From assembly GCA_038087875.1 (NCBI GenBank), contig CM075993.1, positions 9,054,001-9,118,000 on the forward strand: a DNA stretch of 64,000 nt, read 5' to 3'. The stretch comes from Malacoraja senta. Its lineage: Eukaryota. This document shows, piece after piece, positions 1 to 64,000 of the stretch (position 1 is the first letter of the stretch; every line of letters starts with the position of its first letter). The notes beneath the pieces are model-generated. The model was not told the origin of the DNA, made no database searches, and worked only from the letters and a program-made list of their open reading frames with translations. The position numbers and the translations under genes were made by a program.

Positions 1-584
1 CTCAACACTATTTGATCTCAGTGCTGTTGGGGCCGGGGTCCTGACAGCATCTAGAGTTGGTGGAGGACTGGCAATGCCAGTTTGCCAAGGTGGTGTAAAG
101 TGCAAGGAGGGAGCACCAGCTAGAGTCTGGACTTTGCATTGATGTAATTCCTTGCAAGATCTTTATCTTGTGGACACGAAAGTCCACGAAACCTAAACCT
201 ATGAAAAATACGGGCAATCAATGAGCCTTGACAGGATGCATTCCAAATTACTCAGCTTTGCATCTTTCAGTAAGTCAATGATCATGACTTGTTCCATCTA
301 TCTTGTCCCACATCATCAGACAACCACTTAAAATCAGCAAGATGAAAATTCTGATTGCTGTCAAACTATATATTGTTCCAACAAAGTAAGAAACTGGTCA
401 GAATGTGTGCATCTAGACATGTGTGTGGAGCAAAGTATCATATGCAGCACAGTTGCTCCCAATACACTACCAGTGTTTCCATGTGACGACCAGTTGGCAG
501 GAACTGTGTCCTGATAGCCTTCTGACAATGTAAGTGAAATACAATTTGAGGATTTTTGCTCCTTCTCCCAGAGAACTCCAAAGG

Positions 585-868
585 TATAATGTGAAAACAG
601 GACCTTTGGCCCACCAAGTCCACACCGATCACCTGTACATTAGCACTGTCCTACATACTAGGGACAATTTTACAATGTACAGAAGCCCCTTAACCTACAA
701 ACCTGTATGTCTTTGGAGTGTGGGAGGAAACCAGAGCACCCGGAGAATATCTACGCAATCACAAGGAGAACGTACAAATTCAGTACAGACAGCACCCGTA
801 GTCAGGACTATACTTGGGTCTTTGGTGCTATAAGGCTGCAACTCAACCGCTGTGCCACCATGCCGCCC
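585..868 (-). mobile_element. HE1-like V-SINE (tRNA-derived, elasmobranch)
   Basis: V-domain-like core tctttggagtgtgggaggaaaccagagcacccggag; tRNA-like head ending ccgctgtgccaccatgccgccc; CR1/HER1-like tail gaaaacaggacctttggccc. Confidence 0.8.
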
Positions 869-2058
869 TACAGTGAAGTGCTAGTGTTCAATCTAGTTTG
901 GAGTTTCAGTTAATTGAGTGAAATCTGCCATTTTTGAAGTGGAGAATTGTCTATATTATATAAAAACTAGAATCAATATAAGCAAACTCCCATAGTTATT
1001 TATTTCTCATTTGCAAGTCTAACCACAGAGATTGAACAAAAAAGAATGAATTGGAGAATGGCATATACATTTATATGTTATGTATATATGATTAAAGTAC
1101 TTTTTTTTGGGAAATATTGTCCGCTTTTAAACCATCTATCAAGATATGCAAATATCTCAACAACATATTCAAATTATTTATTTTTTGTTAAGTGAACAAG
1201 AGTTCTGTCCAGGATTAAATTCCACACTCCAATTTAGTTTTAACTTAATTCTGAACATCTTTCAGATTGAGATTTCATTTCTAGGCATTAAAACAATGGC
1301 TACACTTTGCATTTAACTTTTTTCCCCTAAAAGTTAGCATGACTACCCTTGATTTGGCTGATTTTATGTTTAATTTAATAATAAATAGTGACCGTAGCAA
1401 ATTTGTTACTTGTCTCGTGCAAAAAAATGCAGTGACTCACAATGATTCATCTGCAATACAGAGCCAATTGTGCTAAGGAGGAGTCACATTTCAGTAAAAA
1501 ATATGGAACAATTATTAAAGGACTTATTTGCTTTGAGCTGATAATAAATCAGAATAATAGATAGGTAGGAGAATGTTGCATGGGTTTAGATGATGGTGAG
1601 AACCATGGGAATAACATTTATTTGTTTCATCTGGAACATAGGATTACATTTCAGACTAATTTATTCTTTGATTCGTTTGCATTTTATGTCCCACATAAAG
1701 TTTTTTTAAGTGCTTCATATGGGAATGTCGAGGAGGTAGTTACAAGATTGAGGTGATGTCATGGAGACCTTTGGTCATAATTGCCAGTAGGATCTGAAAG
1801 TATCCACATTATAAAAGGAATCATGTTCTGGGTGTAATGAATGTACTACTGACTGTAAAATGTTGGTGTTTTCAATGGATGTATTTCCAATGAACATCCT
1901 TTCTTCATAGAATTGCAATAATAACCTTATACTTGAACATTATACTATGAAAAGTTATTAATTGATTGATCGTAATGTAATGTCATTGAACACTCATTTG
2001 TTTCTATTGGGTCGCATGCTAAGGCGAAGCAAATAAGAATCAAAATTAAATTATATTA

Positions 2059-2241
2059 TGCGGTGGAGGCAGGTTCTCTGGATGCTTTCAAGAGAGAGCT
2101 AGATAGGGCTCTTAAAAATAGTGGAGTCAAGGGATATGGGGAGAAGGCAAGAGCGGGGTACTGATTGGGGATGATCAGCCATGATCACATTGAATGGCGG
2201 TGCTGGCTCGAAGAGCCTACTCCTGCACCTATTGTCTATTG
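2059..2241 (+). mobile_element. CR1/HER1 LINE 3' end fragment
   Basis: ggatgctttcaagagagagctagatagggctc...ctactcctgcacctattgtctattg; the same 3' end recurs at 12810, 39226, 46553 and 63236. Confidence 0.8.
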
Positions 2242-3256
2242 ATATATCATGCACAATTTTTTAACTGAATTGGCCAATACCTGAGAGCGAATTATGCGAT
2301 TGAAACTTTAGTTATAGATATTGTAAGTTTGGAAAAATAGCACAGATATTAACTATTAAAAATATAATCCCAATTAAGTAATACTTAAGTAAACAAGATT
2401 AACATTGTCCATGGCTATTCAGAATATTGTATTGATGCAATACTTTCTCAGGATACTTGTGCTATATAGTGTCATTCTACTGGTAAGATGCAGGAAAAGG
2501 ATACAACCCTTTTAAGGCTACAAAGTAAAATTGTTCTTAAGTCAATCTAGCTTCATGCCAATCAAAGTTGAATTTTTGTTTGGTGAGGAAACTTGGCATA
2601 CTGGAAACACTGGTCCAAAATATCCAGTCTTAACAAAAAGTTATTATTTTCCATCCATGATATTCTGTGGTCTAGCACCGTCGATACATAAATCATAAAT
2701 AATTGGCTATGACCTATCTACAGTATTTACATATTATCATAGTCCCTTACTAAGAATTAGTAATGAATTTTAATGAGATGGAAATATTTCACTTAATACT
2801 GGTTGCGAAGACTGGAGATCTATCCAAAAAAGTAAAAATACAGCATCTTAATGACTAGACGATAAACAAAATAATTTGTATAAACATTCTAATTTGAACA
2901 ATTGGGTTACAAAAATGTGAGCACTTGTACTTATATTAGTATTTCATCTCCAAATAACTGCACATCAATAAATAAAGTTGTGATTACTTAGAGTTGTGAT
3001 ATCTAAGCTCTAAATTTAAAGAATATATTAAGCATTTCTGGAATTGCAGCCACCTACCATCTCTAATAAGCTATTAAAATCGCTCCAAGAAATATTCATA
3101 CCTTGTTTTCGAAGTGCAGGTCTGCCACTCTATTAAAACAGTGGTATGATTCTACATAGAAAACAAATGAGACAACAAGTATGTCATGTATTGTCTGAAA
3201 TGTAGAGGTTACTTTCATAGATTGACTGAATGCTTTGATCAATTTTTCTTTGATAG

Positions 3257-3385
3257 ATAACAATGAATGTATCGCTGAAACAAATATGTGTGGATCTAAA
3301 GGAGTATGCCAGAATACTCCAGGCAGCTTTCAGTGTGAATGCCAACGTGGATATTTACTGGATCAAACTGGCCATGGCTGTGAAG
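3257..3385 (+). CDS. fbn1: Fibrillin-1 exon, cbEGF domain (DNNECIAETNMCGSKGVCQNTPGSFQCECQRGYLLDQTGHGCE)
   Basis: Polypyrimidine tract + tgatAG acceptor ending at 3256, G|gtaat donor at 3386. 129 bp, phase 1-1. Six-cysteine calcium-binding EGF closely resembling human FBN1 DNNECTSDINLCGSKGICQNTPGSFTCECQRGF. Confidence 0.95.
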
Positions 3386-4432
3386 GTAATAGAATCACAA
3401 AAAAAGTAACAGTATATCATTCCTTTCAAATAATTATGATATGATTAATAATTTAATAATGTTGCATTCCAAAGCCAGCATAATAAACTATGCTTAAATA
3501 GTTATCTTTGCATTTATTATTTGTTCAAAATGCCCAGACAGAATATCTAGTAATCATGAAATGATCACAATTTCAAACATGAACTATATTATATCACATT
3601 TAAATTAGATATAAATATTTACACAATCATGTTAAAGTAGATTTCATGAGGAAATTTGTTCATTTGGGTTTTAGATTTTCTAATATATCAATATTCAGAT
3701 ACAAATTGATTAGATTATGTTGAGATACTACCAACAACGAAAAATGTGCATATCATAAATTCTTAGTTGATAGTTGAATCAAAAAGCTTGGGAGAATTTT
3801 AACTCCTAAAATTGACAGCTCCGCATCAAAAAGAATGGTAAACTAATAATAATATCTGAAGACTTGACCCAACCTGTCCATTTTTAGTTTAAAGAAAGTG
3901 AGATAAAAAAGAAGTGGGCTAGCAACATGATTCAGGAGGCATATTAGCAACTTAAATATTCTTATCTATCACTGCGGATACATTAGATGTAGTGTTTACC
4001 TTCAAATGATTCCAATTTAAATATCTTCACAAGTTCGCTGAATGTAGGGGCTATATCAGCTGAAATCCACTTATTTGCTCTATCCACCATCCATGATCAG
4101 ATAGCCTGCCCCATTGATACTTCATTTTTTTCTCAGCTCAACATCTTTCTAATGTCTTCTTTTCCCACCAGGCATTCCAACTTTTCCACTAAAACTTCCC
4201 ATTCCAACCTATACTACCTGATCACACATGCTCTCCTCTACATTCCCTGACTGCATCCTAGTGTTGAATTCTTATACCTGACAATCAGGCAAGTTTTCAA
4301 ATAGACTTTTCAGTGTGGCTTGCTGAAGTTGATGGATAGAGTAAAAAAAACTAATCAGATCCTACCAGGTTTTGTGATCACAAGGCAGCCTCCACTGTTC
4401 CCCTCAGTCTTCAGAATTATACCCTGGCTTTT

Positions 4433-4782
4433 TAATAATAATAATAATAATAATGGATTGGATTTATATAGCGCCTTTCTAATACTCAAGGCGCTTTACA
4501 TCGCATTATTCATTCACTCCTCAGTCACACTCGGTGGTGGTGAGCTACTTCTGTAGCCACAGCTGCCCTGGGGCAGACTGACGGAAGCGTGGCTGCTAAT
4601 CTGCGCCAAGGCCCCTCCGACCACCACCAATCACTCACACACATTCACACACATTCACACGCAGGCAAAGGTGGGTGAAGTGTCTTGCCCAAGGATACAA
4701 CGACAGTATGCACTCCAAGCGGGATTCGAACCGGCTACCTTCTGGTTGCCAGCCGAACACTTAGCCCATTGCGCCATCTGTC
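4433..4782 (-). mobile_element. tRNA-derived CORE-type SINE with an L2-type 3' tail and (ATT)n end
   Basis: On the minus strand: box A TGGCGCAATGGG, box B GGTTCGAATCC, CORE-like gttgtatccttgggcaagacacttcaccca, tail tgtaaagcgccttgag...gcgctatataaat followed by (ATT)n. Confidence 0.8.
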
Positions 4783-5379
4783 ATTGAAAGACTTGAACAC
4801 ACCACCAAACCATGATGTTCTGTGTGTGGAGATATGCAATGTACATTTCAAGTCAAGAATGTGTTTATTCTTGTCAAAAGGTACTACAGTAATCTTAGAC
4901 AGATTTTGATTGTGGTCTTCATTCATCCATGTAAATACTTTGTTTAATTCAGTTGAGTTTGTTACCAAGACTACCATTGTCAAGCTGCATGTTATCATTT
5001 GGTTGGGTCAGACTTCATGCTCAGAACAGACTTTTTAAAGTTGGCCAGAATCAGAGGGAAATTATAACAGCTGACTCCAACTAACATCAGTTGGGAATAA
5101 ATCTTATTATACTTGTCTCATAAAAGTACAGCCAAAATAACCCACATAACAGCTGAATCTTAGTGACCAATCTGAACTTTATTGTTGCTATGTAAGCTCA
5201 TAAATACTCAGCAGGGCAATCACTGGAGATTTTCAGTAATGGAAAAATAAAAAAGAGAAAAGTTGAGAATATGTAAACATACATTGTAATTATAATAAAT
5301 TACAATCCAACAAAAAAACAATTCATATTGAATGTAGCCACTAAAGTGTCTGTTATTTCTTTTCTGAATAATTTGCCAG

Positions 5380-5499
5380 ATGTTGATGAATGTGAGGGAA
5401 GCCATCGTTGCCAACACGGCTGTCAGAATTTGGTCGGCGGATATCGATGCAGTTGTCCACATGGTTACCTACAGCACTATCAATGGAATCAGTGTGTTG
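5380..5499 (+). CDS. fbn1: Fibrillin-1 exon, cbEGF domain ([40 protein letters not shown])
   Basis: tttgccAG acceptor ending at 5379. 120 bp. Ends TGT GTT G|gcaagt (GC donor). The diagnostic fibrillin peptide [11 protein letters not shown] lies in a frame not shown in the ORF track. Confidence 0.95.
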
Positions 5500-6144
5500 G
5501 CAAGTAACCTTTTTTTTCCAAATTGTATCAAGAAAGCAAATATATTAAGTGAAGGAATCCTTTTCACCATTTTGACAGTAATTTGTAATTATTTCAACTC
5601 AATTTTAAGTTTTCCTCTTAGCACTCCCAACTCTTTAAAACTATTAGTATATAAGTGGAGATTAACAGTTTTTGATAAAATGTTAGACAGCCTCTTCCAA
5701 ATTTGGAACACTTCAGGTGGTTCCATCCACAGAAGAACCAAGAATAATTAAAATGTCTGCATATCAGGGAGGCTAAAGTACCATTTGATTTTTAAGCACT
5801 GTTAGTTCCAATATGACAACTGATGAATTTACCCAAGTTTGTATTGCCCAGTTAATGCCCATAAGAGGAATATGGCGCAGGCAGATTGTGATATCAGTCA
5901 ACAACAAATCAGATTTGTCGCCAGAACTGTGAAATTCGATCTCAGCCCATTACTTAATATGCTCCCTCATGCTTTGCAGCAAAATGTACAATATGCTCCC
6001 TCATGCTTATGCAACCAAAGGAAGTACCTCAACACAACTCCACCTCCACTCCATAAATGCTATTTTTAAAAGCATCAACTGCTTGTGTTAGAACACAATT
6101 GATTTGCCTGAAATTTACACACCTCAGGTTCTGCTTAAAAGTCC

Positions 6145-6372
6145 ATAGAGTCATAGAGTGATACAGCGTGAAAACAGGCCCTTCAGCCCAACTTGCCCAC
6201 ACTGGCAATGTGTCCCAGCTACACTAGTCCTACCTGCCCACGTTTGGCTCTTATCCCTCCAAACCTGTCCTATCCATGTACTTGTCTAACTGTTTCGTAA
6301 ATGTTGGGATAGTCCCTGTCTCAACTACCTCCTCTGGCAGCTTGCTCCATACCCCCACCCCCCTTTGTATGC
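6145..6372 (-). mobile_element. CR1/HER1 LINE 3' fragment
   Basis: catagagtcatagagtgatacagcgtgaaaacaggcccttc...; homologous to 44058-44290 and 36780-36890. Confidence 0.75.
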
Positions 6373-8731
6373 AAAGGGTTCAACATTAGCACCAAACTCA
6401 TCTCTGCTCCCTGATAATTCACACACTTTTTCTGCCAGGCTTGCTAATGTACCAAGTATTTCATTGTGCATAATTACCCAGTTGAAGTCCTGATCTGAGT
6501 TCTCAGCAGAATTTGTGCGTGAACCTCAGTCTCTGAAAACGTGGCACCTGGACTACCCTGCCTCGTTATGAATTTGTCATTGGCAGGATGTGGATATCAG
6601 TGGCAATGCTGGTGTTTATTGTTCACCCCTAATTCCCCCTGAACTAGGGAGGCAGTTAAGAATCAACCGCATTGGTGAGTCTGGCCCAGACTATGTAAGG
6701 ATTGCAGATATTCTTACTGGAATATCTTTTGTCCTGTGCTGGCACAGCTGATCAATTGAACGGTGCTCATCCCATCTGGTAATTTATTCTAAATTATGTT
6801 TTCAGTTGATTGAAAGTAAAAGGGTGAAATAATAGTGAGGGACATGTTTTCTAAACACCTGCCTTTTTTTTCCTTCAGTGTTCCTTAAACTCCTATCATT
6901 TTAGGTTGTCTATCTCAATTACATTATATGGTTTATGTCAAATTGTGTGTTGATAGTCCATTTTACCTCAATAAATATGCTATTGAAATAGCCTGTTATT
7001 ACTATTTGGGTTAAAATCAATTTAGATACAAGAGAAATCTTGTTTTCAACTGAATCAATGCTTCTATACATCAATCTATTGCATGTAGCATCCAATCTGT
7101 GCCTTATTTCAAGGTTTAGACAATGTTTTATCTGCAGTTTGTTTATCTAGTAAACTTAAGACAGAACCAAAGACCTCTGCTTAAAATATTATAATGCATT
7201 AAAAAAGTCAGTCATACAATTGGCAGTGCTCAGGGTCCACGGTAATTCTGTGCTTAAACAATGACATTTTCAAAGGAGTATTTTCCTACCTGTTTGTTTT
7301 CAGATTGCTTAAAATTATTTTTTAATTTATTTTCCCAAAAGATGAAAAAAAATGCAGTACACTACTGTTGAAAATAGATTTCCTTGTCTTTAAGTGCCTG
7401 ATGGGAAATTCCACCCTGATTTTCTGTTGAGATTTTTATCAGCACAAGAAACATTTTTCCTTCATAAAAGCACCATAAATGGTACCAGTAATAGTGGAAA
7501 CCCAATTTTAATCTCCAATGTAATTTTGAACCTCACTAGTCTAAAAAACAAAGTTCCTGTTTATCATAGAGTGACCAGCTTTTACTAATCGTGTTCCCGT
7601 GAAACCATGCTGCTTTAAAGGCCAGCTTTTAATCTATACTATTTGCCATACTGCTCCACAATATTCAGCAACCTTACTGCATATTCTACCGTTAAAATCT
7701 GTGACTGTAAAAATAGTTTCATACACAACACTGTACTGTTTTGTTTATAAGCATCATGTCCATGGTCTTCCACACGTTTCTTAGCTTCAGGATTATTCTG
7801 ATTTTAGCCACGTTTTATAGATTATTGCTCATTGCAGAATGAAGGTTATCCAAGCTCCATGCATAAGTAGAGAACATTTCTTTTTTTTTTCCATCAGCCA
7901 GAGGAGCAAACAGACTGCAGAGGAATTTACTATCAATGCAAGCTTCCAAAAATTGCAAATATTCATAAACTGCACTCATATTGAGTTATTCCTTACCAAA
8001 TGCTCCATTTGCACCAAGGACATGTCTCTTGTGAGCTGTGATTTTTACCAACTTTACATGGTCACTCTGAGACTCAGGGGGCACATTCCATTCTTGAAGC
8101 AAGAGCACTCTCTTGGAATGAGATGGTGCTAGTTTTGTGCCTTTGTCCCGATAGGAGCTGCCTCCTACACTTGTAGCTGCAAGGTTAAGTGCTGGTATAT
8201 GGGAAATCTTACAATAGTCCAACACAGTAAAACTCCAAAACTGACATAGTACACATCCCACTGGGAAACCTGATAAATCCTTTGGAGAATCTTTATGGAC
8301 GATTTAAAATAGCAAAGGTGTGCTCATAAATGGGAGAGGGGGATTCTAGCCAACAATCTCTTCAAAATGTATGTAATATGTATGTAATTCCACAATATAT
8401 GTAAATATCATCAACTGATCCATTTAATCAATAGCAACTCACATTGGTAGGTATTGATCAGCCCTTCACAGAAAACTATTTTGCTCTCATCTTCTGGACA
8501 TAGACCATCTCTGTGGCTGTATCTCTGTACTCTTAGTCCACTACAATAAGCTGACAATGGAATTTATTTTTCTGGAAAGTTTTACCTTGTGACTTTCGAC
8601 GGATAAGAGATTACATAGGGATCCCATCTCCCTGTCCTGATTACAAATGCTAGCTGAATAAATAATACAGCGCATTCAGAAAGTATTCAGACCCCTTCAC
8701 TTTTTCCACATTTTGTTACGTTACAACCTTA

Positions 8732-9324
8732 AGGGCCTGTCCCACTTAGGCAATTTTTTTAGCGACTGCCAGCGACAGTCACAGTCGTAGCAGGTCAGCG
8801 AAAAACCAGCTACTGGACCACCTATGTCTATGACAACCTACCACCTAGTCGACAAGCTACGGCAAGCTACCGACAACCGGCGACCCAATAGGACATCCAC
8901 CTATAACAACCTACAGGCTACAACCGAAGTCAACCTAGGTCCACCCGCGACAAGCTACGACCCTGTCGGCGACAACTGAAGACAATTCAGTCGCCGGTAC
9001 TTGTCGCCGGTTGACGTAGGTTGATGTAGGTACTCGTCGATGGAATTCATTGAAGTCATCACCCGGCGACAACCTACGTCACCTGGCGAGAACTTGCATC
9101 ATCCTGGCGACAACCTACGACAGGAGTAGACAAGCTACGTCAAGCCTACAATCACTGAAAGGTTTTGAACATTTCAAAATCCAGCGCCGACCAGAAAAAA
9201 ATTGCGTGTCTTTAGGAGACTTGAGGAGACAACTCACGACCATGCAGGCGTCACCCCGTGACCATGTGGCGACAGCCTAGTCGCCTGTAGTCGCCAAAAA
9301 AATCGCCTAAATGGGACTGGCCCT
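8732..9324. mobile_element. PIF/Harbinger-type MITE nested in the Tc1 left TIR
   Basis: TIRs AGGGCCTGTCCCACTTAGGCAATTTTTTT / AAAAAAATCGCCTAAATGGGACTGGCCCT (3 mismatches in 29). TTA TSD at 8729-31 and 9325-27. Internal cgacaa(c/g)ctac repeats. Confidence 0.9.
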
Positions 9325-9658
9325 TTAATTTTAAATTGATTACTTTTTTTTTATCATCAATCGACACACAATACCCCAGAATGAAGAAGTGAAAACAGGT
9401 GTTTAGAAATTTTTGCAAAGTAATTAAAAATAAAAAACTGAAATATCACATTTACGTAAGTATTCAGACCCTTTGCAATGACACTCAAAATTGAGCTTAG
9501 GTTCATCCTGTTCCATTGATTATCCTTGAGATGTTTCTACAACTTGATTGGAGTCCACCAGTGGTAAATTAAATTGATTGGACATGATTTAGAAAGGTAC
9601 ACATCTGTCTATATTAGGTCCCACAGTTGAAAGTGCGTGTCAGAGCAAAAACCAAGCC

Positions 9659-10640
9659 ATGAAGACGAAGGAATTGCCGTAGACCTCCAAAATAGAATTG
9701 TGTCAATACACAGATCTGGTGAAGGGTGTAAAACAATTTCTGCAGCATTGCAGGTCCCGAAGAGCACAGTGGCCTCCGTCATTCTTAAATGGAAGAACTT
9801 TGGAACCACCAGGACTCTTCATAGAGCTGGCCGCCCGGCCAAACTGAGCAATCAGGGGAGAAGGGCCTTGGTCAGGGAGATGACCAAGAACCTGATGGTC
9901 ACTCTGACTCCAGAGTTCCTCTGTGGAGATGGGAGAACCTTCCAGAAGGACAACTATATCTGCAGCATTCCACCAATCAGGCTTTTATGGTAGAGTGGCC
10001 AGACGGAAGCCACTCCTCAGAAAAAGGCACATGCAGCCCGCTTGGAGTTTGCAAAAAGGCACCTAGAGGACTCTCAGACCATGAGAAACAAGATTCACTG
10101 GTCTGATGAAACCAAGATTGAACTCTTTGGCCTAAATGCCAAGCGTCATGCCTGGAGGAAACCAGGCACCGCTTATCACCTGGCCAATACCATACCTACG
10201 GTGAAGAATGGTGGTGGCAGCATAATGCTGTGTGGATGTTTTTCAGCGGCAGGAACTGGGAGACTAGTCAGGATCGAGGTAAAGATGAATGGAGCAAAGT
10301 ACAGAGAGATCCTTGATGAAAACCCGCTCCAGAGCATTCTGGACCTCAGACTGGGGCAGAGGTTCACCTTCCAACGTGACAAGTCTGTGAATGTCCTTGA
10401 GTGTCTGTGAGTGTCCTTGAGTGGCCCAGGCAGAGCCCGGACTTGAACCCGATCAAACTTCTCTGGAGGGACCTGAAAATAGTTGGGCATCGACGCTCCC
10501 CATCCAACCTGACAGAGCTTGAGAGAATCTGCAGGGAAGAATGGGAGAAATTACCCAAATACTGGTGTGCCAAGCTTGTACCGTCATACCCAAGAAGACT
10601 TGAGGCTGTAATCGCTGCCAAAGGTGCCTCAAGAAAGTAA
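9659..10640 (+). pseudogene. Tc1 transposase pseudogene
   Basis: GRPAKLS, WSDETKIELFG, PTVKNGGGSIM and WPRQSPDLNPIK motifs spread over several frames. The QDNDPKH segment (second D) is deleted near 10375, the catalytic E is K, and there is a ~20-bp tandem duplication at ~10385-10422. Confidence 0.92.
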
Positions 10641-11267
10641 CGAGTAAAGGGTTTGAATATTTATGTAAATGTGATATTTCAGTTATTTATTTTTAATTAC
10701 TTTGCAAAAATGTCTAAACACTTATTTTCGCTTCTTCATTCTGGGGTATTGTGTGTAGATTGATGATGAAAAAATAATTTAATCAATTTTAGAATAAGGC
10801 TGTAACGTAACAAAATGTGGAAAAAGTGAAGGGGTCTGAATACTTTCTGAATGCACTGTATGTTTTTTACGAATGGCTAGACCTGCAATCATATTGATCA
10901 GTGGTCTCCAATGACAGCCTAACGTGAACCAGAACCTGACCCTTTCTTGGTGAGGGAAGAATCTAAATAATTCATTCTTAACCACAGCCCCACAAAAGTA
11001 GAAATTACCGAGCCAAGATTTTATTTGCCAAGAAGAGCTGAATAAATTTTCTCTTTTTTAACTTAGAAAACTAGGAATGTATTACGAGGTTAAATTATCC
11101 AACACAATTAACGATTGGCAACAAAAAATCTTCAAAACCATTTAAAGATGTACCTATTCTATTTTGAACCTGTCTTTTCATTTTCTGTGTGTATGATCTT
11201 ATTGATAACTATTTACAATTATCTACATTGTTTTAATTCAAATTGTACCCAGAATATTTAAGCAAGA

Positions 11268-12666
11268 CTAGACCAGGTGCGGACCCATTGGACCCAGTCC
11301 CCCAAGGCAATATTCCACCACTGACCCATAGCCCACAACTGCACAGGCGCGGCTGAGGGGTTCCCGTTGTGATGCCAGAGATCCCCGTTGTGACTCGAGT
11401 CACGGCAACCCTCCCCAACTGCGCCTCGCCATCCCTTTTCCTACCCCTATCCTCCATTTCCCCTTATCACCCAGCACTCCCTCCCCCTCCTCTGCACCCT
11501 CCCTCTTCTTTCCCCTCTCCTCCTCCCCTCCCCATTACCTCACCTCCCCATTCCCTCACCTCTCCCTCCCTCTCCTTTCCCCTACCCTCAGTCACTCCCT
11601 CCCTCCATAACCCATCTCCCCTCCCTACACCCCTCCTCTCCTTCTATCTCCCTGGTCCCCACTACTCAACTCCCCCCTAGCCCACTCCCCTCCTCACCTC
11701 CCCCATGCCCTCCTTTCCATCTATCCCCTACTCCCTACCTCCCCCTTCTCTCCCTTTATCCCCACTCCATCCTCACCTCCCACATTTTCCCCTCCCTCTC
11801 TCCTCCCTACCCCCCTCCTCTCTCTATCCCCCTGCTACCCCATTCCTCACCTCCCCCCTAACCCGCACCCCCCACAATGAAAAAAGCAATGTGAAAAAAA
11901 AATGAAACCTCCCCCCTATCCCACCCCCCCCCCCCCCCCCCACTACAATGAAAATTGCAATGTTTTTTTTAATGAAATCCTCAATGAAAACGCAGTTTTT
12001 TCTTTAAAATAACCTAAACATAATGTTAGCTGTGAATTAAAACGGAAGAATTTGTTAAAACTGAGTTTTTTTGAAAATCAATTTTTTTTTAATGTAAATG
12101 AGATTCGGGATCATGTGTGATGTCATTGTGGCGTTGAACGTGGCTGACGGGCACGGCAAGTGGAAAAGTGGTTTAAAACGTGATTTTTGTAAAGTTTAAA
12201 ATGTCGATAACCTGTAAAATGGTCCATCAATCTGAACGAAACTTGTTTGATTTACATCACAGGCCAATGGTGAGTAAGGTGGGCCAAAAATTAGGGGCCT
12301 TGGTGGAGCTTACTGTACATGTTGTGCCTGCCAGTTACTCCGAGCCTGGTTCGACAGGCTGCTCCTTCGGGGCCTTGGCTGAGCTTGCTATACAGGTCGT
12401 GCCTGGCAGTTTACTCCGAGGCCGGCCGCCTGCTCCCTTCCGGAGCCTCAACGGCGGTAGCTGTACAGTCTCTCCGAGCCCGCTGAATCTATTTTCGGAT
12501 CCAGTGGGCCGTTCCTGAAAGAAAAACGTCTTATCTGCCGGAGCATTTTCCAATGGCTCCGAATCCCGCGCCATGGGTGGACGTATTGACGCGCATGCGG
12601 GCTGGCGGGTTCTTCACGCAGTCTCTCACGAGACTTCAAGATAAAATAGAGTGTCAGTTTTAGAAG
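11268..12666 (-). mobile_element. Non-autonomous Helitron-like element with a long C-rich tract
   Basis: A|CTAGaccaggtgcggacccattgg = reverse complement of a Helitron 3' end (degenerate hairpin + CTAG|T). Putative 5' end cagttttagaag resembles those at 15146, 15683 and 17173. Right boundary approximate. Confidence 0.65.
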
Positions 12667-12899
12667 TCTTCCATCAGGCACATAAAAATGTGTCCTGCCC
12701 AATGTAGTCGACTGAGTTGAAGTAACGCCTTGATGCTGTAGATGTTGGTATTGATGCAGGCACTAATTTTTGTTTGCTTATCTTAATTTGGAGGATTTTG
12801 CATAATTAGTCAATGGACAAAGGTGCAGGAGTCGGCCATTCGAGCCAGCACCGCCATTCAATGTGATCATGGCTGATCATCCACAAAAATGGCATGTTT

Positions 12900-13400
12900 G
12901 ATATATTTCTCATACCTTGCGGTGCCAATTATAGATATTTCTGGTCTTAGAAGAGTCACCCATGCCGATTGAATGGAGTTGTTCTAAAAAACAGTTGCTC
13001 AATCTGTTTGGTTTCTCCATGTAGAGGAAACCACACCTTTGCTGCCTGGTAGACCATATATATGTGCTGCTTTGAGGTCTTGTTCTTCAACTACCCCTTT
13101 CCCTCATTAAACCAGAAGTGTGATGTTGAATTTCAAACTTTAGGCAGCCATGACTTAAGTCTTGTTGCTCATTCTTTGCACAGGTGTCTCTAACAGATAA
13201 CTCCAAGGCACCAAGACAGGGGACATGTTATGCTTTCTCCTGTGGTATCAAAGCTTTCCTGAATTGTTCCACATAGCTCACAGAGATAAGCATTACTTAG
13301 GCATAGCTACAAATTTGATTTGGAGGAAATGAATAGTTAAAGAATAAGCCTCCTTCTTCATAGTTAATGCTTGACCTAAGTATTTGTATAAGTCTCTCAT
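12900..13400 (-). mobile_element. Old Penelope-like fragment (GIY-YIG remnant)
   Basis: Minus-strand translation with frameshifts near 12970-13070 resembles CGFLY-GETKQRLSNCFLEQLHSI. Boundaries uncertain. Confidence 0.4.
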
Positions 13401-14439
13401 CCAACATCTGTACTTTTTGCTTTTCATTGTTATACAGCACATATTGTTACCACATGCTTTTTAAATGCAATCCATAGTTCCCAGAAAAGGGGAAACTCGT
13501 CCTACAAGATGCACCCTATGACTTATTGGAGCAGGTCATTGACATTCTAACCCATCACCCTATTGTTCTGATCACTCAGAAAACAGCTTGCAATACTCAG
13601 CACACCAGATCCCAGAATTTCTGGGTTTGAGCTGCCCACCAGCAATTATGTGGACTTGGCTTTTGCCAGCAACTGTTGAGCAAGAACAGCTGGAGCAAGA
13701 GAGAAAGAACTGATTGAATCATTTGAATAAGCATTCTAAATCCCCTATTCTACTGTGGTCCTCAATTTGCCTTCTCTCTGCATCACTCCATATTTGTACA
13801 TCATATTATGATAAACGTCAGAAAAATCAGGCGACTTCACATTTCCTGATGTTCTTGCTCAATTCTCCTATAAAAGGTAGCTGCGGCCAACCTCATACAT
13901 AGGGTGACCGAACCTTTGAGCCCAAAAGACTCATTGGCATTGTGGCATCACGTCATGTGTACCAACAGTCGGGTCTGGCTGATTTATAGGAAATATAACA
14001 GGGTGGAAGAGATGGATAGTAGGATTATCTCGACAGAGCCAAAGCCACTGTGATGGAACTTCCAAGTAATGTAAGATAGACCACTGTGATGAAACTTCCA
14101 AGTAATGTTGTAAGCTAATCCACTGTATCTGCCACAGGTATCCTCTTAGTGGTTTGAACATTTAAAGGCACAAAGAATGGCTAGTGTTGAGGGGTGAGGT
14201 AAGACATGCATGCTTGCAGCACCTGCAGCATGTACTAAGTTAATGGTGTGGGTTGAACGGGAGATGTAATATGAAAAGTTAATTAAGGTAAGAGCTATTA
14301 AATCATCTCCAAAGCGCTGAGCCATTACAGTTCTGTGTGGCTCAAGTTGGTTTAATGACATTTGTACCAGCTGTGTACTACCCTCCCCTATAAGAAATGT
14401 CAAATGACTGTCGTGCAATATGCATGCGTCATACTATAT

Positions 14440-15162
14440 GTCTTGGATGAATCGTGTGTGGGCAGGGGGGGGGTTGTAGGTGGGATCAGTGTAGGCGGGG
14501 AGGGGTGTGTTGTTTTTGGGCAGGGTGGGAGAGGGGTTGGGGGGGAAGGGCGGTGTGGGTGGGGGGGGGATGGATGGGGGGAGGGGGTTTTGTGGGGAGG
14601 GGTGTGTGGGCGGGGAGAGGGAGAGAGCTCGGGGAAGAGCCACGGGGGAGGGGAGCAGGAGCAAACGAGGGGGGCCAGAGGGGAAGAGGCTGGAGCTGGC
14701 GGTGCAATGCGGACTCACAGCGGGCGCTGGTCACTGGTCATTCTCCTTGGCCGGGATCAGAGTCTCTGCTTTCCGTTTGGCGACATATCCGACTGTGCCG
14801 GGCTGGGCCGGGCCACTTCCAAACCCTCCAAAAATTGTGTCCAGTTGGAGACCTACGCCGGCCATCCAGTAAGTCCCTCAGCTCCTGTAAAGACGCAATG
14901 GCGCAGGAAGGGGCGGACCGACCCGCGGAGTGACAGGAGAAGAGATTAATCCGCGCGGCGCTGACTGGCGCGGTTTTTAAGATTTTTAAACCTCGCTAAC
15001 TTTTACAATATGCCACCGATCGGAACAAAACTTGTTGCACTCGCAGCACAGGAGAACGGTGAGTGCGTTGGCGAAAAATCGTAGCGCTATTGCGTACCGT
15101 TTTTGCGCAAATTAAAAAACGGGCAAACTGGAACAGCACAAGATCAGAGTTTTAGGTATGTA
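14440..15162 (-). mobile_element. Non-autonomous Helitron unit 1 (3' end not identified)
   Basis: Right end cacaagatcagagttttaggtatgta is the reverse complement of a 5' end like that of the + strand element at 55912 (taaaattctgatcttgt). G-rich interior. Confidence 0.6.
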
Positions 15163-15700
15163 CTAGACCAAATGCAGACCCGTTTGGTCTGGACACCGAA
15201 TGTGCTTAAGACCCCGGAGTGTGAGATCCGAACGTGTTTAAGAGCCCTCGGTGAAAATAAGTAGCGGAAAAAAAAAACATGTTTCAGACCCCGGGGTGAA
15301 AATTCAGAACGTGCTTCAGACCCCTGGAAAATGAAGGTGCTTCAGAACCCCGGGTTTTAGAGTCCGAACGTGATTCATAGCCCGGGGTGAAAATCGCTAG
15401 GTAAAAAAAGATGGTGTCGTTTTCGGAGCAGAATCGGAATCGACAGCAGCCGTTATGGTGGCTGACCAGCAGGAGGAGACAAAATGAGTGAGTGGGGGGG
15501 TGATGGATTTTATTTAAAAATGTGTACATAAATATGTAATCAGGAGTGGCTAATCGTAAAGAAAAATGAAATCTACCGAAATGGAAAAAAATATCGGAGT
15601 TTCTGCGTGCGGTGTGGGCGTAGCGTGGTATCAAAGGGGCTGGCTGGCACAAGTCAAGCAGGCGGCAGCCAGCCACCACACACAGAGTTTTAATATTATA
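15163..15700 (-). mobile_element. Non-autonomous Helitron unit 2
   Basis: CTAG at 15163-66 with hairpin CAGACC-CGTTT-GGTCTG. 5' end cagagttttaatattata. About six ~30-bp internal repeats (gaacgtgcttcagacccc...gaaaat) at 15197-15395. Confidence 0.8.
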
Positions 15701-17188
15701 CTAGGCCAAGTGCAGACCCGTTGGGATGGACACCGAACGTGCGTTTGCGGGGGGGGGGAAGGCTGTGGCGTCACAATAATCACCACCTTTCCTCCAAAGC
15801 ACGGAATCCGGCACCCACAAACACACACACTCATCACACCCCTTGAAGGGGGGGGGGGTTGGAGCGGGCGTGCATGAGTCGAGCCGCGGGCTGTGAAGAG
15901 AGAAGGGCAGAGAGAGAGAGAGAGAGGGGAGAGACAGAGAGACTGGTACACAAAAAAAAGCTGGAGAAACCCAGCGGGTGCAGCAGCATCTATGGAGCGA
16001 AGGAAATAGGCAACGCTTTGGGCCGAAGCACATCCTCAGACGGGTTTTCTACCGAAAGGTTGCCTGTTTCCTTCGATCCATAGATGCTGCTGCACCCGGT
16101 GAGGATATACAGGTTTTTTTGTGTACCTTCTATTTTCCAGCATCTGCAGTTTCGTCTTAAAGACAGAGAGACTGTTGGCGGGCTGTTTTCCCAACGCGCG
16201 TTTGTGGGAGGGGGGGGCTGTGGCATCACACTCACACTAACCACCCCCAAACTCACACTAACCACCCCCAAACACACTCGGGGGGAGGGGGGAGCGGAAG
16301 ACGGGGTGGGGAGAGAAGAGGAGAGGGAGACAGGGTGGGGAGAGAGGGGGAGGGGGAGGGAGGGGAGAGGGGGAGGGGGAGGGGAGAGGGGGAGGGGGAG
16401 GGAGGGGAGAGGGGGAGGAGGAAAGGGGAGAGATTGGTGAGGGTGAAGAGAGCAGGGTGGGGGAGAGGGAGGGGGAGGGCAGGAAGGGGGGAGAGGGGGG
16501 AGTGGATGTTAGAGGTGGAGAGAGGGGATGAGGGGAAGGGGAGTGGAGAGGAGTAGGGGAAGAGAGGGAGGGGGGTGGGAGAGGGGAAGAGTGGGGAGTG
16601 AGGGACAGCGGGGAGTGGTGCAAGAGAGAGGGGAAGGGGGTGGGGGGGAGATGGGGGTGAAGAAGGGTGGTGGAGGGGGTGGGAGGGGAGGGAGGGGGAG
16701 AGGAGAGAGGGGGAAGAGTGAGGAGGGAGAGGAAGTAGGAGGGGTAGGGACAGTCCATCTGTTCCCCATTCCCTATCACCCCCACACACGTGACGACGCC
16801 CTTCGACACAGGCTGCAGGGGTAGGGGCTGGGGCTGCTGCAAAGGCATATGTAAATGGATCCATTCCGATTGGACATGTGTGAGGATCGGGCATTGTGAC
16901 ATCACACAATTGAAACTTCACGAACATTCTATGGCTGAGAGCTGTTTGTTTAACATTTTGAAATGTTTGGGGGTGGGGGGGGAGAAGTATTTTATTTTAA
17001 AAAGTGTACACAAACACGACCAAATTTAATCAGGAGTGTCTATTCGTAAAGATAAATGTAATCTCTTTAGAAATGTTTAAAAATATCGGCCTTTCCGCGC
17101 GCTGTGTGGGCCTAGGGGGATTTGGTGGAAGTCAGGCGGACACAAGTCAGGCGGACACAAGTCAGGCGGACACAGAGTTTTATATAAT

Positions 17189-17192
<4 letters not shown>
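15701..17192 (-). mobile_element. Non-autonomous Helitron unit 3 with G-rich tract and Penelope insert
   Basis: CTAG at 15701-04 + gcagacccgttggg. On the minus strand it starts A|TCTTATTATATAAAACTCTG. 5' part homologous to unit 2. 15-bp repeat aagtcaggcggacac x3 at 17129-17173. Confidence 0.8.
15946..16160. mobile_element. Fold-back Penelope terminal-repeat mini-element
   Basis: Inverted arms (gtacacaaaaaa...gcagcagcatctatgga / tccatagatgctgctgc...ttttgtgtac). Perfect 14-bp TSD AGACAGAGAGACTG at 15932-45 and 16161-74. Confidence 0.8.

Positions 17193-17221
<29 letters not shown>
17191..17221 (+). repeat. (GATA)7 microsatellite abutting a Helitron 5' end
   Basis: gatagatagata... read directly from the sequence. 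Confidence 0.95.
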
Positions 17222-17351
17222 GTAAAGTTAGGTCTGAGTCTTAAATTATATAAATTGTTGGTGGGTGAGCTGTTGGGAGAGGTCGGAATACAAGCATGTA
17301 TTTCCTGATCTTGACCATGTGAGTGAGATCATTGAACTTTTTCCTGTATTG

Positions 17352-18020
17352 TCATGTCAAGTCAAGTGAGTTTATTGTCATGTGTCCCTGATAGGACAAT
17401 GAAATTCTTGCTTTGCTTCAGCACACAGAACATAGTAGGCATTTACTACAAAACAGATCAGTGTGTCCATATACCATAATATAAATATATACACACATGA
17501 ATAAATAAACTGATAAAGTGCAGATAACAGATAATGGATTATTATTAATCAGAGTTTTGTCCGAGCCAGGTTTAATAGCCTGATGGCTGTGGGGAAGTAG
17601 CGATTCCTGAACCTGGTTGTTGCAGTCTTCAGGCTCCTGTACCTTCTACCTGAAGGTAGCAGGGAGATGAGTGTGTGGCCAGTATGGTGTGGGTCTTTGA
17701 TGATACTGCCAGCCTTTTTGAGGCAGCGACTGCGATAAATCCCCTCGATGGAAGGAAGGTCAGAGCCGATGATGGACTGGGCAGTGTTTACTACTTTTTG
17801 TAGTCTCTACTGTGTACCTGTAGAAGTTAGAGAGAGTCCTCCTTGACAAACCGACTCTCCGTAATCTTCTTAGGAAGTAGAGGCGCTGATGAGCTTTCTT
17901 GATAATTGCATTAGTGTTCTCGGACCAGGAAAGATCTTCAGAGATGTGCACCCCCAGGAATTTGAAGCTCTTGACCCTTTCAACCATGATATAAACGGGA
18001 CTGTGGGTCCCCATCCTACC
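17352..18020 (-). mobile_element. Rex1/Babar LINE 3' fragment
   Basis: ORF VERVKSFKFLGVHISEDLSWSENTNAIIKKAHQRLYFLRRLRR; (CTTGA)n-type tail gtcaagtcaag at ~17356. Confidence 0.85.
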
Positions 18021-18829
18021 CTATTGCATCCACATCCTTGAAATATGGTTTGTTTGTTGAGTGCTGGTTTTTCTGACAGAGTGTTTAGCATTCTGCCAAT
18101 GCTAATGCAGAACCCTTTGTTATCTTCAGCTTTTCTTTTAAGACTTCTGGTGGTATGTCAGGGAATCCCATTAATGTCATAGCAATCCCAATAAACCTGC
18201 AGAATGATTTTCGCCAATGGTTTCCGTTACAATGCACATTTGCTGTAAAAGCTGCTTTTAATAAGCTGGCTTGAACTGGTTTTAGATACTCAAGTATTTA
18301 GACCCTTTGATACACTATGGAGTAGACATAAAAGTAGCACTAAATGATGGTGAAACCATTGACGCAGCACAAATTCTGCACTGGTTGAAAATGGTATTTG
18401 TTACCAATTGTCAATGCCCATATTCCACAGCTACTCAGCTTCCCAGGAAATAAACTAAATAATTTAACCTGAGAAAATACCTACCTGCAGCATGCAAGTT
18501 CTGAGATGTAGGTTATTGCAACAGGCAAATCAAAATAATGGATGGAAAAGGAAAGAGAAAATGGGAGAAAAATAATAATTTGATGAATAAGGAGGCTAAT
18601 TTCACACTTTAAATGGAGGGAGAGGACTTGAACATGTTCAAAGCTTCCAATTTAAATCCTCAATTGCTAGTCAATAAATATATATTCAATGCATTTATTG
18701 TGCTTTATATTTTCCCTTGAATTGCCTTCGTGCAGGCCACTGCCAAATACTTGTGGCATTGTCATATTCTAAAGTGGTATTGTCAGTCTTCACTGGAACA
18801 AAAACACTGGAACAAAAGCACATAAAGCA

Positions 18830-21800
18830 CACCTCAAATGTAGGAGTTTCTCGACTAACATAGGCAACTCTTTCTCCTCCCCAGCTAATCTCTGCTGTGG
18901 GGTTCCACAAGGTTCCATCCTTGGCCCCATTCTCTTCTCCCTGTATATGCTCCCCTTAGGCCAAGTCATTGAAAGGCACGGCATTTCCTTCCATTGCTAC
19001 GCAGACGATACACAACTCTATCTCCCCCTGAAGCCCAAAAAACAATCAAATCTGCTTAACCTTACCCGCTGCCTCGAGGATATAAAGTGTTGGATGGCCC
19101 AGAACTTCCTCCAACTAAACAAGAGTAAGTCTGAGGTCATCCTTCTCGGCCCCTCGTACTCAATCAAAATGATAGCAGGCAGCCTTGGAAGCCTTACCCC
19201 ACTACTCAAACCTCATGTCAAAAACCTTGGCGTGATATTTGACTCAGCACTGAAATTTGACAAACAAGTCAATGCCGTGGTAAAAGCTAGCTTCTTTCAG
19301 CTTCAGACGATAGCTAAAATAAAACAATTCCTCCACTTTGATGACCTCGAAAAGATCATCCACACATTTATCTCCTCCCGCCTAGATTACTGCAACTCCC
19401 TTTACACTGGCATCAGCCAATCTTCCCTGTCCCGCCTGCAACTCGTCCAAAACGCCGCATCGAGACTCCTGACGGGCACCCGAAAAAGGGACCACATCAC
19501 CCCGATCCTGGCCTCTCTCCACTGGCTCCTTGTGCGGTTCCGTATACATTTTAAGATCCTCCTCTATGTCTACAAAGCCCTCAATGGGCTTGCCCCCACC
19601 TACATTAAAAGTCTTCTCACCCACCACTCCACCTCCAGGTCCCTCAGATCGGCCAACTTGGGGTTGCTGAATATCCCGCGGTCTAGGCATAAGCTCAGGG
19701 GCGACCGCGCCTTTGCGGTTGCAGCTCCTAGACTGTGGAACAGCATCCCCCTTCCCATCAGAACTGCCCCCTCCATCGACTCCTTTAAGTCAAGATTAAA
19801 AACTTATCTATACTCCCAAGCCTTTCCTGACGTCCTTATAGCGAGGGCTATATGTATATATGTATGTAGTTTGTTTGTTTATATTATTCTTATAATCCAT
19901 ACTTAGACAAATCAGTAAAACAAAGAAGGAGTAATTTAAAATCTAAGACTAGTGAACTTCTAAATACATATATAAAAAATACTAATATAACAGATGTATG
20001 GAGATCTGCTAATCCAGCAGGAAGGGAAAATTCGTTTTACTCTTCGGTACATAAAACATATTCAAGAATTGATTATTTTTTAGTGGATATGAAATTAATG
20101 CCATATACAATTAATCCAACATATCACATTAGTAGTATTTCTGATCACTCTCCGTTGACTTTTTCAGTAAAATTTGAGGGAATGCCGGGTAAAAACTTTT
20201 TTTGGAGATTTAATACATATATATTAAATGACTTACTTAATACTTAATACTTAAAACAACAAATGAAATTTTTTTTTAGATAAATGATACACCAGGTACC
20301 TCACCTTCTTTACTATGGGAAACTTTTAAAGCATTTATTAGAGGAATTATAATTTCATATGAAATTTTTCAAAATAAAAAGAATAAAACAGAACAAACGT
20401 TGTTAGAACAAGAAATAAGACAGTTAGAGTTAGATAATGCTAAAGATTCCACTATAGATAAACATAATAAGATAATATTACTGAAATTTAAACTTAATGG
20501 AATTCTCTCGGCAAGAGTAATAAGATTATTCCAAATTACAAAACAGGAACATTTTGAGTTTGGTGACAAACCACATAAGCTGTTAGCGCGCCAACTGAAA
20601 AAACAAGAAAAAGAAAATACTATAAATAAAATTAAATCCGAGAATGGTGAATTACTAATACTACCTAAAGATATTAATAAAAGATTTGCTCAATTTTATC
20701 AAAATTTATATACATCAAAAACTAAAACAGAAGATAGTAAAATTAAAAAATGTTTAGATAATTGTAATCTACCAAAACTTGATCTTTTGGAACAAGAAGA
20801 ACTCGGAGCGCAAATTACAATCGAAGAAATAGGTGAAACAATAAAATCATTGAAAAATGGTAAGACACCGGGACCAGATGGTTTTAGTAATGAATTTTAT
20901 AAAAAAATTCATGAGATAACGACCCCCTATTTATTTAATTTATATACTCACGCTTTTAAAGAAAATAAATTACCTGAAACATTAGCAGAATCAACTATCA
21001 CGCTTATTCCAAAGAAAGATAAAGATCTAGAGGAACCGGGCTCATATAGAGCTATATCACTTTTAAATACAGATCAGAAAATTTTAGCAAAAACCTTAGC
21101 CAGAAGATTAAGCAAATATATTAGTAAATTGATAAATCCTGATCAAACGGGGTTTATACCCAAAAGATATTCATTTATAATTTGAGACGCCTGTTTAATA
21201 TAATGTACTCACATAAAGTGGAGGAAGAAGACATATCAATTATTTCTTTGGACGCAGAGAAAGCATTTGATCAGGTAGAATGGCAGTATTTATACAAAGT
21301 ATTACAAAAATTTAATATGGGAGAGAATTTTATTACATGGGTGAAATTATTATATGATAAACCGATGGCAAGAATATTAACTAATAGTATGTTATCTCAA
21401 AAATTTCAATTATCGAGGGGTAATAGGCAGGGATGTGCTTTATCACCCCTGCTATTTGCCCTTATGATAGAACCTTTGGCTGAAAGTATAAGAAGTCATC
21501 CGAATATTCAGGGTTATAATACTAGGGACTCAAATAATAAAATTTCATTATATGCAGATGATATTCTGTTATATATAACAAACTCACAAACGAGCATACC
21601 AAATTTATTAAACTTAATAGAGGAATTTGGGTCCTTTTCTGGATATAGAATAAATTGGAACAAAAGTGAAATCATAGAAAAATTTAAATATCTGGGTATT
21701 CAGATTACTAGAAAACATAAAGCTTTATTCAATGTCAATTTTATACCTTTAATAAATAAACTTAATATAATGATTAAATTTTGGAAAACACTTCCTTTAT

Positions 21801-23571
21801 CATTAATAGGTAGAATAAACGCTATAAAAATGATCTTTCTACCACAGTTATTATACCTATTTCAGTCTATACCAGTATATGTACCAAAATATTTTTTTTC
21901 TAAATTAAACTCTAATATTACTAATTTTGTTTGGGACTATAAATCACATAGAATTAAAAAAGAACATTTATGTAAACCAAAAGATGTCGGGGGACTTTCA
22001 CTCCCGAATTTTCTGTATTACTATTGGGCAATACATATTAAGAATATAATTTACTGGTTGGATAGTTCAACCCAACAGACAGAATGGATAAAAATGGAGA
22101 AAGAGGATTGTTACCCTTGTAATATAGGAACGATCCTCTTCTCCCCGAAGAAAATGAACAATACAATATATAAGAAGAACCCAATTATACAAGATACAAT
22201 AAGAATATGGAAACAAATACAATTATCCTTAAAATTAAGAAACCTATCATTGTTAACACCGATAGCGAATAATCCTTTATTTAAACCATCTATGGTGGAC
22301 AAAATATATAATCTTAGGAATTAAAAGGATCGGGGACATGTATGAAATGGGAGATTTACTATCATTTCAACAATTACAATTAAAATTTAAACTGAAAAAC
22401 AATCATTATTTTAAATATTTTCAGATTTGCAATTTCTTGAAGACATATATACAGGGATATCAAAAAATAATTCCTGATTTATTGGAAGAAGTAATGAATA
22501 TTAAAGCTGATACACAAAAATTAATATCATATTTATATAATAGTATTTTAAATATAGATTTACCTGCGACTGAGGTAATTAGAGAAGAGTGGGAACGGGA
22601 ATTAATGATAAAAATTACGAAGGTTACATGGGAAAAATATTTGACATACATTCACAAATGTTCGATTAATGCAAGACATAATCTAATTCAATTTAAAATT
22701 TTACATAGATTGTATTACTCAAAAACAAGATTAAATAAATTTTACCCAAATATATCCCCCACTTGCGATACATGTTTAACCCAAGATGCAATTATAACAC
22801 ACTCTTTTGTTTCCTGTATAAAACTTCATAGATTTTGGAGTGATATTTTCGAAATATTCACAAAATTATTTAAGATAAAAATGGAACCTAATAATGAATT
22901 GATTATATTTGGGGTAATGGAAGATGGGAATAAATTGAATCCATCTCAAAAATTATTTTTTAATTATGGTTTAATAATAGCAAAAAAATTAATATTTAAA
23001 TTTTGGAAAAATACACCAATACCAACGCTCAAAATGTGGATTGCAAGTATGTTGGACACCGCACATTTTGAGGAAATGCGATTCCTCCTAATAAATAAAT
23101 TTGACCAATTCATAACGAGTTGGTCTCCATTTGTCGTCTTTTTGGAATCATATGGTGCAACACAATTGTAAAAGCTAACTCGTGATTGGGCGAGGGATGG
23201 TCAAGATTATAAATAAGATCTCCTTACTTCTTTTTTCTTTTTCTTCCTTTTTCTTCTTTTATTTTCTTTTTCCTATTTTCTATTCCTTAATTTTCTTCTT
23301 TCACTCTCTATTTTTCTTTTTCACACACTATATATCTCACATTTTTCTATTTTTCATTATCTAACTTTTTCTTTTTCTTCTTTATTATAAAAATAAGAAG
23401 CTGTACATAAAATGCATTATGAAAATATGATTGTATGCAATTGTACTTCTAATAAAATAAAAATATTAAAAAATATATATATATATTATTCTTATAACAA
23501 ATGTAAAGCACTTTGGCCAACGAGAGTTGTTTTTTAAATGTGCTATATAAATAAATGTGACTTGACTTGAC
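18830..23571 (+). mobile_element. L2-clade LINE (5'-truncated) whose 3' UTR is interrupted by an L1
   Basis: GVPQGSILGP, HCYADDTQLY, SRLDYCNSL, LQLVQNAA and DHITPILASLHWL in one open frame (ORF 18947-19906). The 3' tail resumes at 23498: tgtaaagcactttgg...gctatataaataaatgtgacttgacttgac. Confidence 0.92.
19896..23481 (+). mobile_element. L1-clade LINE, 5'-truncated within the endonuclease, frameshifted ORF2
   Basis: SRIDYFLVD and SDHSPL (EN), KTPGPDGF, LDAEKAFDQVEW, RQGCALSPLLF, LYADD (RT), CDTC...HSFVSC knuckle. T-rich 3' UTR and A-rich tail. 16-bp TSD TATATTATTCTTATAA at 19880-95 and 23482-97. Confidence 0.93.
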
Positions 23572-24521
23572 GACATATAGTAATGATAAAGAGCCTTTGC
23601 AAAGTACACTGACTGAATAGTCTAGGTTGGTTTCAGTGCATCTTTGTTAAAAGCTTTAGCAGCTTTCACATTTGTTGTTTCAGAAATACAACCTACTTCA
23701 TTGGTTGTTGTAAAGTTACTGTGCAAGATGAAAAGCAGACACTTGGCACCTTCTTTTGAAAAACATCTATTGAATTTTAAAACTTTATTTAATGTCACAC
23801 CAGTTGACTGTCATTGAAGAACTTCTACCTGGCTATTTTTTAACTGATTAAATAAATGTATTTGATTCCAAAAGCGATGGAAATTTCTGTCAGAGTGCAA
23901 CATCACATCTATTCTAGAACATATAGTATTTAGATGTTTAGAATTTGTCTTCATTACTCTTTGATCTATTAACCCAATTCTCCACAATTTAGCAAATACC
24001 TTAGACTTTTACACAATCTATTGTGAATTTGAAATGCAAACAATATAAATCTGAATCCACTTAATCTGACAGAAACATGCCATCAATCAACAGTAATGCA
24101 TTCGGAGCTGCAACAAGATGCCAATAAAGAAGACATGTGATAGGTGTTATTTAGTCAAATGGCTTATTGGAAGGGTGATTTACATCTTCTGAATGAGGTA
24201 AAATTTCAGCATTAAACGCTGATCTCCTTTTCCTTTTAGTATTTTGGAGTGTGGAAGGAAAAGTGCAATGTAATGGCACATATAGATTTTACTTCGGAGT
24301 CACGTGAGTGACTACGTGAAGAAGACCCCGTCCAGCCGCACACGCGTCATATCGATCAGACGCATAGCGTTCATGACCGTGTGTGGAGGAGCAGGAGCTC
24401 CTCCAGGCGGTGAGTAAAAAGCAAAGTTAAAGTAAAAGTCGGAAGGTAAGTGGGTTCATTTTCACTCACAGGGCGCTTTTCTTCCCGCTCAGACGTGTTG
24501 GTAGAGTCCACACAAGTTACA

Positions 24522-25900
24522 ATGGAAAAAGGGCATAGGGGAAGGAGAGGCCAGGGACGCACCGCAGGTAAAACCCCAGATTCTAAGGGTAGCGGGCGTC
24601 AGGTAGAGGAGTCAGTGGCATCGAAGCCATTAACTCCCGTTGCGGTCGAATGTGCCGTTAAACCGCCGGCGGCGGGGCGCAAGGGAAATAAGTCGGCCCA
24701 ACCTGTAGACTCGGATGAGTCAGACCCGGAGGTATACCCTCCTGAAGCAGAAAATGTTATGGCTGCAAGGGTCGCTAGCTTAGAGCTCCTGAGGGGGAAA
24801 TGATTTACAAAGAACCCCCACAGGAGGATTTAGGTTGGTGTTGGCCAAAGGAGGATATAGCACAGGGTGTGCCTTGGATGGGACAGGCACAAGGGTGGCC
24901 TACAGGAGAGCCATCAGAAATGCCCGTGCAAAGCTATTACAGTGGTAAATGCCTGCAAAAAGGCAATATATGTGCTGGCCTACAGGAGAGCCAGTACCAG
25001 AAATGTCTGAGCAAAGACAGTACAAATGTACATATGTGCCAGCACCGACAATTTCAAAAGAAAAAATTATGAAGCGTTGGCCTAGAGTTGAGCCAGCGCC
25101 AGCAGCACCTGAAACAGGGCTGCCTATCCGTGGGCCTACAAGAGAGCCCGCGCAGGGGGAATCTGGCAGAGACTTACCTGAAACAGGGGAGCCAGAAATT
25201 ACCCAACATAAAGATGAATATCTAGATTCAGATGATGATTTATATGAGGACCAGAGCCCATTATCAGAGCTAAAATGTTCCAAGGCTGGCACAAAAGTTT
25301 GCTGTTCCCAGAGTAACAGGGGAACCTTTGAGAGAGGAAATAGCTATGACTATAAATTATCTACTCTCCCATCAGCCCCAGGAATTAACTATGGATGAGA
25401 CTATCAAGAAGTATGAGACCCCGGAAAATTGTGAATTGCTAGCAGTTCCAGCAGTGAATAACTGGATATGGGTTATTTGAGCAGTGGTTTACGCTCACAA
25501 GAATTGAAATTACAACGAGTGCTGAAAATTGCTGGGGTCAGGCATTATGGCATTGCCAGTGGTATTGGATGAAGATTTTATATCGGATTCACAACAAAAT
25601 ACCTTAGCACTCTTGTGTAGTGCGCACTTTGAAATAAATTGTATTCATAAAAACACAATAAGACCAAATATTCATCCTAAGTATGCAGGCTCTGCAAACT
25701 ATCCAATATACAAATGCCTAAATCTGCTTTTTGGAGAAAATCTAGCAAAGAAGCTAAAGGATCACCTATGCTGAGCAGAGCGAAGGCAGTATCCCTAAAG
25801 GCGAAATGCTGGTGCTGGAGAAGGAACAAGCCTATCATTCTCGTATACACGTTGACGTGCTGCACCGAGGATACGTGGAGGTTACAATGTGCCTACTAGA
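24522..25900 (+). pseudogene. DIRS gag-like ORF, disrupted
   Basis: Frameshifted low-complexity ORFs (24450-24803, 24800-25072, 24949-25398) followed by a KYETPENCELLAVPAVN...W segment of the kind seen in DIRS ORF1; positioned upstream of RT. Confidence 0.6.
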
Positions 25901-25974
25901 AGGGGACAACAATTGCCGGTGGCAAACCCCGAGGTAGGGGGGCTTGTTCTGGTAAGAAACACAACAAATGTTTC

Positions 25975-27420
25975 ACACCCACAAATAGGGGGAAGGTTAC
26001 GATTCTTCCTAAAAGAATGGCAATCAATAACAAATGATTCGTTTATTCTATGTAGCATTGTATGATTCAAAATTGAGTTCTCTCCACGTTTGGATCCTCC
26101 AAATCAGCATAATTCAAACTGGTCACGGAATTTCTCAAAGGAAGAGAATAAGTTGATCAAGGGAGAATTGAAAATGTTATGCGGAAAAGGGGTAATAGAA
26201 AGGTCAGTAGAACAACACCATCAGTTTGTGTCAAATATTTTTCCCAGAACAAAAAAGGATGGTGGATGTAGAATCCTTTCGGATCTGACAAATCTTAACT
26301 TTTATGTACAATAGAAACATTCCAAAATGGAAACATTTACTAAATGCCATTCAGCTGGTCACAAAGAATTGCTACATGGCAAGCACAGATCCGCAAAATG
26401 CATATTATTCTGTGGCAATGCATGGTAATGATCAAAGATATTTGAAATTTAGATGGATGTCAGTTATGGCAATTTAAAGCATTGCCCAATGGCCTGACTT
26501 CAGCACCATGATTATTCACTAAATTACTCAAACCAATTTTAGCTCTGCTAAGAGCTGAGGGCCATGTATTAGTGGTTTATTTAGAGGATATTCTGATTGT
26601 GCGGGACACTTTGGCTACTGCAAAATTGTCAGTATCTAGAGTCAAATACATTTTGAAAATGTATTTTTTTTATCAAAATTGTTACCAAGCAAGAATTATT
26701 GATTAGCCAGGGTTCACAATTAACTGAACGCATGGTAATCACCTTGCCAAAAGAGAAGGCTGCAGTTAATTGAAGATTGCACTAAACTCATAAACGAGGA
26801 CAAGCCTTCAATTAGAGAAGTGGCAAGCTTGCTGGCCAAATTAATTGCTGAGTTTCTAGCTGTCATGTTTGGACCATTGCATTATCAATGTTTACAGAGG
26901 GCTAAGGTACAAGCATTAAAAATGAATACAGGGCATTTTGACAGGCCCATGAAATTAACAATTGGATCCATTACAGAAATAGAATGGTGGATTAACAATG
27001 TCTCTAATGCTTCCAGAAAAGTTCTGGTAGAAACTCCTTCCGTCATTCTACAGACTGATGTAAGTGCTCTTGGATGGGCGCAACTAACATGATTTCCAGC
27101 TGTGGAGGTAGGTGGAATGTCGATGAAGTACCTTTGCTTGAAAATTAAGGAATAAATTACCTAGAGCTGTTAGGAGCATTTCATGGCCTTAAAGCTTATT
27201 GCACTAATATGGGAAATGTGCATGTTCAGGTACAGGTTGACAATACTACAGCTGTAGCATACATAAATCACATGGGTGGTATCAAATCAGAATCATGTGA
27301 TAGATTGGCAAATGAAATTTGGGACTGATGTATTGCCAGGAAAATTTGGCTGTCAGCAATATATTTACCAGGAAAATTTAACATAATTGTAGACAAAAGA
27401 TCACATAAAATTAATGATAA
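25975..27420 (+). pseudogene. DIRS reverse transcriptase / RNase H pseudogene
   Basis: IGGRLRFFLKEW, FVSNIFPRTKKDGGCRILSDL, LPNGLTSAP, YLED at 26578-89 (YLDD mutated), TDVSALGW, INYLELLGA, VQVDNTTAVAYINHMGG. Stops at 26312, 26509, 27146 and 27326 plus frameshifts. Confidence 0.9.
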
Positions 27421-27830
27421 TACAGAATAGATGTTAAATCAGGAAATATTTACACAAATTGTAACACAATTTGGAATGCCAGAGATTGATTGATTGCATC
27501 AAGACTAAACCACCAATTGCCTAAGTATGTGTCATGCGAACCTGATCCTGGTGCAGTAGCGGTGGATGTTTTCTCGCTACATTGGGGTGGTATGTTTCTG
27601 TATGCATTTCCACCATTTTGTTTAATCAACAGATGCATACAGAAAATTAAACAAGACTCAGCCTCAGGGATTTTGGTAGTACCAGATTGGCCTACATAGC
27701 TATGGTACCCACTGGTGTTAAAAATGATCAAAAAAAACCTTATGATTATTCCAAAGCAGATAAAACTGCTTGTACACCCTGCAACTGATGAACCACATCC
27801 TTTACATGATCGTATTGGTTTGTTGATTTG
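27421..27830 (+). pseudogene. DIRS DNA N6-adenine methyltransferase-like domain, disrupted
   Basis: PEID/xASRLN (DLFAS-like motif, frameshifted) and YAFPPF at 27601-27618 (NPPF/DPPY-like). Stops at 27428 and 27697. Confidence 0.8.
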
Positions 27831-28823
27831 CAGATTCTAAGAAGGCCATATCTTGGAAAAGGATTATCAGATCGTATGGTGGATGTTATGACAGCAGCCT
27901 GGAGGAATAGTACCCAGAAGCAGTACATTTCCTATATAAAGAAATGGGAGGTGTTTTGTTCAGGAAAGAATATTGCATATAACACAGCAGAAATTTCAGA
28001 TGTAATAGAGTTTCTTTCAACTCTATACTACGAATTAAAATTAAGTTTTAGTGCAATCAATACTTCACGAAGTGCACTCTCTGCATATTTAAGCAGTGAA
28101 TCAGAACAAAATCCAATAGGATCACATCCTTGGGTCTGTAGGTTTATGAAAAGAATTTTCAACTCCAATCCTCCTAGACCTAGGTATACAGAAATCTGGA
28201 ATGTAAAAGATGTACTGATGCTGCTGAGGGATTGGAATCCTATTGAAACTCTGTCATTAGCCAATATCACCATGAAATTGGTTATGCTCATGGCATTAGT
28301 TTCAGCTCAGAGAGTTCAAACATTACAGAAACTAACAATTGACAGAATGAAAATAGGGGCGAATGCCGTTACATTCTATGTCTATGATTTACTGAAGCAA
28401 AGTAGACCTGGGTTCACGGGATGTAAGTTGGAGTTGTCAGCATATCCTACAGATCCACGGCTATGTGTAGTAACATATGTAAAATGTTACATAGAAACAA
28501 CAAGAATCTTAAGAGGCACACAATTGGCATTTTTTATTAGTCATAAAAAGCCTCATAAGAAAGGGTCAACACAGACAATTTCAAGATGGTTGAAACAGGT
28601 GTTGATTTATTCAGGTATTGATACTGATAAATTTAGATCTCATTCCCCCAGGGCGGCATCAACATCGGCGGCCAGGGATTCAGACGTGCCAATAGATCTT
28701 ATCCTCGCGGCCGCAGGATGGGCAAGTGAACAGATGTTTCACAAGTATTACCATAAGGAGATTAAAGATCTCGGGGTGTTTGATGATGCCGTGGTGGATT
28801 CAGTATTAAATCCCCCATTATAA
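27828..28823 (+). CDS. DIRS tyrosine recombinase (phage-integrase family), open ORF; first ATG at 27876
   Basis: 331 open codons. Catalytic set R (SAQRVQ), K (LLKQS), HxxR (HSPR), W (AAGW), Y (FHKYY). N-terminal region STQKQY...W..FC typical of the integrase core-binding domain. Confidence 0.9.
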   Translation: MQILRRPYLGKGLSDRMVDVMTAAWRNSTQKQYISYIKKWEVFCSGKNIAYNTAEISDVIEFLSTLYYELKLSFSAINTSRSALSAYLSSESEQNPIGSHPWVCRFMKRIFNSNPPRPRYTEIWNVKDVLMLLRDWNPIETLSLANITMKLVMLMALVSAQRVQTLQKLTIDRMKIGANAVTFYVYDLLKQSRPGFTGCKLELSAYPTDPRLCVVTYVKCYIETTRILRGTQLAFFISHKKPHKKGSTQTISRWLKQVLIYSGIDTDKFRSHSPRAASTSAARDSDVPIDLILAAAGWASEQMFHKYYHKEIKDLGVFDDAVVDSVLNPPL

Positions 28824-29538
28824 TAAATGGGCCTAATTTTGTTACTTTTGTTAAAATAAATAAAACCATTAACTGATTACATTTAATGTTGTGGTTATGC
28901 ATTGTTGATTGTGCTTACTCAGAGTCAATCAGTGCAGTGAGCACCTGGATTTTAATCCACGATGTGAAATCACAGAGCTTTGAAATCTTCACGTAGTCAC
29001 TCACGTGACTCCGAAGTAAAATAGTAAGATTAAACGAGAACTTACCAGTTTGAAGTTTGATCTTTATTTTATGAGGAGTAACGTTGAGGGATTACGTGCC
29101 CTCCGCTCCCACCCTCATAAAAGGATCAAGCTGGTAGTTCTAAGTCTTTATGCATCTTACTATCATACTTCAGTAATTATCGTCTGTGATTGTCACTCCG
29201 CTGCTTTGAAAGATTGACGCGTGTGCGGCTGGACGGGGTCTTCTTCACGTAATCCCTCAACGTTACTCCTCATAAAATAAAGATCAAACTTCAAACTGGT
29301 AAATTCTCGTTTAATCTTACTATGTATCATCATCTTCTCCATAAAGAAAACTTTTGACTCACCAACTCGTAACAGCTTGGTGAATCCATTGGTATTAAAT
29401 GTCGACATTGAAAAGTTCCATTTGCTCTTTCTAAAGCATAAAACAAGCTGGTATTAGAAACCGCAAAACTGAAAATCATTAAAATTCACTCTTTATATTG
29501 TTTAGTTAAATGTTTCATGATTTTAATTTGTCCAACAG

Positions 29539-29770
29539 ATGAAAATGAATGCATAAATTCTCAGGTTTGTGGAGGAGCTTCATGCCATAATACATTGGGA
29601 AGCTTCAAGTGCCTATGTCCATCAGGATTCTCCTTTGAGCAGATGTCTGGGTCTTGTCATGACGTAAACGAGTGTTCGTCTTCCAAAAATCCATGCAACT
29701 ATGGCTGCTCAAACACTGATGGTGGTTACTCATGTGGCTGCCCACCCGGATATTATAGAGTTGGCCAAGG
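29539..29770 (+). CDS. fbn1: Fibrillin-1 exon, last two cbEGF domains ([25 protein letters not shown]...GYYRVGQG)
   Basis: tccaacAG acceptor, CAA GG|gtaaga donor, 232 bp. Corresponds to ORF 29517-29774. Confidence 0.96.
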
Positions 29771-31191
29771 GTAAGAACCAGTTAGAATAATAAAATTAGT
29801 TACGTTTAATAAGCAAATAACTCTTTGACTGTCTTCACATAATTTGCAAGCCTTGCAAAATACAAGTCTAACCCAATGGTTCATAAACTATGGGTCATGA
29901 ACCAAAGTAGGCTGCAAAGATCTTTCTGCTGTGTCATGAATTTAGAGCCTTTTGCAACAATTGGCCACCATCATGTGTCGAGAAGGATTCTATCTGTATC
30001 TACTTACTATGTTTGCTGCTTGCAGCACACCCGAGGGCCATGGCCTACAAAAGCTAAGCAGCAATGCAAGGCAAAAAGAGATCCTCAGAGGTTTTTCTGC
30101 GGGATAGCTTGGAGAACTCTGCCCTAAGCAACATACCTCAGCTGGCATAGCTATCACCATACCAGGAAAGAAGGAGTAATCAAATCTGCAAGGGAAAGGA
30201 AAAGAGGAGATAGAGTGAGATATCTGGTGGGTAGGCAATGGGCAGAAGGAAAGCAGGAAGGAGATTGGATAGGGGAGGCCGAGAGCAATTGTCTTAAGGA
30301 AAAGGAGAGCTAAAATAAGGGCAAGAGCATGCTTGTGTGCCAACTGTATGCAAGTGGTCAAAGTGCATCTGCATGCAGAAACATGTACATATTTACTGCC
30401 ACCCTGATACCATCGATTACCTTATAGAATTTTATTGATCTAACGTTTGTTTTATTTCAAGTTTCCATAGTCCAACATTTCTCAATCCTCTACCCACGGA
30501 CATGCGATATTTGGTTCTTATGAATACAATGTTCTCACATACAAAATTGAATTGTAAATGTACTAACATCAGCGATTAAATCCAGAAATATGTGAAATGT
30601 CAAAAAAAAAATCAAATTAATGGTAAATCGAATTAACACTAATTAAATAATTAAAACTCCGAAAGACAACTGGTGAACATTGTAAGTTATCAGGAACAGA
30701 TTGAGAAATCATCTGTCAATTTTAGAAAATGCACTGGGTCACTGTTTTTTAGGTCCTAACATCAAAAAGTTTAGGAACCCAATGCTGCAAATAATTGCAA
30801 ATTATGCTATTATTTTACAGATGATTACTCAGCAATTAGTTGTAAAATTAGTGCTTGCCATTTGGAAGCAAATTCTTGATGTGCTTTCCTCTTTTACAAA
30901 GAAAATATGCATACATTTGGAAAATGTGAGCTTCTATATCCATAATTGCAGTTTCTATGTGATATATTTTCATCTTCACATTAAAACTGGGAAAATAAGT
31001 AAGCTCCCCTCTGGAAACACAGCTTGGTCTTCAATTTATTGATTTCAATAACAATTAAAATGGGACAGACTGCATGGCAGGCAGCCCAAATTTGTGTTGG
31101 ATTACCACCCAAGTTGAAAGACAAGAATCTAACATGCTTTTTAATTTTTGCAGCAGACTCTAAACTCATATTTTAACGTTCTTTACACTAG

Positions 31192-31369
31192 GCACTGTGT
31201 TTCGGGAGTAGGATTCGGCAACGGTTATATGCTCCCAATAGGAGGTGACACAGAAGACAATAGTCTATCACCTGAGGTGTGTTATGAATGCAAAATTAAT
31301 GGCTACCCGAAAGGAAGAAATCGAAGAGCAACAAACGAAAAAGGAACCATAACTTCAAATGATACAGAG
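31192..31369 (+). CDS. fbn1: Fibrillin-1 penultimate exon (HCVSGVGFG...SLSPEVCYECKINGYPKGRNRRATNEK...DTE) containing the furin site
   Basis: ctttacactAG acceptor, GAG|gtaatt donor, 178 bp. Conserved CYECKINGYP motif followed by RNRR. Confidence 0.95.
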
Positions 31370-31539
31370 GTAATTGAGAGCTGTTTTTATCAGTACACAG
31401 AAAGAAAGGACAAAAGGACACTGAATGATTCATTCAATGGATAAGGAAAATTAATAGTTGTTATATAAATGGGTATTGAAAACAAAAACTGAAGTGAGAA
31501 CATTGCAGAAAATGCCTCATAAATGAAAGCTGTCCCATT

Positions 31540-31900
31540 TAGACAGGCATAGGCTGACTCTTCACAAGCAGTCCCTGTTTTTCCAAGGGAACATATATCT
31601 TGTCTTGCTGAATCTTCAATAACTTCTCTCCCATTGATACAACTACCAGCCTGTAGCTTCTAGACTTATCCCAAAGCAAGGGGACCATATTTGCTATCCT
31701 CCAGTCTTCTGGAAGATCACCCGAGGCTAATGAAGATGCAAAAATCTCCACGAGAACCCCCCAATCTCCCTTGCTTTCCTTAGCATTCCAGGTCAGACCT
31801 TGTCAGGGTCTGTGATATATCTAGCCTAATGTACTCCTGTATTTCTTGCACTTCCTTGTTCCTGATACAGATATCCAGAATATCAGCATACCCCTATCTT
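31540..31900 (-). mobile_element. Degenerate CR1 RT fragment
   Basis: IFASSLASGDLPEDWRIANMVPL motif. Confidence 0.7.
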
Positions 31901-33585
31901 AACTCTCCAGTTTCCACTAAAAGAATGTTAAAATAGTAACTATTGTTTAGACTAAGTTAAAAAACATTTTACTTTCATTTATATTTATGACTTTTCAGGG
32001 TATTTTTGACTTTTTTTGGCTAGGCTGCCTGATAACTATCAATGCCACAACACAAGTAAAATTCATGGTAGTGGAATAGAAGAACATGTTTGCACCACCT
32101 GATCAGACTTTTAGCATTATATCACTGAGCAGCCTTCTCAGGCATCTGAGGGAGCTGGAAGTAGGAGTGTGTTGCCTGCACAAAGCGGTACAATAAGCAT
32201 TAGAAAAGAAAACGGAGATCAATTAAGATATACAGTAACTTTGTCATGCAGTTGCAGGATATTTTGATTATCAAGTTAATTAGTTCCATTTTTTATTATA
32301 TGTAATACATTTATAAATTATTTTACATATTTAATGGAGGTGATTCCCTGTCAGATTTATATATTAATTTTCCTTTCCATTGTCTTCTGAAAAGTGCACT
32401 AAAATCTTTAAGGGAACTCTCTACGCAGACTAATTCTACTCTACGCAGACTAATTCTACTTTCAGCGCAGGGACCAAAATGCCACAAATAAAACACCAAT
32501 AAAGAGACATCGTTTGTTTTCAGACACACAATTCAACACAAAAATTATGTGTTCCAATTATATTTGCAAATTTTATTCACACAGGCTTAAAATATCAAAA
32601 TGATAAAGAGCACAATTTTTGAATGGGTAGGGCAACACACCATAATCAACCAATCCAATTATTTATTGCAGTTGAAATTATAGGAAATTAGGCATCTCCC
32701 ATTGGTAGTTTGTGGTCCTCCACACATTTTCTTTCCCCTTAGAATCAATAATTTACACTAGGTCCATGAGGAAACTCTTCTCTGTGATCTTTCTCTTCCT
32801 CATGACATGAACTAAAATTCAATGTGTTGTGAGTTTTTTTGTTCATTTGCTTACAGGAGGTGGGCATAGATGTGGATGAGTCTGGAATTATATGTAGGCC
32901 ACACTGGGCAAGAAAAACAGATTTCCTTCTCTGAAATCTATCTCAAGATAGATTTTCATAACAATTGTTTCATAGTTACTATTAATTATTACTAGTAATT
33001 TAATTCCATATTTATTCGACTTCTCCAACAATGGATTCCCCAGTCTCCATCTGGAGGGTTCAGACCTATGAGTTGTATGACAACAAAACGTTGCAGAAGT
33101 TAAAAATCTGAAATAAAAACTGAAATATTTATCAGATCTTTTATTTCTAATCATGTCCTGTATCTCACAGTTTCAGAATTATTTTTTCACTCTCTACTTT
33201 GCCATCTATTTAAATTTACTCCACACAGATTTGCTTCTATTAACAAGCCTTCGCCATTCTCTGTCAACTGGTATTGGCTTATGTCATCCATTTGTTGGTC
33301 TTCATCTATTCACACTTTCTCTGTTCACTACCCCCCCCCCCCCTCCTTCCGACAACTCAAAGCATGCGTGTTTTTTATGACTTTTCCTTGTTCTGATAAA
33401 ATGACCATCATCATGAATCAAAGTGTTTCTCTCTTCATGGAGATATGCAATGTATTTCCATTTTCATAAATGTTTTCCATGTTTATTCCACACTGTAAGT
33501 AGGAAGGAAGTGTTGAAGTAGTGTGCAGTTGGTTAATTTGATGCTTCACTCAACCAAATTTATTTCTCAACTCTTTTGTTTTCAG

Positions 33586-33975
33586 GAGAAAAATGAAGCC
33601 ACTTTGCCAATGAGCTTTGCAAGTTTGAGCACAGAAAATCAGCTTATCTTCAATTTAAATATTTCTGATCTCAGCAGTAAAGACCATATCCTACAGTTTA
33701 TCCCAGCAATTTCTACATTGACAAATCATGTACGTTACTTGATTGGCGGTGGTAATGAGAAAGGTTTCTTCAAAATTAATCAAAAAGATGGTACAAGTTA
33801 TCTGCATTTGACCAAGAAGAAGCCAGAATCAGGAGTATACTCATTAGAAATAAGCAGTATTCCCCTTTTTAAAAAGAAGGAACTTGATCGTCTTGAAGAC
33901 AAGTATGATAAAGACTACCTCACTGGTGAGCTTGGTGAAATTCTCCAAGTGAAAATTCAGATTGTGCTTCATTAA
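33586..33975 (+). CDS. fbn1: Fibrillin-1 terminal coding exon (C-terminal propeptide / asprosin-like region, ends ...KIQIVLH*)
   Basis: ttgttttcAG acceptor, 390 nt including the TAA stop. GFFKINQKDGTSYLHLTKKKP and LEDKYDKDYLTGELG match FBN1 better than FBN2/3. Confidence 0.93.
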   Translation, partial: EKNEATLPMSFASLSTENQLIFNLNISDLSSKDHILQFIPAISTLTNHVRYLIGGGNEKGFFKINQKDGTSYLHLTKKKPESGVYSLEISSIPLFKKKELDRLEDKYDKDYLTGELGEILQVKIQIVLH

Positions 33976-35000
33976 TACACAAACAGAAGGTCAAACTGCT
34001 TCAGCCAAAAGATGGATCATTTTATTGCCAAACAGATTCGACATATCATGGATACAATCTCTTATTAACTGTAATATGTCTGAGCACTGCTTACTTCTAA
34101 TGTTAGAAAAGTAAAGTCGTGGATACATACCATAGCTCTAAACCACTTACTCGAGCTTTGTATAAATGCTGCACTGCTATTTCAATATGACTAGCTTCAT
34201 ACGTTGTATAATGATATGTTGAATCTTTTTTAAAAATCACACACACTTGGACCATTCAATCCACTTGTTGGACCACTGATGCTGAGAATTTACAATTTCT
34301 TTTAAGCAGAGCCATAACATTACACTGCAGTAAAGGACACGTCATATTTTTGATCTTTTAAATTTACTTTTCAATTTACATTTCACTAGATCAAACATTT
34401 ATATATGTACTTGGTGCTAGTAACATGTCAACCTAGATTGTGACTGCACTGTAATATTTTACAAACTTGGTAGCCAAAAATGCAATTATTCAGTCTTAAG
34501 TATTACCAGATTTTTTTCCATTACGTTACAAAGAACCAAAGTTAGTTCAGTAGCTTATCTCAGTTATGCATTTTTCACTCATGTAAATTAAGTGTGTGTA
34601 TACTGCAGCCATGCTACTTTTTTATCATGGAAACTTTTGTATACCAGAATTCTAATTTTGTGCGTGTACGTTTGTCTGTCTGTGTCTGTGTGTGTGTGTG
34701 TGTGTTTTCATTCCAACCCTGAGTTAAGGATGTTGTAATGGTGCTTTAAGAACAACTACTTTTGAAAATTAGATGCAATATCCCTTTGTGAGTAATAAAA
34801 TGCACATTGAGGACTTAATGAACAAGAACTAATCAGGTCGTAGGATTAATAGCACTCAAAAGCTAGACAATCAAACTGTCAAACACAGTCTCCTGTAAAA
34901 TGATACGATAGTACCAGTATTTTTATGCAGTTCACCATCAGCAAGTGTTTAGATCTTCAATGTCAGTAATTCCACAATAAAACAGTATTTTCAGTTTTAA
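33976..35000 (+). other. fbn1: fbn1 3' UTR (approximate end)
   Basis: AT-rich, TE-free stretch after the stop codon. AATAAA at 34794-34799 and 34976-34981. (TG)n near 34686-34704. True end not determinable. Confidence 0.6.
34412..34419 (+). promoter_or_regulatory. miR-29 8mer seed site (TGGTGCTA); a second 7mer TGGTGCT lies at 34739-34745
   Basis: Exact seed match in the fbn1 3' UTR. Mammalian FBN1 is an established miR-29 target. Confidence 0.65.
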
Positions 35001-35289
35001 TACCTCAGTGTTAACTGTGATGATTCATGTGGATCAGAACTAATTTTCCTGTCTCTGCATGCCTCTTTTTGATATGCTTCTCATTGATAGCCCATCTTAC
35101 CAGTATCTTTGGGAATGTAATTCCTCCTTTGTGATTTTTCCGGCAGACAGGCCTTTACATGAGTACAGATTTCTGAGCTGGAATAAAGGTGGAGCAAGAA
35201 ACATGTTAAGTTCAAAGAAATGTCTCACACTTTGCCATAGGAATGTCTCTTTGCATTCTTTATTCATTTGTTTCTCACAATCTGCAATG

Positions 35290-35422
35290 AAGCATGACAC
35301 ACAGTGCTGGAGTAACTCAGCTGGTCAGGTAGCATCTTTGGAGATGTTTTAGATTGGGATCCCGAGTTACTTCAGCAATTGAGTCTTTTTTGTAAGCCAG
35401 CATCTGCAATTCCTTGTTTCTG
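35290..35422. mobile_element. Fold-back Penelope terminal-repeat remnant
   Basis: tgctggagtaactcagc arm versus gagttacttcagca arm, ending ccagcatctgcaattccttg. Confidence 0.6.
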
Positions 35423-35924
35423 CAATGAAATATGCTCAGTTCTCATTTCACAGTACAGAATACACACTATGTTTGGCACCAAACACAACAAATCATAGTG
35501 GAATTTGTTTGCTATTTCTACCAAAATGGTATGCTGTTTTGAGATAATTAATACAATTTTACTGTAAAAATTGATTCGTTCAGTATGTTGCTACCAAAAA
35601 ACAATAATCAGAAGCAAATCTTTCCCAACAGTATCTTTGAAATTTTCATGGACTCAAATGGTGTAAATGAGACTTAGTTTCTCCGGTTCATACGGCCTTT
35701 TTTACAGCCAGTGACCAGGCAACAGTGTCAACACTTGTCTATCCATACAGTAGCGTTCTGTGCAGATTAGGGACTGAGTCACATGTAGGAGTAATTTATT
35801 GACTACTAGGAATACACCTGGACAATAAATTATAGAATATACGTGTTTACATAGTACCTAAATGCAGTAAAATATTCAAAACTTACTTGCTGTAACATAA
35901 TTATTTAAAGTTTCTTCCTTGAAC

Positions 35925-37575
35925 AGAGACCTGACCAATTTCCCTCTACTAACACTCCTCAGCCTAGCGGAACTTGTCCTCACTCTCAACAACTTTTCTT
36001 TTGACTCCTCTCACGTTCTACAGTTAAAGGTGTAGCATGGGGCCCAACTATGCCTGCCGTTTTGTTGGCTACGTCGAACAGTCCTTGTTCCAGTCGTACA
36101 CTGGCCCTATCCCCCCAACTCATTCTCTGCTATATCAAGGGCTACATCGGGGCTACCTCTTGCACCCATGAAGAACTCATGGACTTCATTAACTTCACCA
36201 CTAACCTCCACTCTCCACTCAAATTCACCAGAACTATCTCTGACACCACTATCTTTTTTGATCTCCCTGTCTCTATTATAGGGACAGGGACAGACTATCG
36301 ACTGATAGTCTACTACAAAAACCGACTAACTCCCATAATTATCTGGACTACACTTCCTCCCACCCTGCCTCTTACAAAGATGCTTTCCCCTACTTTCAAT
36401 TCCTCCATCTCTGTCACATCTGCTCCCAAGATGAGACTTCTCATATGAGGGCATCCGAGACTCATTTTCTTTAATGAATGGTTTCTTCCTGGCTGTCATA
36501 GATAGATCCCTCACCCTCGTCTCTTCTGTGTCCCGGAGTTCTGCTCTCACTCCCTCTACCCCCAGATGCAACAAGGACAGAGTTTTATTGGTTCTCGCCT
36601 TTCACCACACCAATCCCGCATCCAACACATCCTCTGACATTTCATCACCGCCAACGTGATCCCACCACTAATCACCACCCCTTTCCACTTTCTGCTCCAT
36701 CCACTGCTCCTTGGTTCACTCATCCCTTCCCATCCAAATCCCCGCTACCGTGGAACTTTTCCCTGCAACTGCAGGAGATAGATTAATAGAGTGATACAGT
36801 GTGAAAACAGGCCCAACTTGCCCACACCGGCCAACATGTCCCAGCTCCACTAGTCTCACCTGCCTGCGTTTGGTCCATATCCCTCCAAACAGATGTAGCA
36901 TCTGTCCTTATGCCTCCTTCCTCAGCACCATCCATGGACCACGACAGTCCTTCCAGGTTAGACAGAGGTTCACGTGCATCTCCTCTAACCAATGTGGGCT
37001 CCTGTACATTGCTGTGACCAAACGTAGACTTGGTGACTGTTTCACTGAACACTTGTGCTCGGTCCACCTAGGCCTACTGGATCTCCAGTTTGCAAACCAC
37101 TTTAAATCCCCTTCCCATTCCAATATTGACATTTCTGTCCTGGACCCCCTCCATTGCCAAGGTGAGGCCAAACGCAAACTGGATGAACAGCATTTCATAT
37201 TCTACCTGGGTAGCTTACAACACAACAGTATGAACATTGAATTATGCAGGTAAACTACAAACACTTTCCTTCCTCCCTTCCCTCCACCAAAAGTTAGTTA
37301 ACTAGCTTCACAGTATGCAACTATGAATCCCTCTTGGGATCACACCTGTTTCTGTATCTAGCCTTTGTCCAACAATCTGCCTCTATGGGAACCCCCTCGC
37401 CTGAGATCATCTGTTGACTGGCCGTGACTTGTTTCGCCTATTTTCGTTTCCAACTTTTTTTTCTCCGTTCCCCCTACTACAATCCGTCAGAAAAAGGGTC
37501 CCGAAACGTCACCTATCCATTTTCTCCAGTGATGCTGCCTCATCTACTAAATCACTCCAGCATTTTGTGTCTATC
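35925..37575 (+). mobile_element. Penelope-like retroelement (RT + GIY-YIG), decayed, with a CR1-tail insert at ~36780-36890
   Basis: LAELVLTLNNFSFDS, MGPNYA and GLLYIAVTKRRLGDCFTEHLCSV (GIY-YIG). Terminal repeat with a degenerate hammerhead cagaaaaagggtcccgaaacgtc at ~37488-37510. Confidence 0.9.
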
Positions 37576-38179
37576 ATTATTATTTAAAATTTGACACCGT
37601 GTAATTATTCCCATAAACTTGATCAATGAAGAGCTTCCTAAAGGAGGAGCGGGAGAGTGAGAGACTTAGAGATTAAGAAAAATCATATCGGAGGATTTGA
37701 CCACCTACTTTGTTCATTGGTAAATTTACATGAATGTATACAGTTACTGCAACTCCTTCGGTCTGCTTACATTAGGTCTGTGTTAGCCGTAGCAGTCTTC
37801 TATTTAGTAATTTTCCAGATGATTTGCTGTTAATGGTATTATATTCCTTTTTAGTAAGAAAGCTGTGGTAAAATAACAAATGTCACATTCTATTTTAGAG
37901 AGCTTATTTTGAAGTGAGAGAATAGAAAGCTACTGCATTTCTGGATTAATATTCGGGCACACACTTAGCAGTGCAATATTCAGATTTATCCGACAACAAA
38001 CAGGTATTTATGTCTGGTATATTAATCACAAATGGATGTTAGTGGAGAGAATTACAGTTGCAGTTATTTGTTGAGGGAACAAATAGCTTTAGGTATATGA
38101 TTTAATAATAATGTAAATATGTACATATCCTCAAATTGCTTTACTGCCAATGAATTGGAAGTATAATCACTGATGATTC

Positions 38180-38275
38180 GGGTCTGAAGAAGGGTCTCGA
38201 CGAAATGTCAGCCATTCCTTTTCTCCAGAGATGCTGCCTGTCCCGCTGAGTTACTCTCAGCATTTTGTGTCTATC
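38180..38275 (+). mobile_element. Penelope terminal-repeat fragment with a hammerhead-like core
   Basis: ctgaagaagggtctcgacgaaatgtc...gatgctgcctgtcccgctgagttactctcagcattttgtgtct. Confidence 0.7.
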
Positions 38276-38279
38276 ACTG

Positions 38280-38590
38280 ATGTAATGTAGGAAATAAAGC
38301 AGGCAATTTGTGCACAGCAAGCTTCCATATGTCACAATGTGTTGTGGACTGGATAATATGCATTGGTGATGGTTGATTGAAGAATGAACATTGGCCAGGG
38401 TACCAAGGCTAGTTTCCCTGATTTTTAAAATGGGTTATTTTAATTCTACCTGAGAGAACACGGTTTGATGACATTAGAAAAACAGCATTCTGCACTGGAG
38501 TGTCTGCATTTTTGAGCTAAAGTCTCTGGAATGAAACTTGAATCCAGAAGCTCATGACAGAGTTTCAAAAATGTTCCTAACGACACCAGG
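38280..38590 (-). mobile_element. Old Deu-domain SINE (SacSINE1-like)
   Basis: gatggttgattga...acattggccagggtacc...ctgcactggagtgtc...ctctggaatgaaacttgaatcc resembles the shark Deu-SINE layout. Recognised from memory and highly diverged. Confidence 0.45.
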
Positions 38591-39225
38591 GTTGATAGGT
38601 TGACAAAAATGCATTGTCAGAAACTGAAAGATTCATTAAAAGAAAATTATTGATCAGTCTCAGAACCTCCACATACTTCGGTCGAATACCACTGTTCATG
38701 TTACAGCGATGGTTCATTTGTTTGCATCATGTATGTTAATAGAGTGTATCTTCTCCCACTTCACCAGTTACCCTTAGCACAGACTGCCTGGAGCCATGAA
38801 ATGCTGCCTGAACAGAACATCCTGGCCTAATTTTTTATCCTGAGGGCGAGGTTACAGCTTTGGCTCGCAGTCTGACACAGTTGAGATTAGGAATGAATGC
38901 AGAATTAAATTTGTGGCAATTAAACAATTAAAGAATTGAACAAGGTGTTGGCATTCAAGCTCAATGCTTCACAACCACCATGTCATAACTAAACTTTCTT
39001 TAAATAAGAAACAGAACTGCTAACTTCAAATAGATGCTTGAGAGTAAGCCCATTTAGTATCTGTCAGGGTGCTCCTTTAAATTTGTCTCATGTTCCATTC
39101 TATATGTACTGTACAATGATGCTTATAGATTCTGATTTGTTCCTAAAGTATGCATTGATTAACCATCAAAATAATATAATTTGTTGGTTAAAGTAGACAA
39201 TGATGCATTTCCCCCCCAAAAAGAT

Positions 39226-41164
39226 AACAATAGACAATAGGTGCAGGAGTAGGCCATTCGGCCCTTTGAGCTAGCACAGCCATTCACTGATCATGGCTGA
39301 TCATCCACATTCAGTACCCTGTTCCTGCCTTCTCACCATATCTCCTGACTCCACTATCTTTAAGAGCTCCATCTAACTCTCTCTTGAAAGATGGATCCTT
39401 GAAGACTGAAAAAGGTGAATTTATTATGGGGAACAAGGAAATGGCAGATGAGTTGAACAGGTACTTTGGATCCGTCTTCATTAAGGAGGACACAAACAAT
39501 CTTCCTGATGTACTAGCCAGAGGATCTGGGATGATGGAGGAAATGAAGGAAATCCACATTAGGCAGGAAATGGTGTTGGGACTGTAGGCTGATAAATCCC
39601 CAGGGTACTTAAGGAAGTGGCTCTAGAAATCGTGGACGCATTGGTAATCATTTTCCAATGTTCTATAGATTCAGGATCAGTTCCTGTGGATTGGAGGGTA
39701 GCTAATGTATTCCCACTTTTTAAGAAAGGCGGGAGAGAGAAAACTGAATTATAGACCAGTTATAGACCTGACATCAGGGAAGACGCTGGAGTCAATCATA
39801 AAAGATGAAATAGCAGGACATTTGGATAGCAGTAATCGGGTCGGTCCGAGTCAGCATGGATTTACGAAGGGGAAATGTTTAAGAAGGAACTGCAGATGCT
39901 GGAAAATCGAAGGTAGACAAAAATGCTGGAGAAACTCAGCGGGTGCAGCAGCAACTATGGAGCGAAGGAAATCGCCAACGTTTCGGGCCGAAACCCTTCA
40001 GACTGATGTAGGGTGGGGAGAAGAAAAGAAAAAGGAAGAGGAGGAGCCCGAGGGCTGAGGGAGAGCTGAGAAGGGGAGGAGACAGCAAGGACTACTGGAA
40101 ATTGGAGAATTCAATGTTTATGCCGCTAGGGTGCAGACTGCCCAAGCGGAATATGAGGTGCTGCTCCTCCAATTTTCGGTGGTGCTCACTCTGGCCATGG
40201 AGGAAGCCCAGGACAGAGAGTTTACGAAGGAGAAATCATGCTTGACTAATCTTCTGGAATTTTTTGAGGATGTAACTAAGAAAATGGACATGGGAGAGCC
40301 AGTGGATGTAGTGTACCTGGTCTTTCAGAAAGCATTTGATAAGGTCCCACATAGGAGATTAGTGGGCAAAATTAGGGCACATGGTATTGGGGGTAGAGGG
40401 CTGACATGGATAGAAAATTGGTTGGCAGACAGGAAACAAAGAGTAGGGATTAACGGGTTCCTTTCAGAATGGCAGACAGTGACTAGTGGGGCAACCGCAA
40501 GGCTCGGTGCTGGGACCGCAGCTATTTACAATATATATTAATGATTTAGATGAAGGGATTACAAGTAACATTAGCAAATTTGCAGATGACACAAAGCTAG
40601 GTGGTAGTGTGAACTGTGAGGAGGATGCTATGAGAATGCAGGGTGACTTGGACAGGTTGGGTGAATGGGCAGATGCACGGCAGATGCAATTTAATGTGGA
40701 TAAATGTGAGGTTATCCACTTTGGTAGCAAAAACTGGAAGAAAGATTATTATCTAAATGGTGTCAAGTTGGGAAAAGGGGAAGTACAACAGGATCTGGGG
40801 GTCCTTGTTCATCAGTCAATGAAAGTAAGCATGCAGGTACAGCAGGCAGTGAAGAAAGCGAATGACATGTTGGCCTTCATAACAAGAGGAGTTGAGTATA
40901 GGAGCAAAGAGGTCCTTCTGCAGTTGTACAAGGCCTAGTGAGACCACACCTGGAGTATTGTGTGCAGTTTTAGTCTCCAAATTTGAGGAAGGACATTCTG
41001 GTTATTGAGGGAGTGCAGCGTAGGTTCACAAGGTTAATTCCTGGGATGGCGGGACTGTCATATGCTGAGAGAATGGAGCGGCTGGCTTGTATACTCTGGA
41101 ATTTAGAAGGATGAGAGGGGATCTTATTGAAACATATAAGATTATTAAGGGATTGGACACGCTA
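39226..41164 (+). mobile_element. CR1/HER1 LINE: minus-strand 3' end (39226-39388) fused to a plus-strand RT body (39390-41164)
   Basis: SCLTNLLEFFEDVT, FQKAFDKVPHRRL, PQGSVLGPQLF and KFADDTKL on +; aacaatagacaataggtgcaggagtagg tail on -. Confidence 0.88.
39876..40220 (-). mobile_element. Penelope 3' fragment inserted in CR1
   Basis: tgtttaagaaggaactgcagatgctgg terminus. TSD TTTACGAAGG(G/A)GAAA at 39861-75 and 40221-35 (14/15). Confidence 0.85.
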
Positions 41165-43570
41165 TTTGTACTCATTTGTACCCAGATCTCTTTGTACTTC
41201 TCCTTTTCCCAACTTGACACCATTCAGATAATAATCTGCCTTCCTGTTTTTGTCACCAAAGTGGATAACCTCACATTTATCCACATTAAGCTGCATCTGC
41301 CCACTCACCCAACCTGTCCAAGTCACCCCGCATCTTCATAGCATCCTCCTCAAAGTTCACACTGCCACCCAGCTTTGTGTCATCTGCAAATTTGCTAATG
41401 TTACTTTGCATCCCTTCATCTAAATCATTGATGTATATTGTAAATAGCTGCACCTAGTACCGAGCATGCGGTACCCCACTAGTCACTGTCTGCCATTCTG
41501 AAAGGGACCTGTTAATCCCTACTCTTTGTTTCCTGTTTGCCAACCAATTTTCTATCCATGTCAGTACCTTACCCCCAATACCATGTGTTCTCATTTTGCA
41601 CACTAATCTCCTATGTGGGACCTTATCAAATGCTTTCTGAAAGTCCAGGTACACTACATACACTGTTTCTCCCTTGTTTATTTTCCTAGTTAAATCCTCA
41701 AAAAATTCCAGAAGATTAGTCAAGCATGATTTCCCCTTCGTACATCCATGCTGACTTGGACAGATCCCGTTACTGCTATCCAAATGTCTTGCTATTTCAT
41801 CTTCCTCACCACCGATGTCAGGCTAACTAGTCTATTTTCTCTCTCCTACCTTTCTTAAAAAGTGGGCTAACATTAGCTACCCTCCAATCCACAGGAACTG
41901 ATCCTGAATCTATAGAACATTGGAAAATGATCACCAATGCATCCACGATTTCTAGTCACTTCCTTAAGTACCTAGGGATGCAGACCATTTGGAAATTTTA
42001 AGAAAGAAAGAACTGCAGATGCTGTAAAAATTGAAGGTGGACAGAAATGCTGGAGGAACTCTGCGGGTGAGGCAGCATCTATGGAGAGAATGAATAGGCG
42101 ACGTTTCGGGTCTGAAGAAGGGTCTCAACCAGAAATGTTGCCTATTCCTTCTCTCCATACATGCTGCCTCACCCGCTGAGTTCCTCCAGCATTTTTGTCT
42201 ACCGTAGGCCTTGGGGATTTATCAGTTATCAGCCCCATCAGTCTACCCAACACCATTTCCTGCCTAATGTGAATTTCCTTCAGTTCCTCCGTCACCATAG
42301 ATCCTCTGGCCACTAGTGCATTAGGGAAATTGATTGTGTCTACCTTAGTGAAGACGGATCCAAAGTACGTGTTCAACTCGTCTGCCATTTCCTTGTTCCC
42401 TATAATAAATTCACCTGTTTCAGTCTTCAATGGTCCAACTTAGGTCTTCACTAATTCCTTCGCATACCTAAAGAAGCTTTTACTATCCTCCTTTATGTTC
42501 TTGGCTAGCTTACCTTCGTACCTCATCTTTTCTCCCCGTATTGCCTTTTTAGTTATCTTCTGTTGCTCTTTAAAAGTTTAAAAGTAAAATCCTCTATGCT
42601 ACGTTCTCTTTTATTTTTCTACTGTCCTTGGCTTCCTTTGTCAGCCACAGTCGCCCCTTACTCCCCTTGGAATCTTTCTTCCTCTTTGGAATGAATTGAT
42701 CCTGCACCTTCCGTATTGTTCCCAGAAATACCTGCCATTGTTGTTCCACTGTCATCCCTGCTAGGGTATCTTTCCACTTAACTTTGGCCAACTCCCCACT
42801 CATGGTTCCATAGTCCCCTTTGTTCAACTGTTCAACAATTTTCCCTTCTCCCTCTCAAATTGTAGATTAAAACTCATCATATTATGGTCTCTACCATAAT
42901 GGCTCCTTTACCTCGAGTTCTGTTATCAAATCCGGTTCATTACACAACACTAAATCCAGAATTGCCTTCTCCCTGGTAGGCTCCAGTACAAGCTGCTCTA
43001 AAAATCCATCACGGAGGCATTCCACAAACTCCCTTTCTTTGGGGTCCAGCACCAACCTGATTTTCCCAGTCTGCCTGTATGTCGAAATCTCCCATAACAA
43101 ACGTATCATTACCTTTGCGACATGCCAATTTTAACTCTTGATTCAACTTGCACCCTATATCTAGGCTACTGTTTGAGGGCCTGTAGATAACTCCCATCTA
43201 GGCTACTGTTTGGGGGCCTGTAGATAACTCCCATTAGGGTCTTTTTACTCTTACAATTCCTCAGTTCTATCCATACTGACACGACATCTCCTGATTCTAT
43301 GTCACCTCTCGCAAGGGACTGAATTTAATTCCTCACCAACAGAGCTACCCCACCCCCTCTGCCCACCTGTCTGTCTTTTCGATAGGACGTATACCCTTGA
43401 ATATTCAGTTCCCAGCCCTGGTCCTCTTGCAGCCATGTCTCTGTATTTCCCACAACAATTTCTTATACTTTGTGCATTCATATATAATGCATTTAATCCA
43501 TTCCTCCCCTCACCTTTCACATTGATTCCTATTTCACTCGGCCATACTCTCCTATCCGTTCCTGAGCTTT
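41165..43570 (-). mobile_element. CR1/HER1 LINE, EN-RT portion (3' end absent)
   Basis: GVIYRPSNS, MGDF, EPTREKAILDLVLCNEP, DFQKAFDKVPH. 37-bp tandem duplication at 43159-43232. Confidence 0.9.
41995..42202. mobile_element. Fold-back Penelope mini-element inside CR1
   Basis: Arms aaatgctggaggaactc...ggcagcatctatggagagaa / ttctctccatacatgctgcc...gagttcctccagcattt around ctgaagaagggtctcaaccagaaatgtt. Confidence 0.8.
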
Positions 43571-44057
43571 CTGTCCCATTAACATATCAAACCGAAAGGA
43601 CTAATGTATGCAACATTGTTTGTTTAGAATATTGTCTTTATTAATCCCTAAATCAGCTTCAGGAAAATCGTTTAACAAATTATACATTGTCTTTGGTGTA
43701 TCTTGCTGGGCATAAATTGGAAATAGTATGCATTTGTCTGGAAACAATAATGATTACACTGTGATAGCATTCATTTGAATGAAGCATTTTGAGGCGCAAA
43801 GTTTAATCTCAGATCCCTCTGTAATTTTCATGCAAAATAATTAATACAATTAAAATTAATCGTTAGGAATGTGTTAGGTAAAGTAATTCACAAAGGTTCC
43901 ACTTTTGACTTAATAGTACCACTACGCTTTGGTAAAATAGGGCTCCCTGTTGGTCCTTAAGTATGATTAATTATAACAATGGAAAGTTTTAAATATATTT
44001 GTAAAGTGAATTACTTATTAATAAGTGAAGTAGATTAATTAGGAAAATAACATATTT

Positions 44058-44660
44058 TAGAGTCGTAGAGTGATACAGTGTGGAAACAGGCCCTTCGGCC
44101 CAACTTGCCCACACCGACCAACAATGACCCAGCTACATTAATCCCACTTGCCTGCGCTGGTCCATATCCCTCCAAACCTGTCCTATCCATGTACCTGTCT
44201 AACTGTCTCTTAAACGATGGGATAATCCTAGCCTCAACTACCTTTTCTGCCAGTTTGTTCCATACGCTCACCACCCTTTGTGTGAAAAAGTTACCCCTCG
44301 GACTCCTATTAAATCTTTTCCCCTTCACCTTGAACCTATGTCCTCTGGTCCTCGATTCCCCTACTCTGCCCAAGAGACTGTGCATCAACCTGATCTATTC
44401 CTCTCATGATTTTGTACACCTCCATAAGATCCCCCCTCATCCTCCTGAGCTCCATGGATTAGAGACCCAGCCCACTCAACCTCTCCCTACAGCTCACATT
44501 ATCTAGTCTTGGCAACATCCTCGTAAATCCTTTCTGAACCCTTTCAAGCTTGACAATATCTTTCCTACAACATGGTGCCCAGAACTGGACACAGTATTCT
44601 AAATGCGGTCTCACCAATGTCTTATACAACTGCAACATAACCTCCCAACTTCTATTCTCA
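44058..44660 (-). mobile_element. CR1 LINE 3' portion
   Basis: SRTRGHRFKVKGKRF...FFTQRVVSVWNKL. Confidence 0.85.
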
Positions 44661-45295
44661 TATTCTTTTAATTATGAATATTTCTCTACGTTGAATATAT
44701 TCCTTGTTTTATTTATTTTATTTCCCTAATTCATTGCAGTTGAATTCTTCTTTTAAAATAAATTTGTATTAAAAAAATATGGAGAAAATTTAGCGTGGTA
44801 AAGCAATGCATCATTTAAATAGACTTTGTTCATCACATTCTAAAGGTCTCAGCATTCCCAGTTGCCTCGGACCAGAGAATTGGGTGAATTTGCTGTAAAA
44901 CCAAACAGCATTTAAGAGGTGATTTGCTTTCTCACTGGATTTTTCTTAGTCCTTCAGACATGGTTAACATCCTTCAGCCCTATCCACGTCAACACAATTT
45001 ATATAGAAAATGAAATTATGTGTGCATTTGAAGATTTAAAGCAATGTCTTATGGTCATTGGGATATATCACGGTGAATCATCATCCCAATTGTAAAATTT
45101 TACTTGGCTTTAAATCTGATTGCCAGAAATTCCTGAACCATATTACATTTACTTCTATGAATTGTGCTCCCTTTTCACTCCCTCTGGCACCAAAGATGGG
45201 AAAAACATTTATGCATTAAGGAGTCGTGGAAAATGACACGGTTGGTCTTCAAGATAGGGCCCTAAACTGGGGAAAAGCATATATCAACAATGTAA

Positions 45296-45482
45296 TGTTT
45301 AAGAAGGAACTGCAGATGCTGGAAAATCGAAGGTAGACAAAAATGCTGGAGAAACGCAGCAGGTGAGGCAGCATCTATGGAGTAATCAGTCTGAAGAAGG
45401 GTCTCGACCCGAAACGGTGCCTACTTCCTTCGCTCCATGGATGCTGCCTCACCCGCTGAGTTTCTCCAACATTTTTGTCTAC
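45296..45482. mobile_element. Fold-back Penelope mini-element with the best-preserved hammerhead core
   Basis: CTGAAGA-A-GGGTCTCGACCC-GAAAC at 45391-45415; ~60-bp inverted arms; imperfect 14-bp TSD TATCAACAATGTAA (45282-95) / TGTCAACAATATAA (45483-96). Confidence 0.85.
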
Positions 45483-45699
45483 TGTCAACAATATAAAGTA
45501 GGACCTGGCAAATGTAGATTGGGAGCAGCTGCTAGAGGGGATAAAGCCATCGAATAAGTAGAAGGTGAGAATTCATAATCAGAATATCCGTGTACAGGTA
45601 AGAACCAAAGATGTTAAGATTATAGAACCTTGGTTGAAAAATCATATTGAACATTTGATCAAGGAAAAGTATATGTCTGGTATAGGAAATCAGTACCAA

Positions 45700-46340
45700 C
45701 TGAGTCCTTTGATGTTTCATGGGGACATATTAGAGAGTGCAATTAGGAGGCACAAAAGGGACCATAAAATGACCTTGGCGAGTACAATTACGGACAATCC
45801 TAAAATCTTTTTCCAGTGTAGAAGCTAAGGAAAGAGTTGGTCAAGGATCAAAGAGGAAGTTTGCGTGAATCCAGAGATGAGCGAGGTCCTAAATGAATGC
45901 TTCTCTTTGGTATTCAACATGGAGAAGGATGCCGAGGCTGGTGAGTCAAAGGAGGGATTCGCTGATATTCCAAAATATGTCTGTCACAAGAAAGTGTTGG
46001 AAATATTAGTACTTTGGGGTGAATAAATTGCCCACGGCCTGACAGGATCTATCCCAGGATACTAAGACAAAATCCAGGAAGGACATTGCTGCTGCTCTGT
46101 CGGGGTATTCTGCAGCTTCATTAGCCACCAGTTAGGTACTGAAAGAATGGAGGGTGGCTAATGTCCCATTATTTCAAAAAAGACAGTGGGGCATTGGGCT
46201 GGGAGCTACAGGCTGGAGAGTCTTACATCAGTGGTAGAGAAGATGCTTTGAGAGATCTGACCTGGATGCAGGCTAATACGATTAGCATAGAAAGGCATCA
46301 TGGTTGGCATGGACGATGTATTCAAAAGGGCCCATTTCTG
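45700..46340 (+). mobile_element. Degenerate CR1 fragment
   Basis: IRRHKRDHKMTLASTITDNPKIFF; gaatggagggtggctaatgtc (EWRVAN) remnant. Confidence 0.65.
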
Positions 46341-46552
46341 CTACGATTTGATGTCTCTGGTCCAAATAAAAGAGTATTACAAATTAAATCCAAGAACATT
46401 ATAGGATGCACTTTACTTTAATGTCACAGTCAAAATATGTAGAAAATCAACAAACGGGTGCAGAAAATTTGTAATAAAATCAAAGCATTCTGGAAACACT
46501 CAGCAGGTCATTCAGCATCTGGGAAAGAGAAACAGAATTTTTCACAAATGAT

Positions 46553-48515
46553 CATAGAAACATAGAAAATAGGTGCAGGAGGAGGCCATTTGGCCCTTCG
46601 AGCCAGCACCGCCATTCATTGTGATCATGGCTGATCGTCCCCTATCAATAACCCGTGCTTGCATTCTCCCCGTATCCCTTGACTCCACTAGCCCCTAGAG
46701 CTCTATCTAACTCTCTCTTAAATCCATCCAGTGACTTGGCCTCCACTGCCCTCTGTTGCAGGGAATTCCATAAATTCACAACTCTGGGTGAAAAAGTTTT
46801 TTCTCACCTCTGTCTTAAATGACCTCCCCTTTATTCTAAGACTGGCCCCTGGTTCTGGACTCGCCCAACATTGGGAACATTTTTCCTGCATCTAGCTTGT
46901 CCAGACCTTTTATAATTTTATATGTTTATATAAGATACCCTCTCATCCTTCTAAACTCCAGTGAATACAAGCCTAGTCTTTTCAATCTTTCCTCATATGA
47001 CAGTCCCGCCATCCCAGGGATCAATCTTGTGAACCTGCGCTGCACTGCCTCAATCACAAGGATGTCTTTCCTCAAATTAGGAAACCAAAACTGTACACAA
47101 TACTTCAGATGTGGTCTCACCAGAGCCCTATACAACTGCAGAAGAACCTCTTTACTCCTATACTGAAATCTCTTTACTCCTTATACTGAATTCCATTAGC
47201 TTTCTTCACTGCCTGCTGTACCTGTAAGCTAACTTTCAGTGACCGGTGTACAAGGACGCCCAGGTCTCGCTGCACCTCCCCCTTACCTAACCTAACCCCA
47301 TTGAGATAATAATCTGCCCCCTTGTTTTTGCCGCCAAAGTGGATAACCTCACATTTATCTATATTATGCTGCATCTGCCATGCATCTGCCCACTCACTCA
47401 ACCTGTCCAGGTCACCCTGCAACCTCCTAACATCCTCTTCACAGCTCACACTGCCACCCAGCTTTGTGTCATCCGCAAACTTGCTAGTGTTGCTCCTAAT
47501 TCCCTCTTCCAAGTCATTAATATATATGGTAAACAGTTGCGGCCCCAACACCGAGCCTTGCGGCACTCCACTTACCACTGCCTGCCATTCTGAAAAGGAC
47601 CCGTTCACTCCTACTCTTTGCTAACCAATTTTCTATCCATGTCAACACCCTACCCCCAATACCATGTGCTCTAATTTTAGTCACCAGTCTCCCGTGCGGG
47701 ACCTTATCAAAGGCTTTCTGAAAGTCTAGATACACTACATCCACTGGCACCCCTTCATCCATTTTACTTGTCACATCCTCAAAAAATTCCAGAAGATTAG
47801 TCAAGCATGATTTCCCTTTCATAAATCCATGTTGACTTGGACTAATCCTTTTACTGCTATCCAAATGCCCCATTATTACCTCTTTAATAATTGACTCCAG
47901 CATCTTTCCCACCACCGAAGTCAGGCTAACTGATCTGTAATTCCCTGTTTTCTCTCTCGCTCCTTTCTTGAAAAGTGGGATAACATTAGCTATCCTCCAA
48001 TCCACAGGAACTGATCCTGAATCTATTGAACATTGGAAAATGATCACCAATGCATCCACTATTTCTAGAGCCACCTCCCTGAGGACCCTGGGATGCAGGT
48101 CCAGGGGATTTATCATCCTTCAGTCCCATTAGCCTACCTAATACTATTTCTCGCCTAATGAAAATTTCTTTCAGTTCCTCTACCCCCTTAGATCCTCTGT
48201 CCTCCAGTACATCTGGGAGATTGTTTGTGTCTTCCTTAGTGAAGACAGATCCGAAGGACCTATACAACTCTTCTGCCATTTCCTTGTTGCCCATAATAAT
48301 TTCACCCGTGTCTGCCTTCAAGGGACCCACATTTGACTTTGCTACTCTTTTTCCCTTGACATATCTAAAGAAGCTTTTACTATCCTTCTTTATATTCCTG
48401 GCCAGCTTCCCTTCGTACTTCATCTTTTCAGCCCGTATTGCCCGTTTTGTTTCCTTCTGTTGTCCTATGAAAGTTTCCCAATCCTCTGGCTTCCGGCTAC
48501 TCTTTGCTGTGTTAT
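46553..48515 (-). mobile_element. CR1/HER1 LINE, 5'-truncated, relatively young
   Basis: RT ORFs 47986-48423, 47517-48116, 47174-47608 and 46926-47135 (KFADDTKL, GVPQGSVLGP); catagaaacatagaaaatagg tail. Confidence 0.92.
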
Positions 48516-49189
48516 GCTTTAAGCTGAGACATTTACTCTGTTTTGCTTTTCACAACTATGGCCTACCTGTTGAGTGTTTCCAGTGTTTTTTGGTTTTATA
48601 TTAAATGGAAATCTGGTGCAGACATAACACATCGAAAGAACCTACCATTATCCCTCTACATAAAGTCTATTTCCTTCAGATCAATGAGTATTTTGCAAAT
48701 GACATTAAATGTTGCAACCAAAATTAATGCTATCACACAATGTCACTGTATTCTGGGATAGAATGCTAAAAATACTTTGTGCCTGGAACAAACTGAATCC
48801 TTTGCTAGTAATGCGGAAAACTAATGAAGAAAATACAAGTACAAAGCATGTAGTGGTGGAAATAAGTCAGGAAGATCCAGTACATCATACTCGTAAGAGA
48901 ACACCCACAGTTGTGTTTCCAATACTGCCATCCCTGCAAGGGATTAATTTCACCACAGCAAAGAATGTCTGCGCACTAGCTTCAGAATATTTGCCTTTAT
49001 ATTGGAGTCACAGTTTGAATTCACTCCAGGTTCGGAGTCTTACAGCGTGGAACCAGTCCTTCAGCCCATTATGTCCCTGTTGACCATCACCTAACTGACT
49101 ATTCTAGGAATGTGGCGAGAATAAAATATAAGGAGTGTTGGATTAATGCTTTGATCTGTTATTATCACACCTTACTCCTCCATATCTCT

Positions 49190-49313
49190 AGTCTCCATAT
49201 CTCTAGTCTCCCTCTCCCTGACTCTCAGTCTGAAGAATGGTCTTGACCCAAAACGTCACCCATTCCTTCTCTCCAGATATGCTACCTATCCCGTTGAGTT
49301 ACTCCAGCATTTT
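49190..49313 (+). mobile_element. Penelope terminal-repeat fragment
   Basis: ctcagtctgaagaatggtcttgacccaaaacgtcacccattcc. Confidence 0.7.
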
Positions 49314-49677
49314 GGAATAATGTAAATTGCTGTTTGATAGTCAGCGTAGACTCCATGGGCCGGGAGACCCTTTTTCTGTGCTGTGTGACTCTGACTCAGT
49401 TCCTTGGTTTCATAAGTAGCAGATGAGGATATTATGGAACAAGTCTCGTAGGGATTCTTGTGGCAGGTGGGTAGATAATACAGTAGTTAACATGTTCTTT
49501 CCGCTGTTTTCACTGGGCTTGCATGTGTTCTTCATGAAGAGACCTGAGGTTCTCAGTGCTATCTTGGAAGTTCTTCTCAATATGAACATGGGTTAAGGGT
49601 TCCCACAAGTTAGGGAGAACATTTTATTTTTTTCATTGAAGCTTTGAGATGGCACTCAATTTTGTGCCTAGCTATAC

Positions 49678-49860
49678 ATGTGTAGGAAGGAACTGCAGAT
49701 GCTGGTTTATACTGAAGATAGAGACAAAATTCTGGAGTAACTCAGTGGGTCAGGCAGCATCTCTGGAGAAAAGGAATAGGTGAAGTTTTGGGTCAGAACC
49801 CTTCTTCAGGCTTAAAGATAGAGGTGGAAGGGGGGGAGGAAAACTGGAGGCGACAAAATG
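49678..49860 (-). mobile_element. Penelope 3' end fragment
   Basis: tgtaggaaggaactgcagatgctgg...ttttgggtcagaacccttcttcag. Confidence 0.7.
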
Positions 49861-50519
49861 CCAAACAAATCTCATTGTTGTGATTGAGCACAGCGCAGAG
49901 TACCTGTTTTGGGAGTCTGGAGCCAGGAATGTGAACCAGTTCATTGGAGCTGGCTGACTAATCAGAACCTCAATTCTTGAGACACGGTTGTTTGTTCACC
50001 AGTGAATTTGGACGATTTTGTATAGGCAGCATCGAGTAGAAAGCAAATTCAGTTCAGTAAATAGCTCCGACAACAAAGTAATGTAATATGTTAGCATGAC
50101 CATAGAATATTCTCCTATAATTGAATCAGTGTGAATAAATACATATGTCTTGCAGATAACAGTGCCGAACATGGCAGATGCTATCATTCCAAAGTTTCAT
50201 TTGATATCTTTATCGTCAGAAAAGAGCTGCATCTAAGCATTTAATCATTTTTTGTTCTCTGACAGTTTTACGTTTCATAAAAGCCATTATATGCTATTGG
50301 AGTCTTTCCCAGTAGAATTGACTTTTGGTAGGACCACTTGATTGAGAATTTTGGTTACAATACCATTTAATATGTACATTATTATGCACCATGTCCAAGA
50401 AACCTGACAAGTAGCATATCAATTCAGATTTTTAAGGAGTTCTCCCTGATATTAAATTGAGTTTAAAAGTGCAGGTTAAAAAAAAGTGCAACAATGTAGA
50501 CTGAGAAATTGGGAATACA

Positions 50520-51160
50520 TCTTTAATTTATGAGAGGACCATTCAAGAGTATCATAACAGCAGGAAAAGAGCTGTTCTTGACACATGTTTTCAACCTTTT
50601 GTATCTTCTGCCTAACCTTGGAGGCTGGTTTGTATGATGAACCAGGCTGTCTGCAACTGCATTTTTGGGGGATCTAGAGCAGAGCAGTTGCCATACAGAG
50701 CTGTGATGTATCCCGATAGGATGCTTTCAATGGTGCATTTTTAGAAATTCAGAATTTCCTAAATCTTCTGAGGAAGTAGAAGCATTGCTGTGTTTTCTTG
50801 GCTGTGGCATCAATGTGGCTGATGCAGGTCAAATTGTTGGTGATATTTACTAACACCGAGGAACTTTCAACATTCGACCATCGCCACTTCAGCGCTATTG
50901 AATCAGACTGGACTGTACCCGACCCTGCTTCCTAGTCCTGCTTAAGTCAGTAACTAGCTTTTTCATTTTTCTGACATTGAGGGAGAGGTTGTTGTCTTGA
51001 CACAATGCTACTAAGCTCTCTACCTCCTTCCTGTACTTCACCTTGTCATTGTGTGAGATCCAGCCCACTACGGTGAAGTAATCTCCAAACTTGAGGCTAG
51101 CAGAATTTAGCCGTAGTCATGGGTGCATAGAGAATATAGTAAGGGGCTGAGAACAGCCAG
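50520..51160 (-). mobile_element. Old Rex1/Babar LINE fragment
   Basis: Minus strand KKTQQCFYFLRRFR-like segment (~50755-50805), homologous to the 17760-18014 ORF. Confidence 0.6.
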
Positions 51161-52627
51161 AATCGAGAATCGAGAATCTACAATAACATGTTTTCACAGC
51201 ACAAATTTGATATAACACTATCAATGAATTAGGAAACACTTTGTGTTACAAGGGCCTAATAGTTATAATACAATTTCGCTTGGGAGCTAGAGAACTACAT
51301 AAAATACTTTCAATGCAACCTCCCTGCAGTAACTAATCAGACACCATTGTTTCTTTAGCTACTATTTTCAGGTGGGAAGCTATTGAAATTGACGTGATTT
51401 CTTCCATTGACATTTCTACAATGATACTTCATTTGAACAACGTAACATATAGACTTTAGTATGTTTAGCTTGCAATAACGTACAGCCTTTAGTATGTTTA
51501 GCTTGCGGGAATAAACAGTTATTAAAAACACCTTTATATTTGAAAGTCATGCAGGGAAAATAGTTTTGTTATTGCGGGTCTGAAACTATCCCCTAAATCT
51601 CCTTTTCCCCACTGCTATTATAATGTTATATTCCATAATAACAGGGTTCTTGAGAATGCAAGTATCAAGTTGTAGCAGAACTATTTTTGTCCAATCTGTA
51701 TGGCTTGTGACGTGGAAGGGACTTGCAAGTGATGAAGTTCATTAGCCTCTGTACTAGGTTATCATGGTTGCTGGCAAAATGAGACACTGTCAAAAGCAAC
51801 TTTGACTAGTTGCTGCAGTGCATCAGTGCATCAAACTGGAAAAGCAATGTGCTGGTAGCAGGAGTAAATACTGAAGGTGGTGGAGAAAGCCATTAAAGCA
51901 GGCTCTTTTCCATGAATTGTATCAAGCTTCTTCACAGTTCTCACTCAGCCAAGTGAAAAGCTGTCAAATGTCTGATTCATGCTTGTAGATGTTGAAATAG
52001 TTTTAACATCAGTAGAGAAGTCACTAGCTGCAGCACACCCAGCTTCTAATCTGATCTTGTTGCAATGGTATTTGCATGATTGATCAAAGCAGAATCCCAA
52101 GTGGAGGGTCCAACGGCAATTAAAACAGCTGAATTTTAAGAGGAGACAAAAACATTCTGTCCCTGCAGAAGGCCATTGGGTGACATTTGTATGCTTCAAA
52201 TATTACACACCATTTATCAGCCAAAGCTGAATATTGTCCATCTGGCTACATGCAGTTATGAATAACTTCATTATCAGGGGACTTGTGGTGAGCTGAATAC
52301 CGTCATCAACAAATGCCTCCACTTCCAATAAAAAAGTCAATGATGAATCAACTGAAGATGTGCCACAAAATAACTACTTAAGTAATGTCGTTAGACTGAG
52401 GCAATAGGATCTGACAATTGCAGCAATCTGTCTTTATGCGAGGTATGACATCAGCCATATACGGTCTTTCCAGTGATGCTATTTGACTTCAAATTTACCA
52501 AAGCTCCCTGATACCACACAGAGTCAAATCACTGCCATATGTCAATAGCAGTTGCTGAAACCTCAATTCTGGAATTCAGCTCTTCGTCTATTTTTTTTAT
52601 CAAAAACTGTAGTGATGCGTAAAACCA

Positions 52628-52826
52628 CAAGGAACTGCAGATGCGGGTTTATTTTTAAAAAACACAAACGTTCTGGATTACCTCAGCGGATTAGGCAGCA
52701 TCTCGGGAGGACATAGAAAGGTGACGTTTTGAGTCGGCAACCTTCTTAAGATTCAGTCTGAAGACGGGTTCTGACCTGAAACATCATCATTCCAAGTCCT
52801 TCAGAAATGCTGCCTGACCTGCTGAA
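52628..52826. mobile_element. Fold-back Penelope mini-element
   Basis: aaggaactgcagatg arm; central CTGAAGA-CGGGTTCTGACCT-GAAAC-ATC; inverted arm atgctgcctgacctgctga. Confidence 0.7.
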
Positions 52827-53191
52827 AGGTGGGCATTATGAACATGGGTGTTTCTGTAAATAAGGGTACCATAGCAAAATTGGTGGCCAAATTTGAAAGT
52901 TATTCCATCATAATGAAATACCACAGGATTAAAAATGGGCCTACCTATGATCCTTTTGAGCTAATTTGTGATAAAAATTTAACAAAATTTAATACTTTCA
53001 AAATTTGGGGGGGGGGGAATGAGGAAAAGACATGTGGGACACTTAACACTTAACAATTTCAAAGCACCCTTACAAAATGTCGGCACCTAACCCACCACGG
53101 GGCCCGTAGTTCACGCCAGGGTCATTATAATCACGTTGTGTGAAATTTTTTTTAATCACGACGAGTGCAAAACAACCCGTTATAGTGCTAT

Positions 53192-54127
53192 AGGGAGGTT
53201 GCACGTAGTTGAGGTCACGACCCGTGACCCGTACTGTTGCCACGCAACGCCAACTGGAGTACACGTGATGAACTGCAGGTAAGCATTTGCTATGGTTGCC
53301 AGCACAGCGGGCCCTTCTGGCCCAGCACCCGGACTGGTTGCACACTTGCTGACCCCCGGCCATCTATCCCTAGGGGTGGGGGGGGAGGAGGGGGTCGGGG
53401 AGGAGGAGGAAGAGGTCGGGGTATCGGTGCAGCGCAGTCAGTGACTCGGTGGGCGGAGGGAGCAGACCGTCCCCAACTCTGCTGCAGCTGACGTTGCCCG
53501 GAGCCGCGTCCACGCTCCACCCGGCCCGCTTCACCTGGCCCCACTCCACCGACCCCATGTGCGGGCGCTGCCGACCCATAGCCCCTGACAATGCGGCCCA
53601 CAGGGGGAAACGGGGCAGAGGGCGGCCATGGCTGGACATTGCTGACCCCGGGGAGGAGAGTGGGGGCTGTCCCGAGGGATGCGCTCCTTCGGCCGCTTAC
53701 ACCTTGGTGCTCGGGTTCAGAGCAAAGATACTAGAGCATTTGGTTCTGAGCACTCAGTCACCCAAAAAAATAACCCCACAATATTGCAATCAAATTGCTC
53801 TGACTTTGAGTTTGCTTTATATAGCGAAGGCTTATCAAGATGGTGGTGTCTGGACAGGACAATGAATGCGGCTATTAGTCGCGGATTGTAAAAGACGCTA
53901 CACCATGAGATAACACCAGTTTAAACCTGATACCTTCCCGCATTCAATGACAGCACCCACAATTATTTACAGCGCAAAAAAAGACAATTTTGGCGTTTTT
54001 TAACAAGTAAGAAAGTATGCGTTTCGTGTGTTAACAGTGTATACCGAGGCCGCCATGTCCTCCACATGGATTAAGCTGCTCCGTGCGTCATGCCCTTTGA
54101 CCCGATGACCTTACGTGTAACCCCCCT
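53192..54127. mobile_element. Non-autonomous DNA transposon, ISL2EU/Harbinger-like
   Basis: TIRs AGGGAGGTTGCACGTA / TACGTGTAACCCCCCT (14/16), flanked by AT on both sides (53190-91, 54128-29). CpG-rich interior with no coding signal. Confidence 0.6.
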
Positions 54128-55032
54128 ATAAATAGCATTGACAACGGGAGGGACTACAGAATGAGACCTCTAAAATAAGTGAGCAAACTCAATTTATATT
54201 TCATGATTTTGTTCTATTCATTATTAAGTATTTCAATGGAAAGCTTAAACACAAAATATAAACAATAAAAAAATAACAATAAATATAAAAACGGTTCACA
54301 CGTAACACATTTCACACGTGACCAAAGGGGCACGTTCTGCTGCAATAACATGGGACATCAGAAAACCATCTAATCGGGTGATAAATGATAAAAATCATAA
54401 ACATAATCAGAATATGGCTTATATAGCGTTATTTAATTGCAAAATTAATGTAATCTTTCTGGTATAAATTAGCCTAAGGATTTGATGAAAACCTGCTTGA
54501 AAAATGTGACAAAAAAGGCAAGAAAACACAGGGACATATTTTCTTATTTGTAAAAACAAATTTATTTATTTTTGCTTCATCTCATTATTTTGGCTATACA
54601 CCATGATCTATACTACTTAAAATACAGGATATGAAACAATGGAAATATTACATAAAAAACAGGAAAATAACCTGGAAGTGTGGAGACCTTCAGTTTCACT
54701 ACTGAGTACTGTATTTACGGAAACACTCACAAATTAGTAGTGGGCCACTTTGTCCCTCAAAACTCATCAGCTCTTCAATAAGATCACCGTGCATCTGTTT
54801 GTAATCTCAACTCCATATTCCCACCTACATTGACATTCACTTGTCTTGCTTTTCAATAATCTATCAATGCCTTAAAAGATAAAGAATCATACTGCACAGA
54901 AACAGGTCATTTTGGTCCACCATGTCTCTACCAATGCTAATGCATATCTATGCTTATCCTATCTGCCTGCATTAGGCTCATTTCCCCCTACCCCTTTGCT
55001 CAGGTACCTGTCCAAATGCCTTTTAAATGCTA

Positions 55033-55450
55033 CTAGACCAAGTGGGACCCGTTGGGTCCCGTCCCCCAATGCGGGCGGGGGGGAGGGGGCGCGGTGTCGG
55101 AGGGCTGGTCCCCGAAAGCAATATTCTAACACTCACCCATAGGTCCCAATACTCGCCACTCCCTAGAGAGGGAAGGGGGGTAGAGAGGGAGGGAGAGGTG
55201 GAGAGGGTAGAGAGGGAGGGGAGTAGAGAGGGAGGGGGCTAGAGAGGGAGAGAGGCAGGGAGGGAGGGGAGTAGAGACCCCATCTCCCATTTCCCTCATC
55301 CTCCTCCCCTCCCATTCCCTGCCCCAGGACCTACCCAAGTTGTAGAGCAGCGCCAGGGCCTGGACAGCTTGAGAGCCCATTGTGATTGGTGCACTGTGAG
55401 AGGCAGCCAGCTTGAGAGGCCATTGTTACCTTTGGCAACGATCATTGTGG
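55033..55450 (-). mobile_element. Helitron 3' fragment
   Basis: A|CTAG at 55033-36 and perfect hairpin GGGACCC-GTT-GGGTCCC (55044-55060). Homologous to 11268 (gcaatattc...actcacccatag). 5' end missing. Confidence 0.75.
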
Positions 55451-55911
55451 CAGTTGGCAGCCAATATCCTGGTCAAGCTCTTCTGTGCTCGCCCTACTGC
55501 TATCACATTCTTCCTGTAGTGTGATGACCAGAACCGAACACAACACTCCAAATGTGACAACCAATCTTTTTTACAGCTGCATAATGATATTTATACTCAA
55601 TGCTTTGAGTATGCCTTCATCGCTATCCTACCCACCTGTTGCCACTTTAAGCAAGCTATTGACTTGTTCCCTCTGTACATCAACTCTACAAAGGCATCAT
55701 GCCATTTACTCTTCATGATCTGCCAGAATTCGACCCCGAAATGCATTACCTCATATTTGCCTGGATTAAATTCCATCTGCCACCGTTCTATCCAACTTTC
55801 CATCTGATCTACATCCCACTGTACCGTTTGACAATCCTCTTCACTATCTGCAACTCTTTTTTGTCTCATCTACTAACCAGACCACTCACATTCTTGTCCA
55901 AGTCATTTACA

Positions 55912-56474
55912 TCATCATATCATATACTTATTAAAATTCTGATCTTGTACGTGTGTGTATATGTGGTTGTCTTTACATCTTCGCAAAAACACTATACGGT
56001 AACGATCACATTTTTACATATTCTGATTCACTGAAGATTTAATCCTATATTACAGGTTATTCGCGATTAAAGCTTTAAAAATGCCTACTTTCACAAGAAT
56101 TTTACATATTCTGATTCACGTTTCACCCCTCTAGGCAGAGATCACCTTCACTGAACATTTTTTGCTTTATTTCTCGACTTATTACTAATTAAAGTTTTTA
56201 AAAATCATAAGACTTTGAATTTAAAATGACCAGCTTCAACTGATGACGTCACAATGGCTCGGCTAGCAGTGATCAATGAAGATTTCATCCTATATTTCAC
56301 GTTATTCGCGATTAAAGCTTTAAAAATGCAAACTTTCACAAGATTTTTACTGTTAAAACCCTTCCTCCCAGCTTCCAACACACTTCGATACAAAGTTGCA
56401 GGATAGAAACACTCTGAACTTTTCGGCTTGAGTTGGAGGCCCACGGGTAGGGAACGGTTGGGCATTTGGTCTAG
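55912..56474 (+). mobile_element. Non-autonomous Helitron, complete, inside a CR1 remnant
   Basis: A|TC start, gccca...tgggc hairpin then atttggtCTAG|T, no TSD. Internal duplications (gttattcgcgattaaagctttaaaaatgc x2; tttacatattctgattcac x2). Confidence 0.8.
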
Positions 56475-57759
56475 TATATTATAAAACAACAAAAGTTCCA
56501 ACGTCTATTTGTCACAAACATCCGGAAAGGAAAACCTTTCACCTCTCTGCCTCCTGTCACCAAGCAATTTTTGGATCCAGTTTGCCAAAATGCCTCAGAT
56601 TCCTTATGCCTTAACCATATGGGATCTTGTCTAAAACTTTACTGAAGTAAACCACACCTACAGTGTTGCTGTCGTCAGTTTTCTTAGTTAACTCTTAAAA
56701 ACGCTCAATCAGATTTGTGAGACATGAACTCCTGCCATTTACCTTATGTCTTTTACTAGAATTTGTAATTCAAAGACTGCTTCCACCATTGGAGGAAGTG
56801 AGTTCCAAATCTGCACAATCTCTTGAAAGAAAAGTAATTGTCTCATTGAATAACAGTGACCCCGAGTATTATATTCTCCTACAAGAGATCCTTTAGTTAT
56901 TACATGTTTCCATCATGTTACATTATACTCTTTTAGGACTCCAGCCGATGCAACCCAAGCCTTTTCAACATTTCCACATAAGATATTCTAGGTATAATTC
57001 TCAATAGTGTAGGCTATTGATGTTTGAATGTTTTTAATGTTCAGTCATCAGGAAACTGATGAATGTTCTAATTAACTTTGTAAAGATTGATGAGGGGCTG
57101 ATTGGATTTGTTTTGTTCTCTTTTTTGGGAACAAAGTATACTTGGCCAATAGTATTGCAACTTTCTTCAAAAGCTTGACTAAAGGTTCATCCAATTCTGG
57201 ACCTTGGGTCTTTCATATCAAAGAACAATTGTCATTTGGTCCGGCAGTCTTTCCAGTGTGATCCACTATTTCCAAATATACTGTGAAGTGAAACATAGTG
57301 GCTGAATTTTGACTTCTACTTTGTGGTGACTTCAAGCCCTACAGATGGATTATCCACTTGACGGTCTGATTTAGGATGGTCCCAGCTTTGTCATTTGAAC
57401 ACATGCCATTAATGAGGCTGGGAAATGTCCCATAACTTTCTCTTCCCATTAGTTGTTTATTTGGACAAAGCACTTCAAGTTGTCATCCAAAAAATGATAC
57501 AAAAAGGATTTATGAGAATGCTTCCAGCAATGAGTGATTACAGCTGGAGAAGCTTGGTTTGTTCTTAGCATAAAGAGAGATGAGAAGACATTTTACAGGA
57601 ACATACTATATTTTGGAAGATAAAGAGAGAACAGTTGTTCCTGCTGGCATATTGTTTGATTGGGGACACAGTTTAAAGTGATCAGGAAACATGCAAGGGG
57701 GAAACATGATGAAAATCTTTATCACATAATGCTATGGAACTCTGTCAATACTGATTTTT

Positions 57760-59060
57760 TTTTTAATTAATTCAAGGGATATGAGCTTCCCATGCTGAAC
57801 CACCATTTAATTGCACATCCTTAATTGGCATTGATAAGGTGCTAGTGAGCAGCTTTTTTGAATCGCCGCATCCTTGAAGTGTGGGTATACCCACATGTAG
57901 TTAGGGAGAGAGTTTCAGAATTATGACACAACGATGGTGAGGGAACAGCGATATATTTGCAATTCTGGATAGTGTGTGGCTTGGAGGGCAACTTCCAGGT
58001 GGTGGAGTTCCCATGCTTTTGATGCCCTTGTCCTTATAGTTTTGGAAGATGCTGTCTAAGGAGCCGTGGTGAGTTACTGCAGTGCATCCTGTAGACGGTA
58101 CATACTGCTAATGTGTGTCAGTGATGGAGTGAGAGAATGCATGTGGATTGGAAATTATCAGGTGGGCTGCTATGTCCTGTAAGGTATGGGGCTTGTTGAA
58201 TGTTGTTGAAGCTGCACTCATCCGGGCAAGTAGAGATTCCATCACACTCCTGACTTGAACCTTGTAGACAGTGGGCAGGCTTTGAAGAGTTAGAAGATGT
58301 GTTACTTGCTACAGGATTCCAAATCTCTGATCAGCAATTGTAGTTACATATTGTTTATGGCTATTAAAGTTCAGTTTCTGGTCAGTGGTAAACCCCCAGG
58401 ATATTGATAGTGGAGAAATTCAGTGATGGTAATGCCATTGAATATGAGGGGGTGATAGCTGGATTTTCTCTAATTGTATATCATCTTTGCCTGGCGCTTG
58501 TGTGGCACAATTATTACTAGTCATCTCGCAGGCCAGACCAGATATATTCCAGGTCTAGAGGCATTTGATTGTGGACTGTTTCATTATCTGAAGAGTGTCA
58601 GGTGATGCTAAACATTGTGCCATCAACGACAAATATACTTCTGACCTTACAATTGTAAGAAAGTCGTCAATGGAACAGCTGTAGATTGTTGAGCCTAGGA
58701 CAATACCCTTAGGAACACCTGCAGAGAAATCCTTTGGCTGAGATGATTAACCTCCAACCATCATAATCACCTTCCATGTGCTTGGTATAATTCTAACCGG
58801 TGGAGGATTCCCTTAATTCCCATTGACTCCAGTTAGTTAGAGTTCTTTGATGCCAAGGGCAGTTACTCTCACTTCACCCCGGAGGTCAGCTTCTTTGTCC
58901 ATATTTGGACCAAGAGTGTCATGAAGTCAGGAACTGAGTGACTTTGGCAGAACCCAAATGGTGCTTCTGTGAGCAGTTTGGTTTCATGCAAGTGCTGCTT
59001 GATAATATTATCGATGATCCCGACCTCACTTTGCTGATGATTGAGAGTAGAGTAGTGGAA
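57760..59060 (-). mobile_element. Old CR1/L2-group LINE; related fragments near 6580-6720 and 52200-52600
   Basis: IKQHLHETKLLTEAPFGFCQSHSVPDFMTLLVQIW (QFGFR-like RT motif). 3' end atttaattgcacatccttaattg shared with 6615-6640. Confidence 0.6.
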
Positions 59061-59742
59061 CGGCAATTGGAACAGGATTTTCAACAGCAAGTTAAATAGG
59101 CACAAAATAATTTAAAACTCCACAGCGGAGGAGCCTAGAACAGATTTGCAAAAGATAGAATTTGAATGGAGTCAAATGGCCTCATCCTATGCCGTAATTA
59201 TTCGATTTTGTCCAGTACCACAAACAACTGATAATTTGCTGCTTCACTATTCAAGTTTGTATACTGTGTCTTCACCTGTTTGCATACTGTATCAACTAAA
59301 TTCCCCACCTACAATATTATTGTTATTTCCGATGTGAAGGAGTACTGATCAGCTGAGGGCAGGATGTTTCCTTGTTTCAGGTTCAGAGTCAATGCTGAGG
59401 TTTCCCAGGCCCTCTCCTATCTCATGGGTGGGTGTGTCTGCCAGCAGTCAGATAGACTGAGAAATTGGCTGATATGTTTGTGAGGTTGTTCTTTGATGAA
59501 AGAGTTGTGTTATCAGGATAGGTTTAGCAAGCTCTCCGAATTTTGGCATGTGCCCAGTTGTTAGTGAAGAAGTCAACGCAGACTCCACTGGGATTAATAT
59601 GACTGTATCATGTCTGGCAATTAGGTCCAGTTCAGCGCTCTGTCCTTTTTTTTATTATCATTTTTTTTTTCAGAGGTCAATACCACGAATACCTCTTGCA
59701 TTTATTTAGTTATTTTGAGTGTAGCATCACAAATAAGATTAA

Positions 59743-59958
59743 AGGGCTAGTCCCACTTTCACGACCTAATACCCAACCTTTTTTACTCATGACATTTTTC
59801 ATCATGTTGAAAAAACGGCCCGACCTACTTGATGCCACGAGTACCTACGACTAGCATCACGACCTACCTACGACCTCATGACGACCATGCTGCGAGTATG
59901 AGTCAAGGGCAAACTCGGCAGAGGTCGTGAATTAGGTCATGAAAGTGGGACAGGCCCT
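59743..59958. mobile_element. PIF/Harbinger-type MITE
   Basis: TIRs AGGGCTAGTCCCACTTTCACGACCTAAT / ATTAGGTCATGAAAGTGGGACAGGCCCT (3 mismatches in 28). TAA TSD at 59740-42 and 59959-61. Internal cgacctac repeats. Confidence 0.9.
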
Positions 59959-62739
59959 TAAGGAGGGTAGAATTCTTTCCTTAATGGAAATTAGTGAACC
60001 ATTTGGGTTTTTACAACAGTCTGGTAGCTTCAGGGACAAGACCGCTGTACTATTTTATTCCAGATTTATTAACAGTTTAATTCCCTAGTTGACGATGAGA
60101 TTTGATCATATCCTATTGAATTAATGCCCAAGCGATTTGAAAGCCTATCTAATAACTTAACCATTAAGCTAACTTTCATTAGATTTCTCTAATTGTTCTG
60201 ACCATTGAGTGTAAGCTCAGCTTGCTGAACCTTTCCTCAAAGCACGTCTTTCAGCCGAGGAATCGACATGATGCACCATCTCTGAGCTGCCTTGAATGCA
60301 AAGATATCTCTCCTTAAAATAAAGAGCCAGCACATATAGTTACGCAAATTCTCTGTTTATATTCCACCTCCCTTGCAATTAAGACCAACATTCAATTTAC
60401 CTTCCTAATTACTTTTTGTATTTGGACACACAGATCTTTCTGTACAGCACCATTCTGTAGTCTTTCTCCATGATAACAGTATTCTGTTTTCCCTATTCTC
60501 CTAACAACATGGACACCTTGGTTTCTGCTCTTATCCAGCAGCTGGAAGAATGCTGCACTTGTTCAGGATCCCCCAATTATACCTTTTGAATCCACACATC
60601 AACCTCATTTGTGGTCACATCCTCCTGTTCTCACTAATAACTACATCTGCAGAATTAAAGCATCAAATCATCCTGAAATACAATGGCCAAGTAACTTCAA
60701 TCCCCCTGAGGCTTTGCAGTGTCTGAAGCTCAGACTTCCGCTCATCAACTCTGAGCTAAAGTTTACATTGCACATCGTCTGATGTCATTTCCAGTGCTTT
60801 TGACACACAGGAGAAATTCAAAACAAATTTCCGAAAGGCACAATCTGTTCACAGTTAAGTATTTGTAAAGTACACCAAATAATGTGAAGAGGAAAAAATG
60901 AATAATTCATTGTCTCTCCAGTTCCCTTAATATACTTGTCCATTTATTTTTGTCTTTGGTTCTATGTGATCTTACGTTTATTTGTGCAGGAATGGAGGAG
61001 GTATCTTTCAAGGAGAGAGGAGGGCTGCCTTCAGATAATTACGACCAGCTATTACGTTTTCACTTACTCTAAAATAATTTTCAGGAAAGGTTGCAAGTCA
61101 CAGGCACAAAAATCTGAGGTTAGACCCTGTCAGAATATCAAGGGAGTGCATTACCACTGGAAATGCTTTCTGTCAAGTGTGAGGTCTGGTTGGATGTGAA
61201 AGATTCTCTGACATTATCTTTAAAAAAAAAAGGAATCTAGTATTTATTCTCTAGCAACTAGATTTAGACATTATCTGGTCAGTCCCACATCGTTCTTTGC
61301 TTGTGCTGATCAAATTGAGTGCTGCATTTCCAACAACTCTGCAAGAAGTACTTCACTGGCTGTATATATTGGGATACCTTTTGATGATAAAGGATATTAT
61401 ATAAATGCTAGTTTTATTCTTTGTCAATGTTACAAAAGCTAAGAAGACCTACCTAACCATCTCATTTTACTGAACAATTCATTATCTACCTGCAATAAAT
61501 GGGATAATAAATGTGGAATGCTTTGAGTGATGGAGCCAGGGTCCCTCATTAATTCCTGTTTGTAGTAAGTTGAAATAGAACATGACACCTAGTTTGATCC
61601 AGAGATTTAAATGCCTTTATCATATAATTTTTTTCAGAGCTGATAACATTATGTTTGCTTTAAACTGCTTATGGATTGAATTACGTAGTTGGCAGGAGTA
61701 ATGATGTTGAAAATGAAAACACGAGTTTAAAAACAAGGATTCCAAATGTAAAAAGAATAAACAAAAGTAAGCATTCTCAAAATAATTTCTGAATAATATC
61801 ATAACACACTACTAAATTCTTAATTCCAAAGACTACGGCTAAGTGGCCTTTGGAGTTTTATGATGAAAAGGGATGTTAAATATGTGCATCACTGCCCAGA
61901 AACTGAATTGTTCATAAACAGATTAGTAAACCTTGAAAGAATATTTGGAGACAGAGAGTGACAGGATTTCATCAACTCTGGGACCCGTTGCATCAGACTG
62001 AGCAGACAAGGAGTTTAAGACTAACAGGATTCCAACTCTTACCAGAACTTGTGTAAAACACTACACATAAACATGGACCTGGAGCACAAAGTAAAACAAA
62101 ATATTAGCAACAGCTACAAATGAATGAATACAAAAGGAACACATTTATAAATATATTAGAAGAAGAAGCAAAGTGGACTCCTTAAATGTAAAGAGGAACC
62201 GAGGAATACATTGAATGATTACTTTGAATCAATGATTGTGTTATATTGTTACATTCTTTATCGTGAAGATAGACCTCAAAGCAGCACAAAACATAACAGA
62301 TTGCAGTCGAGCCTGCAAAAGAAACTAAAGTTTAATCTGGACAGAACCTGACCAACATTAATATAAACAAGATAATTATAATGACAAAATCATTCGGACT
62401 AAAGGGTGAACATTTATGAACAATTAATGATGAGAGAAATGAAGACTGGCATTTTTTATAAACTGTGTAGATGGAAGTATTAAATTAAAAACAGAAATGA
62501 CTATATTAAATGAATAGGCAAAAGATCAGCAAATGTTTATTAATCTAACCAAATGTGAAATCAATCACTACGACAGAGAATAATTATTTCAAAAAGATTG
62601 AAAGCTGAAAACACTAATTTTGGAGTCCATGTAGTTCGGTCTTTAAACTGTCACAAACAGGAACTAAATATAATCAAACCTGCTAATGGAAACCAGTTGA
62701 CAACGAGCTGGAGAATAGACCATGCTGTAGTAGACAAAA

Positions 62740-62916
62740 TGTAGAAACAATGAACTGCAGATGCTAGTTAATACACAAAAGAACACAAATTGTTGGAGTA
62801 ACTCAGCAGGTCAGGCAGCATCACTGGAGAACATGGATAGGTGATGTTTTGGGTTGGAACCTTTCTTCAGACGAAGTGTCTCAACCCCAAAAGTCATATA
62901 TCCATGTTCTCCAGAT
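62740..62916. mobile_element. Fold-back Penelope mini-element
   Basis: gaactgcagatgct arm; ctggagaacatggata versus tatccatgttctccag inverted arms. Confidence 0.7.
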
Positions 62917-63235
62917 AGTTAGGCAGACAAAACTCATTTTGATGTAACAATGAAGGTTTGTGGGGAGGCTCAGATAACTTGTGCACATAGGATCTTCCCC
63001 TCCTGTCCGCTCTGCTGCATCAGTTTGCTACCTGATGCCGCTGCTCAGTGGAACCTGAGATGACCATGGCCAAGCACTTCCTCTCACCTAGAGAATCCGA
63101 TCAGAAAGAGTAAGGAATCACTTGCTCGTTTTAGGTAAATTTCTCAGAGAATTCCCACAATGTGCTTCTGAAAATTTCTTAATTTCTTTTGAAAGTCTTA
63201 CTTCTCAAATGAACAGGAAACATATTTACATATAT

Positions 63236-64000
63236 TAAGAATAAGGGGTAGGCCATTTAGAACGGAGATGAGGAAAAACTTTTTCACCCAGAGAGTTGTG
63301 AATGTGGAATTCTCTGCCTCAGAAGGCAGTGGAGGCCAATTCTCTGGATGCTTTCAAGAGAGAGTTAGATAGAGCTCTTAAAGATAGTGGAGTCAGGGGA
63401 TACGGTGAGAAGGCAGGAACGGGGTACTGATTGTGGATGATCAGCAATTATCATGTGGATGATCAGCAATGGATAACTTATGGATACAGGAGAGGTGCCA
63501 GAGGATTGGAGGGTGGCAAATGTTGTGCCTCTTTTCAAGATGGGCTGCAGGGAAAATGCTGGGAACTATAGGCTGGTGAGTAAGTTGCTGGAGAGTATTC
63601 TGAGGGATAGGATATGCAGGCATTTGGCTGATTAGGGACATTCAGCATAGTTTTGTACATGGGAGGTCGTGTCTCACAAATCTGATTGATTTTTTTGAAG
63701 ACGTGAGCAAAAAGTTTGTTGAAGGCAGAGCTGTAGATGTTATGTACATGGACTTTAGTAAGGCGTTCGACAAGGTGCCGCATGGTAGGCTGCTCTGGAA
63801 CGTTAGATCTCATGGTATCCAAGGAGAGATAGCTGAATGGATAGAAAAATTGGCTCCATGGAAGGAAGCAGAGAGTGATGGTGGAAGGTTGCTTCTCAGA
63901 ATGGAGGCCTGTGACTAGTGGTGTGCCACATGGTTCGGTGCTGGGCCTGTTACTGTTTGTCATCTACATCAATGATTTGGATGAGAACATACAAGGCAAG
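63236..64000 (+). mobile_element. CR1 3' end (63236-63452) followed by a second CR1 RT fragment running off the window
   Basis: FFTQRVVN-type tail; AVDVMYMDFSKAFDKVPHGRL; gtgccacatggttcggtgctgggcc. Confidence 0.85.

Follow-up and report, generated by a model that had tools for sequence, protein, structure and literature searches.

Does a retrotransposon copy that combines a broken gag-pol region with an open tyrosine recombinase (YR) frame represent a lineage in which nothing but the integrase is preserved? The question is raised by a DIRS-like element in the window, a stretch of 64,000 nucleotides from Malacoraja senta. The initial annotation proposed that the lineage of this young element is replicated by the reverse transcriptase (RT) of another element, while selection preserves its own recombinase.

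Structure of the element and its relatives

The features of the element are collected in Table 1. Re-alignment reproduced the three repeat pairs that had been described: the inverted terminal repeats (24313-24349 versus 29215-29251) and the left end versus the internal complementary region (ICR; 24286-24322 versus 28986-29022) are each identical at 37/37 positions, and the right end matches the ICR at 77/78 positions (29021-29098 versus 29246-29323). The two ICR halves are adjacent with a two-base overlap, and the ICR is complementary to both ends. Most fetched copies terminate at the positions that correspond to 24286 and 29323 of the window; the ends of the copies are uniform, with a short A/T word in common at the junction. 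In the DIRS superfamily, both ends are expected to have a T-rich trinucleotide, with no target-site duplication.

Table 1. Coordinates of the element, its parts and the neighbouring exon.
Feature	Position	Strand	Remarks
Full-length DIRS-like retrotransposon copy, non-autonomous	24286..29323	+	In an intron (same strand) of a gene whose exons encode calcium-binding EGF domains
Left terminal repeat	24286..24349	+	24286-24322 pairs with the ICR, 24313-24349 with the right repeat
5' backbone, subfamily A0 type	24286..25100	+	2.0% from the commonest bases of A0; 5-14% from other autonomous-type groups, from C and from H
Broken gag-RT-RNase H-methyltransferase frame	24522..27840 (start approximate)	+	Unbroken relatives have a single frame, about 1,160 codons long
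Inherited dead patch, common to lineages B and H	25112..27182	+	Shared stops, frameshifts and YLED motif
3' module, subfamily A0 type	27190..29323	+	1.9% from A0 (coding part), 0.4% at the end
Tyrosine recombinase frame	27810..28823	+	Open, catalytic residues kept, 15 missense codons versus autonomous-type copies
ICR	28986..29098	+	Complement of the joined left and right ends
Right terminal repeat and 3' extension	29215..29323	+	
Host exon, two calcium-binding EGF domains, fibrillin-like	29535..29771	+	About 210 bases downstream of the element

Pfam profile matches placed RT, RNase H and methyltransferase domains upstream of the YR, as in the DIRS superfamily. In the relative L025, RVT_1 was matched with E=4e-20 and Dam with E=0.006 (below the cut-off), and in a fragment of the window copy the RNase H-like RVT_3 with E=0.045 only. 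No Pfam match to a gag domain was found in the 5' part of the element, and gag was assigned by position alone. The YR frame comprises 337 codons from stop to stop, or 331 from a TTG at 27828. It matches PF00589 (E=2e-8) and has 545 protein homologues, including skate, echinoderm and mollusc records. Its catalytic residues R162, K190, H272/R275, W298 and Y308 represent the R, K, HxxR, W/H, Y set of the DIRS superfamily and occupy columns that are 97-100% conserved in 120 distant YRs.

Dictyostelium DIRS-1 and Xenopus DIRS have the same arrangement of inverted terminal repeats, ICR, and RT/RNase H/methyltransferase followed by YR (PMC7192593, PMC9210276). Xenopus DIRS, as described there, has separate ORFs, whereas the unbroken relatives found here carry gag and pol as one frame. 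In contrast to both known elements, the window copy is ORF-dead and a mosaic of subfamilies.

Inherited pol lesions and the autonomous relatives

Within 671 pol codons, 21 stops and frameshifts were scored, a few adjacent pairs of which represent one event or alignment slips. The codon tests begin at 25790 because the alignment of the 5' gag part (24900-25560) is poor. The six pol stops noted previously (26312, 26509, 27146, 27326, 27428 and 27697) are genuine and all lie in the pol frame of the family, and the claimed frameshifts and YLED motif (26578-26589) were also observed. Of the 169 independent copies examined, 78 carry stop 27146, which occurs at 145 loci in the whole genome; stops 25853 and 26312 are common to three dead lineages. 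These three stops, stop 26704 and most frameshifts of the patch recur in tens of dispersed copies, and none of them occurs in the 32 autonomous-type copies. The expectation that pol lesions are common to the copies thus held for 27146, 26312 and several frameshifts, but not for 26509, 27326, 27428 and 27697, four of the original six, which are private or nearly so. In total, the window copy has 7-8 private pol lesions.

A non-autonomous, trans-mobilised lineage is recognised by identical inactivating lesions that recur in many independent insertions. Because the pol damage is largely inherited, as the 145 loci with stop 27146 attest, the lineage was probably copied by the RT of another element, in agreement with the original proposal. 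Coding-competent relatives with matching termini, the partners to be expected in that case, do exist: gag-pol frames that are stop-free over at least 1,100 codons were found in 6 of 81 matches, and the terminal 37-mer is identical in many copies. In autonomous-type groups, the dN/dS of the YR is 0.09-0.31, with purifying selection on the group stems. A supply of proteins in trans also has a parallel in DIRS-1, the RT of which works in trans, as its other proteins likely do (PMC7192593).

A dead patch inside an autonomous-type backbone

Outside the patch, the window copy differs from A0 by 2.0% and 1.9%; within it, the difference rises to 7.7%, and the nearest lineages are H (2.6%) and B (2.9%). 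Derived sites common to the window copy, B and H occupy 80 of 1,801 columns between 25200 and 27190, versus 0 of 1,761 between 27190 and 29000 (P=1e-24). The right breakpoint of the patch lies between 27182 and 27263, and the placement of the window copy in trees shifts with the region. Private lesions in the pol part of the 3' module amount to three stops and one frameshift. Overall, the element has a mosaic structure, with a dead 2-kb patch embedded in a backbone that belongs to an autonomous-type subfamily. As the autonomous-type backbone surrounds the dead patch, the YR never aged alongside the dead pol.

It is very improbable that the mosaic or the private changes are an assembly artefact, generated by a paralogue chimera or by base errors. 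Most private bases were indeed not seen among the read contigs listed, 16 of 1,812 pieces, but lineage B has the identical patch and breakpoints. In addition, read contigs of two runs agree with both element junctions at every base (0 differences), and a contig of 56 bases covers the private change at 28647.

At least 8 mosaic patterns were found among the 169 copies. Lineage C has a D-type 3' module from about 27560; the synonymous distance between C and D is 0.15-0.24 in upstream pol and 0.01 in the YR. Lineages E and F acquired the stop-bearing YR of B, and lineage H retained its native 3' end; of its 62 differences from A0, 42 are also present in A2/A3. These patterns show that DIRS subfamilies recombine freely.

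Dead lineages might profit from the YR, ICR and right end of an active subfamily, either by a match of cis signals or by a brief cis benefit of the fresh YR, which then decays. Two cases would fit, the A0-type 3' module in B and the window copy and the D-type module in C, and the subfamily ends differ by about 2%. Nevertheless, we regard this explanation as rather doubtful: H proliferated while retaining a native 3' end, the transfer of the YR of B to E and F means that exchange ran in both directions, and the 5' end of the ancestor of the window copy was also A0, which argues for a patch within A0 rather than for capture of a 3' end.

Neutral drift of the recombinase

The description of the YR as free of lesions was correct with regard to stops, frameshifts and the retained catalytic residues, but it overlooked the 15 missense codons. 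Three of these are located at columns that are 96-97% conserved and one is located within the HxxR motif (amino acids 74, 80, 109 and 274, numbered from 27828). Compared with A0, the YR of the window copy has 16 nonsynonymous changes and 1 synonymous change; compared with the 32 autonomous-type copies, it has 15 missense and 5 silent codons. The latter ratio matches the neutral baseline of singletons (308:107, P=1.0) and is unlike that of the autonomous stem (12:29, P=0.001). The nonsynonymous to synonymous ratio of YR variants common within dead lineages is also neutral (39:10). These results showed that the YR of the window copy drifts neutrally, and the dN/dS comparison did not yield the signature of selection that had been predicted.

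The number of lesions in the YR of the window copy was 0, with 2.8 expected (P=0.06), and the 206 adjoining pol codons contain 4 private lesions; a test for uniform spread gave P=0.04 (8 versus 0 lesions). For the 93 dead-lineage copies, the private lesions per 100 codons were quantified as 0.33 in the YR versus 0.30 in adjacent pol (P=0.68), and the YR lacked a private lesion in 37 of them. An unbroken YR in a copy is common by chance.

The relatives were also informative. None of the 67 other copies with pol stop 27146 and a full-length YR has an open YR, although 40 copies had been fetched for lacking the YR-stop motif. Stop 28017 is present in 33 of the 67, a common frameshift at 28088 in 32, and other lesions in 2; the YR stop allele was found at at least 87 loci. 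Lineage C was considered as a keeper of the YR and rejected. The first 10 of 10 copies were open, but 8 of these had been chosen by a protein search favouring open frames and 2 otherwise, and among the 29 full-YR copies of a sample ordered by position, 23 have a YR frameshift that is common to at least three copies. Sister copies of the window element were not found: no copy among the 169 has more than 5 of its 62 rare alleles. No RNA data set was listed as containing the sequence, which speaks neither for nor against expression of the YR.

Selection within a pol-dead lineage to keep a YR that prefers its own cDNA or junction is therefore highly improbable. It would be consistent with the inherited pol lesions, the open frame with its catalytic residues and borderline lack of lesions, the open YR of some early C copies, and ends that appear younger than the interior (see below). 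It is contradicted by the lack of open frames in the 67 relatives, the multiplication of three dead lineages with inherited YR lesions, the neutral ratio together with the changes at highly conserved columns, and the lack of sister copies, and the YR entered by recombination from another subfamily.

Age, history and implications

Two related organisms lack an insertion at this position, and the insertion is thus species-restricted; the empty site of the relatives also differs by a small indel, which blurs the exact target. In the organism itself, junction contigs were found in both runs, one of which may be the source of the assembly, and no empty-site joint was present among the matches listed. 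The empty sites are in line with the proposed youth of the element, but its interior differs from the nearest subfamily by 1.9%, versus a mean of 1.4%, and is not younger than that of its kin. The repeat pairs contain 1 mismatch in 147 positions, with 5.6 expected (P=0.024), and the terminal approximately 400 bases contain 1 difference; of the 48 other copies, 4 are equally clean. Near-identity of the repeats is not unusual in the family, as 9 of 49 scored copies have at most one repeat mismatch. Over the 49 copies, repeat mismatches track the change of the interior (176 seen versus 202 expected), so general gene conversion between repeats was rejected. Hypermutation in one replication round was also rejected, as G-to-A changes account for only 7 of 31 differences in the 3' module and are not dominant.

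The ends of the window copy look younger than its interior. Part of the private change may thus predate the insertion and have arisen in unsampled intermediates that kept an open YR. An old autonomous insertion that simply decayed in place and had its repeats homogenised later would explain about 2% private change and the private pol lesions. However, this is extremely improbable; it is refuted by lesions common to tens of dispersed copies and to none of the autonomous-type copies, and the empty site in two related organisms and the lack of general repeat homogenisation also stand against it.

Most probably, the window copy is a lone early offshoot of a recombinant-derived non-autonomous DIRS lineage, with proteins likely supplied in trans and a YR that is likely fresh and has not yet been hit. 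An older dead lineage of the H type, A2/A3-like to its 3' end, would have donated the patch, through two crossovers, to an A0-type element, probably via template switching at reverse transcription or else possibly via gene conversion. The recombinant, with working termini and ICR, would then have been multiplied by the proteins of a helper, in accordance with the dispersed shared lesions. Judged by the distribution of stop 28017, the window copy split off before the main branch B fixed this stop. B, H and the third dead lineage, C, each kept multiplying with inherited YR lesions, and the YR would thus be unneeded in cis.

The DIRS-order retrotransposon TOC1 of Chlamydomonas is also non-autonomous and multiplies without its own proteins (PMC9940879), and old defective members of Onsen/Copia78 and Ty1 recombine with young ones into new insertions, yielding mosaics with terminal repeats that look younger than parts of the interior (PMC5668417, PMC6894440). 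The lineages of the present study, for their part, consist of pseudogenised elements of full length whose inherited lesions are nested. Unlike Onsen/Copia78 and Ty1, they are YR retrotransposons with a different replication intermediate, and exchange is deduced from genomic copies. Searches of the literature outside subscription journals and Repbase retrieved no publication on mosaics of DIRS subfamilies or on dead DIRS lineages of full length.

More generally, we tentatively consider that DIRS elements might co-package or co-template the RNAs of different subfamilies and recombine often, that their proteins, including the YR, might have little cis preference, such that dead lineages of full length outnumber their helpers, and that lineages taking the ends of others (B from A0, C from D) might gain an edge. 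LTR swapping has reportedly been described in soybean by Du et al. in 2010; dead lineages that take the ends of an active subfamily would, if true, be its DIRS counterpart.

The claim that the lineage retains nothing but its integrase is unsupported, and where one copy combines an intact gene with a dead neighbour, recombination can be the cause. Repeat identity in DIRS elements dates the last insertion only, and the 152 paired bases give a wide interval, here 0.01-1.9%. The dead lineages offer support from within an animal genome for a DIRS recombinase supplied in trans, which the DIRS-1 report could do no more than suggest from a cDNA transformation (PMC7192593).

Structure and setting of the element

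The element was assigned to the DIRS-like elements by its repeats, internal complementary region (ICR), RT and tyrosine recombinase (YR); a profile search did not confirm its gag. The three repeat pairs matched at 37/37, 37/37 and 77/78 positions and the six pol stops named by the initial annotation were correctly placed, all in the family's pol frame. The YR frame was open over 337 codons and matched PF00589, and its catalytic residues are present in columns that are 97-100% conserved among 120 distant homologues. The element is intronic, and about 210 bases downstream lies an exon encoding two EGF domains of the calcium-binding type. A search for further EGF motifs of the host gene between 5421 and 29583 yielded no additional match.

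In unbroken relatives, gag, RT, RNase H and methyltransferase form a single frame of about 1,160 codons, the end of which is overlapped by the YR frame by about 10 codons. A very high-copy short repeat ended at 23571 in all four read runs. All four runs contained contigs in which many other DIRS families share ICR-like sequence, and loose ends occurred at 28965.

Features of the window copy and its surroundings
Feature	Window position	Strand
Host-gene exons (calcium-binding EGF)	3307, 5421, 29583, 29706	+
Very high-copy short repeat	23500-23571	
DIRS-like element (5,038 bases)	24286-29323	
Single gag-pol frame of unbroken relatives	24522-27840	
ICR-like sequence shared with other DIRS families	28965-29100	

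Inherited lesions in pol-dead lineages

The family comprises hundreds of copies in the 1.94-Gb genome, the closest of which were 96-97% identical to the window copy. Loci were chosen by DNA similarity (whole element, pol or YR), by YR protein similarity, which enriches for open frames, and by exact matches to short motifs; 190 were fetched, and 169 were aligned after removal of 21 duplicates with the same flanks. In the autonomous-type groups A0-A3 and D, the commonest codon was never a stop in 680 pol and 331 YR columns, and the group-level differences (dN/dS 0.09-0.31 in YR, mostly 0-0.35 in pol) are under purifying selection. Stop-free frames of at least 1,100 codons in 6 of 81 matches of a pol protein search show that helpers exist, although some of these six may be duplicates of a single locus. 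Insertions with identical flanks (L051-L056 and L066; L091-L098) recurred on numerous small contigs, suggesting segmental duplications or haplotypes that were not collapsed. Three copies (L085, L116, L150) abut another copy's end directly, as tandem or junction insertions.

Stops 25853 and 26312 of the window copy were also found in 28 and 26 of the 31 copies of the pol-dead lineage B, respectively, in all copies of the dead lineages H (8/8) and C (40/40), and in none of 32 autonomous-type copies. Stop 27146 was present in 30/31 B and 8/8 H copies, and the YLED motif in 30/31 B copies; a 20-base motif across stop 27146 occurred at 145 loci (reversed control, 0). The stops at 26509, 27326, 27428 and 27697 were private or present in at most two of the copies compared. 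The pol damage is largely inherited, and the initial annotation was therefore right to propose mobilization in trans. Non-autonomous members of the DIRS order are already known, TOC1 being one (PMC9940879).

The proposal that selection had retained the YR fared differently. A YR stop at 28017 was present in 26/26 B copies of the first sample; this allele occurred at no fewer than 87 loci, and the open variant of its 18-base motif at no fewer than 473, other alleles being uncounted. Among the first 100 of the 145 loci listed with stop 27146, 46 lacked the YR-stop motif, and none of the 40 fetched had an open YR; overall, 67 copies combined stop 27146 with 290 or more YR codons, and in none of them was the YR open. 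Furthermore, 37 independent copies with the open-allele 18-mer were taken in positional order from one contig (C1, L111-L150), and 30 belonged to lineage C; of those with a full YR, 23/29 contained a YR frameshift common to at least three copies. Dead full-length elements may therefore outnumber helpers, counting only open-allele 18-mer matches and leaving other alleles uncounted. These shared lesions show that three dead lineages multiplied while bearing inherited YR damage, and selective retention is not supported. This agrees with DIRS-1, for which PMC7192593 describes an RT that works in trans and endogenous proteins that integrate transformed cDNA.

Age and drift of the window copy

Two related organisms had read contigs in which the insertion site was empty and the flanks differed from the window by 43 and 53 substitutions over about 1,557 bases, and both element junctions were present in both runs of the own organism. 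The insertion therefore postdates the split from these organisms, assuming that the empty site's small indel has another cause; relative to window positions 24281-29353, the empty site also lacks about 18 flanking bases. The repeats behaved in a clock-like manner over 49 copies (176 mismatches observed, 202 expected). The window copy had one mismatch in 147 pairs (0.34% per site, 95% interval 0.01-1.9%), versus 5.6 expected from the interior (P=0.024), and this discrepancy is the main loose end. Some private changes may predate the last insertion, having arisen in unsampled intermediates, and base errors may contribute. Neither rescues selection on the YR, because its missense changes are neutral in number and radical.

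Compared with the commonest A0 codons, the window YR had 16 nonsynonymous changes and 1 synonymous change; compared with the 32 autonomous-type copies, 15 of its codons were missense and 5 silent. The latter ratio equals that of neutral singletons (308:107, P=1.0) and differs from that of an autonomous stem (12:29, P=0.001). Missense changes affected columns that are 96-97% conserved (aa 74, 80 and 109), another at aa 274 lies within HxxR, and the mean conservation of changed columns was 0.63, versus 0.31 for D-stem changes. The window YR thus drifts. In 93 dead-lineage copies, none picked by YR protein, private lesions per 100 codons were equally frequent in YR (0.33) and adjacent pol (0.30, P=0.68), and 37 of the 93 had a YR free of private lesions; for the window YR 2.8 lesions were expected, and the probability of zero was 0.06. 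Each of the 169 aligned copies carried at most 5 of the 62 rare alleles of the window copy, which is therefore a singleton, not a lineage.

Mosaic origin

Derived sites common to the window copy, B and H were confined to one part of the element (80/1,801 in 25200-27190 versus 0/1,761 in 27190-29000, P=1e-24). The distance to group A0 was 2.0% in 24286-25100, 7.7% in 25100-27190, 1.9% in 27190-28830 and 0.4% at the 3' end. Within 25100-27190 the window copy was nearest to H (2.6%), followed by B (2.9%); H itself is A2/A3-like as far as its 3' end, where it has 42 of its 62 differences from A0 in common with them. The element is thus a mosaic, in which an A0-type element acquired the dead patch of an H-type element.

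Lineage C is a second mosaic: its synonymous distance to D drops from 0.15-0.24 upstream of 27560 to 0.01 in YR. Others are the lineages E and F and the copies L037, L088, L063/L147 and L114. E and F bear the stop-containing YR of B, showing that exchange was not directed at intact YRs. Template switching, which PMC5668417 and PMC6894440 demonstrate in LTR families, and gene conversion would fit the data equally. No report of DIRS subfamily mosaics or full-length dead DIRS lineages was found in the literature covered, which lacked most subscription journals. With the dead patch placed in an A0-type backbone, the window YR never aged alongside the dead pol.
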